A DNA stretch of 64,000 nt, taken from positions 87,266 through 151,265 of the forward strand of contig JACPWO010000001.1 in the NCBI GenBank assembly GCA_016197005.1. The letters are read 5' to 3'. Made by a program: the position numbers and the translations under genes. The first letter of the stretch is position 1. Each line of letters starts with the position of its first letter. Below the pieces are notes generated by a model. It was not told the origin of the DNA and searched no databases. It saw nothing but the letters and a program-made list of their open reading frames with translations. The DNA comes from Candidatus Anderseniibacteriota bacterium (GTDB lineage: Bacteria; Patescibacteriota; Andersenbacteria; UBA10190). Below, one piece after another: positions 1 to 64,000 of this stretch.

Positions 1-3
1 ACT

Positions 4-1107
4 TTGGCAGTATGGAGTGCCGTTTCAGCCCTTCGAGCTGATTCCTATATCCTGGGAATGCTGCGCCTACGAGACATTGGTCTGTACATGATGCTGTACT
101 TTGCCGTCCTGTACCTACCTAAACACACAAGTGAGGCCATGAGACGTCGTCTTCTCTGGTTTACGATTGGTGTGGTAATAACGTTGGGGCTAGCCGCCTG
201 GCAGTGGTTCTTTTCGGTGGATAGCGCGGTACTACGGTTTGACCCAGTTCGAGAGATTTGGATTCCCCGTATTTCCAGTATTTTGGCCCATCCCAGTATT
301 TACGGGGAATACCTTATTGCTGCATTCACGTTGTTTGTTTCAATTGTGGTGTATGGGCAGAGAAATAAGCAATGGTGGTTTATCCTCCTGACAGTTCTTA
401 CGCTGCCAGCTATATTCCTGACATATTCACGCGCCGTGTGGATTGGCACCGCCGCAGCAGTTGCTGCCATGGCCTTTGTGTACATGCTTCGGATTTTTCG
501 TGGTCGTCTGGTAAATACCGTCAACAAAGTAAATACGAGACGAAAATCACTGATGATTATCGTGAGTGTGATTGTATGTATCGCTGTCGGTACTCTTCTC
601 CTTCGTTTTACACCAGCGGGTGGCCTCGTCAGATCTATTTTTGATCCAACATATCAGAGTAACGAAGAGCGTGTGGAGTTTTTCGTTCGCCTTATTGCTC
701 CACTTTCAAATACAGAAGCCGTGGTTGGTAGGGGACTTGGTGATGTAATCGCTCAGAATTTTCGAGAGGTTGATCTTGAAGCCTATGATATTGCTGCGGG
801 AGCGTCCCGAGCAGTACAGCTCACGAAAAATACAACTCTAGTAGATAACCAATACCTCAAAACATTTATTGAGATGGGAGTTGTAGGAATTGTGCTTTAC
901 TTGTGGTTGTACTGGCGTGTTGCGGTAACCGCTATTCAATCGGTAAAATCTAGTTCGGATTCTCTGTTAGGCGTTGTGGGGTTATGGGCGGTTGGATTTG
1001 TCGCGGCCTTTGCTATCCAAGCTCTCTTTATAGATATCTGGGATATATTTCCGACGAACGCGTTATTTTGGATCAACGCCGCTTTATTGACTTCTACGAA
1101 AAAATAG
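4..1107 (+). CDS. O-antigen ligase/polymerase-like polytopic membrane protein (5' end truncated by window edge)
   Basis: Long ORF running from the window edge. Multiple hydrophobic helices with a large loop, architecture typical of the WaaL/O-antigen polymerase family. Followed by an RBS-like GGAGAG and the next ORF. Confidence 0.45.
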   Translation: MAVWSAVSALRADSYILGMLRLRDIGLYMMLYFAVLYLPKHTSEAMRRRLLWFTIGVVITLGLAAWQWFFSVDSAVLRFDPVREIWIPRISSILAHPSIYGEYLIAAFTLFVSIVVYGQRNKQWWFILLTVLTLPAIFLTYSRAVWIGTAAAVAAMAFVYMLRIFRGRLVNTVNKVNTRRKSLMIIVSVIVCIAVGTLLLRFTPAGGLVRSIFDPTYQSNEERVEFFVRLIAPLSNTEAVVGRGLGDVIAQNFREVDLEAYDIAAGASRAVQLTKNTTLVDNQYLKTFIEMGVVGIVLYLWLYWRVAVTAIQSVKSSSDSLLGVVGLWAVGFVAAFAIQALFIDIWDIFPTNALFWINAALLTSTKK

Positions 1108-1134
1108 TACAAATTATTTCTGGTTGGTAATTCC

Positions 1135-1527
1135 GTGGACTCGAAAGGAGAGCACATGTTTTGCAACAGCACGTTTCAACTGATCACGGCTTCTGTTCTA
1201 CCACACAAAAAGAGGCAAGTCTGGGTATCTCGCTTACCTGCTCCACAGGCCATTCGCTTTGGGGATCATGCATTTTTGTATCTATCGGACAGACAAGAAA
1301 TTCAGTTTTCGTGGGAAAATCCCAGTCAATACGTACCGGTAGGAAGGTTTCAAGAAGTAATCTTTGCTCGGCCTCTGGAATACCCTGAGGTACTTTATGT
1401 AGAAGGATACTATCCCGCCGACTTTCTCATTACTCCTACCGGAACGACTCGCGGAGGGTGGGAAGATCTGATTGAGGCTGCTGTGACATCCATAGACAGA
1501 TGGGCTCTGGCCTCGGAAAGCAACTAG
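1135..1527 (+). CDS. hypothetical protein (130 aa)
   Basis: ORF preceded by AAAGGAGAG six nt upstream of the ATG and followed by an intrinsic terminator. No recognisable motifs. Confidence 0.35.
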   Translation: MDSKGEHMFCNSTFQLITASVLPHKKRQVWVSRLPAPQAIRFGDHAFLYLSDRQEIQFSWENPSQYVPVGRFQEVIFARPLEYPEVLYVEGYYPADFLITPTGTTRGGWEDLIEAAVTSIDRWALASESN

Positions 1528-1540
1528 CAAGATCATTGCG

Positions 1541-1569
1541 AGCGAGAGTTTTTTCTCTCGCTTTTTTAT
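1541..1569 (+). terminator. rho-independent terminator
   Basis: AGCGAGAG-TTTTTT-CTCTCGCT hairpin followed by TTTTTAT. Lies between convergent genes. Confidence 0.55.
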
Positions 1570-1581
1570 ATCGTATACATC

Positions 1582-2604
1582 TTAGAAACCTCGCCTTTTC
1601 TTCCGCCACATATCAATAAGCCACATTTTCCAATATCCAAATGATAACGGCAGATCCTGAGCATGCAGATAATCAATCGCGTAACCGCCAAACCCTTTTT
1701 TGAATGTTGTTATGCCAGCAAAAGGATGATTCGGTTCATTATCCGGGGCTATACCCCAGAAGTTGTATTGCGTAGCACCTCGTCTTTCTGCTTCCTTAAT
1801 TGTTTCCCATTGTAATAGTTGGGCGGCAGGAATTGATGTTGAGAGTTTAAGAGAAGCTCCGTGGTAATAGAAAACAGTATCGCCGAAGTGCATAAGCATC
1901 GCCCCGGCTACATCTTTTCCGTCATGTGAAGCTATTACAAAAAACATGTTATTCTCTTTGGAAAATTCTTCTGCCTGCGTCTGCAAAAAGCTGCGAGAAA
2001 AAGGAACAAAACCATGTCGATCTTTAGTTGTCTCGTAAAGCGGCCAAAACCGATCAAGCCCAGTTTGTATGTCAGTCACAATTTCTACCTGCACATTGGC
2101 CTGCTGTGCTTTTTTAATAGCGTGACGAGTAGTCTTACGCATGCCGGCTAAAATTTCCTCCTCACTTTTATAAATACTAAGCACCCATGTAAGTTCAGCA
2201 TGAATGTGTAAAGGCGCTGGACGAAAACCAGCCTCACTAAAAACAGCAACCGACTCAGGAGAAGTTTCAGTCAAAGGTGCTATTCGGAGAGCAGCTACCT
2301 GTTCTTTCGTTGCGTTTTCTTTAGCGTAGGCAACTAACTCAGCGACAGCTGTCTTTAATGGTAAGGGCGACTGAATGATTGGTCCGTGAGGAATAAGAAA
2401 GAATTTTCCGCGGCGAGCATTCACGGTGATAACGAGCGCAACGCCCTGCAGCTGTTGCCCTTCGTAAAAACCAAGGTAGCGGATGTTTTCACCCGTACGC
2501 TTCTGTACTTGGCCCCATTGCCATGATTGCAAAAACGTATTCGGCTTCACCTCACCCAAAAATCTGTCCCACTGCTCTTTATCTGTTATTTCAAGAATTT
2601 GCAT
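1582..2604 (-). CDS. FemAB-family peptidyltransferase (peptidoglycan interpeptide bridge formation)
   Basis: N-terminal SWQWGQ and the GKFFLIPHGP region are typical of FemABX/MurM aminoacyl-tRNA-dependent transferases. Confidence 0.7.
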   Translation of the reverse strand: MQILEITDKEQWDRFLGEVKPNTFLQSWQWGQVQKRTGENIRYLGFYEGQQLQGVALVITVNARRGKFFLIPHGPIIQSPLPLKTAVAELVAYAKENATKEQVAALRIAPLTETSPESVAVFSEAGFRPAPLHIHAELTWVLSIYKSEEEILAGMRKTTRHAIKKAQQANVQVEIVTDIQTGLDRFWPLYETTKDRHGFVPFSRSFLQTQAEEFSKENNMFFVIASHDGKDVAGAMLMHFGDTVFYYHGASLKLSTSIPAAQLLQWETIKEAERRGATQYNFWGIAPDNEPNHPFAGITTFKKGFGGYAIDYLHAQDLPLSFGYWKMWLIDMWRKKRRGF

Positions 2605-3835
2605 AAGTTTTCATAAAAGTAATCACTGTTTCCACCTGAGCATCATTCATCCGAGGGTAGGTGGGGAGATTAATAACATGAACAGCGGCTTCTTCCGCAA
2701 CCAGGCAGCTACCGGTTATGTACCTAAAATCCGAGAGATTTGAACTACCAGGCATAAGTGCACCGTCATACCAATCGCCGAGCAGTATTCCCTGTTGTTG
2801 TGCTTTCTTCAAAAATCCTTTTTTATCTGACACACGCACCGGTAGACGGAGCCAGGCTGGCTCGCTGAGGGAAGCGATCTGAGGAAGATCAAAAGAAGAT
2901 AGTGTCCCCAGGGCATTCATATATCGCCGGGCAATATCTCGGCGACGAGCTAAGGCGTAAGAAAACTTTTTGAGTTGGACATGAGCCAGAAAGGCGAGAG
3001 CAGGAGCATATACCCAATCAATATGACTGGGTTTTCCACCCGTTTTTTCTGGGGTCTCATATGCTCGGCTGAGCAATCCTACCTTTTGAGCCAACACAAG
3101 AATGGCCTTACCAATACCGATCGTGTAGAGAGGAAGAATTAACGAAAACAAAATAGGGTGAAGTAATTGTTGGGCAACCCACTTCGGCGATGGGTTTGTT
3201 CGCACAGCTTGTAATGCTTTTAGTTTTGTAAAAAGCTGATCGTTATTTGTTGCAATAGCACCGCCAAAGACAGAAGAAATCATTTTATCTCGCCCAAAGC
3301 TCATAAAAGAGATATCACCGAATGTGCCGACTGGTTGACCATTATGAAGTGCCCCAAGAGATACGGCGCAATCTTCGATGACTAGTATATTTTTTTCCTT
3401 TCCCAGCCTAACTATTTCTTCTATCGGCCCCGGAATACCGAACGTGTGTTGAATAATAATTGCTCTGGTGCGAGGAGTTATCCGGCTCCGTATATTTTCT
3501 ACTGAGAGGTTATATGTGCGAGCGTCAATGTCGACATATATCGGCGTGGCACCTGCCCACATAATACTTTCAGGAACAGCGATACAGGTAAATGCTTGTA
3601 GAATAACTTCATCCCCGGCACCAATATTGGCCGCGAACAGTATGTCCGCTAGCGCCTGACGGCCAGAGGAGGCAAGAAGAACCCGTCTACCCGCTAAGAT
3701 TTGAGAAACTTGGCGACGCACTTGTTCGAGAATTTCTTTATTTTCTCGCACCGATGACATCAGCAGAGCCCTTAGGGCAGCCCGAACATCTTCGGAGGTG
3801 GTATTAGGCGAGAGCGAGATTGCAATTGGCTTCAT
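2591..3835 (-). CDS. DegT/DnrJ/EryC1/StrS-family PLP-dependent sugar aminotransferase
   Basis: Fold-type I aminotransferase core with the conserved Lys context (SFMSFGRDKMIS) and glycine-rich PLP pocket. Its 14-nt overlap with the downstream FemAB gene suggests an operon. Confidence 0.75.
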   Translation of the reverse strand: MKPIAISLSPNTTSEDVRAALRALLMSSVRENKEILEQVRRQVSQILAGRRVLLASSGRQALADILFAANIGAGDEVILQAFTCIAVPESIMWAGATPIYVDIDARTYNLSVENIRSRITPRTRAIIIQHTFGIPGPIEEIVRLGKEKNILVIEDCAVSLGALHNGQPVGTFGDISFMSFGRDKMISSVFGGAIATNNDQLFTKLKALQAVRTNPSPKWVAQQLLHPILFSLILPLYTIGIGKAILVLAQKVGLLSRAYETPEKTGGKPSHIDWVYAPALAFLAHVQLKKFSYALARRRDIARRYMNALGTLSSFDLPQIASLSEPAWLRLPVRVSDKKGFLKKAQQQGILLGDWYDGALMPGSSNLSDFRYITGSCLVAEEAAVHVINLPTYPRMNDAQVETVITFMKTYANS

Positions 3836-3845
3836 GCACTAGACC

Positions 3846-5435
3846 CTAGCGGATGAGCGCATTTCGTACAACTTCAGGGACACGACCTTCAAAGAGGGTA
3901 ACAGTGCCTGATCCCACGCTTGCCGTAACAGTAGTGGTAAGTTCTTCGGATCGCGTAAACCAAAGCGCATTCTTTTGCTTTTTCCCCATTCCTTGACGAA
4001 TGTCGTGCTCATGCGCTTTCCCAAAAATTAAGACAGACGCACCACTGGCCGCTAGTGCTTGGCCCAGTCGCCGGTGTACACCTTTTCCTTCACGACCCAA
4101 TTCAATGATTGGTACAAACACGATGCGTTTATCTTCGGCATCAAATGCTTTCAGCTGCTCTAGCGCATTTAAAGCTGCCGCTTCGCCACCCGAATAACTG
4201 TCATCAATGACGACGGAACCACGAAGACCAGGCACAATGTGCATAGTTCGCGAAAGAGGCTTAAGACGACGCAGTGCAGCAAAAATATTTTTCGCTGGCA
4301 CATTGAGTGCACTCGCTGTGGCCGCTGCTGCTAAGGCACTATTCAATGCTGCCCGACCGGCTAGCGGGAGTGTGATTCGCTGCTGATTCTCACCAATATG
4401 CAGGAGAGCAGAAATCGATTGGGGAGAAAGAGAAATATCCTCAGCATATACATCGGCTCGGGTTTTCATTGAATACGCAACGACGGGAACTTTAGCCGTT
4501 TTGCTTCGCGTACGAATACGCTCATCATCCTTATTTACAACCGCCACGCCTTCAGATGGTAAGCCCTTTATTAACTCCCATTTGGCGGCCGCCAGGGCAG
4601 CAGTTGATCCAAAAAGTGCCGCGTGTTGATTAGAAATTGCGGTAACAACTCCAATACGGGGACGAGTAAGTTGAACAAGCGCAGCAATTTCTCCACGACG
4701 GTACGCAGCCATCTCGGCAATGTAAATTTCTGGTTCTTTCCGCAACTGTTCAATCATATCTTGGGCAACGGCGAACTCACTATTACGATGAGCACGGGTG
4801 GCCCGCACATTCAGCCCAGCTTGCTTGAGGATCTGGTACAAAAATTCTTTTGTAGAAGTTTTGCCAAAACTACCAGTAATACCAACCACTTTCATTTGTT
4901 GACGACTATCTCTCAATCGTGAAGCTTCTGCGATAATAGAACGTTTGCGAATACCGGCGACAGCATTGGCAAAAAGAACACATACGGCTGCAGCGGCAGG
5001 TAAAAAGAAGAGGAGGGTAGACAGCTGCAGGGCCGGATACAGTGGACTTCGCACTACCATCAGTAAAAGACCAATGACGACAGCGGCCAGAAGAAGTAAT
5101 AGAATTCCTGCTTTCGGAGTAATGTGGGGGCGGTAAATACCCGTGACCATCGCTTCGTACGCATATTTTAAAGCAAGCAGTATCAAGGCGGCGAAACCAA
5201 AATAATCTGGTAGCTCTGTAAAACCAGAAATGTACGTTACCCAACCAGCAAAAACACCAGCGGCGAATAATAAGAAAAAAATATCTTGCGTGGGACTGCC
5301 TTCAGGACTGGTTAGATAGGAACGCATTCGATCCCAGCGATATTCTTTTCGCTGCCAAAGGTAAGTTTGACGTAAAATAGAAAGCGTAGCGAGTATGCTG
5401 GCCAGAAGGGAACTTACCAGATAGGGTATCGGCAT
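3846..5435 (-). CDS. MurF-like Mur ligase with an N-terminal ~170-aa 4-helix membrane domain replacing the canonical N-domain
   Basis: Central and C-terminal domains align block by block with MurF: GITGSFGKTSTKE, AEMAAYRRGEIA, TRPRIGVVTAISNQHAALFGS, VVNKDD, LPLAGRAALNSALAAA, DDSYSGG. The first ~170 residues are hydrophobic helices. Confidence 0.7.
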   Translation of the reverse strand: MPIPYLVSSLLASILATLSILRQTYLWQRKEYRWDRMRSYLTSPEGSPTQDIFFLLFAAGVFAGWVTYISGFTELPDYFGFAALILLALKYAYEAMVTGIYRPHITPKAGILLLLLAAVVIGLLLMVVRSPLYPALQLSTLLFFLPAAAAVCVLFANAVAGIRKRSIIAEASRLRDSRQQMKVVGITGSFGKTSTKEFLYQILKQAGLNVRATRAHRNSEFAVAQDMIEQLRKEPEIYIAEMAAYRRGEIAALVQLTRPRIGVVTAISNQHAALFGSTAALAAAKWELIKGLPSEGVAVVNKDDERIRTRSKTAKVPVVAYSMKTRADVYAEDISLSPQSISALLHIGENQQRITLPLAGRAALNSALAAAATASALNVPAKNIFAALRRLKPLSRTMHIVPGLRGSVVIDDSYSGGEAAALNALEQLKAFDAEDKRIVFVPIIELGREGKGVHRRLGQALAASGASVLIFGKAHEHDIRQGMGKKQKNALWFTRSEELTTTVTASVGSGTVTLFEGRVPEVVRNALIR

Positions 5436-5485
5436 ACCATCTATAATAAAGGAACTGGTAAGGACTAACTAGTAATACAGCACCT

Positions 5486-6448
5486 ATGAATCTAACGATA
5501 CAAATTGTCGGTTGGAATAGTGAAGGTAGTCTCAAGCGCTTACTGCCATTACTTCAAAAGCTGGACGCTGCTATTCCTGTTCGATATATCGATAACGCTT
5601 CAAGCGACGATTCTGTTGCCGTCGTAAAACAATTTCTGCCGCGGGCGGACATTATTACCGTTTCTGAAAACACTGGCTTTTGTAGCGGACATAATATTGG
5701 ATTTGCGGCTTGTGATACTGAATTCGTTCTTGTCCTTAATCCTGACGTTGAAATTGTTTGGGAACAAGTTCAAAAACTACTGCCATTGTTTCAAGACAAA
5801 ACAATTGCAGCCGTGCAAGGAAAACTTATGCGGAATGCCGTCGGCATTCTTGATTCCACCGGCGTTGTTCAAACAATTACACTTAATGGAAAAGAGCGTG
5901 GGGCAGGAGAAAAAGATACCGGACAGTATAACCAGCCAGCTCATGTGGCTGCCACTACTGGAGCATGCAGTATCTATCGCACCTCGGCTCTTCGTCGCGT
6001 AGCGCACGGCACCTATACGACCGCGGGACACTCTGCCTTAGAGGTGTTTGATAAAGATTTCTTTGCTTATAAGGAAGATGTGGACTTGGGTTGGCGTCTT
6101 AGAAATGCCGGGTTCACTAATCAGTATCTGCCGGTACGAGTAGGTACCCATCCTCGAGCCATGCGAACTATTGGTAGAGCAGGTTGGGGAATTATTCCTT
6201 CGCACATAGTAGACCGCCTACGAAACGTGACGACTCGTTGGTCCCTACGCAATTACGTCTGGATGATTGTAAAGAATGCTTCGGCGAAAAAAATATTTCT
6301 TCATGAAATTTTTATTGATGCACGACTTGGAGTATTCATTCTTCTCTCTCTTGTATACTGGCCCCTCTTATCGGTTTGGCTTGACATTTTCCAGAAATTA
6401 CCTCTAATGATGGAGAAACGCTATGAAGCTCGCCATTATCACCGTTAA
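5486..6448 (+). CDS. glycosyltransferase family 2
   Basis: GT-A N-terminal pattern (IVGWNSEGSLKRLLPLL, DNASSDDS, DxD-like LNPD). Confidence 0.65.
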   Translation: MNLTIQIVGWNSEGSLKRLLPLLQKLDAAIPVRYIDNASSDDSVAVVKQFLPRADIITVSENTGFCSGHNIGFAACDTEFVLVLNPDVEIVWEQVQKLLPLFQDKTIAAVQGKLMRNAVGILDSTGVVQTITLNGKERGAGEKDTGQYNQPAHVAATTGACSIYRTSALRRVAHGTYTTAGHSALEVFDKDFFAYKEDVDLGWRLRNAGFTNQYLPVRVGTHPRAMRTIGRAGWGIIPSHIVDRLRNVTTRWSLRNYVWMIVKNASAKKIFLHEIFIDARLGVFILLSLVYWPLLSVWLDIFQKLPLMMEKRYEARHYHR

Positions 6449-7262
6449 TTATAAGTCGCGGATTCTAACCGCTTCTCTTATTGAATCTCTTCTGCGCGCA
6501 AATCTTCCCAAGCAGGTAGAGATTATTGTCGTAGATAACAACTCTCAAGATAACAGCGTAGAACTCCTGCGTTCTGATTTTCCTGAAGTAACTGTTATTG
6601 CTAATGAGGAAAACCTGGGGTTAGCGGGTGGAGTAAATACGGCCATGAAAAGCGTGAAGAGTGACTATTACCTTATTCTCAATCCTGATATGACCGTGGA
6701 GCCCGATGCGGTGACCAAGCTTGTTGCGTTTATGGACAGGAATGAAACGGTTGGCATGGCCGGTGGAAAGCTTCTGTCACCGGGCGGCGAACTTCAAGCT
6801 TCTTGCTTCCGTTTTTATACACCCATGATTATCGTGTATCGCCGTACGTGGCTAGGAAAAACAAAGCGAGGACAAAAAGCACTTAGTGAATTTCTGATGG
6901 AAGACTTCGATCACGCCTCCGCCGTCGATGTCGATTGGCTCATGGGTGCCTGCCTTATTGTTCGAGGGAAAGCCATCACCCAAGTAGGCGGTATGGATGA
7001 ACGGTATTTCATGTATTTTGAAGACGTAGATTGGGGACGACGAATGTGGGAAGCTGGCTGGCGCGTGTCGTATGTACCGGACGCACGTTTTTCTCATTTC
7101 CATCAGCGCAGCAGCGAGCAAGGAATTTTAAGCTACTTCACTAACCGACCGACCCGCGAACATATCAAGTCCGCCTTAAAGTATTTCTGGAAATACCAGG
7201 GAAAGCGTTACAATGGCACACATGGCACAGCATCTGCCGACAATAAAACTGGATCAGTTTGA
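6423..7262 (+). CDS. glycosyltransferase family 2
   Basis: AIITVNYKS, VVDNNSQDNS and DPD/ED motifs typical of GT2. Overlaps the previous GT2, consistent with an operon. Confidence 0.7.
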   Translation: MKLAIITVNYKSRILTASLIESLLRANLPKQVEIIVVDNNSQDNSVELLRSDFPEVTVIANEENLGLAGGVNTAMKSVKSDYYLILNPDMTVEPDAVTKLVAFMDRNETVGMAGGKLLSPGGELQASCFRFYTPMIIVYRRTWLGKTKRGQKALSEFLMEDFDHASAVDVDWLMGACLIVRGKAITQVGGMDERYFMYFEDVDWGRRMWEAGWRVSYVPDARFSHFHQRSSEQGILSYFTNRPTREHIKSALKYFWKYQGKRYNGTHGTASADNKTGSV

Positions 7263-7932
7263 GGGTCCGTTTGATCTCTTACTTGAACTGGCGCGAAAGC
7301 GACAGGTCAATTTATCTGAGATTTCACTCCGCACTATTACGGACGACTTTTTATCCTATATTTCCGCTCACACAATTCCGGCTCTTATCCAGGGAGACTT
7401 TCTGGTCGTTGCCGCTACCCTGGCGTTGCTGAAAATTCGTAGCCTTCTACCAAATCTAACTCCAGAAGAGGAGGAGGAAATTTCTTCGTTAACTGATCGT
7501 GTTCGCGCCTACCAACTGTATCGGCAACAAGCAGAGAATTTCCAAAAACAGTGGGGGGAATTGCGACTACTTTCAGGAAGATTTTGGTCAGAAGAAAAAC
7601 CGGTCATACCAACAAAACCACTATCTTTTCCTACTGTTACGAGCAGCGATTTACAACATATATTTGCGTCGATTGTTCAGAAACTACCAAAAGCTCCCCA
7701 TCCTCGCGCCCATTTGGTACAGCGGGGTCGTTCCTTAATTGATTGGTTGCAGCTCTTGGAAACACGGCTCTCTAAAGTTCGCACCATCCTATTTCAAAAG
7801 ACACTCAAAGGTTCTTCCCCTCAGGACACGGCAATATCGTTTTTGGCAGTCCTAGAGCTAGCACGAAAACAAACCGTAGTTATTGAACAAACCACTCCGT
7901 TTTCAGAAATTACTATTGCTCGCCAGGTATGA
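7213..7932 (+). CDS. scpA: segregation and condensation protein A
   Basis: FEGPFDLLLELARKRQVNLSEISL N-terminal signature of ScpA. Followed by scpB with an ATGA overlap. Confidence 0.75.
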   Translation: MAHMAQHLPTIKLDQFEGPFDLLLELARKRQVNLSEISLRTITDDFLSYISAHTIPALIQGDFLVVAATLALLKIRSLLPNLTPEEEEEISSLTDRVRAYQLYRQQAENFQKQWGELRLLSGRFWSEEKPVIPTKPLSFPTVTSSDLQHIFASIVQKLPKAPHPRAHLVQRGRSLIDWLQLLETRLSKVRTILFQKTLKGSSPQDTAISFLAVLELARKQTVVIEQTTPFSEITIARQV

Positions 7933-8462
7933 CCTCGCATACTCAGCACATACAGGCGCTCTTGTTTACCGCTGGTGAGGCGGTAAGTAAGGAGGAGCTA
8001 TGTCAGCTAAGTAAAGTAACTGAAGAAGAGTTGGCAGGCGCTATCCATGAAATGTCGGAGGCTCTCCGTGGCACTGGGCTCGCAATCATAGAAACGGCTA
8101 CTCATGTTGAGCTCGTAACCAGTCCGGCCGTAGCCGAATTCTTAGCAAAGTTTCAGCGGGAGGAATCAACCGAACTTTCTCGGGCAGCCTCGGAAACACT
8201 AGCCATCATTGCGTACCGCGGGCCTATTTCTCGTTACGACGTCGATATGCTTCGCGGGGTAGATAGCCGGGGTATGATTCGCCAGCTATTACAGCGAGGA
8301 ATTGTGCAGCGATTGCAACGCTCTGGTCGCACACCACTGTATGACATCACGGAAGAGTTTCTAAAACATATGGGAATCACCAATCGCACTGCTCTACCAC
8401 AGTTTGAAGACTTAAAAGAAGCAGACGGAGTAAATCGATTGCTCCAAAAGAGTTCTACGTAA
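7929..8462 (+). CDS. scpB: segregation and condensation protein B
   Basis: ScpB-like winged-helix tandem (IQALLFTAGEAVSKEEL, AYRGPISRYDVDMLRG). Confidence 0.75.
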   Translation: MTSHTQHIQALLFTAGEAVSKEELCQLSKVTEEELAGAIHEMSEALRGTGLAIIETATHVELVTSPAVAEFLAKFQREESTELSRAASETLAIIAYRGPISRYDVDMLRGVDSRGMIRQLLQRGIVQRLQRSGRTPLYDITEEFLKHMGITNRTALPQFEDLKEADGVNRLLQKSST

Positions 8463-8467
8463 CTTCT

Positions 8468-9364
8468 ATGACACTTACAAGTACACTAGTAGCCGCTACC
8501 TTTTGCGCTCTCCTGCAACAACCACTGACCGAGTGTGTTGTCAGTAACAACACACCGGCAGCGGTCGCCGGTATTCAAACAATTACTACTCCTCAGCACA
8601 CGGGGGAAGCAGTTGATGTGGTATTAACCGCTCAGGCCGCCATTGTTTGGGACGTTGCCACCGGCACAATTTTATATGAAAAGAATGCAGATAGTCAGCG
8701 CCCAGTTGCTTCCTTAAGTAAGTTGGTGAGTGCGTTGACCATTCGATCGCTGATGGCGCCAGCAACAATTGTGGAAATTTCGCCAGCCGTTCGATCAGCC
8801 CAATTATCTGGAGCAAACATTAAGTTACCTATCGGTCAGCACGCCACCGTTCAAGAACTGCTGGAGGCGGGCATGATTGCATCTGCTAACGACGCGATGG
8901 TAGCGCTGGCCGAAGCAAGCAGTGGGAGCGAACAGGAGTTTGTAACATATGCAAATGCTCACGCCGCGGAATTGGGTCTTAGCCATACTCAACTTGCCAA
9001 CGCGACTGGTCTGGAGGGTGGCACTCAATACTCAACGGCACGAGACATAATGCAGGCGATGAAGCGAGTATATAGTGACTCACTATTGCGATCGTTTATG
9101 GATCAGAAAAGCGGGGTGCTGGTAACGGAAGAAGGTGCTCGCCGGGCATACGAAACAACCAATGACCTTATTGGCACTTATATGCCCATTTTGGCCGGGA
9201 AGACCGGCTACACGTTGGAGGCTGGGGAAAACCTAACTATTATTACTCGAGATAGCGCTGGTCACACGATTGGAGCAGTGGTTCTCGGCTCAGATCAGCG
9301 CTTTCAGGATATGAAAGTACTAGTCGAGTGGGTGTGGCGGAACTATACTTGGCATACGCTGTGA
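8468..9364 (+). CDS. D-alanyl-D-alanine carboxypeptidase (peptidase S11, PBP5/6-like)
   Basis: Signal peptide followed by SxxK (ASLSKL), SxN (SAND) and KTG (KTGYT) motifs in the correct order. Confidence 0.75.
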   Translation: MTLTSTLVAATFCALLQQPLTECVVSNNTPAAVAGIQTITTPQHTGEAVDVVLTAQAAIVWDVATGTILYEKNADSQRPVASLSKLVSALTIRSLMAPATIVEISPAVRSAQLSGANIKLPIGQHATVQELLEAGMIASANDAMVALAEASSGSEQEFVTYANAHAAELGLSHTQLANATGLEGGTQYSTARDIMQAMKRVYSDSLLRSFMDQKSGVLVTEEGARRAYETTNDLIGTYMPILAGKTGYTLEAGENLTIITRDSAGHTIGAVVLGSDQRFQDMKVLVEWVWRNYTWHTL

Positions 9365-10434
9365 CATTTGGATTTTTCGAAAACCCAGAACAAATAATAA
9401 GCGTGGCACGGGTGCTCGGCACCGGGGCTATTAACTTTTTGGCGGCATTTGCCCTCATGCCCCTCGTGATAAAGCTACTTAACTCCTGGCGGTTCGCAAA
9501 AAACATTCGTAATGATGGCTTGACTCCAATTTACTCAAGTCTCCACTTAAAAAAGGCCGGCACACCGGTTGGGGGTGGTATCCTGGTCTGGGGAACCGTG
9601 GTGATACTGGCAATTCTATTTTGGATTCCAGCAGTTCTCTATCCTTCCAATCCTACGCTGACGTTGAATTTTCTAACTCGTCCCCAAACCCTACTCCCAA
9701 TAGGTGCACTGCTGGCCGCAGCATTAGTAGGTTTGGCCGACGACTATTTTAATGTTCGTGGCTACGGCCCGAAAGGTGGCGGACTACGTATGTGGCACCG
9801 CATTATTTTATATACCGTAGTAGCTGGTTTTGGTGCCTGGTGGTTTTTCTACAAACTTGAATGGAGCTTAATTCATGTCCCGGGAGTTGGAGACTTTGAA
9901 ATTGGCTGGTGGTATATCCCGCTATTCATTTTTGTTATTGTCTCAACTGCTTTTTCGGTGAATGAAGCAGACGGGCTGGATGGTCTAGCTGGTGGTATTC
10001 TCTTATTTTGCTACGGGGCATTTGCTGCGTATGCCTTCCATATTGGCAGGGTGGAGCTGGCAATGTTCTGTGCGGCCATTGTTGGATCGCTTTTAGCATT
10101 CTTATGGTTCAACGTCTATCCGGCTAAGTTTTTTATGGGAGATACGGGGGCGATGAGCCTTGGGACAACCCTGGGAGTTATGGCCATGCTTACGAATACC
10201 GCCTTAGTGTTACCAATTATTGCGTTTCCCTTAGTAGTTGAATCCTTATCCGTCATTATTCAACTTCTCTCCAAGAGGTTCTTAGGCAGAAAAATATTTC
10301 GCTCGACACCCCTTCATCATCATTTTGAGGCATTAGGTTGGCCAGAGACTCAAGTAACAATGCGATTCTGGATTGTGGCAGCAGTTTCGGCCGGACTTGG
10401 GCTAGTAATTGCTCTTCTTGGTAAAGGGGCATGA
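9361..10434 (+). CDS. mraY: phospho-N-acetylmuramoyl-pentapeptide transferase MraY
   Basis: NEADGLDGLAGG and the DD(Y)xN motifs. Proposed GTG start overlaps the dacA-like stop (GTGA). The start is uncertain, since the track ORF begins at 9328. Confidence 0.8.
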   Translation: MTFGFFENPEQIISVARVLGTGAINFLAAFALMPLVIKLLNSWRFAKNIRNDGLTPIYSSLHLKKAGTPVGGGILVWGTVVILAILFWIPAVLYPSNPTLTLNFLTRPQTLLPIGALLAAALVGLADDYFNVRGYGPKGGGLRMWHRIILYTVVAGFGAWWFFYKLEWSLIHVPGVGDFEIGWWYIPLFIFVIVSTAFSVNEADGLDGLAGGILLFCYGAFAAYAFHIGRVELAMFCAAIVGSLLAFLWFNVYPAKFFMGDTGAMSLGTTLGVMAMLTNTALVLPIIAFPLVVESLSVIIQLLSKRFLGRKIFRSTPLHHHFEALGWPETQVTMRFWIVAAVSAGLGLVIALLGKGA

Positions 10435-11798
10435 CAAATTCTCTTAAAAATAAGCGCGTGACCGTGATGGGTCTCGGCCTTCATGGCGGAGCGTTGGGAA
10501 CTATTTCATGGCTGGTGAAGCAAGGAGCAAAAGTGACCGTGACGGATATGAAAAGTGAAGAACAACTTGCCTCATCGCTAAAACAACTTGGAAAACTTAA
10601 GAATATAAATTTTGTTTTAGGTCAGCACCGCACCGAGAATTTCACCAATACGGATTTAGTTATTCGCAATCCTGCGGTACCAAAAAATTCTCCCCACCTG
10701 CAAGCTGCTCGGAAAGCTGGCGTGGCAATCGAAATGGATAGCAGTTTATTTTTCTTATATTCACCAACGACAGATATTATTGGTGTTACTGGTTCCAAAG
10801 GTAAAACTACTGCTTCGCATGCCATCGCTCATATATTAGGAGCAACAAGGGTGGGGACGGATGGTGTATCTCCGCTCGGTGAGGTAGCAAAACTAAAGGA
10901 AAACTCAACGGTGGTATTCGAACTTTCTAGCTGGCGCCTGGAAGCACTTACGTCGCACAAGATAAGTCCGCCAGTAGCGGTGGTGACATCAATATATCGT
11001 GAACATTTAAATACGTATACGGATTTACCAGAGTACATTGCGGCCAAAAAGGGAATTATTCGTTACCAGAAAGCGGAGGATACCGCCATCCTTAACTATG
11101 ATGATGCAGAACTGCGAACATGGGAGTCAGAAGTACAAGGAACATTGTATTGGTTTTCCCTCAAGGAATTGCCGTCAGGAAAAGAGGGGATCTACCGGCA
11201 AGATGGACAAGCAGTTGTGCGGATAAAAGATAAAGAAATTTCTATTCCCTTACATACGCTCGCACTGCAGGCTGATCACGAGCAACGGAATGTTTTGCCA
11301 GCTATTTTAATTGCGTGCCAGCGAGGAGTAAGTTCAGAAAAAATTACGGCAGCCCTTACTAGCCTTCCACGACTTTCTCATCGCCTGGAAATAATTCGAG
11401 AACTTAACGGTGTTACCTATATCAATGACTCGGCTTCAACCATGCCTGATGCAACCATTGCGGCTCTCCAGAGTCTTGCCGGAAAATCACTCGTCCTCAT
11501 TCTCGGTGGTAGTGACAAGAAACTGGAATTCAAAGAATTAGGAACAGCGGTGGATGCAGCCGATGTTCGCGCTATTGTTTGGTTGCCTGGCTCCGCAACT
11601 GCTCGTATGAAAAGTGAGACACAAAAGGAAGTACCACAAACTGGAGCTGAAACTATGACTGAGGCGGTTACACAAGCAGCGACAATAGCACAAAGCGGTG
11701 ACACCGTTCTTTTGTCTCCGGGTGCAACAAGCTTTGGCCTCTTTAAGCACGAATTTGATCGCGGCGATCAATTTCGGCAAACCGTTAGCACTCTCTAA
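10431..11798 (+). CDS. murD: UDP-N-acetylmuramoylalanine--D-glutamate ligase MurD
   Basis: MurD N-terminal Rossmann (VMGLGLHGG) and Mur ligase P-loop GVTGSKGKTT. ATGA overlap with mraY. Confidence 0.85.
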   Translation: MTNSLKNKRVTVMGLGLHGGALGTISWLVKQGAKVTVTDMKSEEQLASSLKQLGKLKNINFVLGQHRTENFTNTDLVIRNPAVPKNSPHLQAARKAGVAIEMDSSLFFLYSPTTDIIGVTGSKGKTTASHAIAHILGATRVGTDGVSPLGEVAKLKENSTVVFELSSWRLEALTSHKISPPVAVVTSIYREHLNTYTDLPEYIAAKKGIIRYQKAEDTAILNYDDAELRTWESEVQGTLYWFSLKELPSGKEGIYRQDGQAVVRIKDKEISIPLHTLALQADHEQRNVLPAILIACQRGVSSEKITAALTSLPRLSHRLEIIRELNGVTYINDSASTMPDATIAALQSLAGKSLVLILGGSDKKLEFKELGTAVDAADVRAIVWLPGSATARMKSETQKEVPQTGAETMTEAVTQAATIAQSGDTVLLSPGATSFGLFKHEFDRGDQFRQTVSTL

Positions 11799-11842
11799 CG
11801 GAGTTGGCGGAAAGATGAGGCCAATACGGTATACTGCGTAGC

Positions 11843-12949
11843 ATGTCCAGAACGCCAGATCTTATCCTTCTTTTTAGTATTTTAGGTCTCACCATTTTTG
11901 GCATGGTGATGGTGGGAAGTGCGTCGACCGTTCAGGCCGAGCAACTAACTGGGGACCCGTTCTTTTTCTTAAAACATCAGCTTCTGTACGGTGGAACCGT
12001 TGGCTTCGCTCTCTTTGTAACGGCCTTCATTGTGCCATATCGTTTCTGGCAAAAGTTGGCGCTGCCAGCCTTAGTCGGTGCTCTCATCTTACTTGCTCTG
12101 GTGTTTATTCCTGGACTTCAAGTGGAGTCCGGCGGCGCAGCGCGTTGGATTGGATTTGGTCCGGTCACTATCCAACCGAGCGAAATAGCGAAATTGGCTT
12201 TTATTTTATACTTAGCAGCTCTGCTTGAGCGAAAAGGGGAAGATATACGGGATTTTAGAAAAAGCGTGATGCCGTTTCTCATGATCACGGCTGCTATTTC
12301 TTTTTTGATTATTCTGCAACCAGATATAGGAACTTTGTTTGCTATTACTGCCATCGCGGCGGCTATGGTATTCGCAGCTGGGTTTCGCCTACGCCATCTT
12401 GCCCTCATTGGTGGTCTGGGGGTAGCAGCTTTTGCATTACTCGTAAGCACCGCAAGTTACCGTTTATCTCGTATCTTCGTCTATTTGCATCCTGAGCTTG
12501 ATCCACAGGGTATTGGCTACCAAATTAATCAAGCTCTCTTGGCAGTAGGTAGTGGTGGAGTATTCGGACTTGGATTTGGACGCAGCCGCCAAAAATATTT
12601 ATTTCTACCGGAACCGGCTAGCGATAGTATTTTTGCAGTCGCAGCAGAAGAGCTGGGATTGGTTCGGACAATTGGCATTCTCATTGTTTTTGCAGTGATT
12701 GGTATTCGTGGCTATCGTATCGCCGCCTTAGCTCCAGATATGTTTGGTCGTCTCTTAGCGGTCGGAATTACCTCATGGATTGTGATGCAAGCATTTGTAA
12801 ACATAGGAGCAATTCTGGCGATTATTCCACTTACTGGTATTCCACTGCCGTTTATTAGTTACGGCGGATCCGCTCTCGCAACACTATTATTTGCATCGGG
12901 CATTCTTCTTAATATCTCAAAACACACCCAACCGCTCACGAGTCGATAG
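11843..12949 (+). CDS. ftsW: SEDS-family peptidoglycan glycosyltransferase FtsW
   Basis: 10-TM FtsW/RodA family. Its position between murD and murG in the dcw cluster points to FtsW. Confidence 0.8.
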   Translation: MSRTPDLILLFSILGLTIFGMVMVGSASTVQAEQLTGDPFFFLKHQLLYGGTVGFALFVTAFIVPYRFWQKLALPALVGALILLALVFIPGLQVESGGAARWIGFGPVTIQPSEIAKLAFILYLAALLERKGEDIRDFRKSVMPFLMITAAISFLIILQPDIGTLFAITAIAAAMVFAAGFRLRHLALIGGLGVAAFALLVSTASYRLSRIFVYLHPELDPQGIGYQINQALLAVGSGGVFGLGFGRSRQKYLFLPEPASDSIFAVAAEELGLVRTIGILIVFAVIGIRGYRIAALAPDMFGRLLAVGITSWIVMQAFVNIGAILAIIPLTGIPLPFISYGGSALATLLFASGILLNISKHTQPLTSR

Positions 12950-12995
12950 GATCTTAATAGTTACAAGTGCCCCGTTACTGGGTACTATATAGCTC

Positions 12996-14174
12996 ATGCG
13001 AATTGTACTCACAGGTGGTGGTACCGGCGGTCATATTATTCCCTTCGAACCGATAGTCGAAGCTCTGCGTACGCAATTTATGGAGCGAGGCAAGTCTCTG
13101 CCCAAGTGGCTTGACCCAGAGACATTGGAGCTTGTCTTCGTTGGGGTCGTTACGCCTGAAGTCTCCGATCTTTTCTCTCGTTACTCCGTCCCAGTACGAA
13201 ATGTTCCGTCAGGGAAACTACGCCGGTACGCTTCTGGTCAGAATATTATTGATATTCTTTTTCGCGTACCGATCGGCATTCTGCGCGCCCTCATTGTCAT
13301 ATGGCAACTCATGCCGGATGTCATCATTAGTAAGGGCGGATACGGTAGCTTGCCAATAGTACTCGCAGCGATGGTCTACCGCATTCCTGTACTTGTGCAC
13401 GAATCTGATGTCGTACCGGGAGCGGCAAATTCATTATTGTTTCGTTTTGCCGCTGCAATAACAGTTGGATATGCACATACTCTTCAATCAATGAGCCGGT
13501 GGGTGAAGAAAAGTTACCTAACCGGTACTCCTGCTCGCAGCCAGCTCCGTAATCTTTCGGCAACCGATGGCAAACGAGCCTTTGGTATTCCCGAAAATGA
13601 ATTTGTTTTATTGGTATTCGGTGGCAGCCAGGGCGCGCAACAATTAAATGAAGCCTTACTAAAAATTCTTCCTCGTCTCATCCCAGACGTCGCCATCATT
13701 CACGTTACTGGGGAAGAACACTTTAACTCCGTTTCAACTGTTGCCAAAGAAATACTTGGACATAGCCCTCGCCAAGATCTTTATCAGGTTCATGGATATC
13801 TTAAGAACAACATGCTGTTGGCCCTGGCCGCTGCTGATGCCATCGTTAGTCGCGCGGGAGCTACTACTCTCAGTGAATTAGCTGCTGCTCGAAAGCCAGC
13901 CCTGCTGATTCCGCTAGCTAACGCCGCGCAAGATCACCAACGTAAGAACGCCCAACTGTTTGAGGCCGCTGGCGCGGCATTAGTACTTGATCCAACGAAC
14001 ATGGGCATGAACTTGTTTGAGCAAAATATTCGTCGCCTTATTTCTCACGACCAACTACGACAAACCCTCATTAAAAACTTAGCTCAACTTGACGCACCCG
14101 AGGCAGCCCGTAAGATTGCCGGGATGGCATTTAACTTAGCGCAGGGACTGCGACCAAGCGCCGGAAAAAAGTGA
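12996..14174 (+). CDS. murG: undecaprenyldiphospho-muramoylpentapeptide beta-N-acetylglucosaminyltransferase MurG
   Basis: N-terminal GGGTGGHIIP signature, GT28 family. dcw synteny. Confidence 0.85.
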   Translation: MRIVLTGGGTGGHIIPFEPIVEALRTQFMERGKSLPKWLDPETLELVFVGVVTPEVSDLFSRYSVPVRNVPSGKLRRYASGQNIIDILFRVPIGILRALIVIWQLMPDVIISKGGYGSLPIVLAAMVYRIPVLVHESDVVPGAANSLLFRFAAAITVGYAHTLQSMSRWVKKSYLTGTPARSQLRNLSATDGKRAFGIPENEFVLLVFGGSQGAQQLNEALLKILPRLIPDVAIIHVTGEEHFNSVSTVAKEILGHSPRQDLYQVHGYLKNNMLLALAAADAIVSRAGATTLSELAAARKPALLIPLANAAQDHQRKNAQLFEAAGAALVLDPTNMGMNLFEQNIRRLISHDQLRQTLIKNLAQLDAPEAARKIAGMAFNLAQGLRPSAGKK

Positions 14175-15454
14175 ATCTCGCAAGTTCCAAGGTAGTATTT
14201 CTGCACGGCATTGCTGGTACTGGCATGCGCGGGTTGGCGTGGCTGTTATCCGAAAGTGAGAAAGAAATTCGCGGGACAGACGCAACTCCTTCTGCCCTTA
14301 CTGATGTGCCTATAGAATTTACTGTGACGACTGAAGACAAAGCTCCGTCTCTTCTTCTCGGAGTAGATGTATATATTTATTCTGATGCTGTTCTTCCAAC
14401 TCATCCCTTGCGCCAGCTGGCTGAGAAACAAGGAATTTTGTCGTTGTCGTACCAAAAAGCGTTAGGTGAACTGACGAGCGCCTACCGACTTATTGCGGTC
14501 ACCGGCACACACGGTAAATCTTCTACGACGGCATTTTTAGCACATATCTTGCGTGTCACCGGACATGATCCATCCGCTTTGGTCGGAGCGGGTATACCGG
14601 CTTGGCCAGGGAAGCACGCCCTCAGTGGAACGAGTGATGTATTTGTTGCCGAGGCTGATGAATACCGGAATCACTTTCACGAACTTACTCCGGCAGCAGC
14701 TATTATTACCGCTATTGAGTATGATCATCCGGACTTTTTTACGTCAGAAGAAGATATGTGGAAGTCGTACCAGACCTTTATTAACCTTTTGCCGTCAGAT
14801 GGGTTTCTTATTATTCCCAGCACTCTTCGCCGTCTGCCCCTGAGCTGGCCGGACATTACATTAGAAGTAGAAATAGATCACGATTTACCGGATGCACCCA
14901 TTCCCGGAAAACACATGCAGGCTAACGCTAAACTTGCTATATCTGCAGCGAAACAGTTGGGAGTAGATGAAAGACAATCGCAGGCGGCTCTCAAAACATT
15001 CACCGGCCTTAGCCGTCGCTTTGAAACAGTAGGCAAACTTGGTGACATGACCGTCATTTCAGACTACGGCCATCACCCTACAGAAATTGCAGCTACACTC
15101 ACCGCTGTTCGGGAAAGGTTCCCCGACAAAAAGGTGGTTGCTGTTTTTGAAGCTCATATGGCCGAGCGGATGCAAGCCTTTAACCATGAATTTGCGAAAG
15201 CACTCAGCATCGCTGATGCCGTCATTATCTACCCACCCTATTTACCCGCTGGACGAGAAGGAAGCGCCGCCAATGTACTCCGTGATCAACTCGTCGAGGC
15301 AATACAACAACACAAAACCCCAGTAACAGTGCTGCACCATGCAAAAGAATTGTTTAGTGCTTTAGACCGCTATAAAGACACATACGATATTGCGATCGCT
15401 TGCACGGCCGGGCGTCTCGATGCTGACCTAAGGACAGTTGTTTTGCCCCGCTAA
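14171..15454 (+). CDS. murC: UDP-N-acetylmuramate--L-alanine ligase MurC
   Basis: Mur ligase P-loop AVTGTHGKSSTTA and MurC N-domain GIAGTGM. ATGA overlap with murG. Confidence 0.85.
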   Translation: MNLASSKVVFLHGIAGTGMRGLAWLLSESEKEIRGTDATPSALTDVPIEFTVTTEDKAPSLLLGVDVYIYSDAVLPTHPLRQLAEKQGILSLSYQKALGELTSAYRLIAVTGTHGKSSTTAFLAHILRVTGHDPSALVGAGIPAWPGKHALSGTSDVFVAEADEYRNHFHELTPAAAIITAIEYDHPDFFTSEEDMWKSYQTFINLLPSDGFLIIPSTLRRLPLSWPDITLEVEIDHDLPDAPIPGKHMQANAKLAISAAKQLGVDERQSQAALKTFTGLSRRFETVGKLGDMTVISDYGHHPTEIAATLTAVRERFPDKKVVAVFEAHMAERMQAFNHEFAKALSIADAVIIYPPYLPAGREGSAANVLRDQLVEAIQQHKTPVTVLHHAKELFSALDRYKDTYDIAIACTAGRLDADLRTVVLPR

Positions 15455-15557
15455 TTCCGCCAAAACAATCTGACAAGCACGGGCTGGACATTTTTTATGA
15501 TCCAGCGTATATTCGGCTGTTCGCCTTGACCCTTCTGGTTGCTCAGGGTAAACAAAA

Positions 15558-15586
15558 TTGACAATCTTTTACATATGTGCTACTAA
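15558..15586 (+). promoter_or_regulatory. candidate sigma70-type promoter (TTGACA-17-TACTAA)
   Basis: TTGACA at 15558-15563, a 17-nt spacer, then TACTAA at 15581-15586, upstream of the ATG at 15594. The ORF-track TTG start is the -35 hexamer itself. Confidence 0.35.
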
Positions 15587-15593
15587 AGAGTTT

Positions 15594-16637
15594 ATGAATC
15601 AAGTGACCTCCGTAAAACCTAATCTTCTAGAAATCCGTCGTACGATGCTGGAAGTGCTCGATACCCGTTCTAAGGACGTTATTACGCGTCGTTTTGGCTT
15701 GAAAAATGAGCAGAAAGAAACGCTCGAAAAAATTGGTAAAGAATACGGCATTACTCGAGAGCGTGTTCGTCAAATTGAAGCCAATGCCAAGAAGACTTTG
15801 GCTGGCCTCGAAAATACTTGGAAACCAGCGTACGAATCTCTTCTTGAAATCTTCCGACAATACGGCGGAGTAATGGCTGAGGAACATATTATCAAGGCCG
15901 TACAGACTCGTCTTGATGAAAATATTTCTGGCAATACGATCGTATTTTTCCTGGTTCTCTTACCTGGATTTATTGAAGCAGCTCCAAGTAAAGTATTTGG
16001 TCCACATTGGCGCCATGAGTCTGCGCTCCATCCTCACATCGAAGCAGCAGTACTTGAGGCTTCCACTATTCTCAAAAAGAAAGGTCATCCAATTCCTGGT
16101 AGTGAGCTTCTGTCTGAAATTCGCTCGTCTCTTAATCTTTCTGCACAAGAACTCTCTGACGATGCTGCTCAAGCTGCACTGACTGCTAGCATCAGCATTC
16201 GACCAACTGTCTTTGGACAATGGGGCTTAAGCACCTGGGCTGAAACAAATCCTCGTGGTGTAGCTGACAAGGCTTACACCGTACTGCGTCGTAACAGCAA
16301 ACCATCCCATTTTCGCGATATTACCAAGCTTATTAACGAAGCTCGTTTTGATCAGAAAACAGCTAACGCTCAAACTGTGCATAATGAACTCATTAAAGAT
16401 GGTCGCTTTGTTTTAGTCGGACGCGGCCTCTACGGCCTTAAAGAATGGGGATATATGAGTGGTACAGTCGCTGACGTACTTGAAGCAATCCTCAAAAAGA
16501 CGAGCCAACCCCTGACAAGTGATGAACTGGTAAACAAAGTTCTAGAACAGCGCATTGTCAAAAAGAACACAATTCTCTTAAGTCTCCAAAACGGGAAACG
16601 ATTCCAAAAAACACCAAGCGGATACACGCTTGCGTAA
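15594..16637 (+). CDS. DNA-binding protein with sigma-70 region-4-like HTH plus two HARE-HTH-like repeats
   Basis: N-terminal RRFGLKNEQKETLEKIGKEYGITRERVRQIEANAKKTL resembles sigma region 4. The two repeats ending in GQWGLSTW and GLYGLKEWGY resemble the HARE-HTH fold of the RNA polymerase delta subunit. Confidence 0.5.
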   Translation: MNQVTSVKPNLLEIRRTMLEVLDTRSKDVITRRFGLKNEQKETLEKIGKEYGITRERVRQIEANAKKTLAGLENTWKPAYESLLEIFRQYGGVMAEEHIIKAVQTRLDENISGNTIVFFLVLLPGFIEAAPSKVFGPHWRHESALHPHIEAAVLEASTILKKKGHPIPGSELLSEIRSSLNLSAQELSDDAAQAALTASISIRPTVFGQWGLSTWAETNPRGVADKAYTVLRRNSKPSHFRDITKLINEARFDQKTANAQTVHNELIKDGRFVLVGRGLYGLKEWGYMSGTVADVLEAILKKTSQPLTSDELVNKVLEQRIVKKNTILLSLQNGKRFQKTPSGYTLA

Positions 16638-16657
16638 GACTGAGATACAATACAACT

Positions 16658-17968
16658 ATGGTGCAAGCACTCGCCCCCTTACAAGCGGGGCAAGCGTCAT
16701 TAAGCTTCGTATCCTTTTTTGAAACATTTGGTCCAGCGTTTTTAGCACTGGGCTGGTTTATAGTGCTCTGGATGCTCATGTGGCTGGCTTGGAATGTATA
16801 TTTACTCCTGCGGCGTATTGATTATTCCAGTGCTATTCAGTGGACGTTCTTGGAAGTAAAGATTCCACCAGATAGCGAAGAGACACCAAAATCGATGGAG
16901 CTGTTTTTTGAGATCATAGCTGGTATGCACAAAACGCCAGATAAAACAGAACTTTATTTTGACGGAATGATGGAGCCCTGGATTTCCTGTGAGATTCAGT
17001 GCACGCAAGGGAAGGTACGTTATTTCTTAGTCATTCAGACACCGTACCGACAATTCATTGAAGGAGTACTCTATGGTCAATTTCCACGAGCGGAGATAAC
17101 TGAGGCGGAAGATTATACGCTGAAATATAATTGGAAAGAAATTCGCAAAAAATTTGATTTGTTTGGCACTGAGGTAGTGATGACCGGTGAAGAGTTTTAT
17201 CCCATTCGCACCTATCTAGAATACGAAACGAAATTAGCAGAGGAAGATAAATACATCGATCCACACCAAGGTATTGTGGAAACGTTTACCGCGATAAACC
17301 CTGGAGAAGAATTTTGGTTGCAGATTATTGTCCGTCCAATTGATGCCGGCACGATTAAAAAATGGGCAGAAAAAGGACAACATGAGATTGCCCTTATTTC
17401 CGGACAAGCTAAGAAGGAAGGTCCAGGAATACTGGCAAGTTTAGGCGACTTTTTTGTAAGCTTGCCGGGTGCCCTTATCAGTGCATTTATGACTGGACCA
17501 ACTGAAGCGAGCAGCAAAGATGAATACCAGCTACGTTTCTTTAACCCGACTGATGAAGCGAAAATGAAGGGTATTCTGCAAAAAGTCTCCAAAGCTGGAT
17601 TTAAGACGAAGATACGAGTGCTTCATATTGCTCCGGCTGGGCAACTCCAGAAGCCAAACATTGGTCGCGCCTTTGGTGCATTTAAGCAATTTAACACCTT
17701 CCATTTGAACAGTTTGAAGCCAGACTCAGCTACTAAATCTAACGGCCCCAACTACATCGCCCGTGATAGTCGCCGTGCGCTCCGGGAACGAAAAATCTTC
17801 TTGCAGTATCAGTGGCGCGAGATATGGTATGGCGATGGCAAAATGTTTAATGCGGAGGAACTGGCTACGCTGTATCATTTCCCATCAAAGTACGTGAAAA
17901 CTCCTGGCCTTGCTCGATCTAAATCTGGCCTCCAAGCGCCGCCTGATAATTTACCGTTGGCCGGCTAA
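16658..17968 (+). CDS. hypothetical membrane-anchored protein (N-terminal TM hairpin, large soluble domain)
   Basis: Hydrophobic segment FLALGWFIVLWMLMWLAWNVYLLL followed by ~380 soluble residues. Only a 6-nt gap to the downstream ATPase gene. Confidence 0.4.
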   Translation: MVQALAPLQAGQASLSFVSFFETFGPAFLALGWFIVLWMLMWLAWNVYLLLRRIDYSSAIQWTFLEVKIPPDSEETPKSMELFFEIIAGMHKTPDKTELYFDGMMEPWISCEIQCTQGKVRYFLVIQTPYRQFIEGVLYGQFPRAEITEAEDYTLKYNWKEIRKKFDLFGTEVVMTGEEFYPIRTYLEYETKLAEEDKYIDPHQGIVETFTAINPGEEFWLQIIVRPIDAGTIKKWAEKGQHEIALISGQAKKEGPGILASLGDFFVSLPGALISAFMTGPTEASSKDEYQLRFFNPTDEAKMKGILQKVSKAGFKTKIRVLHIAPAGQLQKPNIGRAFGAFKQFNTFHLNSLKPDSATKSNGPNYIARDSRRALRERKIFLQYQWREIWYGDGKMFNAEELATLYHFPSKYVKTPGLARSKSGLQAPPDNLPLAG

Positions 17969-17974
17969 TATTCT

Positions 17975-19720
17975 ATGGAAAAGATTACTGTTGTTGGACA
18001 AACAAATTTCCGCGGACAGCACCGTCCGTTCGGTATCTATGAGGACGATCGTCGTCGACACTTATATATCATCGGAAAAACTGGTGTCGGCAAAACTACG
18101 CTTATTGAAAACATGATTTTGCAGGACGTAGCGAACGGCAAAGGCGTTGCCCTCGTTGACCCACACGGAGACGTGGCTGAGCGTGTCCTTGAATCCATTC
18201 CACCAGAGCGCATCAATGACGTTATTTACTTTGATCCCGCTGACGTTGAACATCCCATTGCTTTTAACGTTCTGGAAGCAGTTGACCCACAGTACAAATA
18301 CCTAATCGCGTCAGGGCTCGTCAGCTCGCTTAAGAAAATATGGGCAGATTCATGGGGACCTCGGCTAGAGTACATTCTGCGTAATACAATTTTGGCACTC
18401 CTTGATTATCCTGGCAGCACGATGCTCGGGATCATGCGCCTGCTTGCGGATAAAGAGTACCGCAAGAAAGTAGTCGAGAAGATTCAGGATCCGGTAGTAA
18501 AGTCTTTTTGGATTAATGAGTTTGCCAATTACAACGAACGGTTCCGCTCTGAAGCTATTTCCCCAATTCAGAACAAGGTTGGACAGTTCTTGTCATCAGC
18601 CATCATTCGTAATATTGTGGCCCAGCCTAAAAGCACAATTGATATGAATGCGGTTATGAATGAAGGCAAGATTTTACTCATGAACGTTTCAAAAGGACGC
18701 ATCGGCGAGGATAACTCAGCTCTCCTAGGGGCTATGCTTATTACCAAGCTCCAACTAGCCGCCATGGACCGCGCTAAGATGCCAGAAGAAGAGCGTCGGG
18801 ATTTTTACCTCTACGTCGATGAGTTTCAAAACTTTGCAACTGAATCGTTTGCTACCATTTTGTCTGAAGCTCGTAAGTATCGCCTCAATCTCATCATTGC
18901 CCATCAGTACATTACACAGATGGAGGAAGAAGTGCGCGACGCCGTCTTCGGAAACGTCGGCACCCTTATCTGTTTCCGGATTGGTGCGTTTGACGCTGAG
19001 TTTCTGGAAGCGGAATTTGCTCCCGAATTTACTCCGGCCGATCTCGTAAACCTGGATAAATATAATGCGTACATAAAACTCATGATTAACGGCGTGACCA
19101 GCCCACCTTTTTCGATGCAAACAATTCCGCCTTCCAGTGAAACGTTTAACAGTCGTGAGAAGGTTATTAAAGTATCTCGAGAACGATATACCAACCCGCG
19201 TTCAGTGGTCGAGGAAAAAATTGCTCGCTGGAGTGGCCTAGCCTTCGAGGAAGAAGGGAAAGCGGCAGGACGAGACACGTACGAACGCCCACGCGAACAA
19301 CAGCGTCGCCGGCAAGAGCCACCAAGACAGGTACAAGTTAATGAAGCAAAGCTTGAAGACATTGTTATAAAGCCAAAAGAAGAAATTACTGACTTAGCAG
19401 CGCTCCTGCGTGGACCCCAAAACGAATCTCGTCCGCAGAACCCGCAGGGTGGGGAGAGAAAAAAGAGGCAAACCAAGTCGTATCCAGCCGTTTGTTCTGA
19501 CTGTAAAAAGAATACCGATGTACCTTTTAAACCAGATCCTGAGAAACCAGTATATTGCAAAGAATGTTTTGAGAAACGGAAAGCAGCGGGCACTCTTCCC
19601 CGCAAAGAAGAGAAAAAACCAGAGAATGTGCGTCAGAGTACACTCCAAAAACCTATTTCTCCTCCATCTCGCCCAGCGAGCGCCTTTACCGGACCCCCGC
19701 CACCCCCGCTGCCACAATAG
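17975..19720 (+). CDS. type IV coupling protein-like (TraD/TraG/VirD4-family, AAA-like) ATPase with C-terminal zinc ribbon
   Basis: Walker A IIGKTGVGKTT followed by the VALVDPHGD block, typical of the TrwB/TraG AAA-like domain. Walker B-like FYLYVDEFQNF. C-terminal CSDC-x17-CKEC and a Pro-rich tail. Confidence 0.6.
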   Translation: MEKITVVGQTNFRGQHRPFGIYEDDRRRHLYIIGKTGVGKTTLIENMILQDVANGKGVALVDPHGDVAERVLESIPPERINDVIYFDPADVEHPIAFNVLEAVDPQYKYLIASGLVSSLKKIWADSWGPRLEYILRNTILALLDYPGSTMLGIMRLLADKEYRKKVVEKIQDPVVKSFWINEFANYNERFRSEAISPIQNKVGQFLSSAIIRNIVAQPKSTIDMNAVMNEGKILLMNVSKGRIGEDNSALLGAMLITKLQLAAMDRAKMPEEERRDFYLYVDEFQNFATESFATILSEARKYRLNLIIAHQYITQMEEEVRDAVFGNVGTLICFRIGAFDAEFLEAEFAPEFTPADLVNLDKYNAYIKLMINGVTSPPFSMQTIPPSSETFNSREKVIKVSRERYTNPRSVVEEKIARWSGLAFEEEGKAAGRDTYERPREQQRRRQEPPRQVQVNEAKLEDIVIKPKEEITDLAALLRGPQNESRPQNPQGGERKKRQTKSYPAVCSDCKKNTDVPFKPDPEKPVYCKECFEKRKAAGTLPRKEEKKPENVRQSTLQKPISPPSRPASAFTGPPPPPLPQ

Positions 19721-19751
19721 GATTGTGGTATACTATTTTTGAAATTCCTTC

Positions 19752-20441
19752 ATGCGTTACGATATTACAGAAACGCGGCGTGTGCCGCTGGATCAACCTT
19801 TCGATTTTGAGGAAGACGCTAATTGGCGTGTCTTCCGGATCATGGCGGAATTTGTTGATGGCTTCGAGTTTCTCTATCCACTTCGTCGGGAAGTAACATT
19901 TTTTGGTTCGGCTCGTTTTCCTGAACATCACAAGTGGTATAAAGAAGCGCGTATTCTCGGCCGCATGCTCGCTGAGCACGGCTTCACCGTTATTACTGGT
20001 GGAGGCCCAGGGATTATGGAGGCAGGTAATAGGGGAGCGTATGAAGGTGGAGGACATTCCATTGGACTAGATATTGAATTACCCAATGAACAGCGTCGGA
20101 ATGCGTACGTAAAAAAAGGTATTGGCTTCCACTATTTTTTTATTCGCAAAGTAATGTTATCCGCGTCTGCTCAAGTGTATGTGTTTTTCCCCGGTGGATA
20201 CGGAACACTTGATGAGTTTTTTGAAATGATTACGCTCATTCAAACTAAAAAGATGGAGCCAGTACCAGTGGTGTGTGTTGGTAAAGAATACTGGGGTAAA
20301 TTAGATGCCTGGGTAAAAGAAGATTTAGTAGAAGCGTACGAGACGATTAATCCGGAGGATGTTTCACTGTATAAAATTGTGGATACGGCTGAGGAAGCCT
20401 TCGCGATTATTAAAGACTCCAAGGAACGAAAATACTTCTAA
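19752..20441 (+). CDS. LOG-family (TIGR00730) nucleotide 5'-monophosphate nucleosidase
   Basis: TFFGSARF...ITGGGPGIMEAGNRGA and the PGGYGTLDE motifs of the LOG/YgdH family. Confidence 0.8.
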   Translation: MRYDITETRRVPLDQPFDFEEDANWRVFRIMAEFVDGFEFLYPLRREVTFFGSARFPEHHKWYKEARILGRMLAEHGFTVITGGGPGIMEAGNRGAYEGGGHSIGLDIELPNEQRRNAYVKKGIGFHYFFIRKVMLSASAQVYVFFPGGYGTLDEFFEMITLIQTKKMEPVPVVCVGKEYWGKLDAWVKEDLVEAYETINPEDVSLYKIVDTAEEAFAIIKDSKERKYF

Positions 20442-20668
20442 CAAAAGAAAAACCGCACTTGGGAATGCGGTTGAAATAGATACGCCGAGGAGAGAGGGGG
20501 TCCTATCAGGAGCGTCCAAAGCGGTCTGATGCCTTCGTGCACCCAGGCAATAAAACTTTTTCGCCCAGAGTCGATAAGCAAGCGATATTGGTCCCAGTTA
20601 CCGTCAGATAGATTGATTGAATCAATTCCACTTGTTCCAACCTCCTGAGTAATAAGTAGCGCTTTCAT
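20438..20668 (-). CDS. small hypothetical protein (76 aa from MKALL...)
   Basis: ATG preceded by AAGGGAG six nt upstream. Its last codons run into a minus-strand terminator hairpin. No homology recognised. Confidence 0.3.
   Translation of the reverse strand: MKALLITQEVGTSGIDSINLSDGNWDQYRLLIDSGRKSFIAWVHEGIRPLWTLLIGPPLSSAYLFQPHSQVRFFFC
20441..20472 (-). terminator. rho-independent terminator (minus strand)
   Basis: AACCGCA-cttgggaa-TGCGGTT hairpin followed on the minus strand by TTTTCTTTTGTT. Confidence 0.45.
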
Positions 20669-20730
20669 GTTCACTCCCTTTATCAATGTGCATTGAATTC
20701 TGCCCAGCGCTATAGTACGAAAGAAGCACT

Positions 20731-22515
20731 ATGAACGCAAAACATATTACAAGCAACGAACTGCGCGAGTTGTATCAGAAGTTTTTTGAATCAAAGGGGC
20801 ATACGCGGATTCCCTCAGCCCCCCTCGTACCAGAAAATGATCCGTCAGTTTTGTTTACAACCGCCGGCATGCATCCACTCGTTCCCTATCTCAAAGGACA
20901 ACCGCATCCGGCCGGGAAACGCCTCACGGATGTTCAAAAATGCCTGAGAACGACGGATATAGAAGAGGTGGGAGATACTACTCATGCCACTGTCTTTGAG
21001 ATGTTGGGTAACTGGTCACTAGGTGATTATTTTAAGAAAGATGCTATTACTTGGAGTTATGAATTTTTAACTGGGAAGGAATGGCTTGGACTGGATGTGA
21101 AACGGCTGGCTGTGAGCGTATTTGCCGGTGATGATGATTCACCACGCGATGAAGAATCTGCTTCAGTTTGGAAATCGCTTGGCATTTCCGAAGATCGAAT
21201 TGCGTATTTAGGGAAAGAAGATAATTGGTGGCCAGCTGGTGGTAAGCAACCTGGGCCCCAAGGGCCAGATACCGAAATGTTTTACTGGGTCGGGGAGGAC
21301 GAAGCGCCACAAGTCTTTGAGCCGAGTAATAAGAAGTGGGTGGAAATTTGGAATGACGTCTTCATGCAGTTTGACCGCAAGGCGGACGGCTCATATGAAG
21401 AACTCCCGCAACAAAACGTAGATACTGGTATGGGACTTGAGCGTACAGTAATGGTCTTGAATGGTTTGACCTCTATATACGATATCGACAGCTTTACACT
21501 TCTTATGAAGCATGTAGACGCATACACAAAGACCTCGAATGAACGGGCTCGTCGGATGCTGGCCGATCATATTAAAGCCGCCACTTTTGTATTGGGAGAT
21601 AATCAACCCGTTGTACCCGACACAAAAGATCAAGGGTATGTTCTGCGTCGCCTAATTCGTCGTGCCGTCCTAGCTCTTCGTGAACTGGGAGTAACTGAAA
21701 ATGCGAGCGAAGTGTTATCTGCTGGCGCTGCGATTATAATTAGCGAGTACGGTGCGGCTTATCCATCGCTTCAGCAACACGCCACTCATATTTCTGAGCA
21801 ACTAAAGAAGGAAATAGACAAGTTTGATACTGCACTCGATCGCGCCCTTCGTGAATTTGATAGAATTGCCCGCAGTAAATCCTCTGGTAATACTATTGCC
21901 AGTGTTGATGTATTTCGTCTGTACGAGGCCTACGGCCTGCCAGTAGAAATCACCCAGGAACTGGCACAAAAGGCTGGGCTGACACTTGATCTTACCGGAT
22001 TTAAAGAGGCGTTATCTGCTCACCAAGCAAAATCTCGCACGGCGGCCGCTGGGAAATTTAAAGGAGGTCTTGCTGATCATTCTGAAAAGTCGGTTCACTA
22101 CCATACCGCCACTCACTTACTTCATCAGGCTCTGCGCACCGTGTTGGGTGATCACGTATTACAACGTGGCAGCAATATTACACCTGAACGTCTCCGTTTT
22201 GATTTTTCACATCCCAACAAAATGACTCCTGATCAGATTAAAGCCGTTGAAGATTTGGTGAATCAGAAAATTCAAGAAAAGATGTTAGTAACACGCGAAG
22301 AAATGACGGTGGAGGAAGCAAAGAAACGAGGGGCACTTGGTCTGTTTGAGCACAAGTACGGCGATAAAGTGAGTGTATATACAATGGGAGATTTTTCCTG
22401 TGAGATTTGTGGTGGGCCGCACGTAGCTAATACTGGAGAGTTGGGAATGTTTAGGATAAAAAAAGAAGAGTCTGCCAGTGCAGGAATTAGACGTATTAAG
22501 GCTATCCTCGGGTAA
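20731..22515 (+). CDS. alaS: alanine--tRNA ligase (short form lacking the C-terminal C-Ala/DHHA1 domain)
   Basis: Class II AlaRS catalytic N-terminus (LFTTAGMHPL, FEMLGNWS) and editing-domain HxxxH...CGG motifs (HTATHLLHQAL, CGGPHV). The ORF ends right after the editing domain at 594 aa. Confidence 0.85.
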   Translation: MNAKHITSNELRELYQKFFESKGHTRIPSAPLVPENDPSVLFTTAGMHPLVPYLKGQPHPAGKRLTDVQKCLRTTDIEEVGDTTHATVFEMLGNWSLGDYFKKDAITWSYEFLTGKEWLGLDVKRLAVSVFAGDDDSPRDEESASVWKSLGISEDRIAYLGKEDNWWPAGGKQPGPQGPDTEMFYWVGEDEAPQVFEPSNKKWVEIWNDVFMQFDRKADGSYEELPQQNVDTGMGLERTVMVLNGLTSIYDIDSFTLLMKHVDAYTKTSNERARRMLADHIKAATFVLGDNQPVVPDTKDQGYVLRRLIRRAVLALRELGVTENASEVLSAGAAIIISEYGAAYPSLQQHATHISEQLKKEIDKFDTALDRALREFDRIARSKSSGNTIASVDVFRLYEAYGLPVEITQELAQKAGLTLDLTGFKEALSAHQAKSRTAAAGKFKGGLADHSEKSVHYHTATHLLHQALRTVLGDHVLQRGSNITPERLRFDFSHPNKMTPDQIKAVEDLVNQKIQEKMLVTREEMTVEEAKKRGALGLFEHKYGDKVSVYTMGDFSCEICGGPHVANTGELGMFRIKKEESASAGIRRIKAILG

Positions 22516-22521
22516 CTGTCC

Positions 22522-22551
22522 TTGACAAATTCGTAATATTAGGTATATAAT
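22522..22551 (+). promoter_or_regulatory. near-consensus sigma70 promoter
   Basis: TTGACA at 22522-22527, a 16-18 nt spacer, then TATATAAT at 22544-22551. Followed by AGGAGA and the ATG at 22601. Confidence 0.5.
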
Positions 22552-22600
22552 AACAGGGTTTCAGTTGCTCTATACAATCAATAACCTATAGGAGAAACCC

Positions 22601-22792
22601 ATGAGAATGCTACGGGCGTGGTGGGAGCTGGCGGGATGCTTCGGCATTGTGGTGGGGTATGGACTTAGGGACGCTATTCAGGGTAAGTGGACGGTGGCCT
22701 CTGCTACCGTTGCCACTGGGCTCGTCCTTAGTGGCGTAATAGTCGGCATTATCCTACTTACCTCTATTCAGATCCTTGGTCTGAAGATCTGA
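22601..22792 (+). CDS. small hydrophobic two-helix membrane peptide (63 aa)
   Basis: Strong promoter plus AGGAGA RBS, two predicted TM helices, and its own downstream terminator. Confidence 0.45.
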   Translation: MRMLRAWWELAGCFGIVVGYGLRDAIQGKWTVASATVATGLVLSGVIVGIILLTSIQILGLKI

Positions 22793-22818
22793 ATAGAGTT
22801 GAAGCAAACGCTTCCGTA

Positions 22819-22862
22819 AGAACCCCTTCCCAGCGTGGGATGCGTTAAGGGTTCTTTTTCTT
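22819..22862 (+). terminator. rho-independent terminator
   Basis: AGAACCC...GGGTTCT stem with an inner CCCA/TGGG hairpin, followed by TTTTTCTT. Confidence 0.6.
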
Positions 22863-22907
22863 ACCTAATTTCATCGGGTTGGCTCAGCTTCTCATTGTGC
22901 TACACTA

Positions 22908-24353
22908 GTGCTAATGCAAGATATTAGGCCAAATAAACCGAAGGATTCAAAAGAGCCATTTACTCCACCGGAGAGTCTTCCTAGTCCAAAGCAGTTGTAC
23001 ACAAAACCACCGAAAAAATTACCTGGTGCGAAAGTTCCTGTTGCTGCATTAAATGTTCCCAAACTTGTACCGAAAAAAACGAGTAGCCCTAAGTTACTAA
23101 CTGGGGCTGTTGAAAAATTAAAAGCTGCTTCCATTTCTCGACCTACTTCAAAACCAGTTACTTCTTCTGCTAATCAATTCAAAAATGTAACTCCCGTTGT
23201 TCGCACGAAATCCAAAACAACCTCTATGCGTTTAGGTGGTAGAGAGCGAAAGCTTATTGCTGTTATCAGCGGCCTTATAATTGTTGTCTTGGGTCTGGCT
23301 GTTTATTTATTCTTACCCAAAGCGACCATTACTTTAGCGCTCAAAACTGCCCCACTTCTGCTCGACGAAACCTTAACGCTGCAGCAAACAGATAATCCGC
23401 AGACAGGTGTTATTCCCGCAACCGTATTTTCTCGAGAAGTTCATGTTGAAGGAGCCGCACCGGTAACCAGCACCGAAACGGTTGGCGCTAAAGCTACTGG
23501 TGTTGCTCGGATTGTGAACGGAACTATTGATGAACAGAAAATTAAAGAACGTAGTCGCCTTGTAACTGAGGATGGCACACTTTTTTACATGCAGACTCAT
23601 GCCATTATTCCTCCACAAGGAGCAGTTACCGTAGCAATTGAAGCAGACTTAGCAGGCGAAGGGGGAAATATTGAGCCGCAGCGACTAAATTTCGCTGCGC
23701 TCGATACGGCTTCTCAGTCTCTTGTATATGCTATGGTCGACACGAAGCTTACAGGTGGAAGTGGAGAGCAAGTATTAGTTGTGCGAGAAGCTGATCTCAC
23801 CGCTGCTCGCGAAAGTGCCGGAGCTACAGCTAAAACACAGATTGAGCAAGAAATTCGAGCACAATTAACAGATGAGTTCACCATTTTGGAGGAAAGCTGG
23901 ACTGGTGAAATTAAGGCATTTGAAACAGACGCGAAGGAAGGAACACAGCAAGAGGCAATTCCATATAAAGCTGATGTAGCAGTGCGTGTATTTGCCTATA
24001 AAGAAACTGCTCTAGAAGAATCCCTCCGCGGTGCCCTCGAAGCTCGACTAGACGACGAATACATGCTGTTCCCAGAGCCTATCTCCTACACAAAGTCCGT
24101 GGGTAACGTAGACTGGGAAAAGGGAGAGGCTGACCTCAACGTTCGGGTGACGCACACCACTATCCCAACCTTTTCGATCGATACACTCCAAGAAAAACTG
24201 GCTGGACGAAGTGAAGAAGAGGCTCGCAGTTACCTTGAAAGTCTGCCGGGAGTAGAAGGAGTAGAAGTTAAACTTTCTCCTTTCTGGGCCCTCGGAATTC
24301 CTCGCATTGAAAAGCGAATTGAGGTAAATCTGGTATCCGACCGCCAACCGTAA
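22908..24353 (+). CDS. hypothetical membrane protein with Lys/Pro-rich disordered N-terminus, one TM helix and a large extracytoplasmic domain
   Basis: Compositionally biased N-terminus, a TM segment (LIAVISGLIIVVLGLAVYLFL), then ~340 aa of mixed domain. No motifs recognised. Confidence 0.45.
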   Translation: MLMQDIRPNKPKDSKEPFTPPESLPSPKQLYTKPPKKLPGAKVPVAALNVPKLVPKKTSSPKLLTGAVEKLKAASISRPTSKPVTSSANQFKNVTPVVRTKSKTTSMRLGGRERKLIAVISGLIIVVLGLAVYLFLPKATITLALKTAPLLLDETLTLQQTDNPQTGVIPATVFSREVHVEGAAPVTSTETVGAKATGVARIVNGTIDEQKIKERSRLVTEDGTLFYMQTHAIIPPQGAVTVAIEADLAGEGGNIEPQRLNFAALDTASQSLVYAMVDTKLTGGSGEQVLVVREADLTAARESAGATAKTQIEQEIRAQLTDEFTILEESWTGEIKAFETDAKEGTQQEAIPYKADVAVRVFAYKETALEESLRGALEARLDDEYMLFPEPISYTKSVGNVDWEKGEADLNVRVTHTTIPTFSIDTLQEKLAGRSEEEARSYLESLPGVEGVEVKLSPFWALGIPRIEKRIEVNLVSDRQP

Positions 24354-24363
24354 GAAGGCCTGT

Positions 24364-24392
24364 TTGACAAGTAAACGGGGGCTTGGTAAGGT
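24364..24392 (+). promoter_or_regulatory. candidate promoter of the infA-rpmJ-rpsM-rpsK-rpsD-rpoA-rplQ operon
   Basis: TTGACA at 24364-24369, a 17-nt spacer, then TAAGGT. Sits just after the upstream gene's stop. Confidence 0.35.
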
Positions 24393-24438
24393 ACTTTTAC
24401 TGCACCGCAAGACCTTGGAATGAGCAGCTTTTAATGGT

Positions 24439-24705
24439 TTGCTTATAGGCTCTGCGTGGTGCGGAGCATTTATTTTTAAGGCACATTTTCTGTCAAAACA
24501 GGACACAGTCGAAGTTGAGGGCGAAGTAACGGAGACTCTTCCAAACACGCAATTTCGTATAACGCTAGATAGTGGTCATGAAATTATCGGCCATCTTTCC
24601 GGAAGAATGCGAATGCATCGAATTCGGGTTATGCCCGGCGATCGTGTAAAGGTTGCAATGTCACCCTATGATCTCTCTAAAGGCAGAATAACAGTGCGAA
24701 TGTAA
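24439..24705 (+). CDS. infA: translation initiation factor IF-1
   Basis: Aligns with IF-1 over [61 protein letters not shown]. The TTG start is uncertain and the true start may be about 50 nt downstream. Confidence 0.75.
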
Positions 24706-24714
24706 TATTGAGGT

Positions 24715-24828
24715 ATGAAAGTACGCGCATCCGCCAAGAAAATATGTGCTAAGTGCAAGATCGTCCGTCGTAAAGGACGCGTGCATGTTATTTGCGAAAA
24801 CCCGAAACATAAGCAACGACAAGGATAA
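24715..24828 (+). CDS. rpmJ: 50S ribosomal protein L36
   Basis: 37-aa [40 protein letters not shown], a near-identical pattern to bacterial L36. Below the 60-aa cutoff of the ORF track. Confidence 0.8.
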
Positions 24829-24830
24829 TT

Positions 24831-25220
24831 ATGATTCGTATTGCCGGCATTAATATTCCAGATAACAAACGAGCAGTGATTGGTCTCACCGCTGTGTATG
24901 GTATTGGCAAGAGTTTAAGTGCTCGTATTCTGCGCGAACTTAGTATTTCCGAAAATGTAAAAGTTAAAGATCTTACTAGCGCAGAAGAGCAGAAGATTCG
25001 CGAATATATTGAGTCCAAGATCAAAGTAGAAGGAGAACTTCGTCGCGAAGTTACTATGAATATTAAGCACCACAAAGATATCGGTAGCTGGCGGGGACAA
25101 AGACACAGTAAGCATTTACCAGTTCGTGGTCAGCGCACCAAGACAAATTCTCGTACCGTTCGTGGAAATACTCGTAAAACAGCTGGCAGCGGACGTCGTC
25201 CATCAGCTGAGAAAACGTAA
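24831..25220 (+). CDS. rpsM: 30S ribosomal protein S13
   Basis: MIRIAGINIPDNKRAVIGLTAVYGIG and the C-terminal basic tail. Confidence 0.9.
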   Translation: MIRIAGINIPDNKRAVIGLTAVYGIGKSLSARILRELSISENVKVKDLTSAEEQKIREYIESKIKVEGELRREVTMNIKHHKDIGSWRGQRHSKHLPVRGQRTKTNSRTVRGNTRKTAGSGRRPSAEKT

Positions 25221-25228
25221 TCCTCTTT

Positions 25229-25627
25229 ATGGCTACTACACCGGCAACAAATCCGAAGAAAAAGAAAACACGTTCTCGCAAAGTACCGCAGGGAGTGGTC
25301 TTCATTCAATCTACCTACAACAATACTATTGTTTCAGTCACTGACCTTACGGGTAACGTATTGGTTCAAAGCAGCGCTGGTCGAGCCGGATTTGCCGGTG
25401 CTCGCAAAGGCACTCCTTTTGCCGCCCAACAGGCAGTGGGCGAAGCCTTGGAGCGCTTAAAGCCATATGGCCTAACCGAGGCACATATTCGCGTAAAAGG
25501 AATTGGAAGTGCTCGTGATTCTGCTATTCGCTCGCTTGGTGCCGCTGGTATTACCATTTTATCTATTCGTGATTTAACTCCTATCCCACACAACGGCGTT
25601 CGTCCGCGTAAACGTCGTCGTGTCTAA
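25229..25627 (+). CDS. rpsK: 30S ribosomal protein S11
   Basis: S11 signature (GVVFIQSTYNNTIVSVTDLTGN ... ITILSIRDLTPIPHNG). Confidence 0.9.
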   Translation: MATTPATNPKKKKTRSRKVPQGVVFIQSTYNNTIVSVTDLTGNVLVQSSAGRAGFAGARKGTPFAAQQAVGEALERLKPYGLTEAHIRVKGIGSARDSAIRSLGAAGITILSIRDLTPIPHNGVRPRKRRRV

Positions 25628-25635
25628 TTTTTCTT

Positions 25636-26160
25636 ATGCCTTTTAACCCCCAGCAATCTCAGCAAAAGCGTCGTCGACCACGAAGTCGATATGGGACTCA
25701 GCTGCAAGAAAAACAGCAACTGAAAGAGATTTTTGGTATTCGCGAAGGACAACTCAAGCGATACTTCTTTTCTGCTCGTCGTGCTCGTGGAGAGACTGGT
25801 CCTCGTATGATCAGCATGCTGGAAAGTCGCCTCGATAACGCTATTTTCCGCGCTGGTTTTGCGCAGACTCGTGCTCAAGCTCGGCAGATGGCTTCACACC
25901 GTTTCTTTTCAGTGAACGGACATGCTGTAAATATTCCATCGTACCAACTGAAAAAAGGTGATGTGGTACAGGTTCGCGAAACTAAGAAAAGTGCTTCCTA
26001 CTTTAGTAACTTTGATAAACGTATGCAGAATGTTCGTCCACCGTCTTGGATTTCACTTAATCCAGCGGAGTTTGGTTTTACGATTACCGGCGTCCCCACT
26101 CATGAGGAGGCTAATTTAGGGGTCGATATCCGGGCAATCGTCGAGTTCTTTGCTCGTTAA
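25636..26160 (+). CDS. rpsD: 30S ribosomal protein S4 (short form lacking the N-terminal zinc-finger region)
   Basis: S4 domain LESRLDNAIFRAGFAQTRAQARQMASHRFFSVNG. Confidence 0.85.
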   Translation: MPFNPQQSQQKRRRPRSRYGTQLQEKQQLKEIFGIREGQLKRYFFSARRARGETGPRMISMLESRLDNAIFRAGFAQTRAQARQMASHRFFSVNGHAVNIPSYQLKKGDVVQVRETKKSASYFSNFDKRMQNVRPPSWISLNPAEFGFTITGVPTHEEANLGVDIRAIVEFFAR

Positions 26161-26187
26161 GCATTATCTCTTAAGCGCTATTTATCT

Positions 26188-27165
26188 ATGTTAGAGCCAA
26201 TTTACTTACCAGATTCGGTTACGGCTGAGGAAGAGGGTAAAAATACCGCCCGCTTCACCATCCAACCATATTATCCGGGCTACGGCCCAACTGTCGGCAA
26301 TGCCTTACGGCGTGTGCTGCTTTCTTCATTGCCAGGTGCTGCTGTTACGCAAATGCGTATTGCTGGAGCTGACCATGAATTCTCAACGATCGAAGGCGTA
26401 AAGGAAGATTTATTGAATATTATGCTCAATATTAAAGGCATACGCGTATCCAGCGAAGTTGATGAGCCGGTAGAAATTCGCCTCACTGTGAGCGGTGAAA
26501 AGAAAGCCAAAGCAGGAGATTTTAAAACTCCTCCGAAAGTTACAATTTCAAATGTTAACCACCACATCGCTACCCTGACCGATAAAAAGGCAAGCCTCGA
26601 TATTATCTGCACCGTGGAGCGTGGTCGTGGCTATGTTCCATCAGAAGCGCAAGCTTCTAAAGAACGTCCGATTGGCACAATTGCCTTAGATGCCGCCTTC
26701 ACTCCAGTTGAGCGCGTCAGTTACACGCTTGAGAACGTTCGTGTTGGACAGGAGACAGATTATCATGCTTTGAAAATGATTATTACGACTGACGGCACTA
26801 TCACTCCAGAACAAGCATTACGACAAGCCGCTTCTATTCTAAAAGATCACTTTGCGGAACTTACGGGTGACTTCGCAACTAAACTAACAGCGGAACGTGT
26901 AGCCGAAGTTCCGGTTGAAGAAACTCCAGAGGAGACTCCTATTCCTAAGAACACTTTGAATCTGTTGCAGCTACCTTCTCGCGTTCACAATGCACTCGAG
27001 CGAGTTGGCATTACGACAGTGGAACAAGTTCTCGACCTGACGGATGAACAGATCCGCGACATTCCTGGCCTTGGCGTAAAAGCAGTCGAGGATTTAACTG
27101 GTGCTCGCGAGGATTATATCAAGCGTCAAAATAAGACTACTGAAGAAACAAGCAATGAAGCATAG
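26188..27165 (+). CDS. rpoA: DNA-directed RNA polymerase alpha subunit
   Basis: Alpha N-terminal domain (GYGPTVGNALRRVLLSSLPGAAVT) plus C-terminal helix-hairpin-helix CTD. Confidence 0.9.
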   Translation: MLEPIYLPDSVTAEEEGKNTARFTIQPYYPGYGPTVGNALRRVLLSSLPGAAVTQMRIAGADHEFSTIEGVKEDLLNIMLNIKGIRVSSEVDEPVEIRLTVSGEKKAKAGDFKTPPKVTISNVNHHIATLTDKKASLDIICTVERGRGYVPSEAQASKERPIGTIALDAAFTPVERVSYTLENVRVGQETDYHALKMIITTDGTITPEQALRQAASILKDHFAELTGDFATKLTAERVAEVPVEETPEETPIPKNTLNLLQLPSRVHNALERVGITTVEQVLDLTDEQIRDIPGLGVKAVEDLTGAREDYIKRQNKTTEETSNEA

Positions 27166-27508
27166 ACATGGAAATCGAATATTAAGTCGTACCGCCGCTG
27201 ATCGTGGTCAGCTTTTGCGAACCCTCAGTAAGTCACTGCTAACTCACCACAGTATCGTCACGACTGAAGCAAAAGGAAAAGAACTCAAGAAGTTCTTTGA
27301 GCCGCTTATGACGACCGCGAAAGAAGAGCTTACCTTAGCACGACGCCGCAAACTTTTAGCTATTCTCCAGGGACGGGATCACGTTGAACAGTTAGTGAAG
27401 GTAGCAAAGGACGCTAAGAGTCGCCCCGGAGGATACCTCCGACTAACCAAGCTACCTCGTACTCGTAAAGACAACGCCCAAGAGGTACGGGTTGACTTTG
27501 TCGACTAA
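27155..27508 (+). CDS. rplQ: 50S ribosomal protein L17
   Basis: MKHRHGNRILSRTAADRGQLLRTL... L17 signature. ATG at 27155 chosen over the track's upstream start, giving an 11-nt overlap with rpoA. Confidence 0.8.
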   Translation: MKHRHGNRILSRTAADRGQLLRTLSKSLLTHHSIVTTEAKGKELKKFFEPLMTTAKEELTLARRRKLLAILQGRDHVEQLVKVAKDAKSRPGGYLRLTKLPRTRKDNAQEVRVDFVD

Positions 27509-27530
27509 ATCGCTCACACATAATCTACGT

Positions 27531-27965
27531 ATGGCTAAGAAACCAGAAAAAATATATATCAATCCCAACGCCGAATGGCATCAAATGGATGCTAGTTCTA
27601 AGGTTTTGGGTCGTCTCGCCACTGATGTTGCTGGTTTACTTTTGGGTAAGCACCGCACTGACTACGCCGCTAACTTGGTTTCACCAGTATATGTAATAGT
27701 AACTAACGCAGAAAATCTGAAGGTAACGGGAGCTAAAATGGAGGATAAAAAATACTACCGCTACAGTGGATATCCCGGTGGTATTCGATCCCGGTCACTG
27801 AGAGAACAAATGGAGCGTGACCCATGTAAGGTTATTGAGGATGCTGTTATGGGTATGCTACCTAAAAATTCATTGCGCCCACGACGCTTGCAACACCTCA
27901 AGATTTACACTGGCATGGAGCATCCACACGAAGCTCAGATTAAAGCTGTAATAAAGAAAGACTAG
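27531..27965 (+). CDS. rplM: 50S ribosomal protein L13
   Basis: KPEKIYINPNAEWHQMDASSKVLGRLAT aligns with the L13 N-terminus. ATG at 27531 preferred over the TTG at 27492. Confidence 0.85.
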   Translation: MAKKPEKIYINPNAEWHQMDASSKVLGRLATDVAGLLLGKHRTDYAANLVSPVYVIVTNAENLKVTGAKMEDKKYYRYSGYPGGIRSRSLREQMERDPCKVIEDAVMGMLPKNSLRPRRLQHLKIYTGMEHPHEAQIKAVIKKD

Positions 27966-27967
27966 CT

Positions 27968-28369
27968 ATGACTGATGCAAAGAAAGATCGTCCATATGGT
28001 TTAGGTCGTCGCAAAGAAGCGGTGGCTCAGGTGCAACTTTCAACTACACCAAAAGAACGTACGGTAAACGGAATTGCTTTTACAACATATTTTCCAACCG
28101 AGGCGATGCAGAATGCTGTCATTCGTCCTCTTAAGACTACTTCTCAAGATGATGTGTTCGGTTTTGGACTTCGTATATATGGCGGGGGAAAGAATAGCCA
28201 GGCAGATGCTGCATCACTTGCAATTGCTCGCGCTATCCTGACTTCAGACGAGGGTTATCGGAAGGCGCTACGAGCGGCTGGATTGCTTACCCGCGATCCA
28301 CGAGCGAAAGAGCGTAAAAAGCCAGGTCTTAAACGTGCCCGTCGCGCTCCTCAGTTCAGCAAGCGGTAA
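27968..28369 (+). CDS. rpsI: 30S ribosomal protein S9
   Basis: S9 C-terminal block GGGKNSQADAASLAIARA...KRARRAPQFSKR. Confidence 0.9.
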   Translation: MTDAKKDRPYGLGRRKEAVAQVQLSTTPKERTVNGIAFTTYFPTEAMQNAVIRPLKTTSQDDVFGFGLRIYGGGKNSQADAASLAIARAILTSDEGYRKALRAAGLLTRDPRAKERKKPGLKRARRAPQFSKR

Positions 28370-28385
28370 CCTATTTTAAGAAGTC

Positions 28386-28410
28386 CACTCCCCGGGGTGG
28401 ATTTCTTCGA
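28386..28410 (+). terminator. candidate terminator after rpsI
   Basis: TCCACTCCCCGGGGTGGA hairpin followed by TTTCTTCG. The T-tract is weak. Confidence 0.35.
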
Positions 28411-28415
28411 TACCC

Positions 28416-28443
28416 TTGACACAAGATATATTTGTGATAATTT
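28416..28443 (+). promoter_or_regulatory. candidate sigma70 promoter with extended -10 (TTGACA ... TGTGATAAT)
   Basis: TTGACA at 28416-28421 and TGTGATAAT/TAATTT at 28433-28443. The track's TTG start is the -35 hexamer. Confidence 0.45.
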
Positions 28444-28523
28444 GTGGGGTAGGCGAACTTCGATTGTCGGAGTTCTTATGTTCTCTGTCGCCCGGGGCGA
28501 CGATTTTCTGTGAAAGGATTCCA

Positions 28524-28853
28524 ATGCTTGTAATCAAGCGGAACGAAGGTGAACGGTTTTTCATGGATGATCAGATCTTTGTACAGCTTCTCAGGGCCAG
28601 TGAGGCGAGGGTTAAGATTCTGGTCAATGCTCCAAATCTTCGTGTTGTGCGCGGGGAAATACTTGCTGACGAATCCTCGACCACTCCCGTGAAGAAGTCG
28701 GGGAACCTCGTCCTTACGCGAAAACCAGGACAAGTCTTTTGGATCCTCCCTTCGATTCGCATCATGGTAACTGCAGCCAGTGGTGGCTCAGCCAAGTTTG
28801 GCATTGAGGCTCCAAAGGAAATTATGATCTTGCGGGAAGAACTTATGGCTTAG
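28524..28853 (+). CDS. csrA: tandem-fused double CsrA (two carbon-storage-regulator domains in one 109-aa polypeptide)
   Basis: Residues 1-50 (MLVIKRNEGERFFMDDQIFVQLL...VKILVNAPNLRVVRGEIL) and 61-109 (LVLTRKPGQVFWILPSIRIMV...FGIEAPKEIMILREEL) each match the CsrA consensus MLxLxR..GE..IGD.I.V.V....G..V+IGI.APK...+.REEI. ATG at 28524 is preceded by AAAGGA. Confidence 0.6.
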   Translation: MLVIKRNEGERFFMDDQIFVQLLRASEARVKILVNAPNLRVVRGEILADESSTTPVKKSGNLVLTRKPGQVFWILPSIRIMVTAASGGSAKFGIEAPKEIMILREELMA

Positions 28854-28888
28854 ACTTAGCCATATTTCTCACTTCCCAAGAAACGTAT

Positions 28889-28928
28889 GCCGCCGAAAGC
28901 TTTCGAGCTTCCCGCGGCTTTTTTATTT
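28889..28928 (+). terminator. rho-independent terminator
   Basis: GCCGC...GCGGC stem enclosing the palindrome CGAAAGCTTTCG, then TTTTTTATTTG. Confidence 0.55.
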
Positions 28929-30266
28929 GTCTTCTTCGAGTAATAAGTCTTTTAAGTACAGGGCCGTATTATCTCCAGTTCGTTTCAGATAAAACATTTC
29001 ACGTCCAGCTTCACCGACAGATGCTCGCGCGTCGCCAGTATTAGTACTGTCGAGAGAATACTGGCGCGGTGCATCTCGCGTATCTATTTCCGAAATAATA
29101 ATCTCGTCATCCGCCTGAAATACAATGTGCATACTACCCGCAAACCATTGCGGGTCACGAATGGGACGGGACAGATGCAAGATCGTATGTAGACTGCGAT
29201 AAGGAAGATACGTCGCTCGCTCATCGGCAGCATTAAACACGGCTAGTTCACTTGGCCCTTTTCGTACGAGTAATACCTGTCCGCTGGGAGAAAATCCAAC
29301 GATCTCACCACTATCGGCTACGGGCAGTACTTCCTGTTGAACAAGAACGAATAAATTACCGTTCGTATTTTGCACCGCCACCAGTCCCGTCGGCGCAGCT
29401 ACTATTCGAGTTATTTCACCGAGCTCTGGAAATGCCTGCTCATGCTGTAGGTCTCCAGTTAATGAATACCACTGCAAGGCGCCATTCTCATTCGATACCA
29501 CAATCTGTCGTCTCGTTAAGGCAAAGAGATTCACTCCTTCTGCAATGTTGGTAAACGCCTTGGTAGCGGTGCTATAGGAACGCAGGCTGCCATTCGTAGT
29601 GAGTGCAAGTAGCCTCCCTGGCAACCTCGGATCCCATACAAAAGAACCAGCGGTTGCTAAGGATGGCAGCGCTTCCCGAGTCAGTCCCAGATCAGCAACA
29701 TGTACGAGTTCGCGATTACCAGTGGTGTATTCAACGATGAGAGCAGTGCTATCTGAAGACCATAATAAATGCTGGGACGTACCTTGAAGCGTCAGTGGAT
29801 CAGCTACACTTTCGCCAGTCTGATCTAAAATATGTAGTCGCTGCTGGCTGTCTGTCGCTGCAATCAGTCGACGACTTGGGGACAAAGAAAAAGCAGTTAT
29901 GTCAGCAGCGATGGAGCGTGCTAACGTATTTTCTGGGAAGAGACGAACTGTTCTTAATTCGACAGCACGAGCTGGCTCAATAGGAATATGTTTTTCCCAC
30001 GGAACATATCCGTCTTTCACTATCCGAACAGCCGTCGTTCCTTCGGGTAAATTAGATACAGCCTCGGGGGATGTGCCAACTTGAGTGCCGTCAATTTCAA
30101 TGACTGCATCTTGTGGAATTGTTTCAATAAGAAGAACACCAACTTGCCGTGGTTGACTTTGTAGCTGGAAACGATAGCCAATAGCGTAAAGAATTATCGC
30201 TGGAGCAGCGAGGGCAAAAAATACGCAAGCGCCAATTAAAAGCAGTCTTCGGATAACCCGATTCAT
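28923..30266 (-). CDS. secreted/membrane-anchored protein with PEGA-like domain and beta-propeller-like repeats
   Basis: N-terminal TM/signal segment, a PEGA-like block (IETIPQDAVIEIDGTQVGTSPEAVSNLPEGTTAVRIVKDGYVPW), then repetitive beta-rich sequence. Confidence 0.45.
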   Translation of the reverse strand: MNRVIRRLLLIGACVFFALAAPAIILYAIGYRFQLQSQPRQVGVLLIETIPQDAVIEIDGTQVGTSPEAVSNLPEGTTAVRIVKDGYVPWEKHIPIEPARAVELRTVRLFPENTLARSIAADITAFSLSPSRRLIAATDSQQRLHILDQTGESVADPLTLQGTSQHLLWSSDSTALIVEYTTGNRELVHVADLGLTREALPSLATAGSFVWDPRLPGRLLALTTNGSLRSYSTATKAFTNIAEGVNLFALTRRQIVVSNENGALQWYSLTGDLQHEQAFPELGEITRIVAAPTGLVAVQNTNGNLFVLVQQEVLPVADSGEIVGFSPSGQVLLVRKGPSELAVFNAADERATYLPYRSLHTILHLSRPIRDPQWFAGSMHIVFQADDEIIISEIDTRDAPRQYSLDSTNTGDARASVGEAGREMFYLKRTGDNTALYLKDLLLEEDK

Positions 30267-30317
30267 ATCCTTATCATAAGCGTGGAACTTGTATCTTGCA
30301 TCTAGTATCTTTAATCC

Positions 30318-31589
30318 ATGTCATCATTTAGTTTAAACGGCCCCGCCAAGCTGTCTGGACAGATACCAGTCCTTGGCTCAAAAAATGCTGCCCTTCCCTT
30401 ACTTGCGGCTACCCTCTTAACGGGGGAGGAGGTTACTTTACATAATATTCCTCCCATTCGCGACACCACTGCCATGCAGGAGATTTTAACGCGCATGGGT
30501 GCTTTAATTTCTACTCCTTCTGAAGACACTCTTACAGTAAAGGCCTCTACTATTTCTGCTGATAACTTACCCGAGGAAACAGTTCGAGCACTGCGTGGAT
30601 CTATATTATTACTAGGTGCACTCCTGGGTCGAACTGGTCGCGCTGCCTTACCTCTGCCCGGCGGCGACATTATTGGTGCACGACCTATTGATGTTCATCT
30701 GGACGCCTTCGAGCAACTTGGGGCAGTAGTAACTCTGAGAGAAGGACTCGTTGAAATTGATGGAGAAAATATGAAGGCCGGGCGAGTGGTACTGGGAGAA
30801 TTATCTGTCACTGCTACAGAAAACACACTGCTGGCAGCCGCTACATTGCCAGGCACAACCACTATTGAGATGGCTGCTGCTGAGCCGCACGTTGCTGCAC
30901 TTGCTCATTTATTGTCAGCGATGGGGGCAACGGTAGAAGGAGCGGGAACGCACCGCATTACAATAACGGGATCTAAAAAATTGTCGGGAGCGGAGTTTTC
31001 TAATATTCCTGACATGCTTGAAGCTGGATTTTTTATACTTTTGGCAGCCGCTTTGGGCAGCGAGCTTACTGTTACTAGTGTTCCAGTAAATGACTTGCTG
31101 TCATTCTTTAAAAAGATTGACTACATTGGCGTGAAATACGAGATGGAGATGCGAGATGATGGTTACGCCGACGTCACAGTTAGTCCTTCGAGTCTCCGTA
31201 GCTTTTCTATCAAAACCTTGCCACATCCAGGCCTGGCCACTGATTTGCAAGCGCCTTTTGGTCTTTTGGCAACGCAAGTTGAAGGTAATAGCCTCATTCA
31301 TGACCCAATGTACGAGGCACGATTTAGATATATCCATGAATTACAAAAGATGGGAGCAAAGGCAGTCATTTGTGACCCTCACCGTGTTATTATTACCGGC
31401 CCCAGCAAATTATCTGGTAAACGTATCCCCAGTTTAGACATTCGGGCAGGAGCCACACTTATGATGGCGGGCCTCTTAGCGACAGGAAATACCATTATTG
31501 AAGAAGCTGAAATTATTGAACGAGGATACGCTCGTCTCCCAGAACGTTTGCGAGCAATTGGAGCAGACATTAACGTCATTGCAAGTTAA
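30318..31589 (+). CDS. murA: UDP-N-acetylglucosamine 1-carboxyvinyltransferase MurA (Asp at the catalytic Cys position)
   Basis: EPT fold with MurA motifs. The active-site loop reads LPGGDIIGARPIDVH, with Asp117 encoded by GAC at 30666-30668. Confidence 0.85.
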   Translation: MSSFSLNGPAKLSGQIPVLGSKNAALPLLAATLLTGEEVTLHNIPPIRDTTAMQEILTRMGALISTPSEDTLTVKASTISADNLPEETVRALRGSILLLGALLGRTGRAALPLPGGDIIGARPIDVHLDAFEQLGAVVTLREGLVEIDGENMKAGRVVLGELSVTATENTLLAAATLPGTTTIEMAAAEPHVAALAHLLSAMGATVEGAGTHRITITGSKKLSGAEFSNIPDMLEAGFFILLAAALGSELTVTSVPVNDLLSFFKKIDYIGVKYEMEMRDDGYADVTVSPSSLRSFSIKTLPHPGLATDLQAPFGLLATQVEGNSLIHDPMYEARFRYIHELQKMGAKAVICDPHRVIITGPSKLSGKRIPSLDIRAGATLMMAGLLATGNTIIEEAEIIERGYARLPERLRAIGADINVIAS

Positions 31590-31613
31590 AAGGTAAACAG
31601 AACACTTACGGAT

Positions 31614-32624
31614 ATGGCACTTACACGAAAAATTGCGATTGATCTTGGTACAACAAACACCCTTATGTACGTCCCGAAAAAAGGGATCGTACTCAATGAG
31701 CCATCAGTAGTTGCTATTTCTTCTGATAATAACGCTGTGCTGGCTATTGGCAGACAGGCACAACAAATGATCGGACGCACTCCAGAAACAATTACCGCTC
31801 ATCGACCACTCAAGGATGGCGTTATTGCTGACTTCCGTATTGCTGAAGCTATGCTTCGCTATCTCATTAAACAAACAGGGGCTTCAGTAAAATTCTTTCG
31901 CCCCGAGGTACTTGTATCTGTACCGGCCAATATTACTAGTACGGAGCGCCGCGCGGTCGTAGACGCAACTCTGTCGGCTGGTGCGAAATCTGTCTATCTC
32001 ATTAAAGAGCCAGTTGCCGCTGCTATTGGTGCCAATATTCCCATTGGTGAAAGTTCAGGCCACATGATCGTAGATATTGGTGGTGGCACAACTGAAGCTG
32101 CGGTTATTTCTTTAGGGGGTGTGGTTTCAGCTCACTCTTCACGTGTAGGCGGAAATGTATTTGATGCCGCTATTATTGAACATATTCGGAAACGATATGG
32201 CCTGGTTATTGGTGAGCCAACCGCTGAGTTTATTAAAAAGGAAATTGGTTCCGCTATCCCTGAGGAAGAGCCAGAAAGTTTAAGTGTTCGCGGACGTGAT
32301 GTCGCAACTGGCCTACCAAAAGAAACTGTTATTTCCTCTCATGAAGTTACTGAAGCGCTACGTGAACCGCTCTCAGAGGTTATGTTAACGATAAAACACG
32401 TCTTACAGGATACACCGCCAGAACTTTCGGCTGATATTATAGACAAAGGTATTGTGTTGACCGGTGGCGGAGCCGCTCTAAAAAATATTGATCAACTCAT
32501 ATCTCACGGTACGGCGGTGCCGGTATATATTGCCGATGACCCACTAGTATGTGTTGTAAAGGGTGCCGGGGCGGCACTGGATAACTTAGAGACATATAAG
32601 CGCAGCATCTTGCTCACAAAGTAA
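31614..32624 (+). CDS. MreB/Mbl-family actin-like protein (paralog 1)
   Basis: IAIDLGTTNT phosphate-1 motif, DIGGGTT, and the overall MreB length. Confidence 0.8.
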   Translation: MALTRKIAIDLGTTNTLMYVPKKGIVLNEPSVVAISSDNNAVLAIGRQAQQMIGRTPETITAHRPLKDGVIADFRIAEAMLRYLIKQTGASVKFFRPEVLVSVPANITSTERRAVVDATLSAGAKSVYLIKEPVAAAIGANIPIGESSGHMIVDIGGGTTEAAVISLGGVVSAHSSRVGGNVFDAAIIEHIRKRYGLVIGEPTAEFIKKEIGSAIPEEEPESLSVRGRDVATGLPKETVISSHEVTEALREPLSEVMLTIKHVLQDTPPELSADIIDKGIVLTGGGAALKNIDQLISHGTAVPVYIADDPLVCVVKGAGAALDNLETYKRSILLTK

Positions 32625-32641
32625 GGCACGGGTATTGTGAA

Positions 32642-33754
32642 TTGATGTCTTTGGGGGATCTAAAGGTTGCCTTAGTGCACGATGAGCTGGTCCGGCGGGG
32701 GGGAGCGGAGCGAGTTCTCGAGGAACTTATACGAGTATTTCCACGTGCTCATATATATGCCTTATATGCCAGTAATACTCCCTTTATTACCGTCGATGGA
32801 AAAAGATATCGTATCCGTACAACGTTTTTACAAAAGTTTCCTGTATGGTTTCGTCAGCACCCACGTCGACTCGCACTCCTTCTTCTGCATGCTGCCGAGC
32901 GACTTGATCTGTCTAAATACGATTTAGTAATTAGCTCATCAAGTGCCTTTGCCAAAGGTATTGTTACCCGTTCGTACGTCCCACACATTTCGTACTGTCA
33001 CACACCCACGAGATACATATGGGAGCGGCACAGCGGTGGCATATTTGAAAAAGTAGCTCAACATTTTCTAAAAATGGCTGACTTCGCGGCTGGCCAGCGA
33101 CCAGATATTTTTGTGGCAAATTCTAAATACACGCAAGCACGACTCCGCAAATATTACCGACGAGAAAGTACCGTTATATATCCGCCGGTAGCAACGGACT
33201 TTTATTCACCCGCGTATACCTCACAAAAGAAAGAGTATTTCCTGTGCGTAGGACGACTTACTCCTGCCAAACAATTTGACCAAGCAATCGCCATATGTGA
33301 AAAACTTCGGTTGCCGCTGCATATTGCCGGTGTCGGACAAGACTATGCTCGTCTCAAAAACTTAGCTGGTCCAGCTACAACTTTTCTCGGGAAAATTTCT
33401 GATGAGGAACTGCGGCTGCAATACCGAGGGGCGTGGGCACTCTTGCAACCAGGGATTGAGGACTTCGGTATGGCAACCGTAGAATCTTTAGCCTGTGGAA
33501 CGCCGGTTATTACTCCAGCCGCAGGTGGTGCACCGGAGATCATCGAAGACGGCAAACACGGTATTCTGTACCGGGAACCCGTTATGGAGTTGCTGGCAGA
33601 AGCAATTAATAAGTTTCTGCAAAAAAGAGAGTCGTTTAACCCCAGTGTATTGCAAGAGCAGGCGCTCAAGTTTTCCCGCTCATACTTTCGAAGCAGTCTA
33701 CGGAATGTGGTTGAAGAAGTACTACGCAAACAACATACTGGAAGTACACTTTAG
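32642..33754 (+). CDS. glycosyltransferase family 4 (GT-B, group 1)
   Basis: C-terminal EDFGMATVESLACGTPVI motif (the E-x7-E region) typical of GT4. Confidence 0.7.
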   Translation: MMSLGDLKVALVHDELVRRGGAERVLEELIRVFPRAHIYALYASNTPFITVDGKRYRIRTTFLQKFPVWFRQHPRRLALLLLHAAERLDLSKYDLVISSSSAFAKGIVTRSYVPHISYCHTPTRYIWERHSGGIFEKVAQHFLKMADFAAGQRPDIFVANSKYTQARLRKYYRRESTVIYPPVATDFYSPAYTSQKKEYFLCVGRLTPAKQFDQAIAICEKLRLPLHIAGVGQDYARLKNLAGPATTFLGKISDEELRLQYRGAWALLQPGIEDFGMATVESLACGTPVITPAAGGAPEIIEDGKHGILYREPVMELLAEAINKFLQKRESFNPSVLQEQALKFSRSYFRSSLRNVVEEVLRKQHTGSTL

Positions 33755-33772
33755 TTCTTAAAATACATTCTT

Positions 33773-34093
33773 ATGAAATACTCACTACGAACGCATAATC
33801 TCGAAGTAAGTGACCTGGATCGGCAGCAGATGGATGAAAAGTTAGATCGCCTAGAGAAGCATATCCAAATACCGTTTGTAGCCGACGTCTCACTTGAACG
33901 GCACACTCTTCGCAGCGCAGGAGAAACCGTTACTTGTATTATTCGAGTAGAGCAAGGAAAACAACTCTTTCGATCGGAACGCAGCGATTCTTCCCTTCAA
34001 ACTGCTCTTGATGAGGCAATTGATGCTATACAGAAAGAACTGAAGAAAGCACACGACAAAAATAAACGGCACGGCGGGGGAGTGCAGCGATAA
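33773..34093 (+). CDS. hpf: ribosome hibernation-promoting factor (short HPF/RaiA)
   Basis: Short HPF with N-terminal MKYSLRTHNLEVSDLDRQQMDEKLDRLEKH. Confidence 0.75.
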   Translation: MKYSLRTHNLEVSDLDRQQMDEKLDRLEKHIQIPFVADVSLERHTLRSAGETVTCIIRVEQGKQLFRSERSDSSLQTALDEAIDAIQKELKKAHDKNKRHGGGVQR

Positions 34094-34190
34094 AGGAGGG
34101 ATACATCCTAAGATTCGGTTTAACAACCTGAAAAAGGCTTTTTGCATATATACTTGCCCGTACCAGCCTAATCCCTGATACTTCCGACAT

Positions 34191-36827
34191 ATGTCATTTC
34201 TGAGTAAATTAGGTTTTTCTGGCACATCTCGCCATGAAAAGCAAGCGGAGAAATATCGGCCCCGGGTAGCAGAAATTACGGCTCTCGACACCAAAATGGC
34301 TGAGTTGTCCGACGATGCCTTAAAGCAGGTAGTAATGCAGCATAAAGGCAAAAACCGTGAGGAATTAGATATCGTTGTACCGGAAATCTTTGCCGCTGTT
34401 CGTGAGGCATCCAAGCGCACGATCAAAATGCGTCACTTTGATGTGCAGCTCTTAGGCGGCTTAGCTCTCCTCAATAACACCATCTCTGAAATGAAGACAG
34501 GTGAAGGTAAGACGTTAGTTGCTACCCTTCCTATTATTGTGAACGCTCTTACTGGAAAGGGTGCGCATTTAGTTACGGTTAACGACTACCTAGCTCAGCG
34601 CGATGCCGACTGGATGCGACCGGTATATGAATTCTTTGGTTTAACGGTTGGCACGATTCGGGCTGGGCAGTCTTCGGACGAAAAGCGAGCAGCCTACGCC
34701 GCCGACATAACGTATGGCACCAACAATGAATTTGGGTTTGATTACCTCCGTGACAATATGGCCCAGAGCATGGAACAGCTAGTACAACGTGGTCTTCATT
34801 TTGCCCTAGTTGATGAAGTCGACAGCATTTTAATTGATGAAGCGAGAACTCCGCTTATTATTTCCGCTCCCGACACTGAATCTACTGATCTCTACCAACA
34901 ATTTTCCAAGCTCGTGCCGCGTCTCATTGAGAACACGCATTACAATATTGATGAAAAACGACGAGCGGCCACATTAACTGACGAAGGTATTTCTAAAGTA
35001 GAAGAGCTCCTCAGTATCGATAACATCTACGCCGATAAAGGTGTTCGCTTCGTTCATCATTTAGAGCAAGCCCTCCGAGCCCATACGCTATATCACCGAG
35101 ATAAAGATTATGTCGTTCAGGAAGGACAAGTTATTATCGTAGATGAATTCACCGGTCGCCTGATGCCGGGACGACGTTATTCCGAAGGATTGCATCAGGC
35201 GCTAGAAGCGAAAGAAGGAGTCAAAGTACAACAAGAAAGCCGCACCCTTGCCTCTATTACCTTTCAGAACTATTTTCGTCTGTATAAGCACCTAGCTGGA
35301 ATGACTGGAACGGCGGAAACGTCGGCGGAAGAATTTGAGAAGGTATATAACCTTGATGTTGCCATCATCCCGACTAATCAGAACATGGTACGTCAGGATA
35401 AAGCAGATAAGATTTTCATAAGCGAATCAGCGAAATATAAGGCTGTTGTTAAAGAGATAAAAGAGCGCCACCAGAAGCGTCAACCCGTACTGGTCGGTAC
35501 AATCGCCATTGAAAAATCTGAATATCTCTCCGCTCTGCTTCAGAAAGAAGGAGTAAAGCACGAAGTACTCAACGCCAAACAACACGCGCGGGAAGCTGAG
35601 ATTGTGGCCCAAGCTGGTCAGGCTGGTGCCGTCACTATTTCTACTAATATGGCTGGCCGTGGTACTGACATTAAATTGGGTAAGGAAGTTCCTGCTCTAG
35701 GCGGTTTACTTGTACTAGGAACAGAGCGACATGAAGCTCGTCGTATCGATAACCAGCTCCGTGGACGTAGTGGTCGTCAGGGTGACCCAGGGGAATCTCA
35801 ATTTTATGTCAGTATGGATGACGATGTTATGCGTATTTTCGGCGGTCAGCGTATTAAGTCCTTAATGGGTCGCCTGAAAGTACCGGAAGATGAACCAATC
35901 GAAAACAAAATGGTAAGTCGAGCTATTGAAAGTGCCCAGGAGCGGGTAGAAGGACACTACTTTGATATGCGTAAGCAGGTCTTGTCATACGACGACGTAA
36001 TGAACCGACAACGTAATGCCATCTATACTCTTCGTCGTGGTCTCTTAGAACACGGAACGTGGCGAGAACCAACCATAGAAGAAATGTCGACCCATGACCG
36101 TCTCGAGAGTCTACTGACCGAACAAGCAGAGCAACTCGTTACTACCCATACCAGTGAAGGAACACCGGAGGAATGGAATATAAAGGAAATCGCTGAAGTA
36201 GTACAAAGCCTGGTTGGAAAATCTGGAGCAGATATTAAGCAGAAGCTCGAAACAACGCGAACTGCCGGACAGGAGCAAAGTGTCGAGGAAATTCAAGAGT
36301 CGCTTAAGAAAGTAGCCATAGATGAGCTCAAAGAGCGGCTACAGCAAAAACAGACTGAGATGGGTGAAGAAACAATGAAAAAATTGGAGGTAGCCGCGGC
36401 GCTTCGCTCGATTGATACGCTGTGGATGGAACACATCGATACCATGGATTATCTGCGCACCGGTATTGGACTACGTGGGTACGGTCAACGTGACCCTCTA
36501 GTCGAATACCAAAAAGAAGGTCACCGCTTATTTAAACAGTTACTCGATACGATTAAGAGTTCGTTTGTAGAAACCGTCTTTCACGCTGAATTTATCCGTC
36601 AAAGTGCTATTCCTAAAGGACAGGCTATTCATGCATCGACTTCAATGGAAGACGCTTCTCCCACTGATAGTGCAGCTAGCCCACAACGACCAGCCACCGC
36701 TGCTCCGGGCAGTAATACCCTTACCAACCCCAACAAAAACGTTGGAAGAAATGATCCGTGTCCTTGCGGCTCTGGCAAGAAATATAAAAAGTGTGGGCTT
36801 ATAAACGCCCCTGAACATCGGGCTTAA
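34191..36827 (+). CDS. secA: preprotein translocase ATPase SecA
   Basis: DEAD-like motor motifs ([25 protein letters not shown]), the SecA wing/scaffold, and the C-terminal zinc-binding [12 protein letters not shown]. Confidence 0.9.
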
Positions 36828-36831
36828 TCCT

Positions 36832-37755
36832 GTGGTTCTCGGATTTAAAACCGGCCCGAAAAATTTCGCCGAGGGACAACAGGCTATCACTAAACATGGT
36901 GCGAAGATGTGTGAGATTTGGTTCAATGTTACGGAGCAGAAACCATACAACGAGATATTTACCTGGCTGCAAGATCGAGACGTCCGTATTGGATTACATC
37001 ATTGGGGATTAGTAGAAGGTCGCTACAAAACGAATCTAATGACAGCTGATGAGGCTATTCGGACAGAAACTATCCGGCAGATAAAGCAAACGATTGATAT
37101 TGCCGCAGATATTCAAGCGGTATACGTAAACATTCACCCGGGAGCTCAGGCAATAGAACGGCTTAATTTCGAAGCAAACACCCAAGGACCGGAAAATAAA
37201 GCGTCTACCTCAGCTGAACTAGCAGAAACGTTACTTCTGGAGGGTGCGCGTGAGCTACAGTTCTACGCAAAAGAAAAATCTATCCTTCTCACCATTGAAA
37301 CTCTCCCCGGAAAAGAAAATACCGAATACATGGCCGGGCGAAGCCGGATATATGACCCAGGAAATGCGTCCCTACCGATGATGGAAAAACTAACCGTTCA
37401 AGGAAATTTCATCGCAAATGACCTGACACATACCACCGGGCAAATTTCGAAAGAGACTGACAACACGCAAGAGATATGGAAGCGGTTATTCTCATTTACC
37501 CAGAAGATTGCACCAGCCACTCGTCTTATTCACATCAATACAGTAGAGCCACCATATAACGGAACTGACTCACATGGCGGTATTACTGACAATGATTTTA
37601 CGACCGAGCGATTTCCCAGTAAAGAACAGCTACAACAAATCCTCAGCCTTTTCTCACATCGAGATGATGTGTACATTGTTCCGGAACCACGTGAAAATAC
37701 CCAAGACAACTTTTTAGCTCTAAAGGTGCTAGCCAGCGAGGATAACCCAGAGTAG
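36832..37755 (+). CDS. xylose-isomerase-like TIM-barrel protein (sugar phosphate isomerase/epimerase or AP-endonuclease-2 superfamily)
   Basis: Pattern of spaced H/E/D residues (IGLHHWG, VNIHPG, TIETLPG) typical of this superfamily. Weak assignment. Confidence 0.4.
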   Translation: MVLGFKTGPKNFAEGQQAITKHGAKMCEIWFNVTEQKPYNEIFTWLQDRDVRIGLHHWGLVEGRYKTNLMTADEAIRTETIRQIKQTIDIAADIQAVYVNIHPGAQAIERLNFEANTQGPENKASTSAELAETLLLEGARELQFYAKEKSILLTIETLPGKENTEYMAGRSRIYDPGNASLPMMEKLTVQGNFIANDLTHTTGQISKETDNTQEIWKRLFSFTQKIAPATRLIHINTVEPPYNGTDSHGGITDNDFTTERFPSKEQLQQILSLFSHRDDVYIVPEPRENTQDNFLALKVLASEDNPE

Positions 37756-37766
37756 AATTTTTGTAG

Positions 37767-39107
37767 ATGAAATTCAGCAATCGAAAACAGACAATAAGTA
37801 CTGTATTACTCGTGCTGGCGGTGGGCCTATCGGCGTGGGTGGCTAGTCCATGGCATCCGTCCATTTCTTTAGGCGCATTTCAGCGAGATTTAAACTTAAA
37901 ACTAGGACTTGATCTCCAAGGGGGATCCCATTTGGTATACCGAGCTACTATAGATGAAGAGCAGATTGAAAACCCCGATGAAGCTTTAGGTGGTGTTCGT
38001 GACGTCATTGAACGTCGCGTTAATGTTTTTGGTGTCTCGGAGCCAGTTATTCAAACGAATAAGGTGGGAAATGAATACCGGGTAATTGTGGAGCTGGCTG
38101 GCGTATTTGACGTCGAAGAATCCATTCGTCTTATTGGCGAGACTCCACAATTGGATTTCCGTCGAGAAGTAGAAAGTGAAGGAGAAGTACCAATCAATAC
38201 AGATGCAGCTGATCCTGCAATCTTAGGACCCTTATTTGAACGGACTGAGCTTTCCGGTCGTCACCTAAGCCGAGCGACGGTAGATTTTGATCAACTCTCT
38301 GGACAGCCCCAGGTAAACTTGGAATTTGATGGTGAAGGCGCTGACCTGTTTGCTCAGTTAACTCGAGAAAGTATTGGAAAAAGAATTGCGATCTACTTAG
38401 ATGATGTTCCCATTAGCGCTCCGGTTGTTAATTCGGAGATAACCGCTGGTCGCGCAGTTATTACGGGCGGTTTTACACTCCCAGAAGCACGTCAACTCGC
38501 TCAGCGTCTCAACGCCGGTGCCCTGCCCGTACCCATTGAACTCATCGGTCAACAAACCGTGGGACCTTCTTTGGGGAAACTATCACTCCAACAAAGCTTG
38601 CTAGCCGGTGTTATTGGACTTACCGCTGTCGTCATTTGGATGACATTGTACTATCGCTTACCAGGTCTGATTGCATCACTTTCTCTAATTATGTACACCG
38701 TTTTGTTTTTAGCAATTATTAAACTCTTTCCCGTCACCCTGACGCTCGCTGGCATTGCTGGTCTCATTATGTCGATTGGTATGGCGCTTGATGCTAACGT
38801 CCTCATTTTTGAGCGCTTTCGAGAAAATCTTCGAGCCGGTCGATCAATTGCGTATTCCCTAAATGAAGGATTTAAAGAGGCGTGGAGTTCAATTTGGGCT
38901 TCCAATATTTCAAGTCTTATTTCTGCGTTTGTCCTATATGGATTTGGTACCTCCATCGTCCGCGGGTTTGCTCTTACCTTTGCCATCGGTATTATATTGT
39001 CGATGTTTACCGCTATTGTTGTCACTCGTGGAATTCTGACTACTGTTCTTACTTGGCAATTCACGCATCGGTCATGGCTCCTTGGTGCTAAAGCAAAAAC
39101 AGTATGA
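37767..39107 (+). CDS. secD: protein-export membrane protein SecD
   Basis: LGLDLQGGSHLVY motif, a periplasmic P1 domain, and a C-terminal 6-TM bundle. Confidence 0.85.
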   Translation: MKFSNRKQTISTVLLVLAVGLSAWVASPWHPSISLGAFQRDLNLKLGLDLQGGSHLVYRATIDEEQIENPDEALGGVRDVIERRVNVFGVSEPVIQTNKVGNEYRVIVELAGVFDVEESIRLIGETPQLDFRREVESEGEVPINTDAADPAILGPLFERTELSGRHLSRATVDFDQLSGQPQVNLEFDGEGADLFAQLTRESIGKRIAIYLDDVPISAPVVNSEITAGRAVITGGFTLPEARQLAQRLNAGALPVPIELIGQQTVGPSLGKLSLQQSLLAGVIGLTAVVIWMTLYYRLPGLIASLSLIMYTVLFLAIIKLFPVTLTLAGIAGLIMSIGMALDANVLIFERFRENLRAGRSIAYSLNEGFKEAWSSIWASNISSLISAFVLYGFGTSIVRGFALTFAIGIILSMFTAIVVTRGILTTVLTWQFTHRSWLLGAKAKTV

Positions 39108-39997
39108 ACAAATATAACCTTATTGCCGCACCAAAAATCTGGCTCATTGTTCCAACCATAACAATCGTGGTGAGTCTTATTATTATCGCGGTCCTACGGC
39201 CCGTGTGGGGAATAGACTTTGTTGGCGGATCACTTATCGAAATAGAAGCACCAACAGAAAAGGCGATAGAAGCGCAAGCTGTTTTAGAACAAGAATTTGG
39301 ACTACCTGCGACTTCACAGCCAACCCAAGACGGAACCATTATTCTTCGTACTAATACGATTGATAACGAAAAGAAGAATGCAATTGTTGAACGCCTAAAG
39401 GAGGTTGGCATCATGACGGGAGAAGAGCGCCGCTATGAGACAATTGGTCCAACCATTGGACAAGAACTGCGACGAAAGACAGCGGTGGCGGTAGGCGTAG
39501 TTGTGGTTGCCATGATCGCATATTTGGCATATGAGTTTCGCCGCACCAAAGGACTCATTACTCCCTGGCAATTCGGCGTAGCTGCCACCTGGGCGCTTAT
39601 CCACGACTTAGTACTGATCACAGCGTTATTCGTCATATTCGGACATCTTTGGGGAGCACCGATTGATACCCTCTTCGTTACTGCCCAGCTGGCTATTATG
39701 GGGTACTCGGTAAACGACACAATCGTGGTATTTGAACGCTTGTCGCGCGAACGCACCCTTAACAAAAAAGACTCTCTTCTTTCCATTATTAATAGATCTA
39801 TTGGTCTTACGCTGACTCGTTCACTTAACACTGGCTTTACAGCTGTCTTAACTCTCGTCGCTCTCCTGATTTTCGGCGGATCAACTATTCGTTGGTTTGT
39901 CGTCGCTCTGCTGGCAGGAATCCTTACTGGAACATACTCTTCTATTTTTGTAGCCGCTCCAGCATTGTTATGGCTCACAAAGAAACGATCGAAGTAA
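39104..39997 (+). CDS. secF: protein-export membrane protein SecF
   Basis: SecF-family membrane protein in the canonical position after secD, with an ATGA overlap. Confidence 0.85.
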   Translation: MNKYNLIAAPKIWLIVPTITIVVSLIIIAVLRPVWGIDFVGGSLIEIEAPTEKAIEAQAVLEQEFGLPATSQPTQDGTIILRTNTIDNEKKNAIVERLKEVGIMTGEERRYETIGPTIGQELRRKTAVAVGVVVVAMIAYLAYEFRRTKGLITPWQFGVAATWALIHDLVLITALFVIFGHLWGAPIDTLFVTAQLAIMGYSVNDTIVVFERLSRERTLNKKDSLLSIINRSIGLTLTRSLNTGFTAVLTLVALLIFGGSTIRWFVVALLAGILTGTYSSIFVAAPALLWLTKKRSK

Positions 39998-40629
39998 GGC
40001 TAGCAGCGTGGGTAGAAGAAGAACAAGCTCAACCACTGCTTTTAACGGGAGCAGGAGCTAACGTAGTGGCTACTTCTTTTACAAAAAAGCTTGATGGTAA
40101 AACAACGGAAATACTGGAGCTTTCTAGTGACAGTTCCTCTCTTAAGGTAAAAGAAGTACGTGAGTTGCTGCTGCGTCTTCATCACACCGCCCTCACCAAA
40201 CGACGGATAATTATAATCCCTGGAGCTGAACGACTCCTGCCCGCATCCGCGAATGCCCTCTTAAAAGAACTCGAGGAAACAGGAAAACAAAATCGATTCC
40301 TTTTAGTAACGGCTTATCCTGGAAGACTGCTCGCAACTATTCGTTCCCGGTGCCAAACCGTGCGGGTAGCTGCAGAGAAAGAAGTAGCAATAGGTATAGG
40401 ACAGCTGCCATCCTTCGACCCGAAACGGAAAATCCCTCTTACAACTGAGGAGATATCGGCGATAGCCGGTGCACTGCAGCAAAAATTAGCAAAACAAGGC
40501 CCAACACCAGAGCTGCGCCGGAGTTTCTTGCGCTTACGAGACTATTACAAAATCCAAGCCCTTCGCGGGAACACTCGTCTGGCGGCTGACGTTTTACTTG
40601 CATCCCTGCCCAACCTTCAGGATACTTAG
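39970..40629 (+). CDS. holB: DNA polymerase III delta-prime subunit-like (AAA+ clamp-loader subunit)
   Basis: ANALLKELEE and TIRSRCQ clamp-loader signatures. ATG at 39970 preferred. The P-loop is degenerate, as is typical for delta-prime. Confidence 0.65.
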   Translation: MAHKETIEVRLAAWVEEEQAQPLLLTGAGANVVATSFTKKLDGKTTEILELSSDSSSLKVKEVRELLLRLHHTALTKRRIIIIPGAERLLPASANALLKELEETGKQNRFLLVTAYPGRLLATIRSRCQTVRVAAEKEVAIGIGQLPSFDPKRKIPLTTEEISAIAGALQQKLAKQGPTPELRRSFLRLRDYYKIQALRGNTRLAADVLLASLPNLQDT

Positions 40630-40639
40630 AGTATTACTT

Positions 40640-41200
40640 ATGCCATTATCTCAAGCTCAAGATGTATTTAATAAAGAGAAGGAGGAGGCCATCGAGTGGC
40701 TTCACAACGAAATTGGTTCACTGCGCTCCAACCGTGTAAAGCCAGATATTATTCTCAACCTTCAGGTGGAGGCCTATGGGACGCGGAATCAGATGCAAAG
40801 TATTGCGTCAGTAACGAGTAGTGATGCCCGAACACTTGTTATTTCTCCGTATGATAAAGGCACTATGCAGGCGATTGAAAAAGCAGTTACTGAAGCAAAT
40901 TTAGGAGTGCAGCCTATTGTCGAGGGTATGATCATTCGGTTAGTGTTTCCTTCATTAACTGATGAAGTCCGTAAACAAACACTGAAGCTTTTGCATAATA
41001 AAGTCGAAGAAGCTCGGGTCCGTATGCGACAAGGAAGAGATGAGGCTTTACGGCTCTTAAAACAGGAGCGAGAAAAGGGCGATTTGCCTGAAGATGATTT
41101 TTATAACGGCAAAGAAGAATTGGATAAAATGATTGGTGACGCCGGCAAAGAAGTTGACGCAATTGTCCAGAAAAAAGAGACCGATATAGCTGCAATTTAG
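40640..41200 (+). CDS. frr: ribosome recycling factor
   Basis: RRF family (RSNRVKPDIILNLQVEAYG, ISPYD). ATG at 40640 preferred over the extended track ORF. Confidence 0.85.
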   Translation: MPLSQAQDVFNKEKEEAIEWLHNEIGSLRSNRVKPDIILNLQVEAYGTRNQMQSIASVTSSDARTLVISPYDKGTMQAIEKAVTEANLGVQPIVEGMIIRLVFPSLTDEVRKQTLKLLHNKVEEARVRMRQGRDEALRLLKQEREKGDLPEDDFYNGKEELDKMIGDAGKEVDAIVQKKETDIAAI

Positions 41201-41249
41201 CGAGAGGATACACTGGCGTCTGCGCTGTATTCGCGATACGCTGAAAGGC

Positions 41250-42323
41250 ATGCTTTTGGCTATTGTCGTATTTGTAGTCATGCTCCTTGTCCTCGTGCTC
41301 GTGCATGAGCTGGGGCATCTTTTAGCTGCAAAATGGGCTGGCTGCAAAGTAGAAGAATTTGGATTTGGTTTTCCGCCCAAACTTTTTTCTAGAATTTGGC
41401 GCGGAACCCGTTACTCATTTAACCTCTTACCACTCGGCGGATTCGTAAAAATTGAAGGAGAGAACATGGATGACCCGAATCCTTCTCCTACAAGTTTCGC
41501 ATCTAAGTCTGCCAGCCGGCGTGTATTTATCTTAGCCGCTGGTGTTCTTATGAATATTTTACTGGCGTATGTACTTCTGTCGTGGCAAGCCGCTATTGGC
41601 GCACCGACAGTCGTAACGGATGAAAATACTGCACAGCTCGTTGATCAGAAATCCTACATCCTAGATGTCGTACCTGGCTCTCCGGCCGAAGAAGCCGGCA
41701 TCAAGGCATTTGATCGGATTATTTCTATTGCGGGCATTCAAAATCCTTCCATCGAAGATATTAGTGCCAGTGTCGATGCTCGCTTAGGACGAGAAGTATC
41801 GCTCGAACTTAATCGCGAAGGAAAAAATATTGAGGTGTCAGTTGCCGCTCGAGAAAATCCACCCGAAGGAGAGGGAGCAATGGGCGTGAGTCTAGCTGCC
41901 ACCGGACTTATACAAGTACCATGGTGGCAGGCACCTGTTGCTGGCTTGGTCAGGACTGGGCAAATGTTTGCTGCGATTGTGAGTCAATTTGCTATCCTTG
42001 TGCAGCGTATTTTTAGCGAAGGCGTATTTGATGAGACACTTACTGGCCCGATTGGTATTGCCATTTATACTAACGAAGCTACTCATTTAGGCTTATCGTA
42101 TCTCCTTGAATTTACTGCCTTAATTAGTATTAACTTGGCCATTATTAATATTCTGCCCATTCCCGCTCTTGATGGTGGCCGTATTTTGTTCGTCGCGTTT
42201 GAGAAAGTATTGGGGCGCAAGCGAATCAACAAAGTGGAATACTATGCCCATACCGCCGGGTTTGTCCTATTAATTGCACTGATGGTACTCATTACTTTCA
42301 AAGACATTAAGAAATACTTCTGA
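41250..42323 (+). CDS. rseP: RIP site-2 metalloprotease RseP
   Basis: HELGH zinc motif in TM1, an internal PDZ domain, and the C-terminal LDGG motif. Confidence 0.8.
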   Translation: MLLAIVVFVVMLLVLVLVHELGHLLAAKWAGCKVEEFGFGFPPKLFSRIWRGTRYSFNLLPLGGFVKIEGENMDDPNPSPTSFASKSASRRVFILAAGVLMNILLAYVLLSWQAAIGAPTVVTDENTAQLVDQKSYILDVVPGSPAEEAGIKAFDRIISIAGIQNPSIEDISASVDARLGREVSLELNREGKNIEVSVAARENPPEGEGAMGVSLAATGLIQVPWWQAPVAGLVRTGQMFAAIVSQFAILVQRIFSEGVFDETLTGPIGIAIYTNEATHLGLSYLLEFTALISINLAIINILPIPALDGGRILFVAFEKVLGRKRINKVEYYAHTAGFVLLIALMVLITFKDIKKYF

Positions 42324-42324
42324 C

Positions 42325-43566
42325 ATGCGCTACCAAGAAGCATTCATTAAAACAAGCAAGGGCGGAAAAGAATTCGACTCTGTAAACGCGACCCTCTTGC
42401 AAAAGGGGAGTTTTATTCATCAAACGATGGCGGGAGTATATACCTTTTTGCCATTAGGCTGGCGCGTTCTCACGAAAATTGAAAATATTGTACGTGAAGA
42501 AATGAACGCTATTGGTTCCGAACTTCTCATGCCGACGCTTTCACCGCGGAAATTATGGGAAACTACTAACCGTACTGGCATTGATGTTTTGCTGCAGGCA
42601 GTCGGTGCTAACGATGCCTCGCTGAAGAAGAATCCGGGTGGGTATATCGTGAACCCAACACACGAAGAGGTTATTACGCCAATTGCCCGACAAACGAAAC
42701 CGTCATATCGTGATTTGCCATTTGCGGTTTACCAAATTCAAACAAAATTCCGCAACGAAGAGCGACCAAAGTCGGGGCTCCTTCGGGGACGAGAGTTTCG
42801 GATGAAAGATTTATATAGTTTTCACGCGAGTAAAGAAGATTTGGACTCGTACTACGAGAAATCTAAGAGTGTCTACCAAGCAATATTTGAACACATTGGC
42901 TTAGGAAACGATACTGTTATCGCTCTGGCTTCAGGCGGAGACTTTACGAAAGATTTTTCTCACGAGTTTCAAACAAAGTGCGAAGCCGGTGAAGACCTCA
43001 TTTACCATGATGAAGCCCAAGGTGTGTATTACAACAAAGAAGTAGCTCCAGCTGAACTACAAAAGAAGATTGAGCCATTTGCTGCCTGTGAAGTCGGTAA
43101 TATTTTTCCACTCGGTACAAAATTCACCGAAGCGTTTGACTATACCTATACTGACGAAAGTGGCCAGAAACAACCGGTCTTTATGGCATGCTACGGCATT
43201 GGTACAAGCCGCGTGATGGGAGTCATTGTCGAAAAATTCCACGATGATCGCGGTATTACCTGGCCGGATGCAGTTGCTCCTTTTACGGTTCACCTTGTTT
43301 CTTTACCAAAAGGCAATCCCGCAATCAGCAAACAGGCTGAAGAAATATATCAGGCACTTATGGGTGCCGGAATCGACGTGCTCTTTGATGACCGTCCCGA
43401 TGCTGCTCCTGGTGAGAAATTTGCTGATGCGGACCTCCTTGGTTGCCCGTGGCGAGTGGTCGTTTCTGAAAAAACAGGTGAGAATATTGAGCTCAAACGC
43501 CGATCGGAAAAAGAATTTGAAATTATTACGCTTGATAAAGCCGTAAATCGTATTCATGGAGCATGA
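42325..43566 (+). CDS. proS: proline--tRNA ligase (compact form without insertion/editing domain)
   Basis: Class II motif-2 FRNEERPKSGLLRGREFRMKDLYSF matches the ProRS type. A C-terminal anticodon-binding domain is present. Confidence 0.7.
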   Translation: MRYQEAFIKTSKGGKEFDSVNATLLQKGSFIHQTMAGVYTFLPLGWRVLTKIENIVREEMNAIGSELLMPTLSPRKLWETTNRTGIDVLLQAVGANDASLKKNPGGYIVNPTHEEVITPIARQTKPSYRDLPFAVYQIQTKFRNEERPKSGLLRGREFRMKDLYSFHASKEDLDSYYEKSKSVYQAIFEHIGLGNDTVIALASGGDFTKDFSHEFQTKCEAGEDLIYHDEAQGVYYNKEVAPAELQKKIEPFAACEVGNIFPLGTKFTEAFDYTYTDESGQKQPVFMACYGIGTSRVMGVIVEKFHDDRGITWPDAVAPFTVHLVSLPKGNPAISKQAEEIYQALMGAGIDVLFDDRPDAAPGEKFADADLLGCPWRVVVSEKTGENIELKRRSEKEFEIITLDKAVNRIHGA

Positions 43567-44621
43567 GAGTTTTTAACAATTTCTTAGGCCGATTTTCTCA
43601 GGATATCGGCATCGACTTGGGAACGGCGAATACTCTCGTCTACGTCCGTGGCCAGGGCATCGTTATTAACGAACCGTCAGTAGTGGCCCTTAATCTTAAG
43701 ACGAAGCAAGTCCTCGCCATTGGAAAAGAAGCACAACGGATGGTCGGAAAAACACCGTCTCATATTGTTGCTGTGCGGCCACTTAAAGACGGCGTTATTT
43801 CCGACTTCGAAGTAACTGAGCAGATGCTGAGTTACTTTATCCAAAAAGTACACGAAGATAACTTTCGCTTTTGGCCACGGCCGCGCATCGTTATTGGTAT
43901 TCCTTCATCGGTTACTGAGGTAGAGCGGCGCGCAGTTGAAGAAGCAAGTCTTCGCGCTGGTGCACGATCAGTATTTCTCATTGAGGAATCCATGGCGGCA
44001 GCAATTGGTGCACGGATGCCAATTCATGACGCCCGTGGCAACATTATTGTCGACATTGGCGGTGGAACAACTGATATTTCCGTTATTTCCTTGGGTGGCA
44101 TTGTTATTAACAAAACACTGCGCGTCGCTGGCGACGAGATGAACGAGAACATTGTTCAGTATGTTCGCGACCACTTTAACATGTTGGTGGGTGAACGAAC
44201 GGCCGAAGAAATAAAGATTCGGATTGGCTCAGCCGCTGAAATGCCGGAAGGATTAGAGACCCCGCTGCGCGGGCGGGACTTAGTTACTGGATTACCCAAA
44301 GAAATCATTATTAATTCAGCCCAAATTCGTGAAGCCATTCGTCGTTCCGTTACTATTATTACTGACGCTATAAAGGCAGCAGTTGAGGTAACACCCCCAG
44401 AATTGTTATCTGATATTATTGAGCATGGTATTCATTTGGCCGGTGGAGGCGCACTGCTCCGCGGTCTTGATCAAGTAATCCAACAAGCAACCCAAATTCG
44501 CACGGTTACAGTCGATGATCCGCTGACGGCGGTAGTACGAGGGACAGGTATTGTCTTGGAAGACCTTGAGGCTCTACAAGAAGTTCTCCTGCCTAGTGTT
44601 CACAATCAGCGCCTAAAGTAA
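43563..44621 (+). CDS. mreB: rod shape-determining protein MreB
   Basis: IGIDLGTANT, DIGGGTTD. Followed by mreC, mreD and mrdA. Confidence 0.9.
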   Translation: MRVFNNFLGRFSQDIGIDLGTANTLVYVRGQGIVINEPSVVALNLKTKQVLAIGKEAQRMVGKTPSHIVAVRPLKDGVISDFEVTEQMLSYFIQKVHEDNFRFWPRPRIVIGIPSSVTEVERRAVEEASLRAGARSVFLIEESMAAAIGARMPIHDARGNIIVDIGGGTTDISVISLGGIVINKTLRVAGDEMNENIVQYVRDHFNMLVGERTAEEIKIRIGSAAEMPEGLETPLRGRDLVTGLPKEIIINSAQIREAIRRSVTIITDAIKAAVEVTPPELLSDIIEHGIHLAGGGALLRGLDQVIQQATQIRTVTVDDPLTAVVRGTGIVLEDLEALQEVLLPSVHNQRLK

Positions 44622-44622
44622 T

Positions 44623-45387
44623 ATGGAGCGGCGTAACAGTTTTGCCATTGGAATCTTGGCACTGCTTGCCGGCATTCTACTGTTTTTCCAGACACCAATC
44701 ATGGAGACCGCTCGCTTCAAAGCCTGGGATCTTCTCACTTCAGCTTCCGCGTTCGTTTTCAGCATTGAAGACGCTCAGCAAGAAGAATCACTACCCGAGG
44801 AGCTCAGTCGCCTACAAGCAGAAAACACGCGTCTGAAGGCCGAGGGAGCCGATTACCGACGCCTCCGTCGCCAGCTTGGCACTCCGGAAATAGCTGATGT
44901 TCGTCTCCTGGCGGCCGCGGTAGTAGGACGACCAATTGAGACCTATCAATCGATTATTATTATTTCCCGCGGTACCGCCGATGGTATTTCTATTGGAGAT
45001 CCCGCTGTTGTGTTTGGAAATGTACTCGTCGGCTTCATTTCTGCCACTCATGAGCACAGTGCTGAACTAACGAGTTTGTATCATCCAAGCGTTTCTGTTC
45101 CCGCCGAAGCGGTGAATAATGATGAGGAAGCCCCCGCCGCTCGTGGTCTGCTCACCAGTTCTTTTTATTCCGCTCTTCGCCTTACCACCGTACCGAAAGA
45201 TACTACGCTTTCCGTGGATCAGAGTGTTGTTACCACCGCTGATGGTAGTAAAGTTCCGTATGGCTTACTAGTAGGTCAAATAGAATCAGTAAAAAATGAG
45301 GAGTTTGATCCCTATCAAGAAGCTCGTATTAAAGTTCCGTATGACCTGGACACTATTGATGTTGTAACCATCTTAACTCAACCATGA
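44623..45387 (+). CDS. mreC: rod shape-determining protein MreC
   Basis: N-terminal TM segment, a coiled coil (LQAENTRLKAE), and a beta-rich C-domain in the canonical position. Confidence 0.75.
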   Translation: MERRNSFAIGILALLAGILLFFQTPIMETARFKAWDLLTSASAFVFSIEDAQQEESLPEELSRLQAENTRLKAEGADYRRLRRQLGTPEIADVRLLAAAVVGRPIETYQSIIIISRGTADGISIGDPAVVFGNVLVGFISATHEHSAELTSLYHPSVSVPAEAVNNDEEAPAARGLLTSSFYSALRLTTVPKDTTLSVDQSVVTTADGSKVPYGLLVGQIESVKNEEFDPYQEARIKVPYDLDTIDVVTILTQP

Positions 45388-45815
45388 GGCCAGTTATTGT
45401 CTTCGGAGGATTGGCTCTTTTGCATACCCTGGTGCAAACAAGCCTCCTTTCGCCGTTTTTATTTCCCCTGTCAGCGGCATTTGTTATGAGTACGATCGAG
45501 CCACGGATTCTCTTACTTCTCATATCCGGCACCATACTTGAGTTTTTTTCTTCGTTGCCGCCGGGTTTACTTCTTATAAGTATGTTAACTCCACTCGCCG
45601 CCCAACTTGTATTTGGGAAAATGACACCACAATTTTCTTGGCGTTTTCTCTTGGTAGCAGTAGCAGTTACCCTGCTGCAAGTGATTGTTATAGTGAGTGT
45701 ACCCGTGATTACCTATAGCAGCAGTACTCTTGCGCTGCCAAGTATCCTTTGGCTTGCTGGGGGTACTGCTCTGACATCATTTTTAGGAGCAGCTTTTTGG
45801 CATGAATATGAATAA
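45384..45815 (+). CDS. mreD: rod shape-determining protein MreD-like small polytopic membrane protein
   Basis: 143-aa hydrophobic protein between mreC and mrdA with overlapping start and stop codons. Confidence 0.5.
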   Translation: MRPVIVFGGLALLHTLVQTSLLSPFLFPLSAAFVMSTIEPRILLLLISGTILEFFSSLPPGLLLISMLTPLAAQLVFGKMTPQFSWRFLLVAVAVTLLQVIVIVSVPVITYSSSTLALPSILWLAGGTALTSFLGAAFWHEYE

Positions 45816-47622
45816 ATATCATACTTCTTCGACAGATTTCCTCATTGAAGGGACGCGGGCACTGCCGGCGAGGACTCATCTTCGTTATGGCGTGCCAGCG
45901 GTGGCTATGGCGTTGGTCGTAGTACTGCTAGCTGGGCGGAGTTTTTATTTACAAGTTGTACAGGGAGCGTCTTTTCGAGACCGGGCCGAGAATAACCGCA
46001 TTCATGAAATAAGTATTGAAGCTCCTCGCGGAATTATTTATGACCGGACAGGAAAACAGCTCGTCAGTAATATTCCAGCAACCGACTTAGTTCTCGACCC
46101 CATATTATTGCCCCCACAAGAAGAAGAAACGGCTCTCATTGAAAATTTACTGCAGCTTATACCTGAGCTTTCGCCAGAACAGGTAAAAAATGCACTGCAG
46201 GACTGTCGAACGAGGGGGCGAGAGATTATAATTGCAAAGGCGCTATCACACGATAAAGTCTTACAGCTTCAGGAATCTGAAGCCACTATCCGCGGCACTC
46301 GGCTGGCATCATCACTGGTAAGGGATTATTCACCGGCTCATGCTATGGCTCACGTCCTAGGATATACCAGCCTCGTATCCGACGAGGATCTCACTAAAAA
46401 TCCAGATCTCCTGCTGCGTGATCAAATCGGCAAAAGTGGAATTGAAAAACAATATGACAAGGTCCTCCGCGGACAGCCAGGGGTATCGTACCGGGAAGTG
46501 AATGCGAGTGGACGTCCACAAACTGACCTTGGCGTGACAAATCCTGTGGCCGGACAAGATATTTCGCTAACGCTCGATTCTGAATTACAAGAGTTCATCT
46601 TTGGACTCTTTTCGGAACGAGACGGTAAGCGTAAAGAGGGAGATGCTGTTGTTAAAGGTGCAGCCGTAGTAGTCGATCCGCGCAATGGCGAGGTACTCGC
46701 AGCGGTTAGTTATCCTTCTTTTGATCCCAATGCATTTTCCCAAGGCGGTAATAAAGGAGCAGCTGCCATTATGGATGCAAACCAACCATTGTTTAATCGA
46801 TTTTCTGATGGTACCTACGCGTCTGGATCAATCATTAAGCCGTACCTCGCGGCGGCGGCTCTTGAAGAAAATTTAATTACACCGCAGACCACCTTAGTAT
46901 CTACTGGTGGCATAAGAATCGGCCCCTGGTTCTTTCCTGATTGGAAAGCTGGCGGGCACGGCGTCACGAATGTTACGAAAGCACTGGCTGAATCGGTAAA
47001 TACATTTTTCTATGCTATTACTGGCGGCTGGGAAGGACAGAGTGGCTTAGGGGTAGAGCGAGCAAAAAGTTATATGGAAAAATTCGGTTGGGGTACCCCG
47101 ACCGGCGTAGATTTACCTTCTGAAGCAAGCGGCTTTCTGCCGAGCCCCGACTGGAAGGAAGAAGTAAAGGGGGAGTCGTGGTACGTCGGAGATACCTATC
47201 ATTTTGGAATTGGGCAGGGAGATATATTGGTAACGCCCCTACAAGTTGCTGCCTCAACTGCCGCGATCGCCGATGGAAAATACTTGCGCCGTCCGCACTT
47301 TGTTGCTGGAGAAGATAACCGCAAACAACTTCCTATTTCTGCTACCAACATGCAAGTAGTTAGAGCCGGTATGCGACAAACGGTAACTGAGGGATCGGGG
47401 CGAGCGCTGGAGAGTCTGCCGCTGCCAATTGCTGGTAAGACAGGAACAGCTCAGGTTGGAGGCGTGGAAGATACCCACGCGTGGTTTACAAGCTTTGCGC
47501 CCTACGATAACCCACAGTTTGTCGTGACTGTTCTACTAGAGCGAGGAGGAGCAGGAGACGTTGATGCCGTGCCGGTGGCCAAAGAAATTTGGCAGTGGCT
47601 TATCGAAAATAGGCAGCCATAA
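45802..47622 (+). CDS. mrdA: penicillin-binding protein 2 (peptidoglycan D,D-transpeptidase MrdA)
   Basis: N-terminal TM segment, the PBP dimerisation domain, and SxxK (SGSIIKP), SxN and KTG (KTGTAQ) motifs. Confidence 0.85.
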   Translation: MNMNKYHTSSTDFLIEGTRALPARTHLRYGVPAVAMALVVVLLAGRSFYLQVVQGASFRDRAENNRIHEISIEAPRGIIYDRTGKQLVSNIPATDLVLDPILLPPQEEETALIENLLQLIPELSPEQVKNALQDCRTRGREIIIAKALSHDKVLQLQESEATIRGTRLASSLVRDYSPAHAMAHVLGYTSLVSDEDLTKNPDLLLRDQIGKSGIEKQYDKVLRGQPGVSYREVNASGRPQTDLGVTNPVAGQDISLTLDSELQEFIFGLFSERDGKRKEGDAVVKGAAVVVDPRNGEVLAAVSYPSFDPNAFSQGGNKGAAAIMDANQPLFNRFSDGTYASGSIIKPYLAAAALEENLITPQTTLVSTGGIRIGPWFFPDWKAGGHGVTNVTKALAESVNTFFYAITGGWEGQSGLGVERAKSYMEKFGWGTPTGVDLPSEASGFLPSPDWKEEVKGESWYVGDTYHFGIGQGDILVTPLQVAASTAAIADGKYLRRPHFVAGEDNRKQLPISATNMQVVRAGMRQTVTEGSGRALESLPLPIAGKTGTAQVGGVEDTHAWFTSFAPYDNPQFVVTVLLERGGAGDVDAVPVAKEIWQWLIENRQP

Positions 47623-47663
47623 CCCTTTGTCAACAGGTTTTGGCAGTTTGTGTAAAAACCTTC

Positions 47664-47691
47664 TTGACCTTGCCACCCAATTGGCTAAACT
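47664..47691 (+). promoter_or_regulatory. candidate promoter upstream of greA (TTGACC-16-TAAACT)
   Basis: Hexamers at 47664-47669 and 47686-47691. A small GCAC/GTGC hairpin with TTTTATTT follows in the leader. Confidence 0.3.
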
Positions 47692-47739
47692 ACTTTTCAC
47701 TGCACGGATGTAGTGCGGTTTTATTTACGAATATTACCT

Positions 47740-48195
47740 ATGAAAGAGCAGTATCTTACAAAAGAAGGATTGACTGAAATTAGAGACCGGCTTCATACCT
47801 TAAAAACGGTACGACGTCGCGAAATTGCCGATGCCATTCACACTGCTAAAGAACAGGGAGATCTGTCCGAAAACGCTGAATATGCCAGCGCCAAGGAAGA
47901 ACAAACAAAACTCGAGCAGGAAATTGCTGCCATTGAAGACACCTTGAAACATGCACAGGTTATTGCTAAAGGAACGGATGGCGAAGTTGGTATTGGTAAT
48001 ACCGTAACGCTTAAATGGGGTCGTGCCGAAAAAGTCTTTCGCATTGTTGGTTCGAACGAGGCTAACCCACTTGAAGGAAAGATCAGTAACGAATCTCCAA
48101 TCGGTCAGGCACTCATTGGCCGTAAAAAGGGTGAGGCAGTTAGCATTCCAACACCAAGCGGCGAAAAAGAATGCATCGTTAAAGCCATCGCCTAA
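47740..48195 (+). CDS. greA: transcription elongation factor GreA
   Basis: Coiled-coil N-domain (LTKEGLTEIRDRLHTLKTVRRREI...DLSENAEY) and an FKBP-like C-domain. ATG at 47740 preferred. Confidence 0.85.
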   Translation: MKEQYLTKEGLTEIRDRLHTLKTVRRREIADAIHTAKEQGDLSENAEYASAKEEQTKLEQEIAAIEDTLKHAQVIAKGTDGEVGIGNTVTLKWGRAEKVFRIVGSNEANPLEGKISNESPIGQALIGRKKGEAVSIPTPSGEKECIVKAIA

Positions 48196-48222
48196 GCTTG
48201 CTTAATCTACAAAAGGAGTAAC

Positions 48223-48253
48223 GTACCGTCGCAAACGGTACTTTTCTCTTTTT
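48223..48253 (+). terminator. rho-independent terminator
   Basis: Perfect 7-bp stem GTACCGT-cgcaa-ACGGTAC followed by TTTTCTCTTTTT. Confidence 0.65.
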
Positions 48254-48276
48254 GTGTTTCGCTTTACGCTTCCTAC

Positions 48277-49743
48277 ATGGCTTTAGAGCGATTGGAAGAA
48301 ATTCGCGATCTGCGACTTAAAAAACGACAACAGCTTATTGCAGCTGGAAAACCACCATACCCATCAGAGGCCAGACGTACCCACACGGTAGCGGAAGCTC
48401 TGAAAAATTTTAGCAGTCTTTCTACCGACAAACAGGCAATCATGCTGACTGGTCGAGTGATGGCAGTGCGAGCCCATGGCGGCGTGATTTTTATTGATCT
48501 TCATGATCAATCTGGAGCAATACAACTCCAAGCCAACAAGAAGACGCTGGCAGAAGCAGAGTTCTCACAAGTAAAAGCGCTGGATAGCGGTGACTTTGTG
48601 CAAGTGGCCGGCTTCTTAACAAAGACCCAACGCGGAGTTGAAACGGTAGAAATAACGGAAATAACCCTTATTAGCAAAGCGATTCGACCACTGCCAGATA
48701 ATTGGTATGGTTTAAAGGATATTGAAACGCGGTATCGCCAACGAGAAGTAGACTTGCTCATGAACCCCGCCGTTCGTTCAGTGTTTGAAACAAAGGCGAA
48801 AACTATTTCTGCTTTGCGTGCGTATTTAGAAAAAGAAGGATTTACTGAAGTTGAAACTCCAGTACTACAATCAATCGCTGGTGGCGCAGCAGCTAAACCA
48901 TTCACGACTCATCATAATGCCTTGGATATGTCACTGACTCTGCGCATTGCTCCCGAGTTGTATCTAAAACGTCTGCTGGTCGGTGGATTTGAGAAAGTGT
49001 ATGAAATTGGACGTAATTTTCGCAATGAAGGTATTAGTCGACAGCACAATCCTGAATTTACGATGCTTGAATTCTACTGGGCTTATGCCGATTACGAAGA
49101 CTTAATGGATTTTACCGAACACTTGCTACAAACAATTACGAAGGCGATCACGGGCAACATGGAAACGGCCTGGCAGGATACTCAGCTAAATTGGAAATCT
49201 ATTACTCGTCAACGCTACGTTGATATTGTAAGTGACAGGCTAGACCTTAACATTCTGGAAGAGAAAGATCCAAATGCATACCTAGAAATTTTCAAACGAG
49301 AAGGCCTAGAAGCACCAACTGTTCGGACGTATGCAAAAGTGGTTGATGAGCTGTACAAAGCGCTCGTTCGTCCTGGAATTGTCCAGCCAACTATATTATA
49401 TGATTACCCCGTAGAAATGGTCCCCCTGGCAAAAACTTCGCTCGCTGATAGTCGGATAGCAGAAATGTTTCAACTAGTAGTAGCTGGAACCGAACTAGTA
49501 AAAGCTTACAGTGAGCTTAATGATCCTGTCATTCAGCGGGAACGGTTTGAAGAACAGCAAAAGGCACGCGCGGCGGGAGATGAGGAAATGCCACCTATTG
49601 ATGAAAGTTATATTCGCGCCTTGGAATATGGTATGCCGCCAGCTGGTGGATTGGGATTAGGTGTTGATCGACTGATTATGCTACTCACCAACACCTCAAA
49701 CCTGCGCGACACTATTTTATTCCCGCTTCTTAAGAATGAATAG
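48277..49743 (+). CDS. lysS: lysine--tRNA ligase (class II)
   Basis: N-terminal OB anticodon-binding domain and class II motifs (RYRQREVDLLMNP, FRNEGIS, GGLGLGVDRL). Confidence 0.9.
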   Translation: MALERLEEIRDLRLKKRQQLIAAGKPPYPSEARRTHTVAEALKNFSSLSTDKQAIMLTGRVMAVRAHGGVIFIDLHDQSGAIQLQANKKTLAEAEFSQVKALDSGDFVQVAGFLTKTQRGVETVEITEITLISKAIRPLPDNWYGLKDIETRYRQREVDLLMNPAVRSVFETKAKTISALRAYLEKEGFTEVETPVLQSIAGGAAAKPFTTHHNALDMSLTLRIAPELYLKRLLVGGFEKVYEIGRNFRNEGISRQHNPEFTMLEFYWAYADYEDLMDFTEHLLQTITKAITGNMETAWQDTQLNWKSITRQRYVDIVSDRLDLNILEEKDPNAYLEIFKREGLEAPTVRTYAKVVDELYKALVRPGIVQPTILYDYPVEMVPLAKTSLADSRIAEMFQLVVAGTELVKAYSELNDPVIQRERFEEQQKARAAGDEEMPPIDESYIRALEYGMPPAGGLGLGVDRLIMLLTNTSNLRDTILFPLLKNE

Positions 49744-49745
49744 CC

Positions 49746-50999
49746 ATGATTGATATTGAAGCAATTCGATCTACCACTGAGGCGGTTGCAAAAAACTTAG
49801 CTCGACGAGGCGTGCCCAAAGAGCAGGTTGAGGCACTGGCTGCTTTGGATACGAAATGGCGTCGTTTAACCGAATCGACTGATGCGCTGCGTTCCCAGCA
49901 AAACGTTGCTAACAAAGAAATCTCGGCAGCATCTGGTGAGGAGCGACAAAAACTTATCACCACTATGAAAACAGCAGCACAGGAGCTTAAGCAAACTGAG
50001 AATGAACTTCAACAGGTGGCGGCTGACCGCCTATCCGCCTGGCGACAACTACCAAACCTCGTAGCGGATGATGTTCCTGAAGGCGGTGAACAAGATTTTG
50101 CTGTTGTTACAGAAGTTGGGTCACCCGCGCAGGATAAACAACGAAAACATTACTTAGATCTTGTTCCTTCTCTCGTTGACCTTGATCGAGCCGCCAAAGT
50201 CTCTGGCAGTCGATTCGTCTATCTCAAAGGTCAGCTCGCCCGACTGGAGTTTGCCCTTGTTTCATACGCAATGGATGTTCTAAGCGAGAAGGGTTTTACT
50301 CCCGTTGTTCCGCCTGTGCTTCTGAAAGAAGAGGCAATGGCGGGCATGGGATACCTTGATCACGATGGCGATGAAATCTACCGCACTCAAGACGACCTGT
50401 ATTTAGCCGGAACGAGCGAGCAGCCAATTGGTGCCATGCATAGTGATGAAATACTGGACCTTGCGGCGCTACCAGCCCGCTATGTTGGTTTCTCTACGTG
50501 TTTTCGTCGCGAAGCCGGCAGTCACGGCAAAGACGTACGCGGCATGCTACGTGTACATCAGTTTGATAAGGTAGAAATGTTTAGCCTAACGACACCAGAC
50601 AAATCTACTGAGGAACATGAATTTATTCTGGAAATGCAGCGCGCGCTGCTCAATAGCCTGCAATTACCATACCGCGTTATCAACATTGCGACCGGTGACT
50701 TGGGAGCTCCCGCCACGAAGAAATATGATATTGAAACGTGGCTACCCGGAGAAGGAGTCTACCGTGAGACAAATTCAGCGAGTAACACCACTGATTATCA
50801 ATCCCGTCGTTTAAATATTAGGTACCGTACTGGGGAAGGAAAGAAACAATACGTTCATATGTTAAACGGTACTGCGTTTGCAATCGGGCGTATATTGATT
50901 GCACTGACCGAAAACCATCAGCAAGCCGACGGTTCCATTGTTATTCCTGAAGCCCTGCATCCGTATCTGCCGTTTACCTCTATTGCTGCTCCCGAGTAA
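49746..50999 (+). CDS. serS: serine--tRNA ligase
   Basis: N-terminal coiled-coil arm and class II core (FRREAGSHGKDVRGMLRVHQF, TWLPGEGVYRETNSASN). Confidence 0.9.
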   Translation: MIDIEAIRSTTEAVAKNLARRGVPKEQVEALAALDTKWRRLTESTDALRSQQNVANKEISAASGEERQKLITTMKTAAQELKQTENELQQVAADRLSAWRQLPNLVADDVPEGGEQDFAVVTEVGSPAQDKQRKHYLDLVPSLVDLDRAAKVSGSRFVYLKGQLARLEFALVSYAMDVLSEKGFTPVVPPVLLKEEAMAGMGYLDHDGDEIYRTQDDLYLAGTSEQPIGAMHSDEILDLAALPARYVGFSTCFRREAGSHGKDVRGMLRVHQFDKVEMFSLTTPDKSTEEHEFILEMQRALLNSLQLPYRVINIATGDLGAPATKKYDIETWLPGEGVYRETNSASNTTDYQSRRLNIRYRTGEGKKQYVHMLNGTAFAIGRILIALTENHQQADGSIVIPEALHPYLPFTSIAAPE

Positions 51000-51041
51000 A
51001 CTCCTAGTTACGATTTAAGCGTAAGTCGTTACTATACGTAC

Positions 51042-51845
51042 ATGTCCTCTATGCGTGGGCGCCTCCGCCTCTTAAAGCCAAAGATTCTGGAATGGCTATC
51101 CGTTGTGTTACTGGCGGCTCTCATTATTGTGCCACTGTCTATTCTGTCGTGGCTCATATTTTTCACTAATACCTTTATTATCCAAACGGTAACGGTTGTT
51201 GATGCTCGAGATCACACGGCCGAGAAAATTCAGCAGGAGACAAGTTCACTTATCGGAAAAAACATCTTACTCATTCAACCAGAAATAATTGAGCAGTCAC
51301 TGGCTGACTCTATCTTTCAAATTCATAATATTCGGGTTGTACGCAAACTGCCCAGTGCGTTAAAAGTTGTTGTGCAAGAAAAGCAACCGTCTCTTCTTCT
51401 TTTGTCCGGCGGTAAGTACCACTTCATAGATCGACAGGGAATTGCGTACGAGGAAGCTCAACTAGATACGCTGCCAGGTATAGTATTACCAACGATTAAA
51501 AATACCGGTGAACACAGTAACGTCGTTTTAGGAACAGCAGCGGTTAGTGAGCCGTTTGTAACATTTATTTTGGAAGCGCAGAAAAGTTTACCCGGTGCCA
51601 CTAAGGCGCAAATAGCAGAAATTCGCATTCCGTCGCTGTCAGCTCGAGAAGTACATATTCTTCTCGATACCAACTGGCTCATTCGCTTTGATACCAGTCG
51701 GCCACTGGAAAGTCAGCTAAACGTATTACAGCGCTTACTGGAGCACACAATACCAGCAGAAAGTCACAACCAAATTGAATATATTGATTTGCGGATTCCA
51801 AACCGTGTGTACTACAAACTCCGTAACGCTCCCTTAACTCTGTAG
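51042..51845 (+). CDS. ftsQ: cell division protein FtsQ/DivIB-like (POTRA domain)
   Basis: Single N-terminal TM helix followed by a POTRA-like block (IQTVTVVDARDHTAEKI...IHNIRVVRKLPSALKVVVQEKQP). Confidence 0.6.
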   Translation: MSSMRGRLRLLKPKILEWLSVVLLAALIIVPLSILSWLIFFTNTFIIQTVTVVDARDHTAEKIQQETSSLIGKNILLIQPEIIEQSLADSIFQIHNIRVVRKLPSALKVVVQEKQPSLLLLSGGKYHFIDRQGIAYEEAQLDTLPGIVLPTIKNTGEHSNVVLGTAAVSEPFVTFILEAQKSLPGATKAQIAEIRIPSLSAREVHILLDTNWLIRFDTSRPLESQLNVLQRLLEHTIPAESHNQIEYIDLRIPNRVYYKLRNAPLTL

Positions 51846-51850
51846 ATAAG

Positions 51851-51878
51851 TTGACAAGAGACCGATTATGCGTATAAT
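51851..51878 (+). promoter_or_regulatory. consensus sigma70 promoter (TTGACA-16-TATAAT)
   Basis: Perfect hexamers at 51851-51856 and 51873-51878, with TG two nt upstream of the -10. Confidence 0.6.
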
Positions 51879-51884
51879 GTAAGG

Positions 51885-52233
51885 ACAAATTTGTTCTTCT
51901 CATTAGGTGAGGAGAGGATGTTTAGGGCTTCCTAACATCTCTCCCTGGAGGGAAGATGGGCGGCGAGTGGATCCGCTTTAGTAGCCCAGATACTCTTCTC
52001 CTCACCCTTACCTTCATCGACCTGCGTTGTATAATCTGTAAAACTCCCTTCAGGTGTTGCAACGCAAGGGCGACTTCTATACCCGTATGAGTGCGGTCAA
52101 TCCTTTTCATTGGCGGATCATCCAATTCCATTCCCATTAATCCGCCCTACTCATACGGTTCTTCCCTCGCCTCGCTGGCAATCTCACACTAACCCTTCTC
52201 GGAAGTGCGACCAGCGAGGCTCTTTCTTTTTTT
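51885..52233 (+). ncRNA. candidate ~340-nt structured non-coding RNA of unknown class (or a 44-aa Cys-rich peptide)
   Basis: Perfect promoter upstream and a strong terminator downstream, with no plus-strand ORF of 60 aa or more. Several nested stems, for example CCGTATGAGT(52084-52093)/ACTCATACGG(52152-52161) enclosing GGCGGAT/ATCCGCC, and GGTGAGGAGAG.../...CTCTTCTCCTCACC. Confidence 0.4.
52169..52233 (+). terminator. rho-independent terminator
   Basis: GCCTCGCTGG (52169-52178) pairs with CCAGCGAGGC (52211-52220), followed by TCTTTCTTTTTTT. Confidence 0.65.
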
Positions 52234-53740
52234 AACGCTGAATTTTTCTTACAAATACTTCTCCCTGATACGTGAATACTTCGGGAAATGTCTTTTCTTC
52301 AATGACTCTCCAGTTGATAGGAAGTGGCAACTTAGTTCCACCAAAACCCGATGTTTCAACTAATGTCATGTTTTGTATATTTGGCTGATCGAACACACTC
52401 GGTCCAATAATATCTTGATCAGTTAGGATTGGTCCTCCTTCAAAGTGAGCTAACTGACCGGTTTCTGAATACAACTTTGCTTCAGTAGTATTACCGTATT
52501 CTTCTTGAAGATAGTGAATAACGGCAAAATAAATAAAAGGAGAGGTGACAACAACGGGTCCTTCGTCATGTACCTGGAAAGCATACGTTGTAGCGGCATG
52601 CGCTCCTGGTTTGTTTTCTATATCTAGTTCCTGCCAGAATCCCCAATACGTCGTAAGAAGTAAAAGAATAGTTACCGCAGAAGCCCAGGGATACCAGCGA
52701 CGAGGCAGCTGCGCTAGTAACATCGCTAAAGCAATAAAGATAAAGATGTTAGCGAATACGAGGAAGCGATCTTGGTATAAGCTCTGGCCGACAAAGGAAA
52801 TAGCAATAGCCAGTAGAAATGGCACAAACCCCAGAATAACCACAAACCATTTTGCATCTCGCGCGTGCCGACCAGCAAGTACAATTCCCCAGCCTATAAT
52901 TGTGAAGATAATAGGAAGACTCGTCAGAAAAATACCAATGCCTGCATGAGAAGGAATTCCCGAAGTCGGTACGTACATTCGGTAGAAAGTATCCGGAATA
53001 GACCACCCACCAATCGGAGGCACCCAGTAGCTTTGTTGTACTTGAGAATTTTGAGTGATGAATGTCGGTATCCACGGAAGATAGAAACCAATTACCAAGA
53101 TGGCAGCACCCAGGGCGGACCAGAGGAGAGGGGACTGCAGCATTTCACCCACGCGCCAACGTGTTCTCATGATAAGTGCTGCGAGAACAAATAAGCCGTG
53201 AGCAAAGAGCGTAAAAAAAGCAAAGTAATGGGTGTAAGCAAATGCCGCCGCAACTATGCTATATAAGGCCCATAGGTACAGATTCTGCCGACGAACTGCT
53301 TTTAAGAGGAGCCAGGAAGAAATGAGAGCAAGAAAAGTTCCTAAGGTATACATGCGGGCTTCCCAGGCAAACGCAGCTTGCCAGCCAGATGCGGCCAGCA
53401 GGGCGGCTGCGACTACACCAACGGAACGGCGACCAGTAGCGGTCGTTGTAAATAGATAAGCAGCGAGAAGCGTTGCACCAGCCAGCGTGACCGAAAAGGA
53501 GCGCAGCCCCACTAGTGAGGTACCAAATATTTCAGTCCAACCTCGTAGAATCACGTAGTACAGCGGGGGATGAACATCAGTTGCTGCCCGGGCAATCATT
53601 TCCGAAAAGGGAAATTCTACGAGCCGCCAGGAAAATGCTTCATCAAACCACAAACTTCGGGCAGTGAGGTGCCATGAACGCAGCGCCACCCCGCTCGCAA
53701 CAACAAGAATGAGAATCCAAATCGCTGTTTTCCGTTTCAT
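52232..53740 (-). CDS. glycosyltransferase family 39/83 (PMT/ArnT-like polytopic membrane glycosyltransferase)
   Basis: N-terminus LRSWHLTARSLWFDEAFSW with a DE motif in the first loop, and more than ten TM helices. Confidence 0.7.
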   Translation of the reverse strand: MKRKTAIWILILVVASGVALRSWHLTARSLWFDEAFSWRLVEFPFSEMIARAATDVHPPLYYVILRGWTEIFGTSLVGLRSFSVTLAGATLLAAYLFTTTATGRRSVGVVAAALLAASGWQAAFAWEARMYTLGTFLALISSWLLLKAVRRQNLYLWALYSIVAAAFAYTHYFAFFTLFAHGLFVLAALIMRTRWRVGEMLQSPLLWSALGAAILVIGFYLPWIPTFITQNSQVQQSYWVPPIGGWSIPDTFYRMYVPTSGIPSHAGIGIFLTSLPIIFTIIGWGIVLAGRHARDAKWFVVILGFVPFLLAIAISFVGQSLYQDRFLVFANIFIFIALAMLLAQLPRRWYPWASAVTILLLLTTYWGFWQELDIENKPGAHAATTYAFQVHDEGPVVVTSPFIYFAVIHYLQEEYGNTTEAKLYSETGQLAHFEGGPILTDQDIIGPSVFDQPNIQNMTLVETSGFGGTKLPLPINWRVIEEKTFPEVFTYQGEVFVRKIQR

Positions 53741-53814
53741 AGTGAGAGATATTCGAAGTTTGTGCTTTAATTATTGTGTAGTATTCTAAGACCATACCAC
53801 AAACAAACACTCAT

Positions 53815-54345
53815 ATGCCGCTCGATTCGCGTACATTAGCGCTCATAAAACAACGTTTAGACGATGCCGAACGTAACGTTCAGTATGTTCGTCAGGCACT
53901 TGAAGAAATGTTGGGGGAGGGTGGAGAAATAGTATCTATACCTACTGCCACAGCTTCTGAAGCGGCTCCAGTTAGCGAACGAGTAATCGAAGGCGTCTTT
54001 GATGGTCAAAATATGCAAGGTAATGATGGTGAAGAATATCCCGTACCACCGAATTATGCTTCAAAATCTAAGCTCGTCGAAGGAGACGTGCTAAAGCTCA
54101 CGATTGGCACTGATGGCTCTTTCATTTACAAGCAAATTAACCCGGTGGAGCGTAGACGCGTTGTCGGCACACTTGTTGTTGACGAACAAGGAAATTTCGG
54201 AGTACAAGCACCAGATAAAACATACAAGATTCTCCTCGCGAGCATTACCTTTTACCGCGCTAGCGAAGGTGATGAAGTAACGGTGCTGCTCCCGGAACAC
54301 GGAGAAGCAGAATGGGGAGCAGTTGAAAACGTAATTCATAAATAG
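53815..54345 (+). CDS. hypothetical protein (176 aa)
   Basis: ORF divergent from the GT39 gene. No motifs recognised. Confidence 0.4.
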   Translation: MPLDSRTLALIKQRLDDAERNVQYVRQALEEMLGEGGEIVSIPTATASEAAPVSERVIEGVFDGQNMQGNDGEEYPVPPNYASKSKLVEGDVLKLTIGTDGSFIYKQINPVERRRVVGTLVVDEQGNFGVQAPDKTYKILLASITFYRASEGDEVTVLLPEHGEAEWGAVENVIHK

Positions 54346-54350
54346 TTCAT

Positions 54351-54845
54351 ATGCTTTCTTCTTTGGCGTTGCGCTTCGTAGCGCTTTTTCCACCACACCT
54401 TCAAAACACGGCGAAGCAATTTATTAAATTTGGTGTTGTTGGTGTTATTGGTGCAGTAGTAGATTTTGGCAGCTACAACATTATGACGCGAGGACTGGAT
54501 TGGAATTCCATTTTCCTTGTTGCTGGATACGAAATTATTGCCGCTAACTTAGTCAGTGTGTTCCTGGCGATTATGAGTAACTTCGTCCTCAACAAGTACT
54601 GGACATTTGAGGATTCGAAAGGTCCAGTGGTAAAACAGTGGTCTGGATATTTTCTCCTGAATGCCGTCACCTTTGTTCTCAACCAAATTTTGACCTCATT
54701 TTTCACTTTCCGCGTACCCCTCATCGAGGCTTTCTTCGGCAGTCAGAAAGACAATGCTGCCAAAGCGCTGGCGATTGGCTTTATTCTCTTCATTAACTTC
54801 GCCGGTTCGAAATTCTTGATTTTTCGACGGCGTACGTCACGATAA
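54351..54845 (+). CDS. GtrA-family small membrane protein
   Basis: FIKFGVVGVIGAVVDFGSYN N-terminal signature and four TM helices. Commonly partnered with GT2/GT39 enzymes. Confidence 0.65.
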   Translation: MLSSLALRFVALFPPHLQNTAKQFIKFGVVGVIGAVVDFGSYNIMTRGLDWNSIFLVAGYEIIAANLVSVFLAIMSNFVLNKYWTFEDSKGPVVKQWSGYFLLNAVTFVLNQILTSFFTFRVPLIEAFFGSQKDNAAKALAIGFILFINFAGSKFLIFRRRTSR

Positions 54846-54850
54846 ATAGC

Positions 54851-56257
54851 GTGTCGCTCTATCGGACATATCGGCCAAAAACCTTTGGCGAAGTCGTAGG
54901 TCAGCCCCACGTCGTGGGGGCCTTACAGTCGGCTATTTCTTCTAATCGGGTAAGTCACGCCTATCTCTTCCAGGGCCCACGCGGTACGGGAAAAACAACC
55001 GTAGCTCGTCTACTGGCGAAAGCAGTTGGCGCTTCTGGCCTAGATATCACCGAAATAGATGCAGCGAGCAATCGCGGCATTGATGATGTGCGGGCACTAC
55101 GGGAGAGTGTTTTGACCTCTCCGACTGGAGGGAAATACAAAGTATATATTATTGACGAGGTGCACATGCTTACCGGCGAGGCATTCGCCGCGCTTCTTAA
55201 AACCTTAGAGGAGCCCGTCGCTCACGCTATTTTTATTCTCGCCACCACTGAGCTACATAAAGTTCCAGATACAATAAAATCGCGCTGCCAAGTGTTCCGA
55301 TTCCGCCGAGCGTCTGCTGATGAAATGCGCGGACGCCTCTCGCATATTCTCAAAGCAGAAAAACAGAAAGTAGGGGACGATATTCTTTCCTTTATTATTA
55401 GTCGGAGTGACGGCTGTTATCGCGACGCCGAATCTCTGCTCGGACAAATTCTGACGCTTAAAACAGAGACAGATTCATTGGGGGAGATGATGGAACTTCT
55501 TGGTATGCCATCGCCGGAACTTGTTTCCAATTTTCTCTCTACCCTTATTAGCGGAGATGCAGCTGGAGCACTGGAGACAGCTCAAACAGCATACGAACGA
55601 GGATACGATCCAGAGCTTTTCATTGAAGAATCTATTCGCACTGCCCGTGATCGGGCAATTACCGAAACGAAAGCCGGGGGCACCTCAAAAAATCTCCCGC
55701 TCATTATCCGTAACCTCGTTCAAGCCAAACAAGATTTGGCGTATGTGCCCCAGCCCTTGATTGCACTGCAGTTAGCCATCCTTAATTCCGTTCCTATCCG
55801 CGGAAACAATCTGCCTACAGCTCCAGTTGCAACCAGTAAGATGAACACTCCACCGATCAAAACAGCGCCTATTAAGAAAGTAACCCCGGTAAAGGAAAAA
55901 GCAGCTCCTATAGTTTCCACGTCGGTTATTGCACTAGAACAAATTCAATCTGCCTGGCCTTCCGTTATTGAAGCAATGAAACCAAAAAGCCCGGCTGCCT
56001 CAACATTTTTACGAGCAATGGAGGCACAAAGTATTAGTGGCAGCACTCTCGTGATTGCTGCACAGTATGCACTCCACCGTAATTTCTTTGAAAAGCCAGA
56101 TAATAAGCAGTTGCTTACTACGATATTAAGCGATCAACTAAAAGCTGACTTAGAAGTACGAATTGCACTCGAAAGTTCAGGGAAGGCACCGGCTACGAAT
56201 GGACGAGCTCAAGCTGAAGCTCAACTTTTACAGAATGTTCAGGAAATATTTAGATAA
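54851..56257 (+). CDS. dnaX: DNA polymerase III subunit gamma/tau
   Basis: YRPKTFGEVVGQ, P-loop GPRGTGKTT, DEVHML, and the SRC sensor (KSRCQ). Confidence 0.85.
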   Translation: MSLYRTYRPKTFGEVVGQPHVVGALQSAISSNRVSHAYLFQGPRGTGKTTVARLLAKAVGASGLDITEIDAASNRGIDDVRALRESVLTSPTGGKYKVYIIDEVHMLTGEAFAALLKTLEEPVAHAIFILATTELHKVPDTIKSRCQVFRFRRASADEMRGRLSHILKAEKQKVGDDILSFIISRSDGCYRDAESLLGQILTLKTETDSLGEMMELLGMPSPELVSNFLSTLISGDAAGALETAQTAYERGYDPELFIEESIRTARDRAITETKAGGTSKNLPLIIRNLVQAKQDLAYVPQPLIALQLAILNSVPIRGNNLPTAPVATSKMNTPPIKTAPIKKVTPVKEKAAPIVSTSVIALEQIQSAWPSVIEAMKPKSPAASTFLRAMEAQSISGSTLVIAAQYALHRNFFEKPDNKQLLTTILSDQLKADLEVRIALESSGKAPATNGRAQAEAQLLQNVQEIFR

Positions 56258-56460
56258 TACGTTTATCGAAGGAGAAATTACGTAATCCGGAAATTCCTCT
56301 ATAAGTGGCTCTTTCAAAAAATCGTATTTTTTACCAAAAGGCTTAAACTTCATTTTTGTATATATCTTATTAACAGTGTTCGCCACTATGGTCTAGAACC
56401 TTACTTTAGGGTTTTGAGAGGCCTTTGGCAAAGCCTTTGAGGGGTTTTGAGGACGAAATA

Positions 56461-56635
56461 TGTTACAGGATGTTACACCATAAAAGGATGATTTCTGTAA
56501 CATTTACAGAATAAACGGAACAAATGGGACACCTAAAAAAGAGTTGGTCTACTGTTCCGTTTGCTATTTCTAAGCTTTTGTAGCCTAGTAAAATGTTACA
56601 AATGTTACAGATTTTTGAGGTGTTGGACTGTAACA
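56461..56635. repeat. cluster of six TGTTACA/TGTAACA heptamers
   Basis: TGTTACA at 56461, 56471, 56594 and 56603, and TGTAACA at 56496 and 56629. GTTTTGAG direct repeats lie just upstream at 56411-56455. Confidence 0.5.
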
Positions 56636-56643
56636 TTCCGCCC

Positions 56644-56694
56644 AAAATGAGACAGTCTGAGACACTATAAAAAGAGCCGTCTCGTGTCTCATTT
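56644..56694. terminator. bidirectional terminator-like inverted repeat
   Basis: AAAATGAGACA...TGTCTCATTTT perfect 11-nt arms with an inner GAGAC/GTCTC extension. Overlaps the stop of the minus-strand small gene. Confidence 0.5.
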
Positions 56695-57018
56695 TCCTGA
56701 GTTCTGTTGCTGGTATTCCAGAACCTTCTCGGCTGGTGACATTCCGCCTAATAATCTATGTGGAAAGTAGTTCCAGGCATCGTTGATGACTTCTATGATA
56801 TTCTGCAGCTCCACTGCTCCCTGGCCGGTATCAAACATGGCAATAATATCTGTCATAGCGTCCGTACCATCCTCGTTAAAGATGACCTCCTTGATATGAT
56901 CCAGGCTGAAATCACTGCCGGTTTGCTCAAGCATTACAGTTAGCTCCTGCTCAGTTTCAGCTCGCTTATCGGTAATTTGTTGCTGGTTCAAAATTTCCAT
57001 ATCCACATAGTGGCGCAT
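56689..57018 (-). CDS. small acidic protein, paralog A (109 aa), C-terminal W-x3-P-x3-LGG-x-SP motif
   Basis: About 70% identical to the ORF at 61541-61864. Confidence 0.5.
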   Translation of the reverse strand: MRHYVDMEILNQQQITDKRAETEQELTVMLEQTGSDFSLDHIKEVIFNEDGTDAMTDIIAMFDTGQGAVELQNIIEVINDAWNYFPHRLLGGMSPAEKVLEYQQQNSGK

Positions 57019-57055
57019 TTTCTGGAGCCTGAAAAGTTAGTAATCTGAATTTTGA

Positions 57056-57107
57056 GTAAAGAAAAACTCGGAAACTAAGTTTGTCGTAGAGACAATAAGT
57101 TTCCGAG
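57056..57107 (-). terminator. rho-independent terminator downstream of the tRNA pair
   Basis: CTCGGAAACT (57068-57077) pairs with AGTTTCCGAG (57098-57107). On the minus strand the hairpin is followed by TTTTTCTTTAC. Confidence 0.5.
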
Positions 57108-57111
57108 TGAA

Positions 57112-57184
57112 TGGAGGATAGCGGATTCGAACCGCTGACCTTCCGCACGCCAGGCGGACGCTCTCCCAACTGAGCTAATCCCCC
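57112..57184 (-). tRNA. tRNA-Ala (anticodon GGC)
   Basis: Manually folded cloverleaf: acceptor GGGGGAT/ATCCTCC with G3:U70, D-arm GCTC-AGTTGGGA-GAGC, anticodon stem TCCGC/GCGGA with loop CTGGCGT, T-arm AGCGG-TTCGAAT-CCGCT. CCA is not encoded. Confidence 0.85.
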
Positions 57185-57188
57185 GAAG

Positions 57189-57259
57189 TGGACCGCCGGA
57201 GAATTGAACTCCGATCTCCTGATTGCAAGTCAGGTGTCTTCCCATTAGACCAGCAGCCC
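57189..57259 (-). tRNA. tRNA-Ala (anticodon UGC)
   Basis: Acceptor GGGCTGC/GCGGTCC with G3:U70, D-arm GTCT-AATGGGA-AGAC, anticodon stem CCTGA/TCAGG with loop CTTGCAA, T-arm CGGAG-TTCAATT-CTCCG. Lies 4 nt from the first tRNA. Confidence 0.8.
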
Positions 57260-57404
57260 ACTGAAGAACAAAGGCCGATGCCAGGTCGCCAAGGTAGGAA
57301 GCCGTCTCCTTTAGAAGGCCGACGCGACCAGCTCGGACGTTGCCTGACTTTCACGCTCGGCCAACACGCGCCCCGATCAATTCGCGCTCGGGAGCACACG
57401 CTTT

Positions 57405-58100
57405 TCATGGGTGCCAGTTCCAAACGGCTTCCGCGCCGCTCATTTCTGGCAGGTACTTTCCGTCCTTCTTGTCAGGACGGACGTACTTTGCTAGAAATTC
57501 GACTTGGCCTCGCCGCTCACAGCGGTAGACCACACCCTCAATCTCATCGCACGGCCACTTATGCCGGGAATGAATTTCGAGGGCTTTCTCAACACCAATA
57601 GCATCTCCAACGTGGAGAAGACTTGGTGTCGAAAAGTGTCCATCGATGCGCTCGTGAAGCGCATCGTACGAAATTCGCCGGTCTCCGATCATCAGGTCAA
57701 AGACCGCGAACGGCTCACGGCCATTCAGATCGTAGACCGTCCCATGGGCTTGGGCGAGCCATTCGCCGCATAATCGTTCACCATTCTTGAGGATCACCCG
57801 AAAGCGATCTTCATTTTGGCGAACCCACTGAGCGAACAAATGATGTTGCTCATAGGGTGAACTATCTGCGGGCCAGCCAGCGCGGATCAGTGGATGTATT
57901 GCGTCGTCGATTAACGCGACGGCGACGCAGGATCCATCCAGTTTTTCCTGCACGACGATCACGTCATGCGAATCTCGCACCTTCTCGGTGCAGATTCTTT
58001 GCTGGCCTTCGGGGATTGACCAATCCCCCGGACCCATGCGACTGCATGGTAAATGTGGGATCGAGCCGTAGGCCCGACGTCCCAGAGGTTTCTTGGACAT
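57405..58100 (-). CDS. ATP-dependent ligase-family nucleotidyltransferase (RNA-ligase-like minimal NTase, 231 aa)
   Basis: Covalent nucleotidyltransferase motif I EKLDGS, motif III-like FAVFDL, motif IV EGVVYR and motif V LAKYVR in the canonical order. Visibly GC-richer than the flanking DNA. Confidence 0.55.
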   Translation of the reverse strand: MSKKPLGRRAYGSIPHLPCSRMGPGDWSIPEGQQRICTEKVRDSHDVIVVQEKLDGSCVAVALIDDAIHPLIRAGWPADSSPYEQHHLFAQWVRQNEDRFRVILKNGERLCGEWLAQAHGTVYDLNGREPFAVFDLMIGDRRISYDALHERIDGHFSTPSLLHVGDAIGVEKALEIHSRHKWPCDEIEGVVYRCERRGQVEFLAKYVRPDKKDGKYLPEMSGAEAVWNWHP

Positions 58101-58308
58101 TTGGCCTCCGGTTTGTTGGGGTAGGTTGTCAATGAACGCTTATCACCCTAGCATACAACGAGATTAATGTCAATATTGGCTGTTTGGCCTTGTTCAATAA
58201 TAGCTATGTTAAGGTAATAATATTTCATAAGTACGGTGTCTCTAGTGGACTTACCTACAACTTACCAACTAGCATCTTTTTCAACCCAGCGGCACTGTTC
58301 CTGCTACT

Positions 58309-59598
58309 GTGGCTGACATTACCTACTGCCTTTACGCAAGAAAAAGCACGGAAAGTGACGAACTCCAAGCCCTTTCCATTGATTCGCAAATCAAAGAGAT
58401 GTTAGATCAGACAAAGCGAGATGGAATTACTGTCGCGGAAATCAGGCGGGAAAGTCACTCCGCCAAGGAGTCGTTTACCAGACCAGTATTCCGGCAACTT
58501 ATTGAAGATATTCGCAGCTCAAAATTCAGCGGCATTCTAACTTGGGCTCCAGACCGTTTAAGTAGAAACGCCGGTGACCTCGGGGCACTAGTTGACCTCA
58601 TGGATCAAGGCAAGCTAGCGGAAATCAGAACGCATGGGCAGATATTCCGTAACTCACCAAATGAGAAATTTCTACTGATGATTCTGTGTAGCCAAGCCAA
58701 GCTGGAAAATGATAACCGGAGCGTCAATGTGAAGCGTGGTCTTCGAGCCAAGTGTGAGATGGGCTATCGTCCCGGCATGACCCCGCTCGGCTACGTAAAT
58801 CTCAAGTACGAGAAGAAAGGCGACAAGAAGATAGTCCTTGATCCCAAACGGGCGCCCATCATTCGCGAGATGTTCGAGCGGGTAGACGCAGGCGCCAGTG
58901 GCCGAGATGTTCTGCGCTGGATTAACAACGAGGCAGGATTCACTACGCGTACGGGCAAGAAAGTCGTTCTATCGGCGATATACGTCATGCTGCGCAATCC
59001 CTACTACTGCGGGAAGTATGAATTCCCGAAAGGCGGCGGTACTTGGTACAAAGTCGCCCACAAATCTATCGTGCCGGTACGTCTTTGGAAAAATGTGCAA
59101 GAAAAACTCACCGGTGCGCCCAAAGCTAGGCCAGGCAGCAAGACGTTCGACTTTACCGGCATGCTCACGTGCGGAGCCTGCTTGTCGGGAGTAACGGCTG
59201 AAGATCGGTTTAAGGATATTATTGACGGCACCAAAAGACGCTACGTCTACTACCACTGCACCAGAGCTCGTGACCTGGCGTGTCCGGAGCCGTACATTCG
59301 CGAGGAAGCCTTACTCGATCAGCTGCTAGATATCATCGATACGGTGGATTTGAACGTACTGGAAGTGCAGGAAAAACTGGCAGATGACCTAAAACGATAT
59401 CAAAGATTCGCTATGAAGGTACTACAGCGTGAGGATACGCAAATAATGCCGGACTCCGACATCCGCAGCTACGCCAAACACATGCTGTTAGAAGGAAATC
59501 GGGATGAGCGCCGGGAGATCATCGCCAGCATCACAACTAAACTGTATTTACAAAACAAGCGGATCAGTATTAAAACACCGAAAATACTTCACGCCTAG
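58309..59598 (+). CDS. large serine recombinase (resolvase-domain integrase with recombinase domain and zinc ribbon)
   Basis: N-terminal catalytic YARKST(E)SD...SIDSQ serine motif, a recombinase domain, and a Cys cluster CGAC...HCTRARDLAC. Confidence 0.8.
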   Translation: MADITYCLYARKSTESDELQALSIDSQIKEMLDQTKRDGITVAEIRRESHSAKESFTRPVFRQLIEDIRSSKFSGILTWAPDRLSRNAGDLGALVDLMDQGKLAEIRTHGQIFRNSPNEKFLLMILCSQAKLENDNRSVNVKRGLRAKCEMGYRPGMTPLGYVNLKYEKKGDKKIVLDPKRAPIIREMFERVDAGASGRDVLRWINNEAGFTTRTGKKVVLSAIYVMLRNPYYCGKYEFPKGGGTWYKVAHKSIVPVRLWKNVQEKLTGAPKARPGSKTFDFTGMLTCGACLSGVTAEDRFKDIIDGTKRRYVYYHCTRARDLACPEPYIREEALLDQLLDIIDTVDLNVLEVQEKLADDLKRYQRFAMKVLQREDTQIMPDSDIRSYAKHMLLEGNRDERREIIASITTKLYLQNKRISIKTPKILHA

Positions 59599-59882
59599 CC
59601 GGTTCGAATCCTGATACAGGGCTGAATCGGACAACTTATTATCTTTTGACTTTCCGCCAACGTGACGCAGTAACGGACTATGGTCGCATTTAAAACGAGA
59701 AATAAGTGTTCACTTGGCGGGACGCGTTTAGAACCTTTAACTGGTCTAAGGCTATACCTTATCCTGCTGTGGAGCTAGGGCAGATTAGGCACTTGTTAGC
59801 GTTGGTGTAGCCCCTAGCCCCCTTAGCGTTCGTCTAATGCCAAATGAGCGACCCCCCACCCCAAAAAACACCACCCCTAGAA

Positions 59883-59980
59883 GGTGGTCATAGGAAACAA
59901 AAAGAAACTTCCTAATTGGTAGCGCGGACACCCCCTACTCAAAGAATCGGGACTCCTATCAACTTAAGGGGTGGTCATAG
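59883..59980. repeat. direct repeat GGTGGTCATAG x2 plus C-rich tracts in the recombinase-proximal intergenic region
   Basis: GGTGGTCATAG at 59883-59893 and 59970-59980. TAGCCCC mini-repeats and a CCCCCCACCCCAAAAAACACCACCCC tract at 59810-59880. Confidence 0.4.
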
Positions 59981-61519
59981 CCCCGCAATATCTTCTCTGA
60001 TTTTTTTGGGAAAGATAGTTCGATAGTCATCTGGAAATAAGTGAATAGTCTTATTGAGGTCATCTTGAAAGCTGTTTCTAAGGTAAGGATCAAAACACCA
60101 CGAGGATTTTTCTGGATCAAACACCTTACCCTGCATTACAGTCTTGACCCCCCTGCTTTGTATAATCTGTGCGCCGTGCTCAAACTCCTGAACTGACATT
60201 ACGGTAAATGGTTTTTCTGTAAGCCACTCGACAGGTAGCTGTGCAGCCTTCATTTTTTCTTCAACCTTTTTCTGTACTTTGCGGAGAGGATCGCCCATTA
60301 AGAACCAATCCTCCAAGATTACAACAATGGGAAAGATTGCCTTCGAGCCATTATATTTATATTTTGGACTTTTATATTTACCTGCCTGATAATATTGGAT
60401 CGTCTTATATATCTGCAAAGCAGCGTCCGCAATAATATCAAGTTGTTTTTCGAGTTCAGAAGAATCAAATAGCTCGACTTTGGCCGGCATTGTGAGTCGT
60501 TTAGTTTTACACTCAATAAATAATGCCGCATCGTCCTGATCTGCTATCCAATCTATTTTAGGGGCATTGAAGCTTTGAGTTTGCTCCTGTGGGTAAATGA
60601 CGAATTTGTTGTCTTTGTTGGCCTTTTCCAGAACCTCACCAATATAATACTCGAACGATTCTCCAAAAACAGTATCGAATCCGCTTTGACGACAAAGTTC
60701 ATAATATATTCCATTTGTAACGCGCCAAAATAGAAGTGCCGGCATTGGGCAAATTAGACTATCCTGACCACTAATATTAATTCTGATCAAAGGATAGATT
60801 TTGAATGAGTCGTGATAGTAGAAAAATTTCTCATCGATACTTCTTTCTGTGGGCGATTGCAATTTTACTTTAAGGCTTTCGTAGTCTGTAGAAAAAAGTT
60901 TTAGAAATAAATCTAGCTTTGATACATCTAGGTCGTCTTGGCCTAGGTTAATTTCGGGTGGATAAAATAAGGAGAATTTAGTTACATATACGCCTAGAGT
61001 AGCTATGCCCAGCAGATAAATCTCTTGCGTTGTGAGCCCAGTAGTTTCTTTGACGATTTTATCTAGGGCAGGATAACTAAAAATTTTAAAATAACGGGTG
61101 AGATAAATCTTATTGAAACCGTGTATTTGCCAAGGAAACTGACGATGAGCCATCCGATGTATCTCAACCAAAACATTTATCTTGCCGCGATATATCTTCG
61201 TAAGGTCATTTTCAAAATCCTTAACCTTATTGATCGCGTTGGCAAGATGATTCTGTTTTCGTAGATCGTATCTGGCCTGTGTAAATTGAGGGGAGTTGAT
61301 AATAATTTCCCTTGCGAGGGTTTCTAGTTCCCAATTGTTAATTACTCGCGGGCTTTGCCTTAAAGCATCCCAGTGAACATCAACGTCTATTGGGAAAGGC
61401 TTTTGAAGCCAGAGATATTGAGAATATGATCGTATGGTTGCAAGAGCATCGATTAGATTGAGTTGTCTTAAATAGTTTCTAAGCGGTTTATATGCTGCAA
61501 ATATTTCATCATTAGGCAT
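59975..61519 (-). CDS. hypothetical 514-aa protein with C-terminal PD-(D/E)xK-like nuclease motif
   Basis: IDWIADQDDAALFIECKTK (D...ExK) in the C-terminal third. The N-terminal ~300 aa shows no recognisable motifs. Confidence 0.45.
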   Translation of the reverse strand: MPNDEIFAAYKPLRNYLRQLNLIDALATIRSYSQYLWLQKPFPIDVDVHWDALRQSPRVINNWELETLAREIIINSPQFTQARYDLRKQNHLANAINKVKDFENDLTKIYRGKINVLVEIHRMAHRQFPWQIHGFNKIYLTRYFKIFSYPALDKIVKETTGLTTQEIYLLGIATLGVYVTKFSLFYPPEINLGQDDLDVSKLDLFLKLFSTDYESLKVKLQSPTERSIDEKFFYYHDSFKIYPLIRINISGQDSLICPMPALLFWRVTNGIYYELCRQSGFDTVFGESFEYYIGEVLEKANKDNKFVIYPQEQTQSFNAPKIDWIADQDDAALFIECKTKRLTMPAKVELFDSSELEKQLDIIADAALQIYKTIQYYQAGKYKSPKYKYNGSKAIFPIVVILEDWFLMGDPLRKVQKKVEEKMKAAQLPVEWLTEKPFTVMSVQEFEHGAQIIQSRGVKTVMQGKVFDPEKSSWCFDPYLRNSFQDDLNKTIHLFPDDYRTIFPKKIREDIAGL

Positions 61520-61540
61520 AAGACACTCATCACACGGCTA

Positions 61541-61864
61541 TTAAAGGTTCCCCTCTTGCTTTTGCTGGTATTTCAACACTTTTTCCGCCGGAGAGAGGCC
61601 GCCCAAAGTTTTATGCGGAAAGTAATTCCAAGCGTCATTAACAGTTTCGATGATATTTTCCAGCTCGGCTGCCCCTTGGCCTGTATCAAACATAACGATG
61701 ATGTCAGTTAAGTCGTCCGTGCCTTCTTCGTTGTAGATAATTTCTTTTATGTCATCCAAGCCAAAGTCGCTCTTAGTTTCTTTAAGAAAAGCTAGAAGCT
61801 CCTGCTCGATCTCGTTGCGACGATCAATGGCCTGCTGCTGGTTAAGAATCTCCATAGCATTCAT
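61541..61864 (-). CDS. small acidic protein, paralog B (107 aa)
   Basis: About 70% identical to paralog A. Start codon overlaps the stop of the upstream nuclease gene (ATGA). Confidence 0.5.
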   Translation of the reverse strand: MNAMEILNQQQAIDRRNEIEQELLAFLKETKSDFGLDDIKEIIYNEEGTDDLTDIIVMFDTGQGAAELENIIETVNDAWNYFPHKTLGGLSPAEKVLKYQQKQEGNL

Positions 61865-62616
61865 TCGTTATGCCTTCCTATGGCTTCGATATAGCTGCAA
61901 TAGTCGCAGCCAGAATTATTGGATGGGATTGTATTTTGATTCAAACACGCGTGGATTTCTGAAATAGTATCTTCGATCCAAGAGTCATCACCTTTATACG
62001 GGATCAGAGTAATTTCAAATTCAAGCTTACCGTCGAATGCCCTTCGATCAGTCTGGCCATTGCAATAAACAAAGTAGCCGGTATCAGAAACGGTATAGCC
62101 ATTCTGTCGTAGTAACCATTGATACACCTCCATCTGTCGCTTATAGCCATCGTGCCATTCCTTGTTCAGTTCAGTGATCTCCTCGTTTTTAGACGTGGCC
62201 TTATAATCAACAACAATGTATTCGCCTTTGGAGTTCTGCCAAAGGTCATCAATCGCGCCAAAGATTAATAAATTCGTCGCCTTGTGCAGGTGTTGGATAC
62301 CCGTAAAGTTGTGCCGCCACTTGTCTAAATCTTCGTGCGGAACAGGTTGAGCATCGACACCATACTTTTCAATAAGAGGGTGCTTAGTGCCATTGGCTCG
62401 ATGAATATCAAACTCTTGCTTTAGGAGATGATCGACGGCCGAATTTAACGCAAAGGGAAAGCCTGGCGGTCGGCCAACGCCCAGCTTGCGGTCGTGGTAG
62501 AAACAGCGAGGGCAGTCTAAAAATAAATCAATTTTGGAACGGGAAAGCTTAAACGGCTCAATAGCAGCAGGATCATACAAGCCTTTTGTTCGTTGGGAAT
62601 TATAGTATTCAGACAT
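61861..62616 (-). CDS. RecB/Cas4-like PD-(D/E)xK nuclease with four Cys (CxxC...CxxC)
   Basis: Motifs in order: CPRC, GAIDD, IVVDYK, QMEVYQWLL (QxxxY), CDYC. Confidence 0.6.
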   Translation of the reverse strand: MSEYYNSQRTKGLYDPAAIEPFKLSRSKIDLFLDCPRCFYHDRKLGVGRPPGFPFALNSAVDHLLKQEFDIHRANGTKHPLIEKYGVDAQPVPHEDLDKWRHNFTGIQHLHKATNLLIFGAIDDLWQNSKGEYIVVDYKATSKNEEITELNKEWHDGYKRQMEVYQWLLRQNGYTVSDTGYFVYCNGQTDRRAFDGKLEFEITLIPYKGDDSWIEDTISEIHACLNQNTIPSNNSGCDYCSYIEAIGRHNE

Positions 62617-62618
62617 TG

Positions 62619-63554
62619 CTATGAAGGTAAGCTTTTAATGTAGGGTCTTAATGCCTTTTCAAGTCGCACCATTGCATCAATAACCTTAATCTGTGCCTGC
62701 TCCCACGTTGCCTTATCTTTTAATCCATACTCCTTAAACCTAAAGCTAATTCGACAAGCCCTACGATGTTCTAGGCGTTCCCACGTGAGGTTGCCGCCGA
62801 ATGTATTCTCGATTACGTCCTTATGTTTGTACAAGGCATCAAAACGTTCCTTGTTGAGCGTTGGATACTCCTTGCCTCTGTCGAGATACAACTCTGCGCC
62901 GACAAAGCCGGTGGTGATTACATAATTAAAACTTAGACCGCTTTTGCCAGCCCCCGTTCCAATCCAGCTATAAATCGTGGGGGAGGTGTTTGAATGTAAT
63001 TTTGTTCTTTCTTTCGCCTTTTCCAACAACTGCTGCCAGAACTCCTTTCGCAGATGATGACGCTCCGCGTATTCTTTCTTTTCTAAACCGACCTCTTTAG
63101 CAATTTCGGTGGGCTGCACGATCACAGTGAAAAGAGGCGCGGGATCAGAACCGCCTATTTTCACTGCCTCCACTTGCACTAAATAAAATGCAATGTCGGC
63201 TGGTGTATGCTCGTTAAGCCAATGCACGGCTTTCTCGTGCTCTTCTCGTGGGCTACTGGTGATCCATATGGCCGCCTTAGCATCAAGATTGGTCATATAT
63301 GTGAGCACTTTACCTAAGTGGTCGTGGTCAGTTTTTTCCAACTGATTTTCAACAATGGCCAAATGACCGTCGCTATCTTCAAGCATAATGTCTAAGTAAA
63401 AGCTGCCGACTGATTTTTCTTTTTCGACAATTGAAAATGATGTTTCTAACGCCTCATTAAGAGCATCAATATTTTCAGCAAGCCACGACGTAAAATCTTT
63501 GGCTTCATTTTTCCAGATTTCTCGAAGCGGAACTCGTTGTAGCTTTCCAATCAT
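62619..63554 (-). CDS. NucS/DUF91-like PD-(D/E)xK nuclease domain fused to a C-terminal domain of unknown function (DUF4268-like)
   Basis: FYLDIMLEDSDGHLAIVENQLEKTDHDHLGKVLTY matches the D-x(n)-E-x-K/Q core of NucS-type nucleases. Confidence 0.5.
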   Translation of the reverse strand: MIGKLQRVPLREIWKNEAKDFTSWLAENIDALNEALETSFSIVEKEKSVGSFYLDIMLEDSDGHLAIVENQLEKTDHDHLGKVLTYMTNLDAKAAIWITSSPREEHEKAVHWLNEHTPADIAFYLVQVEAVKIGGSDPAPLFTVIVQPTEIAKEVGLEKKEYAERHHLRKEFWQQLLEKAKERTKLHSNTSPTIYSWIGTGAGKSGLSFNYVITTGFVGAELYLDRGKEYPTLNKERFDALYKHKDVIENTFGGNLTWERLEHRRACRISFRFKEYGLKDKATWEQAQIKVIDAMVRLEKALRPYIKSLPS

Positions 63555-64000
63555 ATTGTTGATCCAAAACTACGGATTATTCTTTTTTCTTCATCGCTAA
63601 TTTTATAAAGATTCATAACCAATTCATCAATTTCCTTGTTCAGTTTTTGAATCGTTTGAAGTAGTGTCAACAACTCTTGCTTAGTTGTTGTAAAGAAGTC
63701 CATCAATTCTGATTTTTTCTGGATAGAAACTGATACTTTAATAGTTCTTAAAAAATCTTCGAATTCCTGCTTATAAAAACTTTTGGCCTTTTTGGGGATT
63801 GAGGGCAGCGAGAATTCGTGAGCAAATAACTTCTGTGCCTTTTCAAGCTTTTGGTTAAAATCCCCACTCATCGAAAGCAATTGACGAACTTTTTCTACAA
63901 TCTCACCCTGCGCACCCTCTGATGCTTTATATATAGGGAATTGTGCTAATTCATTGACTTTAAATTGAGGAAAAATCTTTCGCTGAAATTTGTTAAATGT
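63551..64000 (-). CDS. 3' end of a larger gene continuing beyond the window, whose C-terminus resembles type IIG RM / PglX-like N6-adenine methyltransferase tails (partial)
   Basis: The reading frame is open to the window edge with no stop in 40 codons upstream of the track's TTG. The C-terminal EIDELVMNLYKISDEEKRII matches the hydrophobic-LY-x-[LI]-[ST]-x-EE-x-x-I tail of such MTases. Confidence 0.4.
   Translation of the reverse strand, partial: TFNKFQRKIFPQFKVNELAQFPIYKASEGAQGEIVEKVRQLLSMSGDFNQKLEKAQKLFAHEFSLPSIPKKAKSFYKQEFEDFLRTIKVSVSIQKKSELMDFFTTTKQELLTLLQTIQKLNKEIDELVMNLYKISDEEKRIIRSFGSTI

Follow-up and report, generated by a model that had tools for sequence, protein, structure and literature searches.

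What separates dnaX from the conserved gene that should follow it in a Candidatus Andersenbacteria metagenome-assembled genome (a bacterium with a tiny genome), and how did that DNA get there? The window, the whole 64,000-nucleotide stretch that was analyzed, contains dnaX at positions 54851 to 56257 on the plus strand (DNA polymerase III gamma/tau, with the Pfam domains DNA_pol3_delta2 and DnaX_C). It closes a conserved core block and forms the island's left flank. Three relatives, with DnaX proteins that are 52 to 56% identical, share without change the order of genes leading up to it (PBP-GreA-AspRS-SerRS-FtsQ-PMT-176aa-GtrA-dnaX), and in all three tRNA-Gln(UUG) directly follows dnaX, with a gap of 42 to 620 nt; the same dnaX-tRNA-Gln linkage is seen in five further Patescibacteria loci. 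Here the gap is 18.9 kb, and tRNA-Gln(UUG) is reached only at window-equivalent positions 75154 to 75225, which places the right end of the element beyond the window, as an initial sequence-only reading had proposed. This orthologous tRNA gene has no encoded CCA, and homology links its 33-nt leader to the dnaX-tRNA spacer of locus L182 (76% over 105 nt, E = 4e-16). No tRNA-Ala, ligase, or recombinase gene is present at the dnaX-tRNA-Gln locus of the three relatives, and the arrangement described here is the same in independent assemblies from four sequencing runs. The ∼19-kb block between dnaX and tRNA-Gln is foreign DNA, inserted relative to these relatives, and the earlier claim of acquired DNA to the right of dnaX stands: relatives go from dnaX directly to tRNA-Gln, and the composition deviates from the first gene past dnaX onwards. 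Relatives had been expected to carry downstream core genes right after dnaX; its immediate neighbor in relatives is tRNA-Gln(UUG). Because the relatives are distant (DnaX identity of at most 59%), no true empty site was seen.

The left part of the insertion, block A (∼56258 to 59860), and its junction with block B contain the following features:

56258 to 56688, no strand: non-coding region with the ATGTTACA array (56460 to 56636) and the hairpin that ends ORF109 (56646 to 56697)
56689 to 57018, minus: ORF109, an uncharacterized domain
57066 to 57108, minus: intrinsic terminator 3' of the tRNA pair (inverted repeat I5; -20.3 kcal/mol, z = -6.1), then UUUUUCUUU (U-run)
57112 to 57184, minus: tRNA-Ala(GGC), from ARAGORN and the Rfam tRNA model (67.4 bits); canonical body, G3:U70
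57188/9 to 57259, minus: tRNA-Ala(UGC), from ARAGORN and the Rfam tRNA model (64.7 bits); non-canonical, G3:U70
57260 to 57404, minus: GC-rich spacer from the ligase to the tRNAs, folding no better than shuffles
57405 to 58100, minus: predicted ATP-dependent RNA ligase, 231 aa (PF09414 RNA_ligase, E = 3.9e-18)
58101 to 58308, no strand: divergent ligase/LSR1 promoter region, with promoter-like sites (consensus matches only) at 58244 to 58217 (minus) and 58126 to 58154 (plus)
58309 to 59598, plus: LSR1, a 429-aa large serine recombinase (near-complete matches to each of the Resolvase, Recombinase, and Zn_ribbon_recom domains)
59599 to 59860, no strand: block A/B junction with tRNA-Gln-like fragments in mixed orientation
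59601 to 59617, plus: T-arm fragment in the junction
59762 to 59779, minus: acceptor/T-stem fragment in the junction
59829 to 59840, plus: D-arm fragment in the junction

The features read from the letters alone are borne out: the repeat-rich non-coding stretch after dnaX, the adjacent alanine tRNA genes with their own terminator, the GC-rich ligase-family gene, and a large serine recombinase with all three diagnostic domains, divergent from the ligase. The non-coding region contains no supported gene and has no homology with the DNA downstream of dnaX in relatives. Its array is genuine: six of the eight copies of ATGTTACA in the window fall here (1.7 expected; eight reached in 0 of 100 shuffles), laid out as two modules, each with two direct copies and one inverted, and the module also occurs in two IMG/VR contigs within larger TGTTACA arrays. 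The minus-strand RNA of 56380 to 56700 folds at -91.8 kcal/mol (z = -4.75). The adjacent ORF109 belongs to no Pfam family; its domain has 270 cluster representatives and is found standalone or at the C termini of ∼300-aa proteins. When the 60 ORFs of the window are used as reference (mean GC 0.462, sd 0.030), the suspected compositional deviation is confirmed: the ligase gene is the most GC-rich of all (GC 0.550, z = 3.0; GC3 0.578, z = 3.1), GC3 is also raised in LSR1 (0.567, z = 2.9) and ORF109 (z = 2.0), and the gene to the right of LSR1 deviates in the other direction (GC 0.386, z = -2.6). That gene opens block B (∼59860 to 75153, mostly past the window):

59860 to 59888, minus: terminator-like hairpin of the GapS1-like gene, holding the first GGTGGTCATAG copy
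59975 to 61519, minus: GapS1-like protein, 514 aa (NCBIfam GapS1 subfamily, E = 8.7e-23; 80.9 bits, below the 320-bit cut-off), a candidate anti-phage defense protein
61541 to 61864, minus: ORF107, paralogue of ORF109 (71% identity)
61861 to 62616, minus: PD-(D/E)XK nuclease, Cas4-like (Pfam PDDEXK_1; PADLOC Cas4 models)
62619 to 63554, minus: DUF4268 protein (Pfam), PADLOC defense candidate PDC-S11 (E = 3.4e-126)
63551 to 64000, minus: 3' end of an MmeI-type (type IIG) R-M gene, 1023 aa, extending past the window (PADLOC REase_MTase_IIG, E = 2.3e-114)
73520 to 75214: LSR2, second large serine recombinase, 564 aa, overlapping tRNA-Gln

Block B also encodes an excisionase-like HTH_17 protein and a Prim-Pol/helicase (primase-helicase).

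The 18.9-kb region is probably a composite island built by serial large serine recombinase insertions, with block A as a temperate-phage remnant. At least two successive insertions would have taken place at tRNA-Gln, each bringing an element with its own recombinase gene at its end, converging on the tRNA. Block A (ORF109, the tRNA-Ala(UGC)-tRNA-Ala(GGC) pair, the ligase, and LSR1) would have been left with a tRNA-Gln-derived attachment region that decayed once block B, a putative defense and replication island with LSR2, had inserted; the order of insertion and the crossover positions are those that we infer. The single simple element first envisaged does not fit the locus, where a second large serine recombinase abuts tRNA-Gln at the far end and LSR1 lies in a small inner block.

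The two recombinases are only 26% identical to each other. LSR1 looks intact and matches the phrog_95 integrase (E = 8e-62); its best NCBIfam match, CcrB, is far under the cut-off. Its 12 IMG/VR homologues are 43 to 54% identical, and the closest, L186 (50%), belongs to a temperate-phage fragment with terminase and repressor-like genes, in which tRNA-Gln lies on the opposite strand, ∼95 nt past the recombinase stop. LSR1 has a phage affinity. LSR2 is full length (resolvase catalytic, recombinase, and zinc ribbon domains), its reading frame extends 61 nt into the functional tRNA-Gln, and the contig of an LSR2 homologue, L200 (51%), ends within the 3' half of a tRNA whose acceptor sequence is the same. 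Thus, as judged from these neighborhoods, both recombinase families are associated with tRNA-Gln. Counted against the composite reading is the strand of tRNA-Gln, which is opposite to that in the three closest relatives, so that an extra small inversion is required; one Nomurabacteria locus shows the orientation found here.

The junction fragments are probably decayed attachment-site remnants. One of them matches the 3' end of the L186 tRNA-Gln at 16 of 18 positions (z = 4.6), and four clusters of tRNA-Gln-like 9-mers are seen where 0.68 are expected. The Rfam tRNA model gives no match at the junction, and the fragments are individually weak (p ∼0.005 to 0.01) and scrambled in orientation, which also counts against the composite reading. 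The direct repeats GGTGGTCATAG, noted earlier 3' of the recombinase, do exist in two copies (59883 and 59970) but were rejected as attachment-site repeats: with one mismatch allowed, at least two matches appear in 11 of 100 shuffles, and one copy overlaps the terminator stem and the other the stop codon of the GapS1-like gene. No direct or inverted repeats were found flanking the island.

It is also conceivable, though unlikely, that one ∼19-kb element with two serine recombinases arrived in a single LSR2 insertion, with LSR1, the ligase, and the tRNA-Ala genes as cargo from a previous host. In its favor, an intact tRNA-Gln abuts the LSR2 end only, the LSR1-side debris is closer to the tRNA-Gln of another lineage (L186 type) than to that of the host, the paralogues ORF109 and ORF107 occur across both blocks, and the dnaX end of block A yielded neither a displaced copy of tRNA-Gln nor a recognizable attachment site, which also counts against the composite reading. 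However, GC3 changes sharply at the A/B boundary (0.57 versus 0.36), the terminator of the GapS1-like gene directly adjoins the tRNA-like debris, and LSR1-type genes elsewhere end phage fragments beside tRNA-Gln, as separate integration predicts.

The composite reading also assigns the ligase and tRNA-Ala genes to a phage-type accessory cassette. The ligase consists of the nucleotidyltransferase domain alone, with the lysine K53 within EKLDGS; K53/D55/G56, E113, E188-G189, K205, and K211 are invariant in 30 homologues. Its predicted model (pLDDT 96.3) is matched best by the ligase domains of Rnl3, Rnl5, Trl1, and Rnl2 (TM ∼0.5), and solved structures yield no significant sequence match. Its phage affinity is evident from the match to phrog_38169 (E = 1.4e-54) and from homologues located between terminase and portal genes, on a 64-kb phage-like contig, and in Flavobacterium temperate phages. 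By these gene contexts the family is phage-borne and repeatedly found beside tRNA genes: 6 of 80 metagenome loci have a tRNA on the ligase strand no more than 170 nt away, among them arrays of 5 to 34 tRNAs (binomial p = 1.6e-4 at an assumed background rate of 1%). The two tRNA-Ala genes, 4 nt apart, would form with the ligase one minus-strand unit that ends at the strong terminator; no promoter-like site was found in the spacer, which makes co-transcription possible. The unit might supply alanine tRNA and seal broken RNA, a tRNA-repair reading that is weakened by the lack of an end-healing enzyme (kinase or phosphatase) beside the ligase.

That the tRNA-Ala pair, and perhaps the ligase, is native to the chromosome and foreign DNA begins only at LSR1 is improbable. 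Single copies of each tRNA are usual in reduced genomes, neither tRNA-Ala gene encodes CCA (as in the host tRNA-Gln), and in the GGC isoacceptor the body is fully canonical for bacteria. Against this, no relative has tRNA-Ala at the locus, the pair is flanked by ORF109, with its block B paralogue, and by the gene with the strongest GC deviation in the window, and the two isoacceptors are very dissimilar. The non-canonical tRNA-Ala(UGC) has a short, tRNA-Gln-like GUCU/AGAC D-arm, and a Patescibacteria tRNA-Gln profile matches its body (E = 5.8e-5). It is 82% identical to tRNA-Ala(UGC) of the Xanthomonas jumbo phages X1 and BUDD, the former with the same tandem, and 80 to 88% identical to tRNAs of Ralstonia, Yersinia, and T5-like Salmonella phages, similarities that mark it as a phage-type tRNA common to phage tRNA clusters.

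An active inducible prophage or excising element is very improbable: LSR1 and LSR2 are full length, an excisionase-like protein and a primase-helicase are present, and in two runs the Logan contigs are broken at 59727 to 59765, as might be seen with population heterogeneity at a junction, but capsid, tail, terminase, and lysis genes are absent across the 19 kb, the 39-nt overlap at this break occurs only once in 82.5 kb, no matching break exists at the tRNA-Gln junction, and the sequence of another run reads through the break without a difference. The earlier suggestion that the element is possibly still mobilizable is not supported, as LSR1 looks intact, yet the adjoining tRNA-like site is degenerate; any present-day mobility of the island could only be presumed.

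Among known systems, LSR1 and LSR2 share with the large serine integrases (phiC31, Bxb1, TP901-1, A118, and CcrA/B of SCCmec) the resolvase, recombinase, and zinc ribbon domains, gene positions at the element edge by the presumed attachment site, and the lack of long flanking direct repeats that this class predicts. Those serine integrases that are well studied insert into protein-coding or intergenic sites; insertion at tRNA genes is typical of tyrosine integrases. In contrast, the apparent target here is tRNA-Gln, entered by the LSR2 frame, in a Patescibacteria (CPR) host; a literature text search found no described case of a serine integrase at tRNA-Gln. Tyrosine-integrase tRNA islands and prophages (P4-like elements, pathogenicity islands) similarly insert beside a tRNA that is left intact, form a variable hotspot downstream of the tRNA in relatives, and, through tandem accretion, resemble the two serial elements with decayed tRNA-like debris between them, but here the recombinase is a serine one and no clean duplicated tRNA 3' segment flanks the island. 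Block B groups PDC-S11, the type IIG R-M gene, the Cas4-like nuclease, and the GapS1-like protein on a mobile element, as defense islands do; nothing in it is unusual, and the GapS1 match is under the curated cut-off. With Rnl2, Rnl3, Rnl5, and the fungal Trl1 ligase domain, the ligase shares the nucleotidyltransferase fold, the KxDG lysine, and the later motifs, but identity is 14 to 18% and the ligase has none of the accessory domains, N- or C-terminal, by which those clades are defined. As in phage tRNA clusters with RNA repair (T4 Rnl1/Pnkp; T5-like and jumbo-phage arrays), tRNAs lie directly beside a ligase on one strand, and the T5-like and jumbo-phage clusters contain the tRNA-Ala(UGC) type as well; the cassette differs in having two tRNAs only, both alanine, no kinase/phosphatase or cyclase partner, and a nucleotidyltransferase-only ligase without sequence relationship to Rnl1 or RtcB, and in its location, an integrated remnant within the genome of a CPR bacterium. 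This ligase family also occurs in arrays of 5 to 34 tRNAs by RtcA, EF-Tu, and Dps-like genes, neighbors that match the enrichment of RNA-processing and translation genes reported near long bacterial tRNA arrays (PMC8421152). The island is of the ordinary genomic-island kind; its unusual cargo is the tRNA-Ala gene pair with the RNA ligase.

The relatives of this genome carry a conserved gene adjacency at the locus. Synteny was compared by protein search and contig look-ups, as a DnaX scan of the genome collection returned distant homologues of at most 36% full-length identity. Three of the closest available relatives (contigs L179, L180 and L182; DnaX 52 to 56% identical, against a best available identity of 59%) share the full upstream gene order PBP, GreA, AspRS, SerRS, FtsQ, PMT, two small genes and dnaX, and in each of them a tRNA-Gln(UUG) gene lies on the same strand, 42 to 620 nt downstream of dnaX. 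None of the three has a tRNA-Ala, ligase or serine recombinase gene at this position, and the gene content beyond tRNA-Gln differs in each. The same adjacency is found in five further Patescibacteria loci (L009, L037, L057, L078 and L033), in one of which the tRNA lies on the other strand. Since the DNA past the tRNA is different in every one of these genomes, the dnaX-tRNA-Gln junction is suggested to be a conserved insertion hotspot.

Contig look-ups allowed the same contig to be read on to window-equivalent position 82544. Its tRNA-Gln(UUG) gene and the tRNA-Gln genes of the relatives are orthologs, and its 33-nt leader is homologous to the dnaX-tRNA spacer of L182. Given the adjacency in the relatives, 18.9 kb (56258-75153) are thus interposed between two normally adjacent genes. 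The sequence-only reading had proposed a horizontally acquired element ending beyond the window; the block indeed reaches tRNA-Gln, 11 kb past the window, and the related genomes, with dnaX and tRNA-Gln adjacent rather than in the window's order, favor an island. The features that it described are confirmed, and its island interpretation is right in essence, though incomplete. What that reading lacked, in treating the island as a single element, was the second recombinase and the tRNA-Gln target beyond the window, and the repeats it took for attachment sites were the wrong ones. The tRNA-Gln gene is now inverted relative to dnaX, which requires an extra small inversion and is a poor fit with the insertion account. 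The main features of the two parts of the island, block A (56258 to ∼59860) and block B (∼59860 to 75153), are as follows.

Features of the island and its right flank, in window coordinates
57066-57108, minus: intrinsic terminator of the tRNA pair (hairpin of -20.3 kcal/mol, z = -6.1, then a U-run)
57112-57184, minus: tRNA-Ala(GGC) (ARAGORN; Rfam, 67.4 bits)
57189-57259, minus: tRNA-Ala(UGC) (ARAGORN; Rfam, 64.7 bits)
57405-58100, minus: ATP-dependent RNA ligase, 231 aa (PF09414, RNA_ligase)
58309-59598, plus, divergent from the ligase: large serine recombinase LSR1, with all three domains of this enzyme class
59601: exact GGTTCGAATCC, a T-loop-like, tRNA-Gln-like piece right after the LSR1 stop
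59762-59779: 18-mer identical at 16/18 positions to the 3' end of the L186 tRNA-Gln (z = 4.6, equalled in 1 of 200 shuffles)
59830-59839: D-arm decamer TCGTCTAATG, a tRNA-Gln-like piece
First gene right of LSR1: GapS1-like protein, below the curated cut-off
Next: ORF107, a 71%-identical paralogue of ORF109 of block A
Next: Cas4-like PD-(D/E)XK nuclease
Next: DUF4268 protein (PADLOC candidate PDC-S11, E = 3.4e-126)
Next: type IIG restriction-modification enzyme (PADLOC)
Beyond the window: two uncharacterised genes, an excisionase-like HTH_17 protein, DUF5659, a Prim-Pol/AAA_25 primase-helicase, then LSR2
73520-75214, beyond the window, strand opposite to tRNA-Gln: large serine recombinase LSR2, 564 aa
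Past tRNA-Gln: ordinary chromosomal genes (FAD oxidoreductase, Xer-like recombinase, ParB, sigma-70 factor, tRNA-Arg, XseA)

The composition of the island block deviates from that of the window genes. Among the 60 window ORFs, the ligase gene ranks first in both GC (0.550; z = 3.0) and GC3 (z = 3.1), LSR1 has a GC3 z of 2.9, and its right-hand neighbor a GC z of -2.6; the quantitative check that the sequence-only reading had suggested thus came out on the side of an island. Block B also contains a LOOT RNA (Rfam RF03000; score 64.2 bits, gathering threshold 46.4) at 68479-68603 on the minus strand (7849-7973 of contig L176), with a 286-aa gene on one side and the excisionase-like HTH gene on the other.

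Direct and inverted repeat searches revealed no flanking repeats delimiting the island ends, and these searches together with Smith-Waterman comparison of all intergenic regions gave no attachment-site repeat above shuffles; no displaced copy of the host tRNA-Gln or attachment site was found at the dnaX end. The GGTGGTCATAG direct repeats 3' of the recombinase, previously taken for attachment-site repeats, are rejected: their two occurrences do not exceed what chance would give, and they overlap with a terminator and with a stop codon.

Typically, tRNA genes serve as integration targets of tyrosine integrases. In this island, both recombinases linked to tRNA-Gln are large serine recombinases. 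LSR1, correctly recognized from the sequence as divergently transcribed, has the resolvase catalytic domain (PF00239) at residues 8-152, covering profile positions 3-143 of 145, with the serine nucleophile S13 read from the translation in YARKSTES, followed by PF07508 at 179-268 and the zinc ribbon PF13408 at 282-341; it also matches the phrog_95 integrase. LSR2 is only 26% identical to LSR1, and its reading frame enters the tRNA-Gln(UUG) gene, located on the opposite strand at 75154-75225, by 61 nt. An 11-mer, AGAGCTCCAAA, identical to the tRNA-Gln anticodon arm is found at 75040-75050, within the LSR2 coding region, ∼100 nt before the tRNA. The closest LSR1 homologue in IMG/VR (50% identity) is encoded on L186, a fragment of a temperate phage that also has genes for a methyltransferase, both terminase subunits (small and large) and an HTH protein resembling a repressor, and there a tRNA-Gln(UUG) gene lies on the opposite strand, ∼95 nt past the recombinase stop; this geometry equals that of LSR2 and tRNA-Gln in the island. 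The L200 contig, which encodes an LSR2 homologue (51% identity) adjoined by homologues of one small block B gene, ends within the 3' half of a tRNA whose acceptor is the same as in the Andersenbacteria tRNA-Gln. These links suggest tRNA-Gln as the landing site of two large serine recombinase families that are unrelated to each other. In IMG/VR, LSR1-type recombinases occur together with genes for DUF4268/PDC-S11 (39% identity) and with MmeI-like genes (L193, 4522-5325; L196, 3-1526), so that similar defense cargo travels with the LSR1 family elsewhere.

Several tRNA-Gln-like pieces in scrambled orientation lie within the 262 nt that separate LSR1 from the GapS1-like gene's terminator. Four clusters of 9-mers shared with eleven Patescibacteria tRNA-Gln genes occur at this junction, against 0.68 expected, and the overall signal has p ∼0.005 to 0.01, the lower value being the Poisson estimate for the 9-mer clusters. 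The Rfam tRNA model gave no match at the junction, and the pieces are read as probable decayed attachment-site debris, not a gene. The view of GGTTCGAATCC as a displaced tRNA half was dropped, given the negative Rfam result and the position of the best tRNA-Gln-like match 165 nt further on. Along with the tRNA-Gln links of the recombinases and the jump in composition between the blocks, this debris favors an origin of the two blocks by serial insertion. Logan contigs of two sequencing runs end or start at 59727-59765 with a 39-nt overlap, and a third run spans these positions with identical sequence. This break is not treated as evidence of excision, because the 39-mer has no second copy within 82.5 kb and there is no matching contig break at the tRNA-Gln junction; a related element or strain could have caused a branch in the assembly graph at this point.

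The GC-rich gene described in the sequence-only reading as a 231-aa ligase-family member encodes an RNA ligase by several lines of evidence. In an alignment of 30 homologues, K53, D55 and G56 of motif I (KxDG, here EKLDGS) are invariant, as are E113, F134-D135, E188-G189, K205 and K211, which probably correspond to nucleotidyltransferase motifs III to V. Sequence searches against solved structures found no match, so a fold search was needed: the top PDB folds for the AlphaFold model (pLDDT 96.3) are all RNA ligases, the best being the nucleotidyltransferase domains of Rnl3, Rnl5, Trl1 and Rnl2 (TM ∼0.5, 14 to 18% identity), with the alignment spanning just that part of the 320- to 400-aa targets (TMt 0.3 to 0.35). 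The family has >3,300 relatives, the nearest 66 to 67% identical and the few named ones from high-GC phyla. The ligase matches phrog_38169 (E = 1.4e-54). Some of its homologues have a terminase gene on one side and a portal gene on the other, one is encoded on a phage-like contig of 64 kb, and others, annotated as hypothetical, come from temperate phages of Flavobacterium.

Homologues of the ligase also occur near tRNA genes. A same-strand tRNA lies within 170 nt of the homologue in 6 of 80 metagenome loci, and several homologues are located inside arrays of 5 to 34 tRNAs, beside genes for RtcA cyclase, EF-Tu, GNAT and Dps-like proteins. These neighborhoods agree with those of published long tRNA arrays, where genes for RNA processing and translation are overrepresented (PMC8421152). 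Co-inheritance of the ligase and the window's tRNAs from such arrays is ruled out, as the array tRNA-Ala genes are dissimilar to those of the window.

The tandem tRNA-Ala genes, 4 nt apart, have the G3:U70 identity pair and their own terminator, just as the sequence-only reading claimed; both form a cloverleaf with an Ala anticodon. The canonical bacterial tRNA-Ala body has a D-arm of the AGCUCAG..GGGAGAGC type, which is present in the GGC gene. The D-arm of tRNA-Ala(UGC) is GGUCUAAUGGGAAGAC, short, of the tRNA-Gln type and noncanonical for tRNA-Ala, and a Patescibacteria tRNA-Gln profile matches the body of this tRNA from D-arm to T-arm (E = 5.8e-5). Despite this tRNA-Gln-like body, its acceptor stem and anticodon specify alanine, and this phage-type tRNA may have arisen by remodelling of a tRNA-Gln-like gene. 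It shares 82% identity with the tRNA-Ala(UGC) of the Xanthomonas jumbo phages X1 and BUDD, in which a canonical tRNA-Ala follows 6 nt on, the same tandem as in the window; relatives of 80 to 88% identity come from Ralstonia, Yersinia and T5-like Salmonella phages. Judged by these sequence matches, the ligase and tRNA-Ala(UGC) cargo of block A is phage-like.

As noted from the sequence, the stretch after dnaX is noncoding and repeat rich: 56258-56688 holds six copies of ATGTTACA in two modules of two direct and one inverted copy, and the whole window has eight copies against 1.7 expected. The module ATGTTACA-N1-2-ATGTTACA-N16-21-TGTAACAT (24 specified bases) occurs at 56460-56636 of the window and in the IMG/VR contigs L202 (827-1181) and L203 (8225-8535), where it is part of intergenic arrays with 9 and 13 copies of TGTTACA that lie behind terminators; the neighbors of these arrays in the two viral contigs are without annotation. 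As RNA, the window's array has a strong predicted fold (z = -4.75). The module looks like a protein-binding iteron or operator array of an uncharacterised phage group. A 60-aa ORF over the array (56463-56645, minus) has two CxxC pairs and weakly matches a His-Me finger (E = 0.004); as the repeats run in both orientations, this ORF is probably spurious. The domain shared by ORF109 and ORF107 (56689-57018 and 61541-61864) has 270 cluster representatives, is assigned to no family and in many cases makes up the last ∼100 aa of a protein of ∼300 aa; Pfam, PHROGs, PADLOC and the fused partners yielded no function for ORF109.

Serial insertion can be pictured as follows. A temperate phage with LSR1 would have inserted first and since been reduced to block A, and block B with LSR2 would have arrived later. 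Each recombinase would have integrated a circular element within tRNA-Gln or beside it, with an element-supplied tRNA-like arm keeping a working tRNA-Gln. A single transcript, starting in the divergent promoter region (58101-58308) and ending at the 57066 terminator, would carry the ligase and the tRNAs, and ordinary processing would free the tRNAs from it. By analogy with the supposed role of phage tRNA/ligase sets, the cassette might supply alanine tRNAs and seal broken RNA. That the ligase, tRNA-Ala(UGC) and tRNA-Ala(GGC) form a self-contained mobile "tRNA supply and repair" cassette against tRNA-cleaving toxins or defenses, perhaps domesticated in the reduced CPR genome and possibly replacing native alanine tRNA genes, is a speculative and rather improbable proposal. 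If domestication were true, essential translation would be served by a tRNA of phage lineage whose body resembles that of tRNA-Gln.

Mobile elements have been poorly catalogued in Patescibacteria (CPR), and tool development could gain from the two recombinases as new serine integrases with a natural tRNA target. In addition, the locus is a compact case of a link, recurring but undescribed, that joins tRNA genes to a minimal RNA ligase family of phages (phrog_38169) and bears on the response of phages and islands to tRNA-targeting defenses.

Compared with known systems, the island is not an intact prophage, as none of the called genes in 56258-75225 encodes virion structural, packaging or lysis proteins. 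The ligase is not assigned to the Rnl1, Rnl2, Rnl3 or Rnl5 clade, since the 231-aa protein lacks the clade-defining accessory domain (C-terminal in Rnl1, Rnl2 and Rnl3; an N-terminal OB domain in Rnl5). Long tRNA arrays comprise tens of co-oriented genes of many specificities; the window has two, both for alanine, and its likeness to such arrays is confined to the ligase-tRNA neighborhood. A foreign block at a tRNA gene interrupts a conserved adjacency, and genomic islands of this kind are well known. Current understanding is not overturned; of modest interest are the serine recombinases directed to a tRNA gene and the presence, in a CPR genome, of a phage-type cassette of tRNA-Ala and ligase genes.

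Follow-up and report, generated by a model that had tools for sequence, protein, structure and literature searches.

A co-directional array on a mobile element

The window analysed here, a 64-kb stretch (64,000 nucleotides), comes from the genome of a Candidatus Andersenbacteria (CPR) bacterium, a tiny groundwater organism. Five ORFs on its minus strand, confirmed at the coordinates given by the initial annotation, lie head to tail. In the order of reading, they are predicted to encode the final 149 codons of a type IIG restriction-modification (RM) enzyme (63551-64000; the frame is open from 63551 to the window edge), a PDC-S11 candidate defence nuclease of 311 aa (62619-63554), a solo Cas4-family (PDDEXK_1) nuclease of 251 aa (61861-62616), a small acidic helical protein of 107 aa (61541-61864) and a GAPS1-like protein of 514 aa (59975-61519). 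The annotated junctions were confirmed as well: neighbouring frames share an ATGA at 63551-63554 and again at 61861-64, and the other two pairs are separated by 2 nt (62617-18) and 21 nt (61520-40).

Among co-directional gene pairs in the window, the median gap was 9 nt and 63% of the pairs were no more than 25 nt apart, so four tight junctions in succession are expected ~16% of the time. The tight spacing of the array is the norm for the source genome and is not above chance. A terminator-like hairpin followed by a T-run (59870-59888, minus strand; 8-bp stem, GTTTTTTGGG tail) lies ~85 nt 3' of the 514-aa gene, and the transcription unit likely ends there. It is the sole terminator-like site outside coding sequences; two weak ones lie within the genes for the 311-aa and 251-aa proteins, and terminator-like sites were no more numerous here than expected from shuffled sequence. 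A promoter scan gave a count equal to the shuffled expectation, the method being uninformative for CPR. Since the five genes share one direction, overlap or lie no more than 21 nt apart, and are followed by a lone non-coding terminator-like site, they probably are co-expressed, and functional cross-talk beyond the reach of synteny statistics is therefore possible.

The mobile-island setting and the defence flavour of the genes, both noted earlier, were borne out. The array is flanked by a PrimPol/AAA_25 primase-helicase gene, an HTH_17 excisionase-like gene and two serine recombinase genes. A large serine recombinase of 429 aa (58309-59598, plus strand; Resolvase, Recombinase and Zn_ribbon_recom), convergent with the array, likely is the integrase of the element that carries it. 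At two other loci (L134 and L189), recombinases with 50-61% identity were found in convergent orientation ~1 kb or less from GAPS1-like homologs. Rfam detected two tRNA-Ala genes and no further RNA families, and a repeat search for attachment sites in the 21-kb source locus returned one 19-nt imperfect direct repeat and none that brackets the element. An element backbone shared across relatives was rejected: PrimPol and the other element genes of the window are not common to other Cas4-like or GAPS1-like loci. Because these backbone genes are not shared, the Cas4-like and GAPS1-like genes travel on several element types.

Predicted products of the five genes

The ORF initially listed at 63551-63880 is merely the tail of a larger gene. 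Its methyltransferase/type IIG-like character had been recognised correctly, and retrieval of the adjacent sequence completed the gene, which encodes 1023 aa (L001:6933-10004, L001 being the source contig). The protein matched Pfam Eco57I (2.4e-43), N6_Mtase (8.7e-19) and TaqI_C (2.4e-19), with a weak match to MmeI_N (22 bits vs the Pfam threshold of 27), and its best PADLOC model was REase_MTase_IIG (2.3e-114, residues 37-688). An intact N-terminal motif, PD88...E106-x-K108, is present, which raises the number of PD-(D/E)xK nucleases in the array from the three originally counted to four. Type IIG enzymes are defined by nuclease, methyltransferase and target recognition in one polypeptide of ~900-1200 aa, and the 1023-aa protein is predicted to be such an enzyme, combining a nuclease, a gamma-class N6-adenine methyltransferase and a target-recognition domain. 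BREX and DISARM, in which PglX or DrmMI is accompanied by PglZ, BrxC or BrxL, or by DrmA, DrmB or DrmC, were ruled out: the PglX and DrmMI models scored far lower on the 1023-aa enzyme than the IIG models, and the other scanned locus proteins matched none of the components.

The 311-aa protein gave a full-length match to PADLOC PDC-S11 (PDLC04914; E 3.4e-126, with residues 2-309 aligned to positions 5-311 of the 314-position profile). Its C-terminal part matched DUF4268 (E 1.5e-31), and its N-terminus is a NucS-like PD-(D/E)xK domain (NucS 1e-4; NucS_C weak). Homologs were found on 360 plasmids. In four annotated plasmid regions the neighbours varied and lay ~60-600 nt away, and a scan of viral contigs detected two distant loci only; no neighbour was common to the four annotated plasmid contexts and the two viral contigs. 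These comparisons suggest that PDC-S11 behaves as a single gene without a conserved partner.

The 251-aa protein matched PDDEXK_1 (PF12705, 1.4e-14) and, at threshold, Cas_Cas4. It contains Cas4-like motifs: two CxxC pairs (C35, C38 and C237, C240), DDLW, VDYK and Q..Y. Over 77 Cas4-like homologs, the four cysteines, D123/D124, D137-x-K139 and Q151...Y155 were invariant or nearly so. A PD-(D/E)xK core, a QxxxY motif and a cysteine cluster thus place it, on these motifs and matches, as a predicted Cas4-family/PDDEXK_1 nuclease. Identity as a CRISPR-associated Cas4 was rejected, given a sub-cut-off score against TIGR00372 (32.8 bits, cut-off 65) and the lack of cas1/cas2 neighbours. Neither Cas1 nor Cas2 families occurred among 112 proteins upstream of Cas4-like genes, and no other Cas family turned up when the array proteins and most called neighbours were scanned with PADLOC and Pfam, nor among the Pfam hits of the source contig.

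The small protein is helical, with a pI of 4.2, and profile searches found no family for it. Its homologs and the NCBI annotation start at Met4 (position 61855), which shortens the protein to 104 aa and would replace the 4-nt overlap by a 5-nt gap. The longer start, however, is favoured by a GGAAGG located 8 nt upstream.

The 514-aa protein has a helical/winged-helix N-terminal part and a C-terminal PD-(D/E)xK domain. It aligned with NCBIfam GapS1 (NF047931) over model positions 60-429 of 455 at 80.9 bits (E 8.7e-23), and since the curated cut-off is 320 bits, it is best viewed as belonging to a distant sister family of GAPS1 and not as a curated member. D323, E336 and K338 were invariant over 30 homologs, and 26 of the 30 family members matched GapS1 as their sole family (best E 2.3e-30). 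The family is mainly CPR, unannotated and devoid of Pfam domains. Sequence searches for relatives of solved structure returned nothing significant for the 514-aa, 251-aa, 311-aa or 107-aa protein.

Profile searches upheld the domain calls of the initial annotation (type IIG tail, NucS-like with an extra domain, Cas4/RecB-like, C-terminal D...ExK nuclease). Its view that the combination matches no named system held with respect to BREX, DISARM and CRISPR-associated Cas4, but gave way for three of the five genes, which PADLOC, Pfam and NCBIfam assigned to described kinds: type IIG RM, PDC-S11 and, distantly and below the cut-off, GAPS1-like.

Gene neighbourhoods in relatives

We examined 80 genome loci (±10 kb) with a Cas4-like homolog of 68-83% identity. 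The 514-aa gene was present in none, the small gene in four (in three of them with a TIR gene between it and the Cas4-like gene), a close IIG homolog in one and PDC-S11 in one (35% identity, 10 kb away), and no neighbour family occurred in more than 13 loci. Around 80 metagenome loci with a 514-aa homolog, a Cas4-like gene was found once and the small gene and PDC-S11 never; clear type IIG-like enzymes were found in two loci and weaker methyltransferase matches in three more, no neighbour family occurred in more than six, and most flanking gaps were >50 nt. The six independent contexts of the small protein lacked the other window genes, save for distant type IIG/ISP enzymes in two. The closest Cas4-like homolog (85%) comes after a type I RM system and the closest 514-aa homolog (51%) after an AbiEii pair, with the other window genes absent from each place. 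Partial recurrence was seen at three loci, with a IIG gene followed directly by a Cas4-like gene (L079), IIG, Cas4-like and GAPS1-like genes inside 10 kb (L127), and a IIG gene ahead of a GAPS1-like gene (L160). The exact five-gene array was detected on six contigs only, the best being the source genome; these probably represent one population, because all encode an identical 311-aa protein and the non-source contigs come from one sequencing-run series. In relatives, then, the genes are dispersed and lack synteny, the very outcome named beforehand as speaking against a conserved module, and the claim of a single uncharacterised module therefore fails.

The gene upstream of the Cas4-like gene was co-directional in 60 of 71 loci, with a gap of ≤50 nt in 44 and of 1-15 nt in 33. 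The three genes upstream (112 proteins) included ResIII (16), HsdR (7-8), AAA_21 (6), HerA (5), RT (5) and Eco57I (3), and at many loci no upstream defence gene was recognisable. Both flanks were variable in most loci. In one ICE-like element family, type I, type III and other cargo is swapped immediately before a constant Cas4-like gene, and in ~8 loci the Cas4-like gene has variable cargo on one side and a constant regulatory/recombinase module on the other. In seven loci TspO was one of the three genes next downstream of the Cas4-like gene (its direct neighbour in one), and in two contexts it came immediately after the small gene. Outside the array, by tRNA-Ala and dnaX, lies a small-gene paralog (56689-57018). 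The small protein and the Cas4-like protein occurred together in 5 of 81 Cas4-like loci, the window included, and in none of the six small-protein contexts; a toxin-antitoxin pair of the two was rejected, as the genes rarely co-occur.

Hyperconservation, with 70-85% identity and saturated synonymous sites, marks both the Cas4-like and the small acidic protein. Across CPR lineages the Cas4-like protein retains 78-85% identity, and since its synonymous sites are saturated (pS ~0.85), recent horizontal transfer as the cause of this conservation was rejected. In the same locus pairs, the Cas4-like and small proteins were 75-81% identical vs 49% for TspO and 31% for HsdR. Many unrelated defence operons have one or the other of the two genes at their 3' end.

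Interpretation and comparison with known systems

We consider it probable that the array stacks anti-phage genes which act independently of one another, probably on one transcript and as cargo of an integrated serine-recombinase element, and that it is not one multi-component system. The type IIG enzyme, judged by its domains and motif, would methylate self DNA and cleave unmodified foreign DNA. PDC-S11 probably cleaves modified phage DNA and would catch phages escaping this first layer, its modification dependence being suggested by the occurrence of DUF4268 in MdgA, MdgB and GmrSD fusions. By analogy with GAPS1, the N-terminus of the 514-aa protein may sense a phage component, upon which its PD-(D/E)xK domain would halt the cell. 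The Cas4-like nuclease and the small acidic protein would make up a fourth layer of separate 'tail' genes, each recurring alone. Our preferred guess is that the Cas4-like nuclease degrades DNA, or processes the ends of DNA, that a nuclease encoded upstream has already cut.

A single integrated, undescribed system with five interdependent parts appears highly improbable. Tight co-directional packing, the placement of the clearest terminator-like site 3' of the final gene, the nuclease- or DNA-related nature of every product and the identical array on six contigs would fit such a system, but the packing is the genome norm, the six contigs probably sample the same population, the partners are absent or scattered over 160 loci of relatives, and three of the genes are of types that function, or are expected to function, singly. 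We also considered that the Cas4-like nuclease, with or without the small protein, is a generic booster of whichever defence nuclease is encoded upstream and might resect or degrade the DNA ends made by it, and regard this as rather unlikely. In E. coli, RecBCD degrades DNA ends after restriction. The frequent close, co-directional spacing of the upstream gene, the abundance of defence families among the three upstream genes and the cargo swapping in the ICE-like family argue for a booster, and the extreme purifying selection suits a partner-independent enzymatic role. Precedents are ACE1, an Argonaute-associated Cas4 family enzyme that assists Argonaute (PMC12094033), and solo-Cas4 genes adjoining RM systems in DPANN archaea (PMC5704561). 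On the other hand, the lack of one conserved partner means that cooperation, if it occurs, must be non-specific; a recognisable upstream defence gene is missing from many loci, and the small protein seldom accompanies the Cas4-like protein.

Alternatively, the Cas4-like and small genes could be slow-evolving backbone or housekeeping genes, serving recombination, repair or element maintenance, that border a hotspot of defence cargo. Their hyperconservation, unlike that of fast-evolving defence genes, is consistent with this, as are the loci with a constant regulatory/recombinase module on one side, the recurrent TspO neighbour and the small-gene paralog outside the array. We nevertheless think it unlikely: occurrence appears to be patchy (a pattern search, by which only close relatives are detectable, gave 231 matches in 185,579 species representatives), both flanks vary in most loci, and the 1-15 nt gaps in nearly half of the loci are tighter than a simple insertion boundary. 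A further, rather unlikely reading is that the Cas4-like nuclease and, separately, the small protein are universal, partner-independent 'tail' factors of CPR defence operons, which finish off or regulate the consequences of upstream cleavage and perhaps replace missing RecBCD/AddAB activity. Such a role would explain why two genes that are among the slowest-evolving in these genomes lie in the fastest-changing loci, and generic helpers of restriction defence would represent a new principle of immunity economy in minimal genomes.

Because most CPR bacteria have no CRISPR and none can be grown on its own, their phage resistance has to be deduced from loci like this one. The apparent novel five-gene system resolves into known single-gene units upon comparison with relatives, and it cautions that translational overlap in compact CPR genomes does not mark a functional module. 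The 514-aa family (~500 aa, mainly CPR), as a distant sister of GAPS1, would extend GAPS1 defence to a new superphylum.

The 1023-aa enzyme resembles type IIG enzymes of the MmeI/Eco57I type in its N-terminal PD...ExK motif, Eco57I/N6_Mtase methyltransferase and TaqI_C specificity domain; it differs in its sub-threshold MmeI_N score. The 311-aa protein, with its NucS-like PD-(D/E)xK and DUF4268 domains and its single-gene state in relatives, is closest to PDC-S11 and the DUF4268 nucleases. These include MdgA and MdgB, which are DUF4268-bearing, modification-dependent nucleases (PMC12366544), and GmrSD enzymes, which occur fused to DUF4268 (PMC4619093). In the window, by contrast, the start of the 311-aa gene overlaps the end of the type IIG gene. 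Equivalence of the 311-aa protein to MdgA is a lead.

The Cas4-like nuclease shares a Cas4-type core, cysteine cluster, QxxxY motif and non-CRISPR loci with the solo-Cas4/MGE-Cas4 PDDEXK_1 group and ACE1, which are likewise common in CPR and found beside RM or other defence genes. However, its cysteine pattern is 2+2 (CxxC...CxxC) and not 1+3, and its clade evolves far slower than the 'genomic median' rate reported for solo-Cas4 (Hudaiberdiev et al. 2017). ACE1 has a fixed partner in Argonaute, whereas the window protein has none.

GAPS1 (GMT-island anti-phage system 1, from Vibrio and E. coli) is a single-protein PD-(D/E)xK defence that is triggered by the T7 capsid protein and results in dormancy (bioRxiv 10.1101/2023.03.28.534373). 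The 514-aa protein differs from it in scoring far under the NCBIfam cut-off and in belonging to a mainly CPR, unannotated family. It resembles GAPS1 in size (a single polypeptide of ~450-510 aa), in its C-terminal D...ExK motif and in its location on mobile elements, and it appears to stand alone in relatives. A C-terminal PD-(D/E)xK site of the kind required for GAPS1 defence (D313 and K328 in GAPS1) is conserved in its family.

Layout of the array and of the element carrying it

Re-calling the ORFs reproduced the boundaries that the initial annotation had reported for the five minus-strand genes of the array, which encode, in order, a type IIG enzyme, a 311-aa PDC-S11 protein, a 251-aa Cas4-like nuclease, a small acidic protein and a 514-aa GAPS1-like protein. 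The sequence also confirmed the junctions (two ATGA overlaps, one 2-nt gap and one 21-nt gap) and a frame open from 63551 up to the window end. Its homologs and the NCBI annotation put the start of the small protein at Met4, for a length of 104 aa, and a hairpin with a T-run (59888-59870, minus strand) lies 3' of the last gene. The median gap between co-directional genes in the 64-kb window was 9 nt, with 63% of the pairs spaced by 25 nt or less; the tight spacing of the array is nothing special for its genome.

The gene truncated at the window end was read on an exact-match contig (JACOTL010000006.1, GCA_016178385.1) of Candidatus Andersenbacteria, a member of the CPR superphylum. The complete protein has 1023 aa, with Eco57I, N6_Mtase and TaqI_C domains and a nuclease motif (PD88...E106-x-K108), and type IIG restriction-methyltransferases were its top defence-model match (2e-114). 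Past this gene lie a PrimPol/AAA_25 primase-helicase, an HTH_17 excisionase-like gene, DUF5659 and a second serine recombinase, and on the opposite flank of the array are a 429-aa serine recombinase, an RNA ligase and two tRNA-Ala genes. Since element-type genes occupy both flanks, we infer that the array is cargo of an integrated element, the ends of which were not found by a repeat search of the 21-kb source locus. The RNA ligase (231 aa, 57405-58100, minus strand; Pfam RNA_ligase 4e-18, PHROG 38169 1e-54) is directly followed downstream by the tandem tRNA-Ala genes (57112-57259, minus strand; anticodons GGC and TGC), next to the serine recombinase. The ligase and the tRNA pair may serve the element in tRNA repair or counter-defence, or may simply be where it integrated.

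Occurrence of the five genes in relatives

The initial annotation had proposed that the five genes constitute a single new defence system. We collected 80 genome loci around close homologs of the Cas4-like protein and 80 metagenome loci around homologs of the 514-aa protein, and searched both sets for the remaining window proteins. The 514-aa protein was found in none of the Cas4-like loci, and the Cas4-like protein in one of the 80 loci with a 514-aa homolog. PDC-S11 (1/80, at 35% identity and 10 kb away) and the small acidic gene (4/80) were rare in the Cas4-like loci, and neither occurred in the 514-aa set (0/80 each). The type IIG enzyme had one close homolog among the 80 Cas4-like loci, and two clear IIG-like enzymes were present among the 80 loci of the other set. 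When all neighbours were clustered, the commonest family reached at most 13 of the 80 Cas4-like loci and at most 6 of the 80 514-aa loci. The small protein was examined in six independent contexts, and the other window genes were missing from all of them except for distant type IIG/ISP enzymes in two. Nor was the arrangement shared by the closest relatives, an 85%-identical Cas4-like gene, which lies 3' of a type I RM system, and a 51%-identical 514-aa gene, which lies 3' of an AbiEii pair.

The 311-aa protein matched PDC-S11, a single-gene candidate in PADLOC, over its full length (3.4e-126), and contains DUF4268 and a weak N-terminal NucS-like domain. Its homologs were found on 360 plasmids of bacterial and archaeal hosts, and in the four regions inspected their neighbours differed and were separated from them by clear gaps. 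The full array was seen again only on contigs encoding an identical 311-aa protein. The partners are absent or non-syntenic in the loci of relatives, which counts against a single new system by the very test that the initial annotation had set.

Two hyperconserved tail genes

Profile searches assigned the 251-aa protein to the PDDEXK_1/Cas4-family nucleases, and the catalytic residues and both CxxC pairs are fully or almost fully conserved in its homologs. These number in the thousands and extend to Nitrospirota and Elusimicrobiota bins; the top 120 clusters, from many CPR lineages, are 77-85% identical. Between locus pairs the protein is 75-81% identical, and its neighbours at the same pairs are far lower, with median identities of 49% for TspO, 50% for a PIF1 helicase, 31% for HsdR and 30% for a serine recombinase. 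The pS of the gene is about 0.85 and its pN 0.10-0.22; the saturated synonymous sites rule out recent transfer, and these substitution values indicate old divergence under very strong constraint. One 80%-identical homolog (P0105, 323 aa) carries an additional FtsK-gamma (PF09397) winged-helix DNA-binding domain.

The Cas4-like gene usually lies tightly 3' of other genes and co-directional with them, and type I and III RM systems, HerA, AAA_21, reverse transcriptases and IIG enzymes are enriched ahead of it. The type I RM operon preceding its closest homolog (85%) has a RelA/SpoT-domain protein between hsdM and hsdR (L191:1950-3011). In one family of ICE-like elements from CPR genomes, about 20 kb each (loci L011, L012, L013, L020, L022, L027 and L045), it forms the constant edge of a site of cargo exchange, which holds a type I RM system, a type III RM system, an AAA_13 protein or a dcm methylase. 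The gene usually closes this site, with no intact Cas4-like ORF called in L020. RT-Fic-RadC is among the constant parts on one side; those on the other include HTH_36, Cro-like and LexA-like regulators, a serine recombinase and a TraG/VirB4-like ATPase, and individual loci can lack some of these parts.

The small protein is acidic (pI 4.2) and predicted to fold as a five-helix bundle; profile and structure searches found no relatives of known function. It is 68-83% identical across CPR and forms the tail of arrays with IIG/ISP enzymes, HsdS, SIR2-like, DUF3800 or NUDIX genes, behaving like the Cas4-like protein, yet independently of it. A 69%-identical paralog of 109 aa (56689-57018, minus strand; start probably Met7) is located away from the array, where it immediately follows the two tRNA-Ala genes and converges on dnaX, so the genome has two copies of this hyperconserved gene. 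Both tail genes occur in a recurring five-gene string (L009:22-5310, L014:5766-12367 and L017:1525-8800), which encodes a ResIII helicase of about 910 aa with a TnsA-like nuclease, a reverse transcriptase of about 500 aa, the Cas4-like protein, a roughly 430-aa TIR-domain protein and the small acidic protein. In L017 the reverse transcriptase slot is occupied by a 699-aa protein from another cluster, not confirmed as a reverse transcriptase. The string is possibly a retron- or DRT-like system that the two tail genes bracket.

The two genes could be generic helpers of the nucleases upstream of them, or slow-evolving backbone genes bordering a cargo hotspot, and we rate these explanations similarly. 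Solo-Cas4 is known in CPR genomes and adjoins RM systems in DPANN archaea, with no function assigned (PMC5704561), and ACE1 is a Cas4-family enzyme able to assist another defence nuclease (PMC12094033).

A defence island of known kinds

Two homologs of the 514-aa protein lie within about 1 kb of a convergent serine recombinase 50-61% identical to that of the window (L134:10001-12809 and L189:7001-10888). This pairing makes the gene look like integrase-proximal cargo, and suggests a prophage-like element family bearing a GAPS1-like gene beside its integrase. In L189 the pair adjoins a terminase large subunit and a ParB-methylase. In a further locus (L160:6795-11512), tblastn found a IIG enzyme at 46% identity along with a GAPS1-like homolog; translated in six frames with table 11, the locus gives badly broken-up ORFs, suggesting a recoded stop codon or poor assembly. 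Recoded stop codons occur in some CPR lineages.

Overall, the initial annotation observed the locus accurately, and its interpretation as one new system is unsupported. The locus is an ordinary defence island, if a dense one, built from known kinds, and it additionally holds two hyperconserved tail genes that merit separate study. Judged by family resemblance, the array would act as a layered defence stack, in which the IIG enzyme would restrict unmodified DNA, PDC-S11 would plausibly restrict modified DNA, and the GAPS1-like protein would plausibly be a sensor-nuclease arresting the infected cell, as has been shown for GAPS1 (bioRxiv 10.1101/2023.03.28.534373). The AF2 model of the 514-aa protein is confident (pLDDT 88.7) and matches the folds of PD-(D/E)xK nucleases and winged-helix domains; structure comparison found no solved structure close to it. 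D323, E336 and K338 are invariant across 30 homologs. The NCBIfam model GapS1 was its sole family match (8.7e-23), as it was for 26 of 30 homologs, and the score of 81 bits is well under the cut-off of 320.
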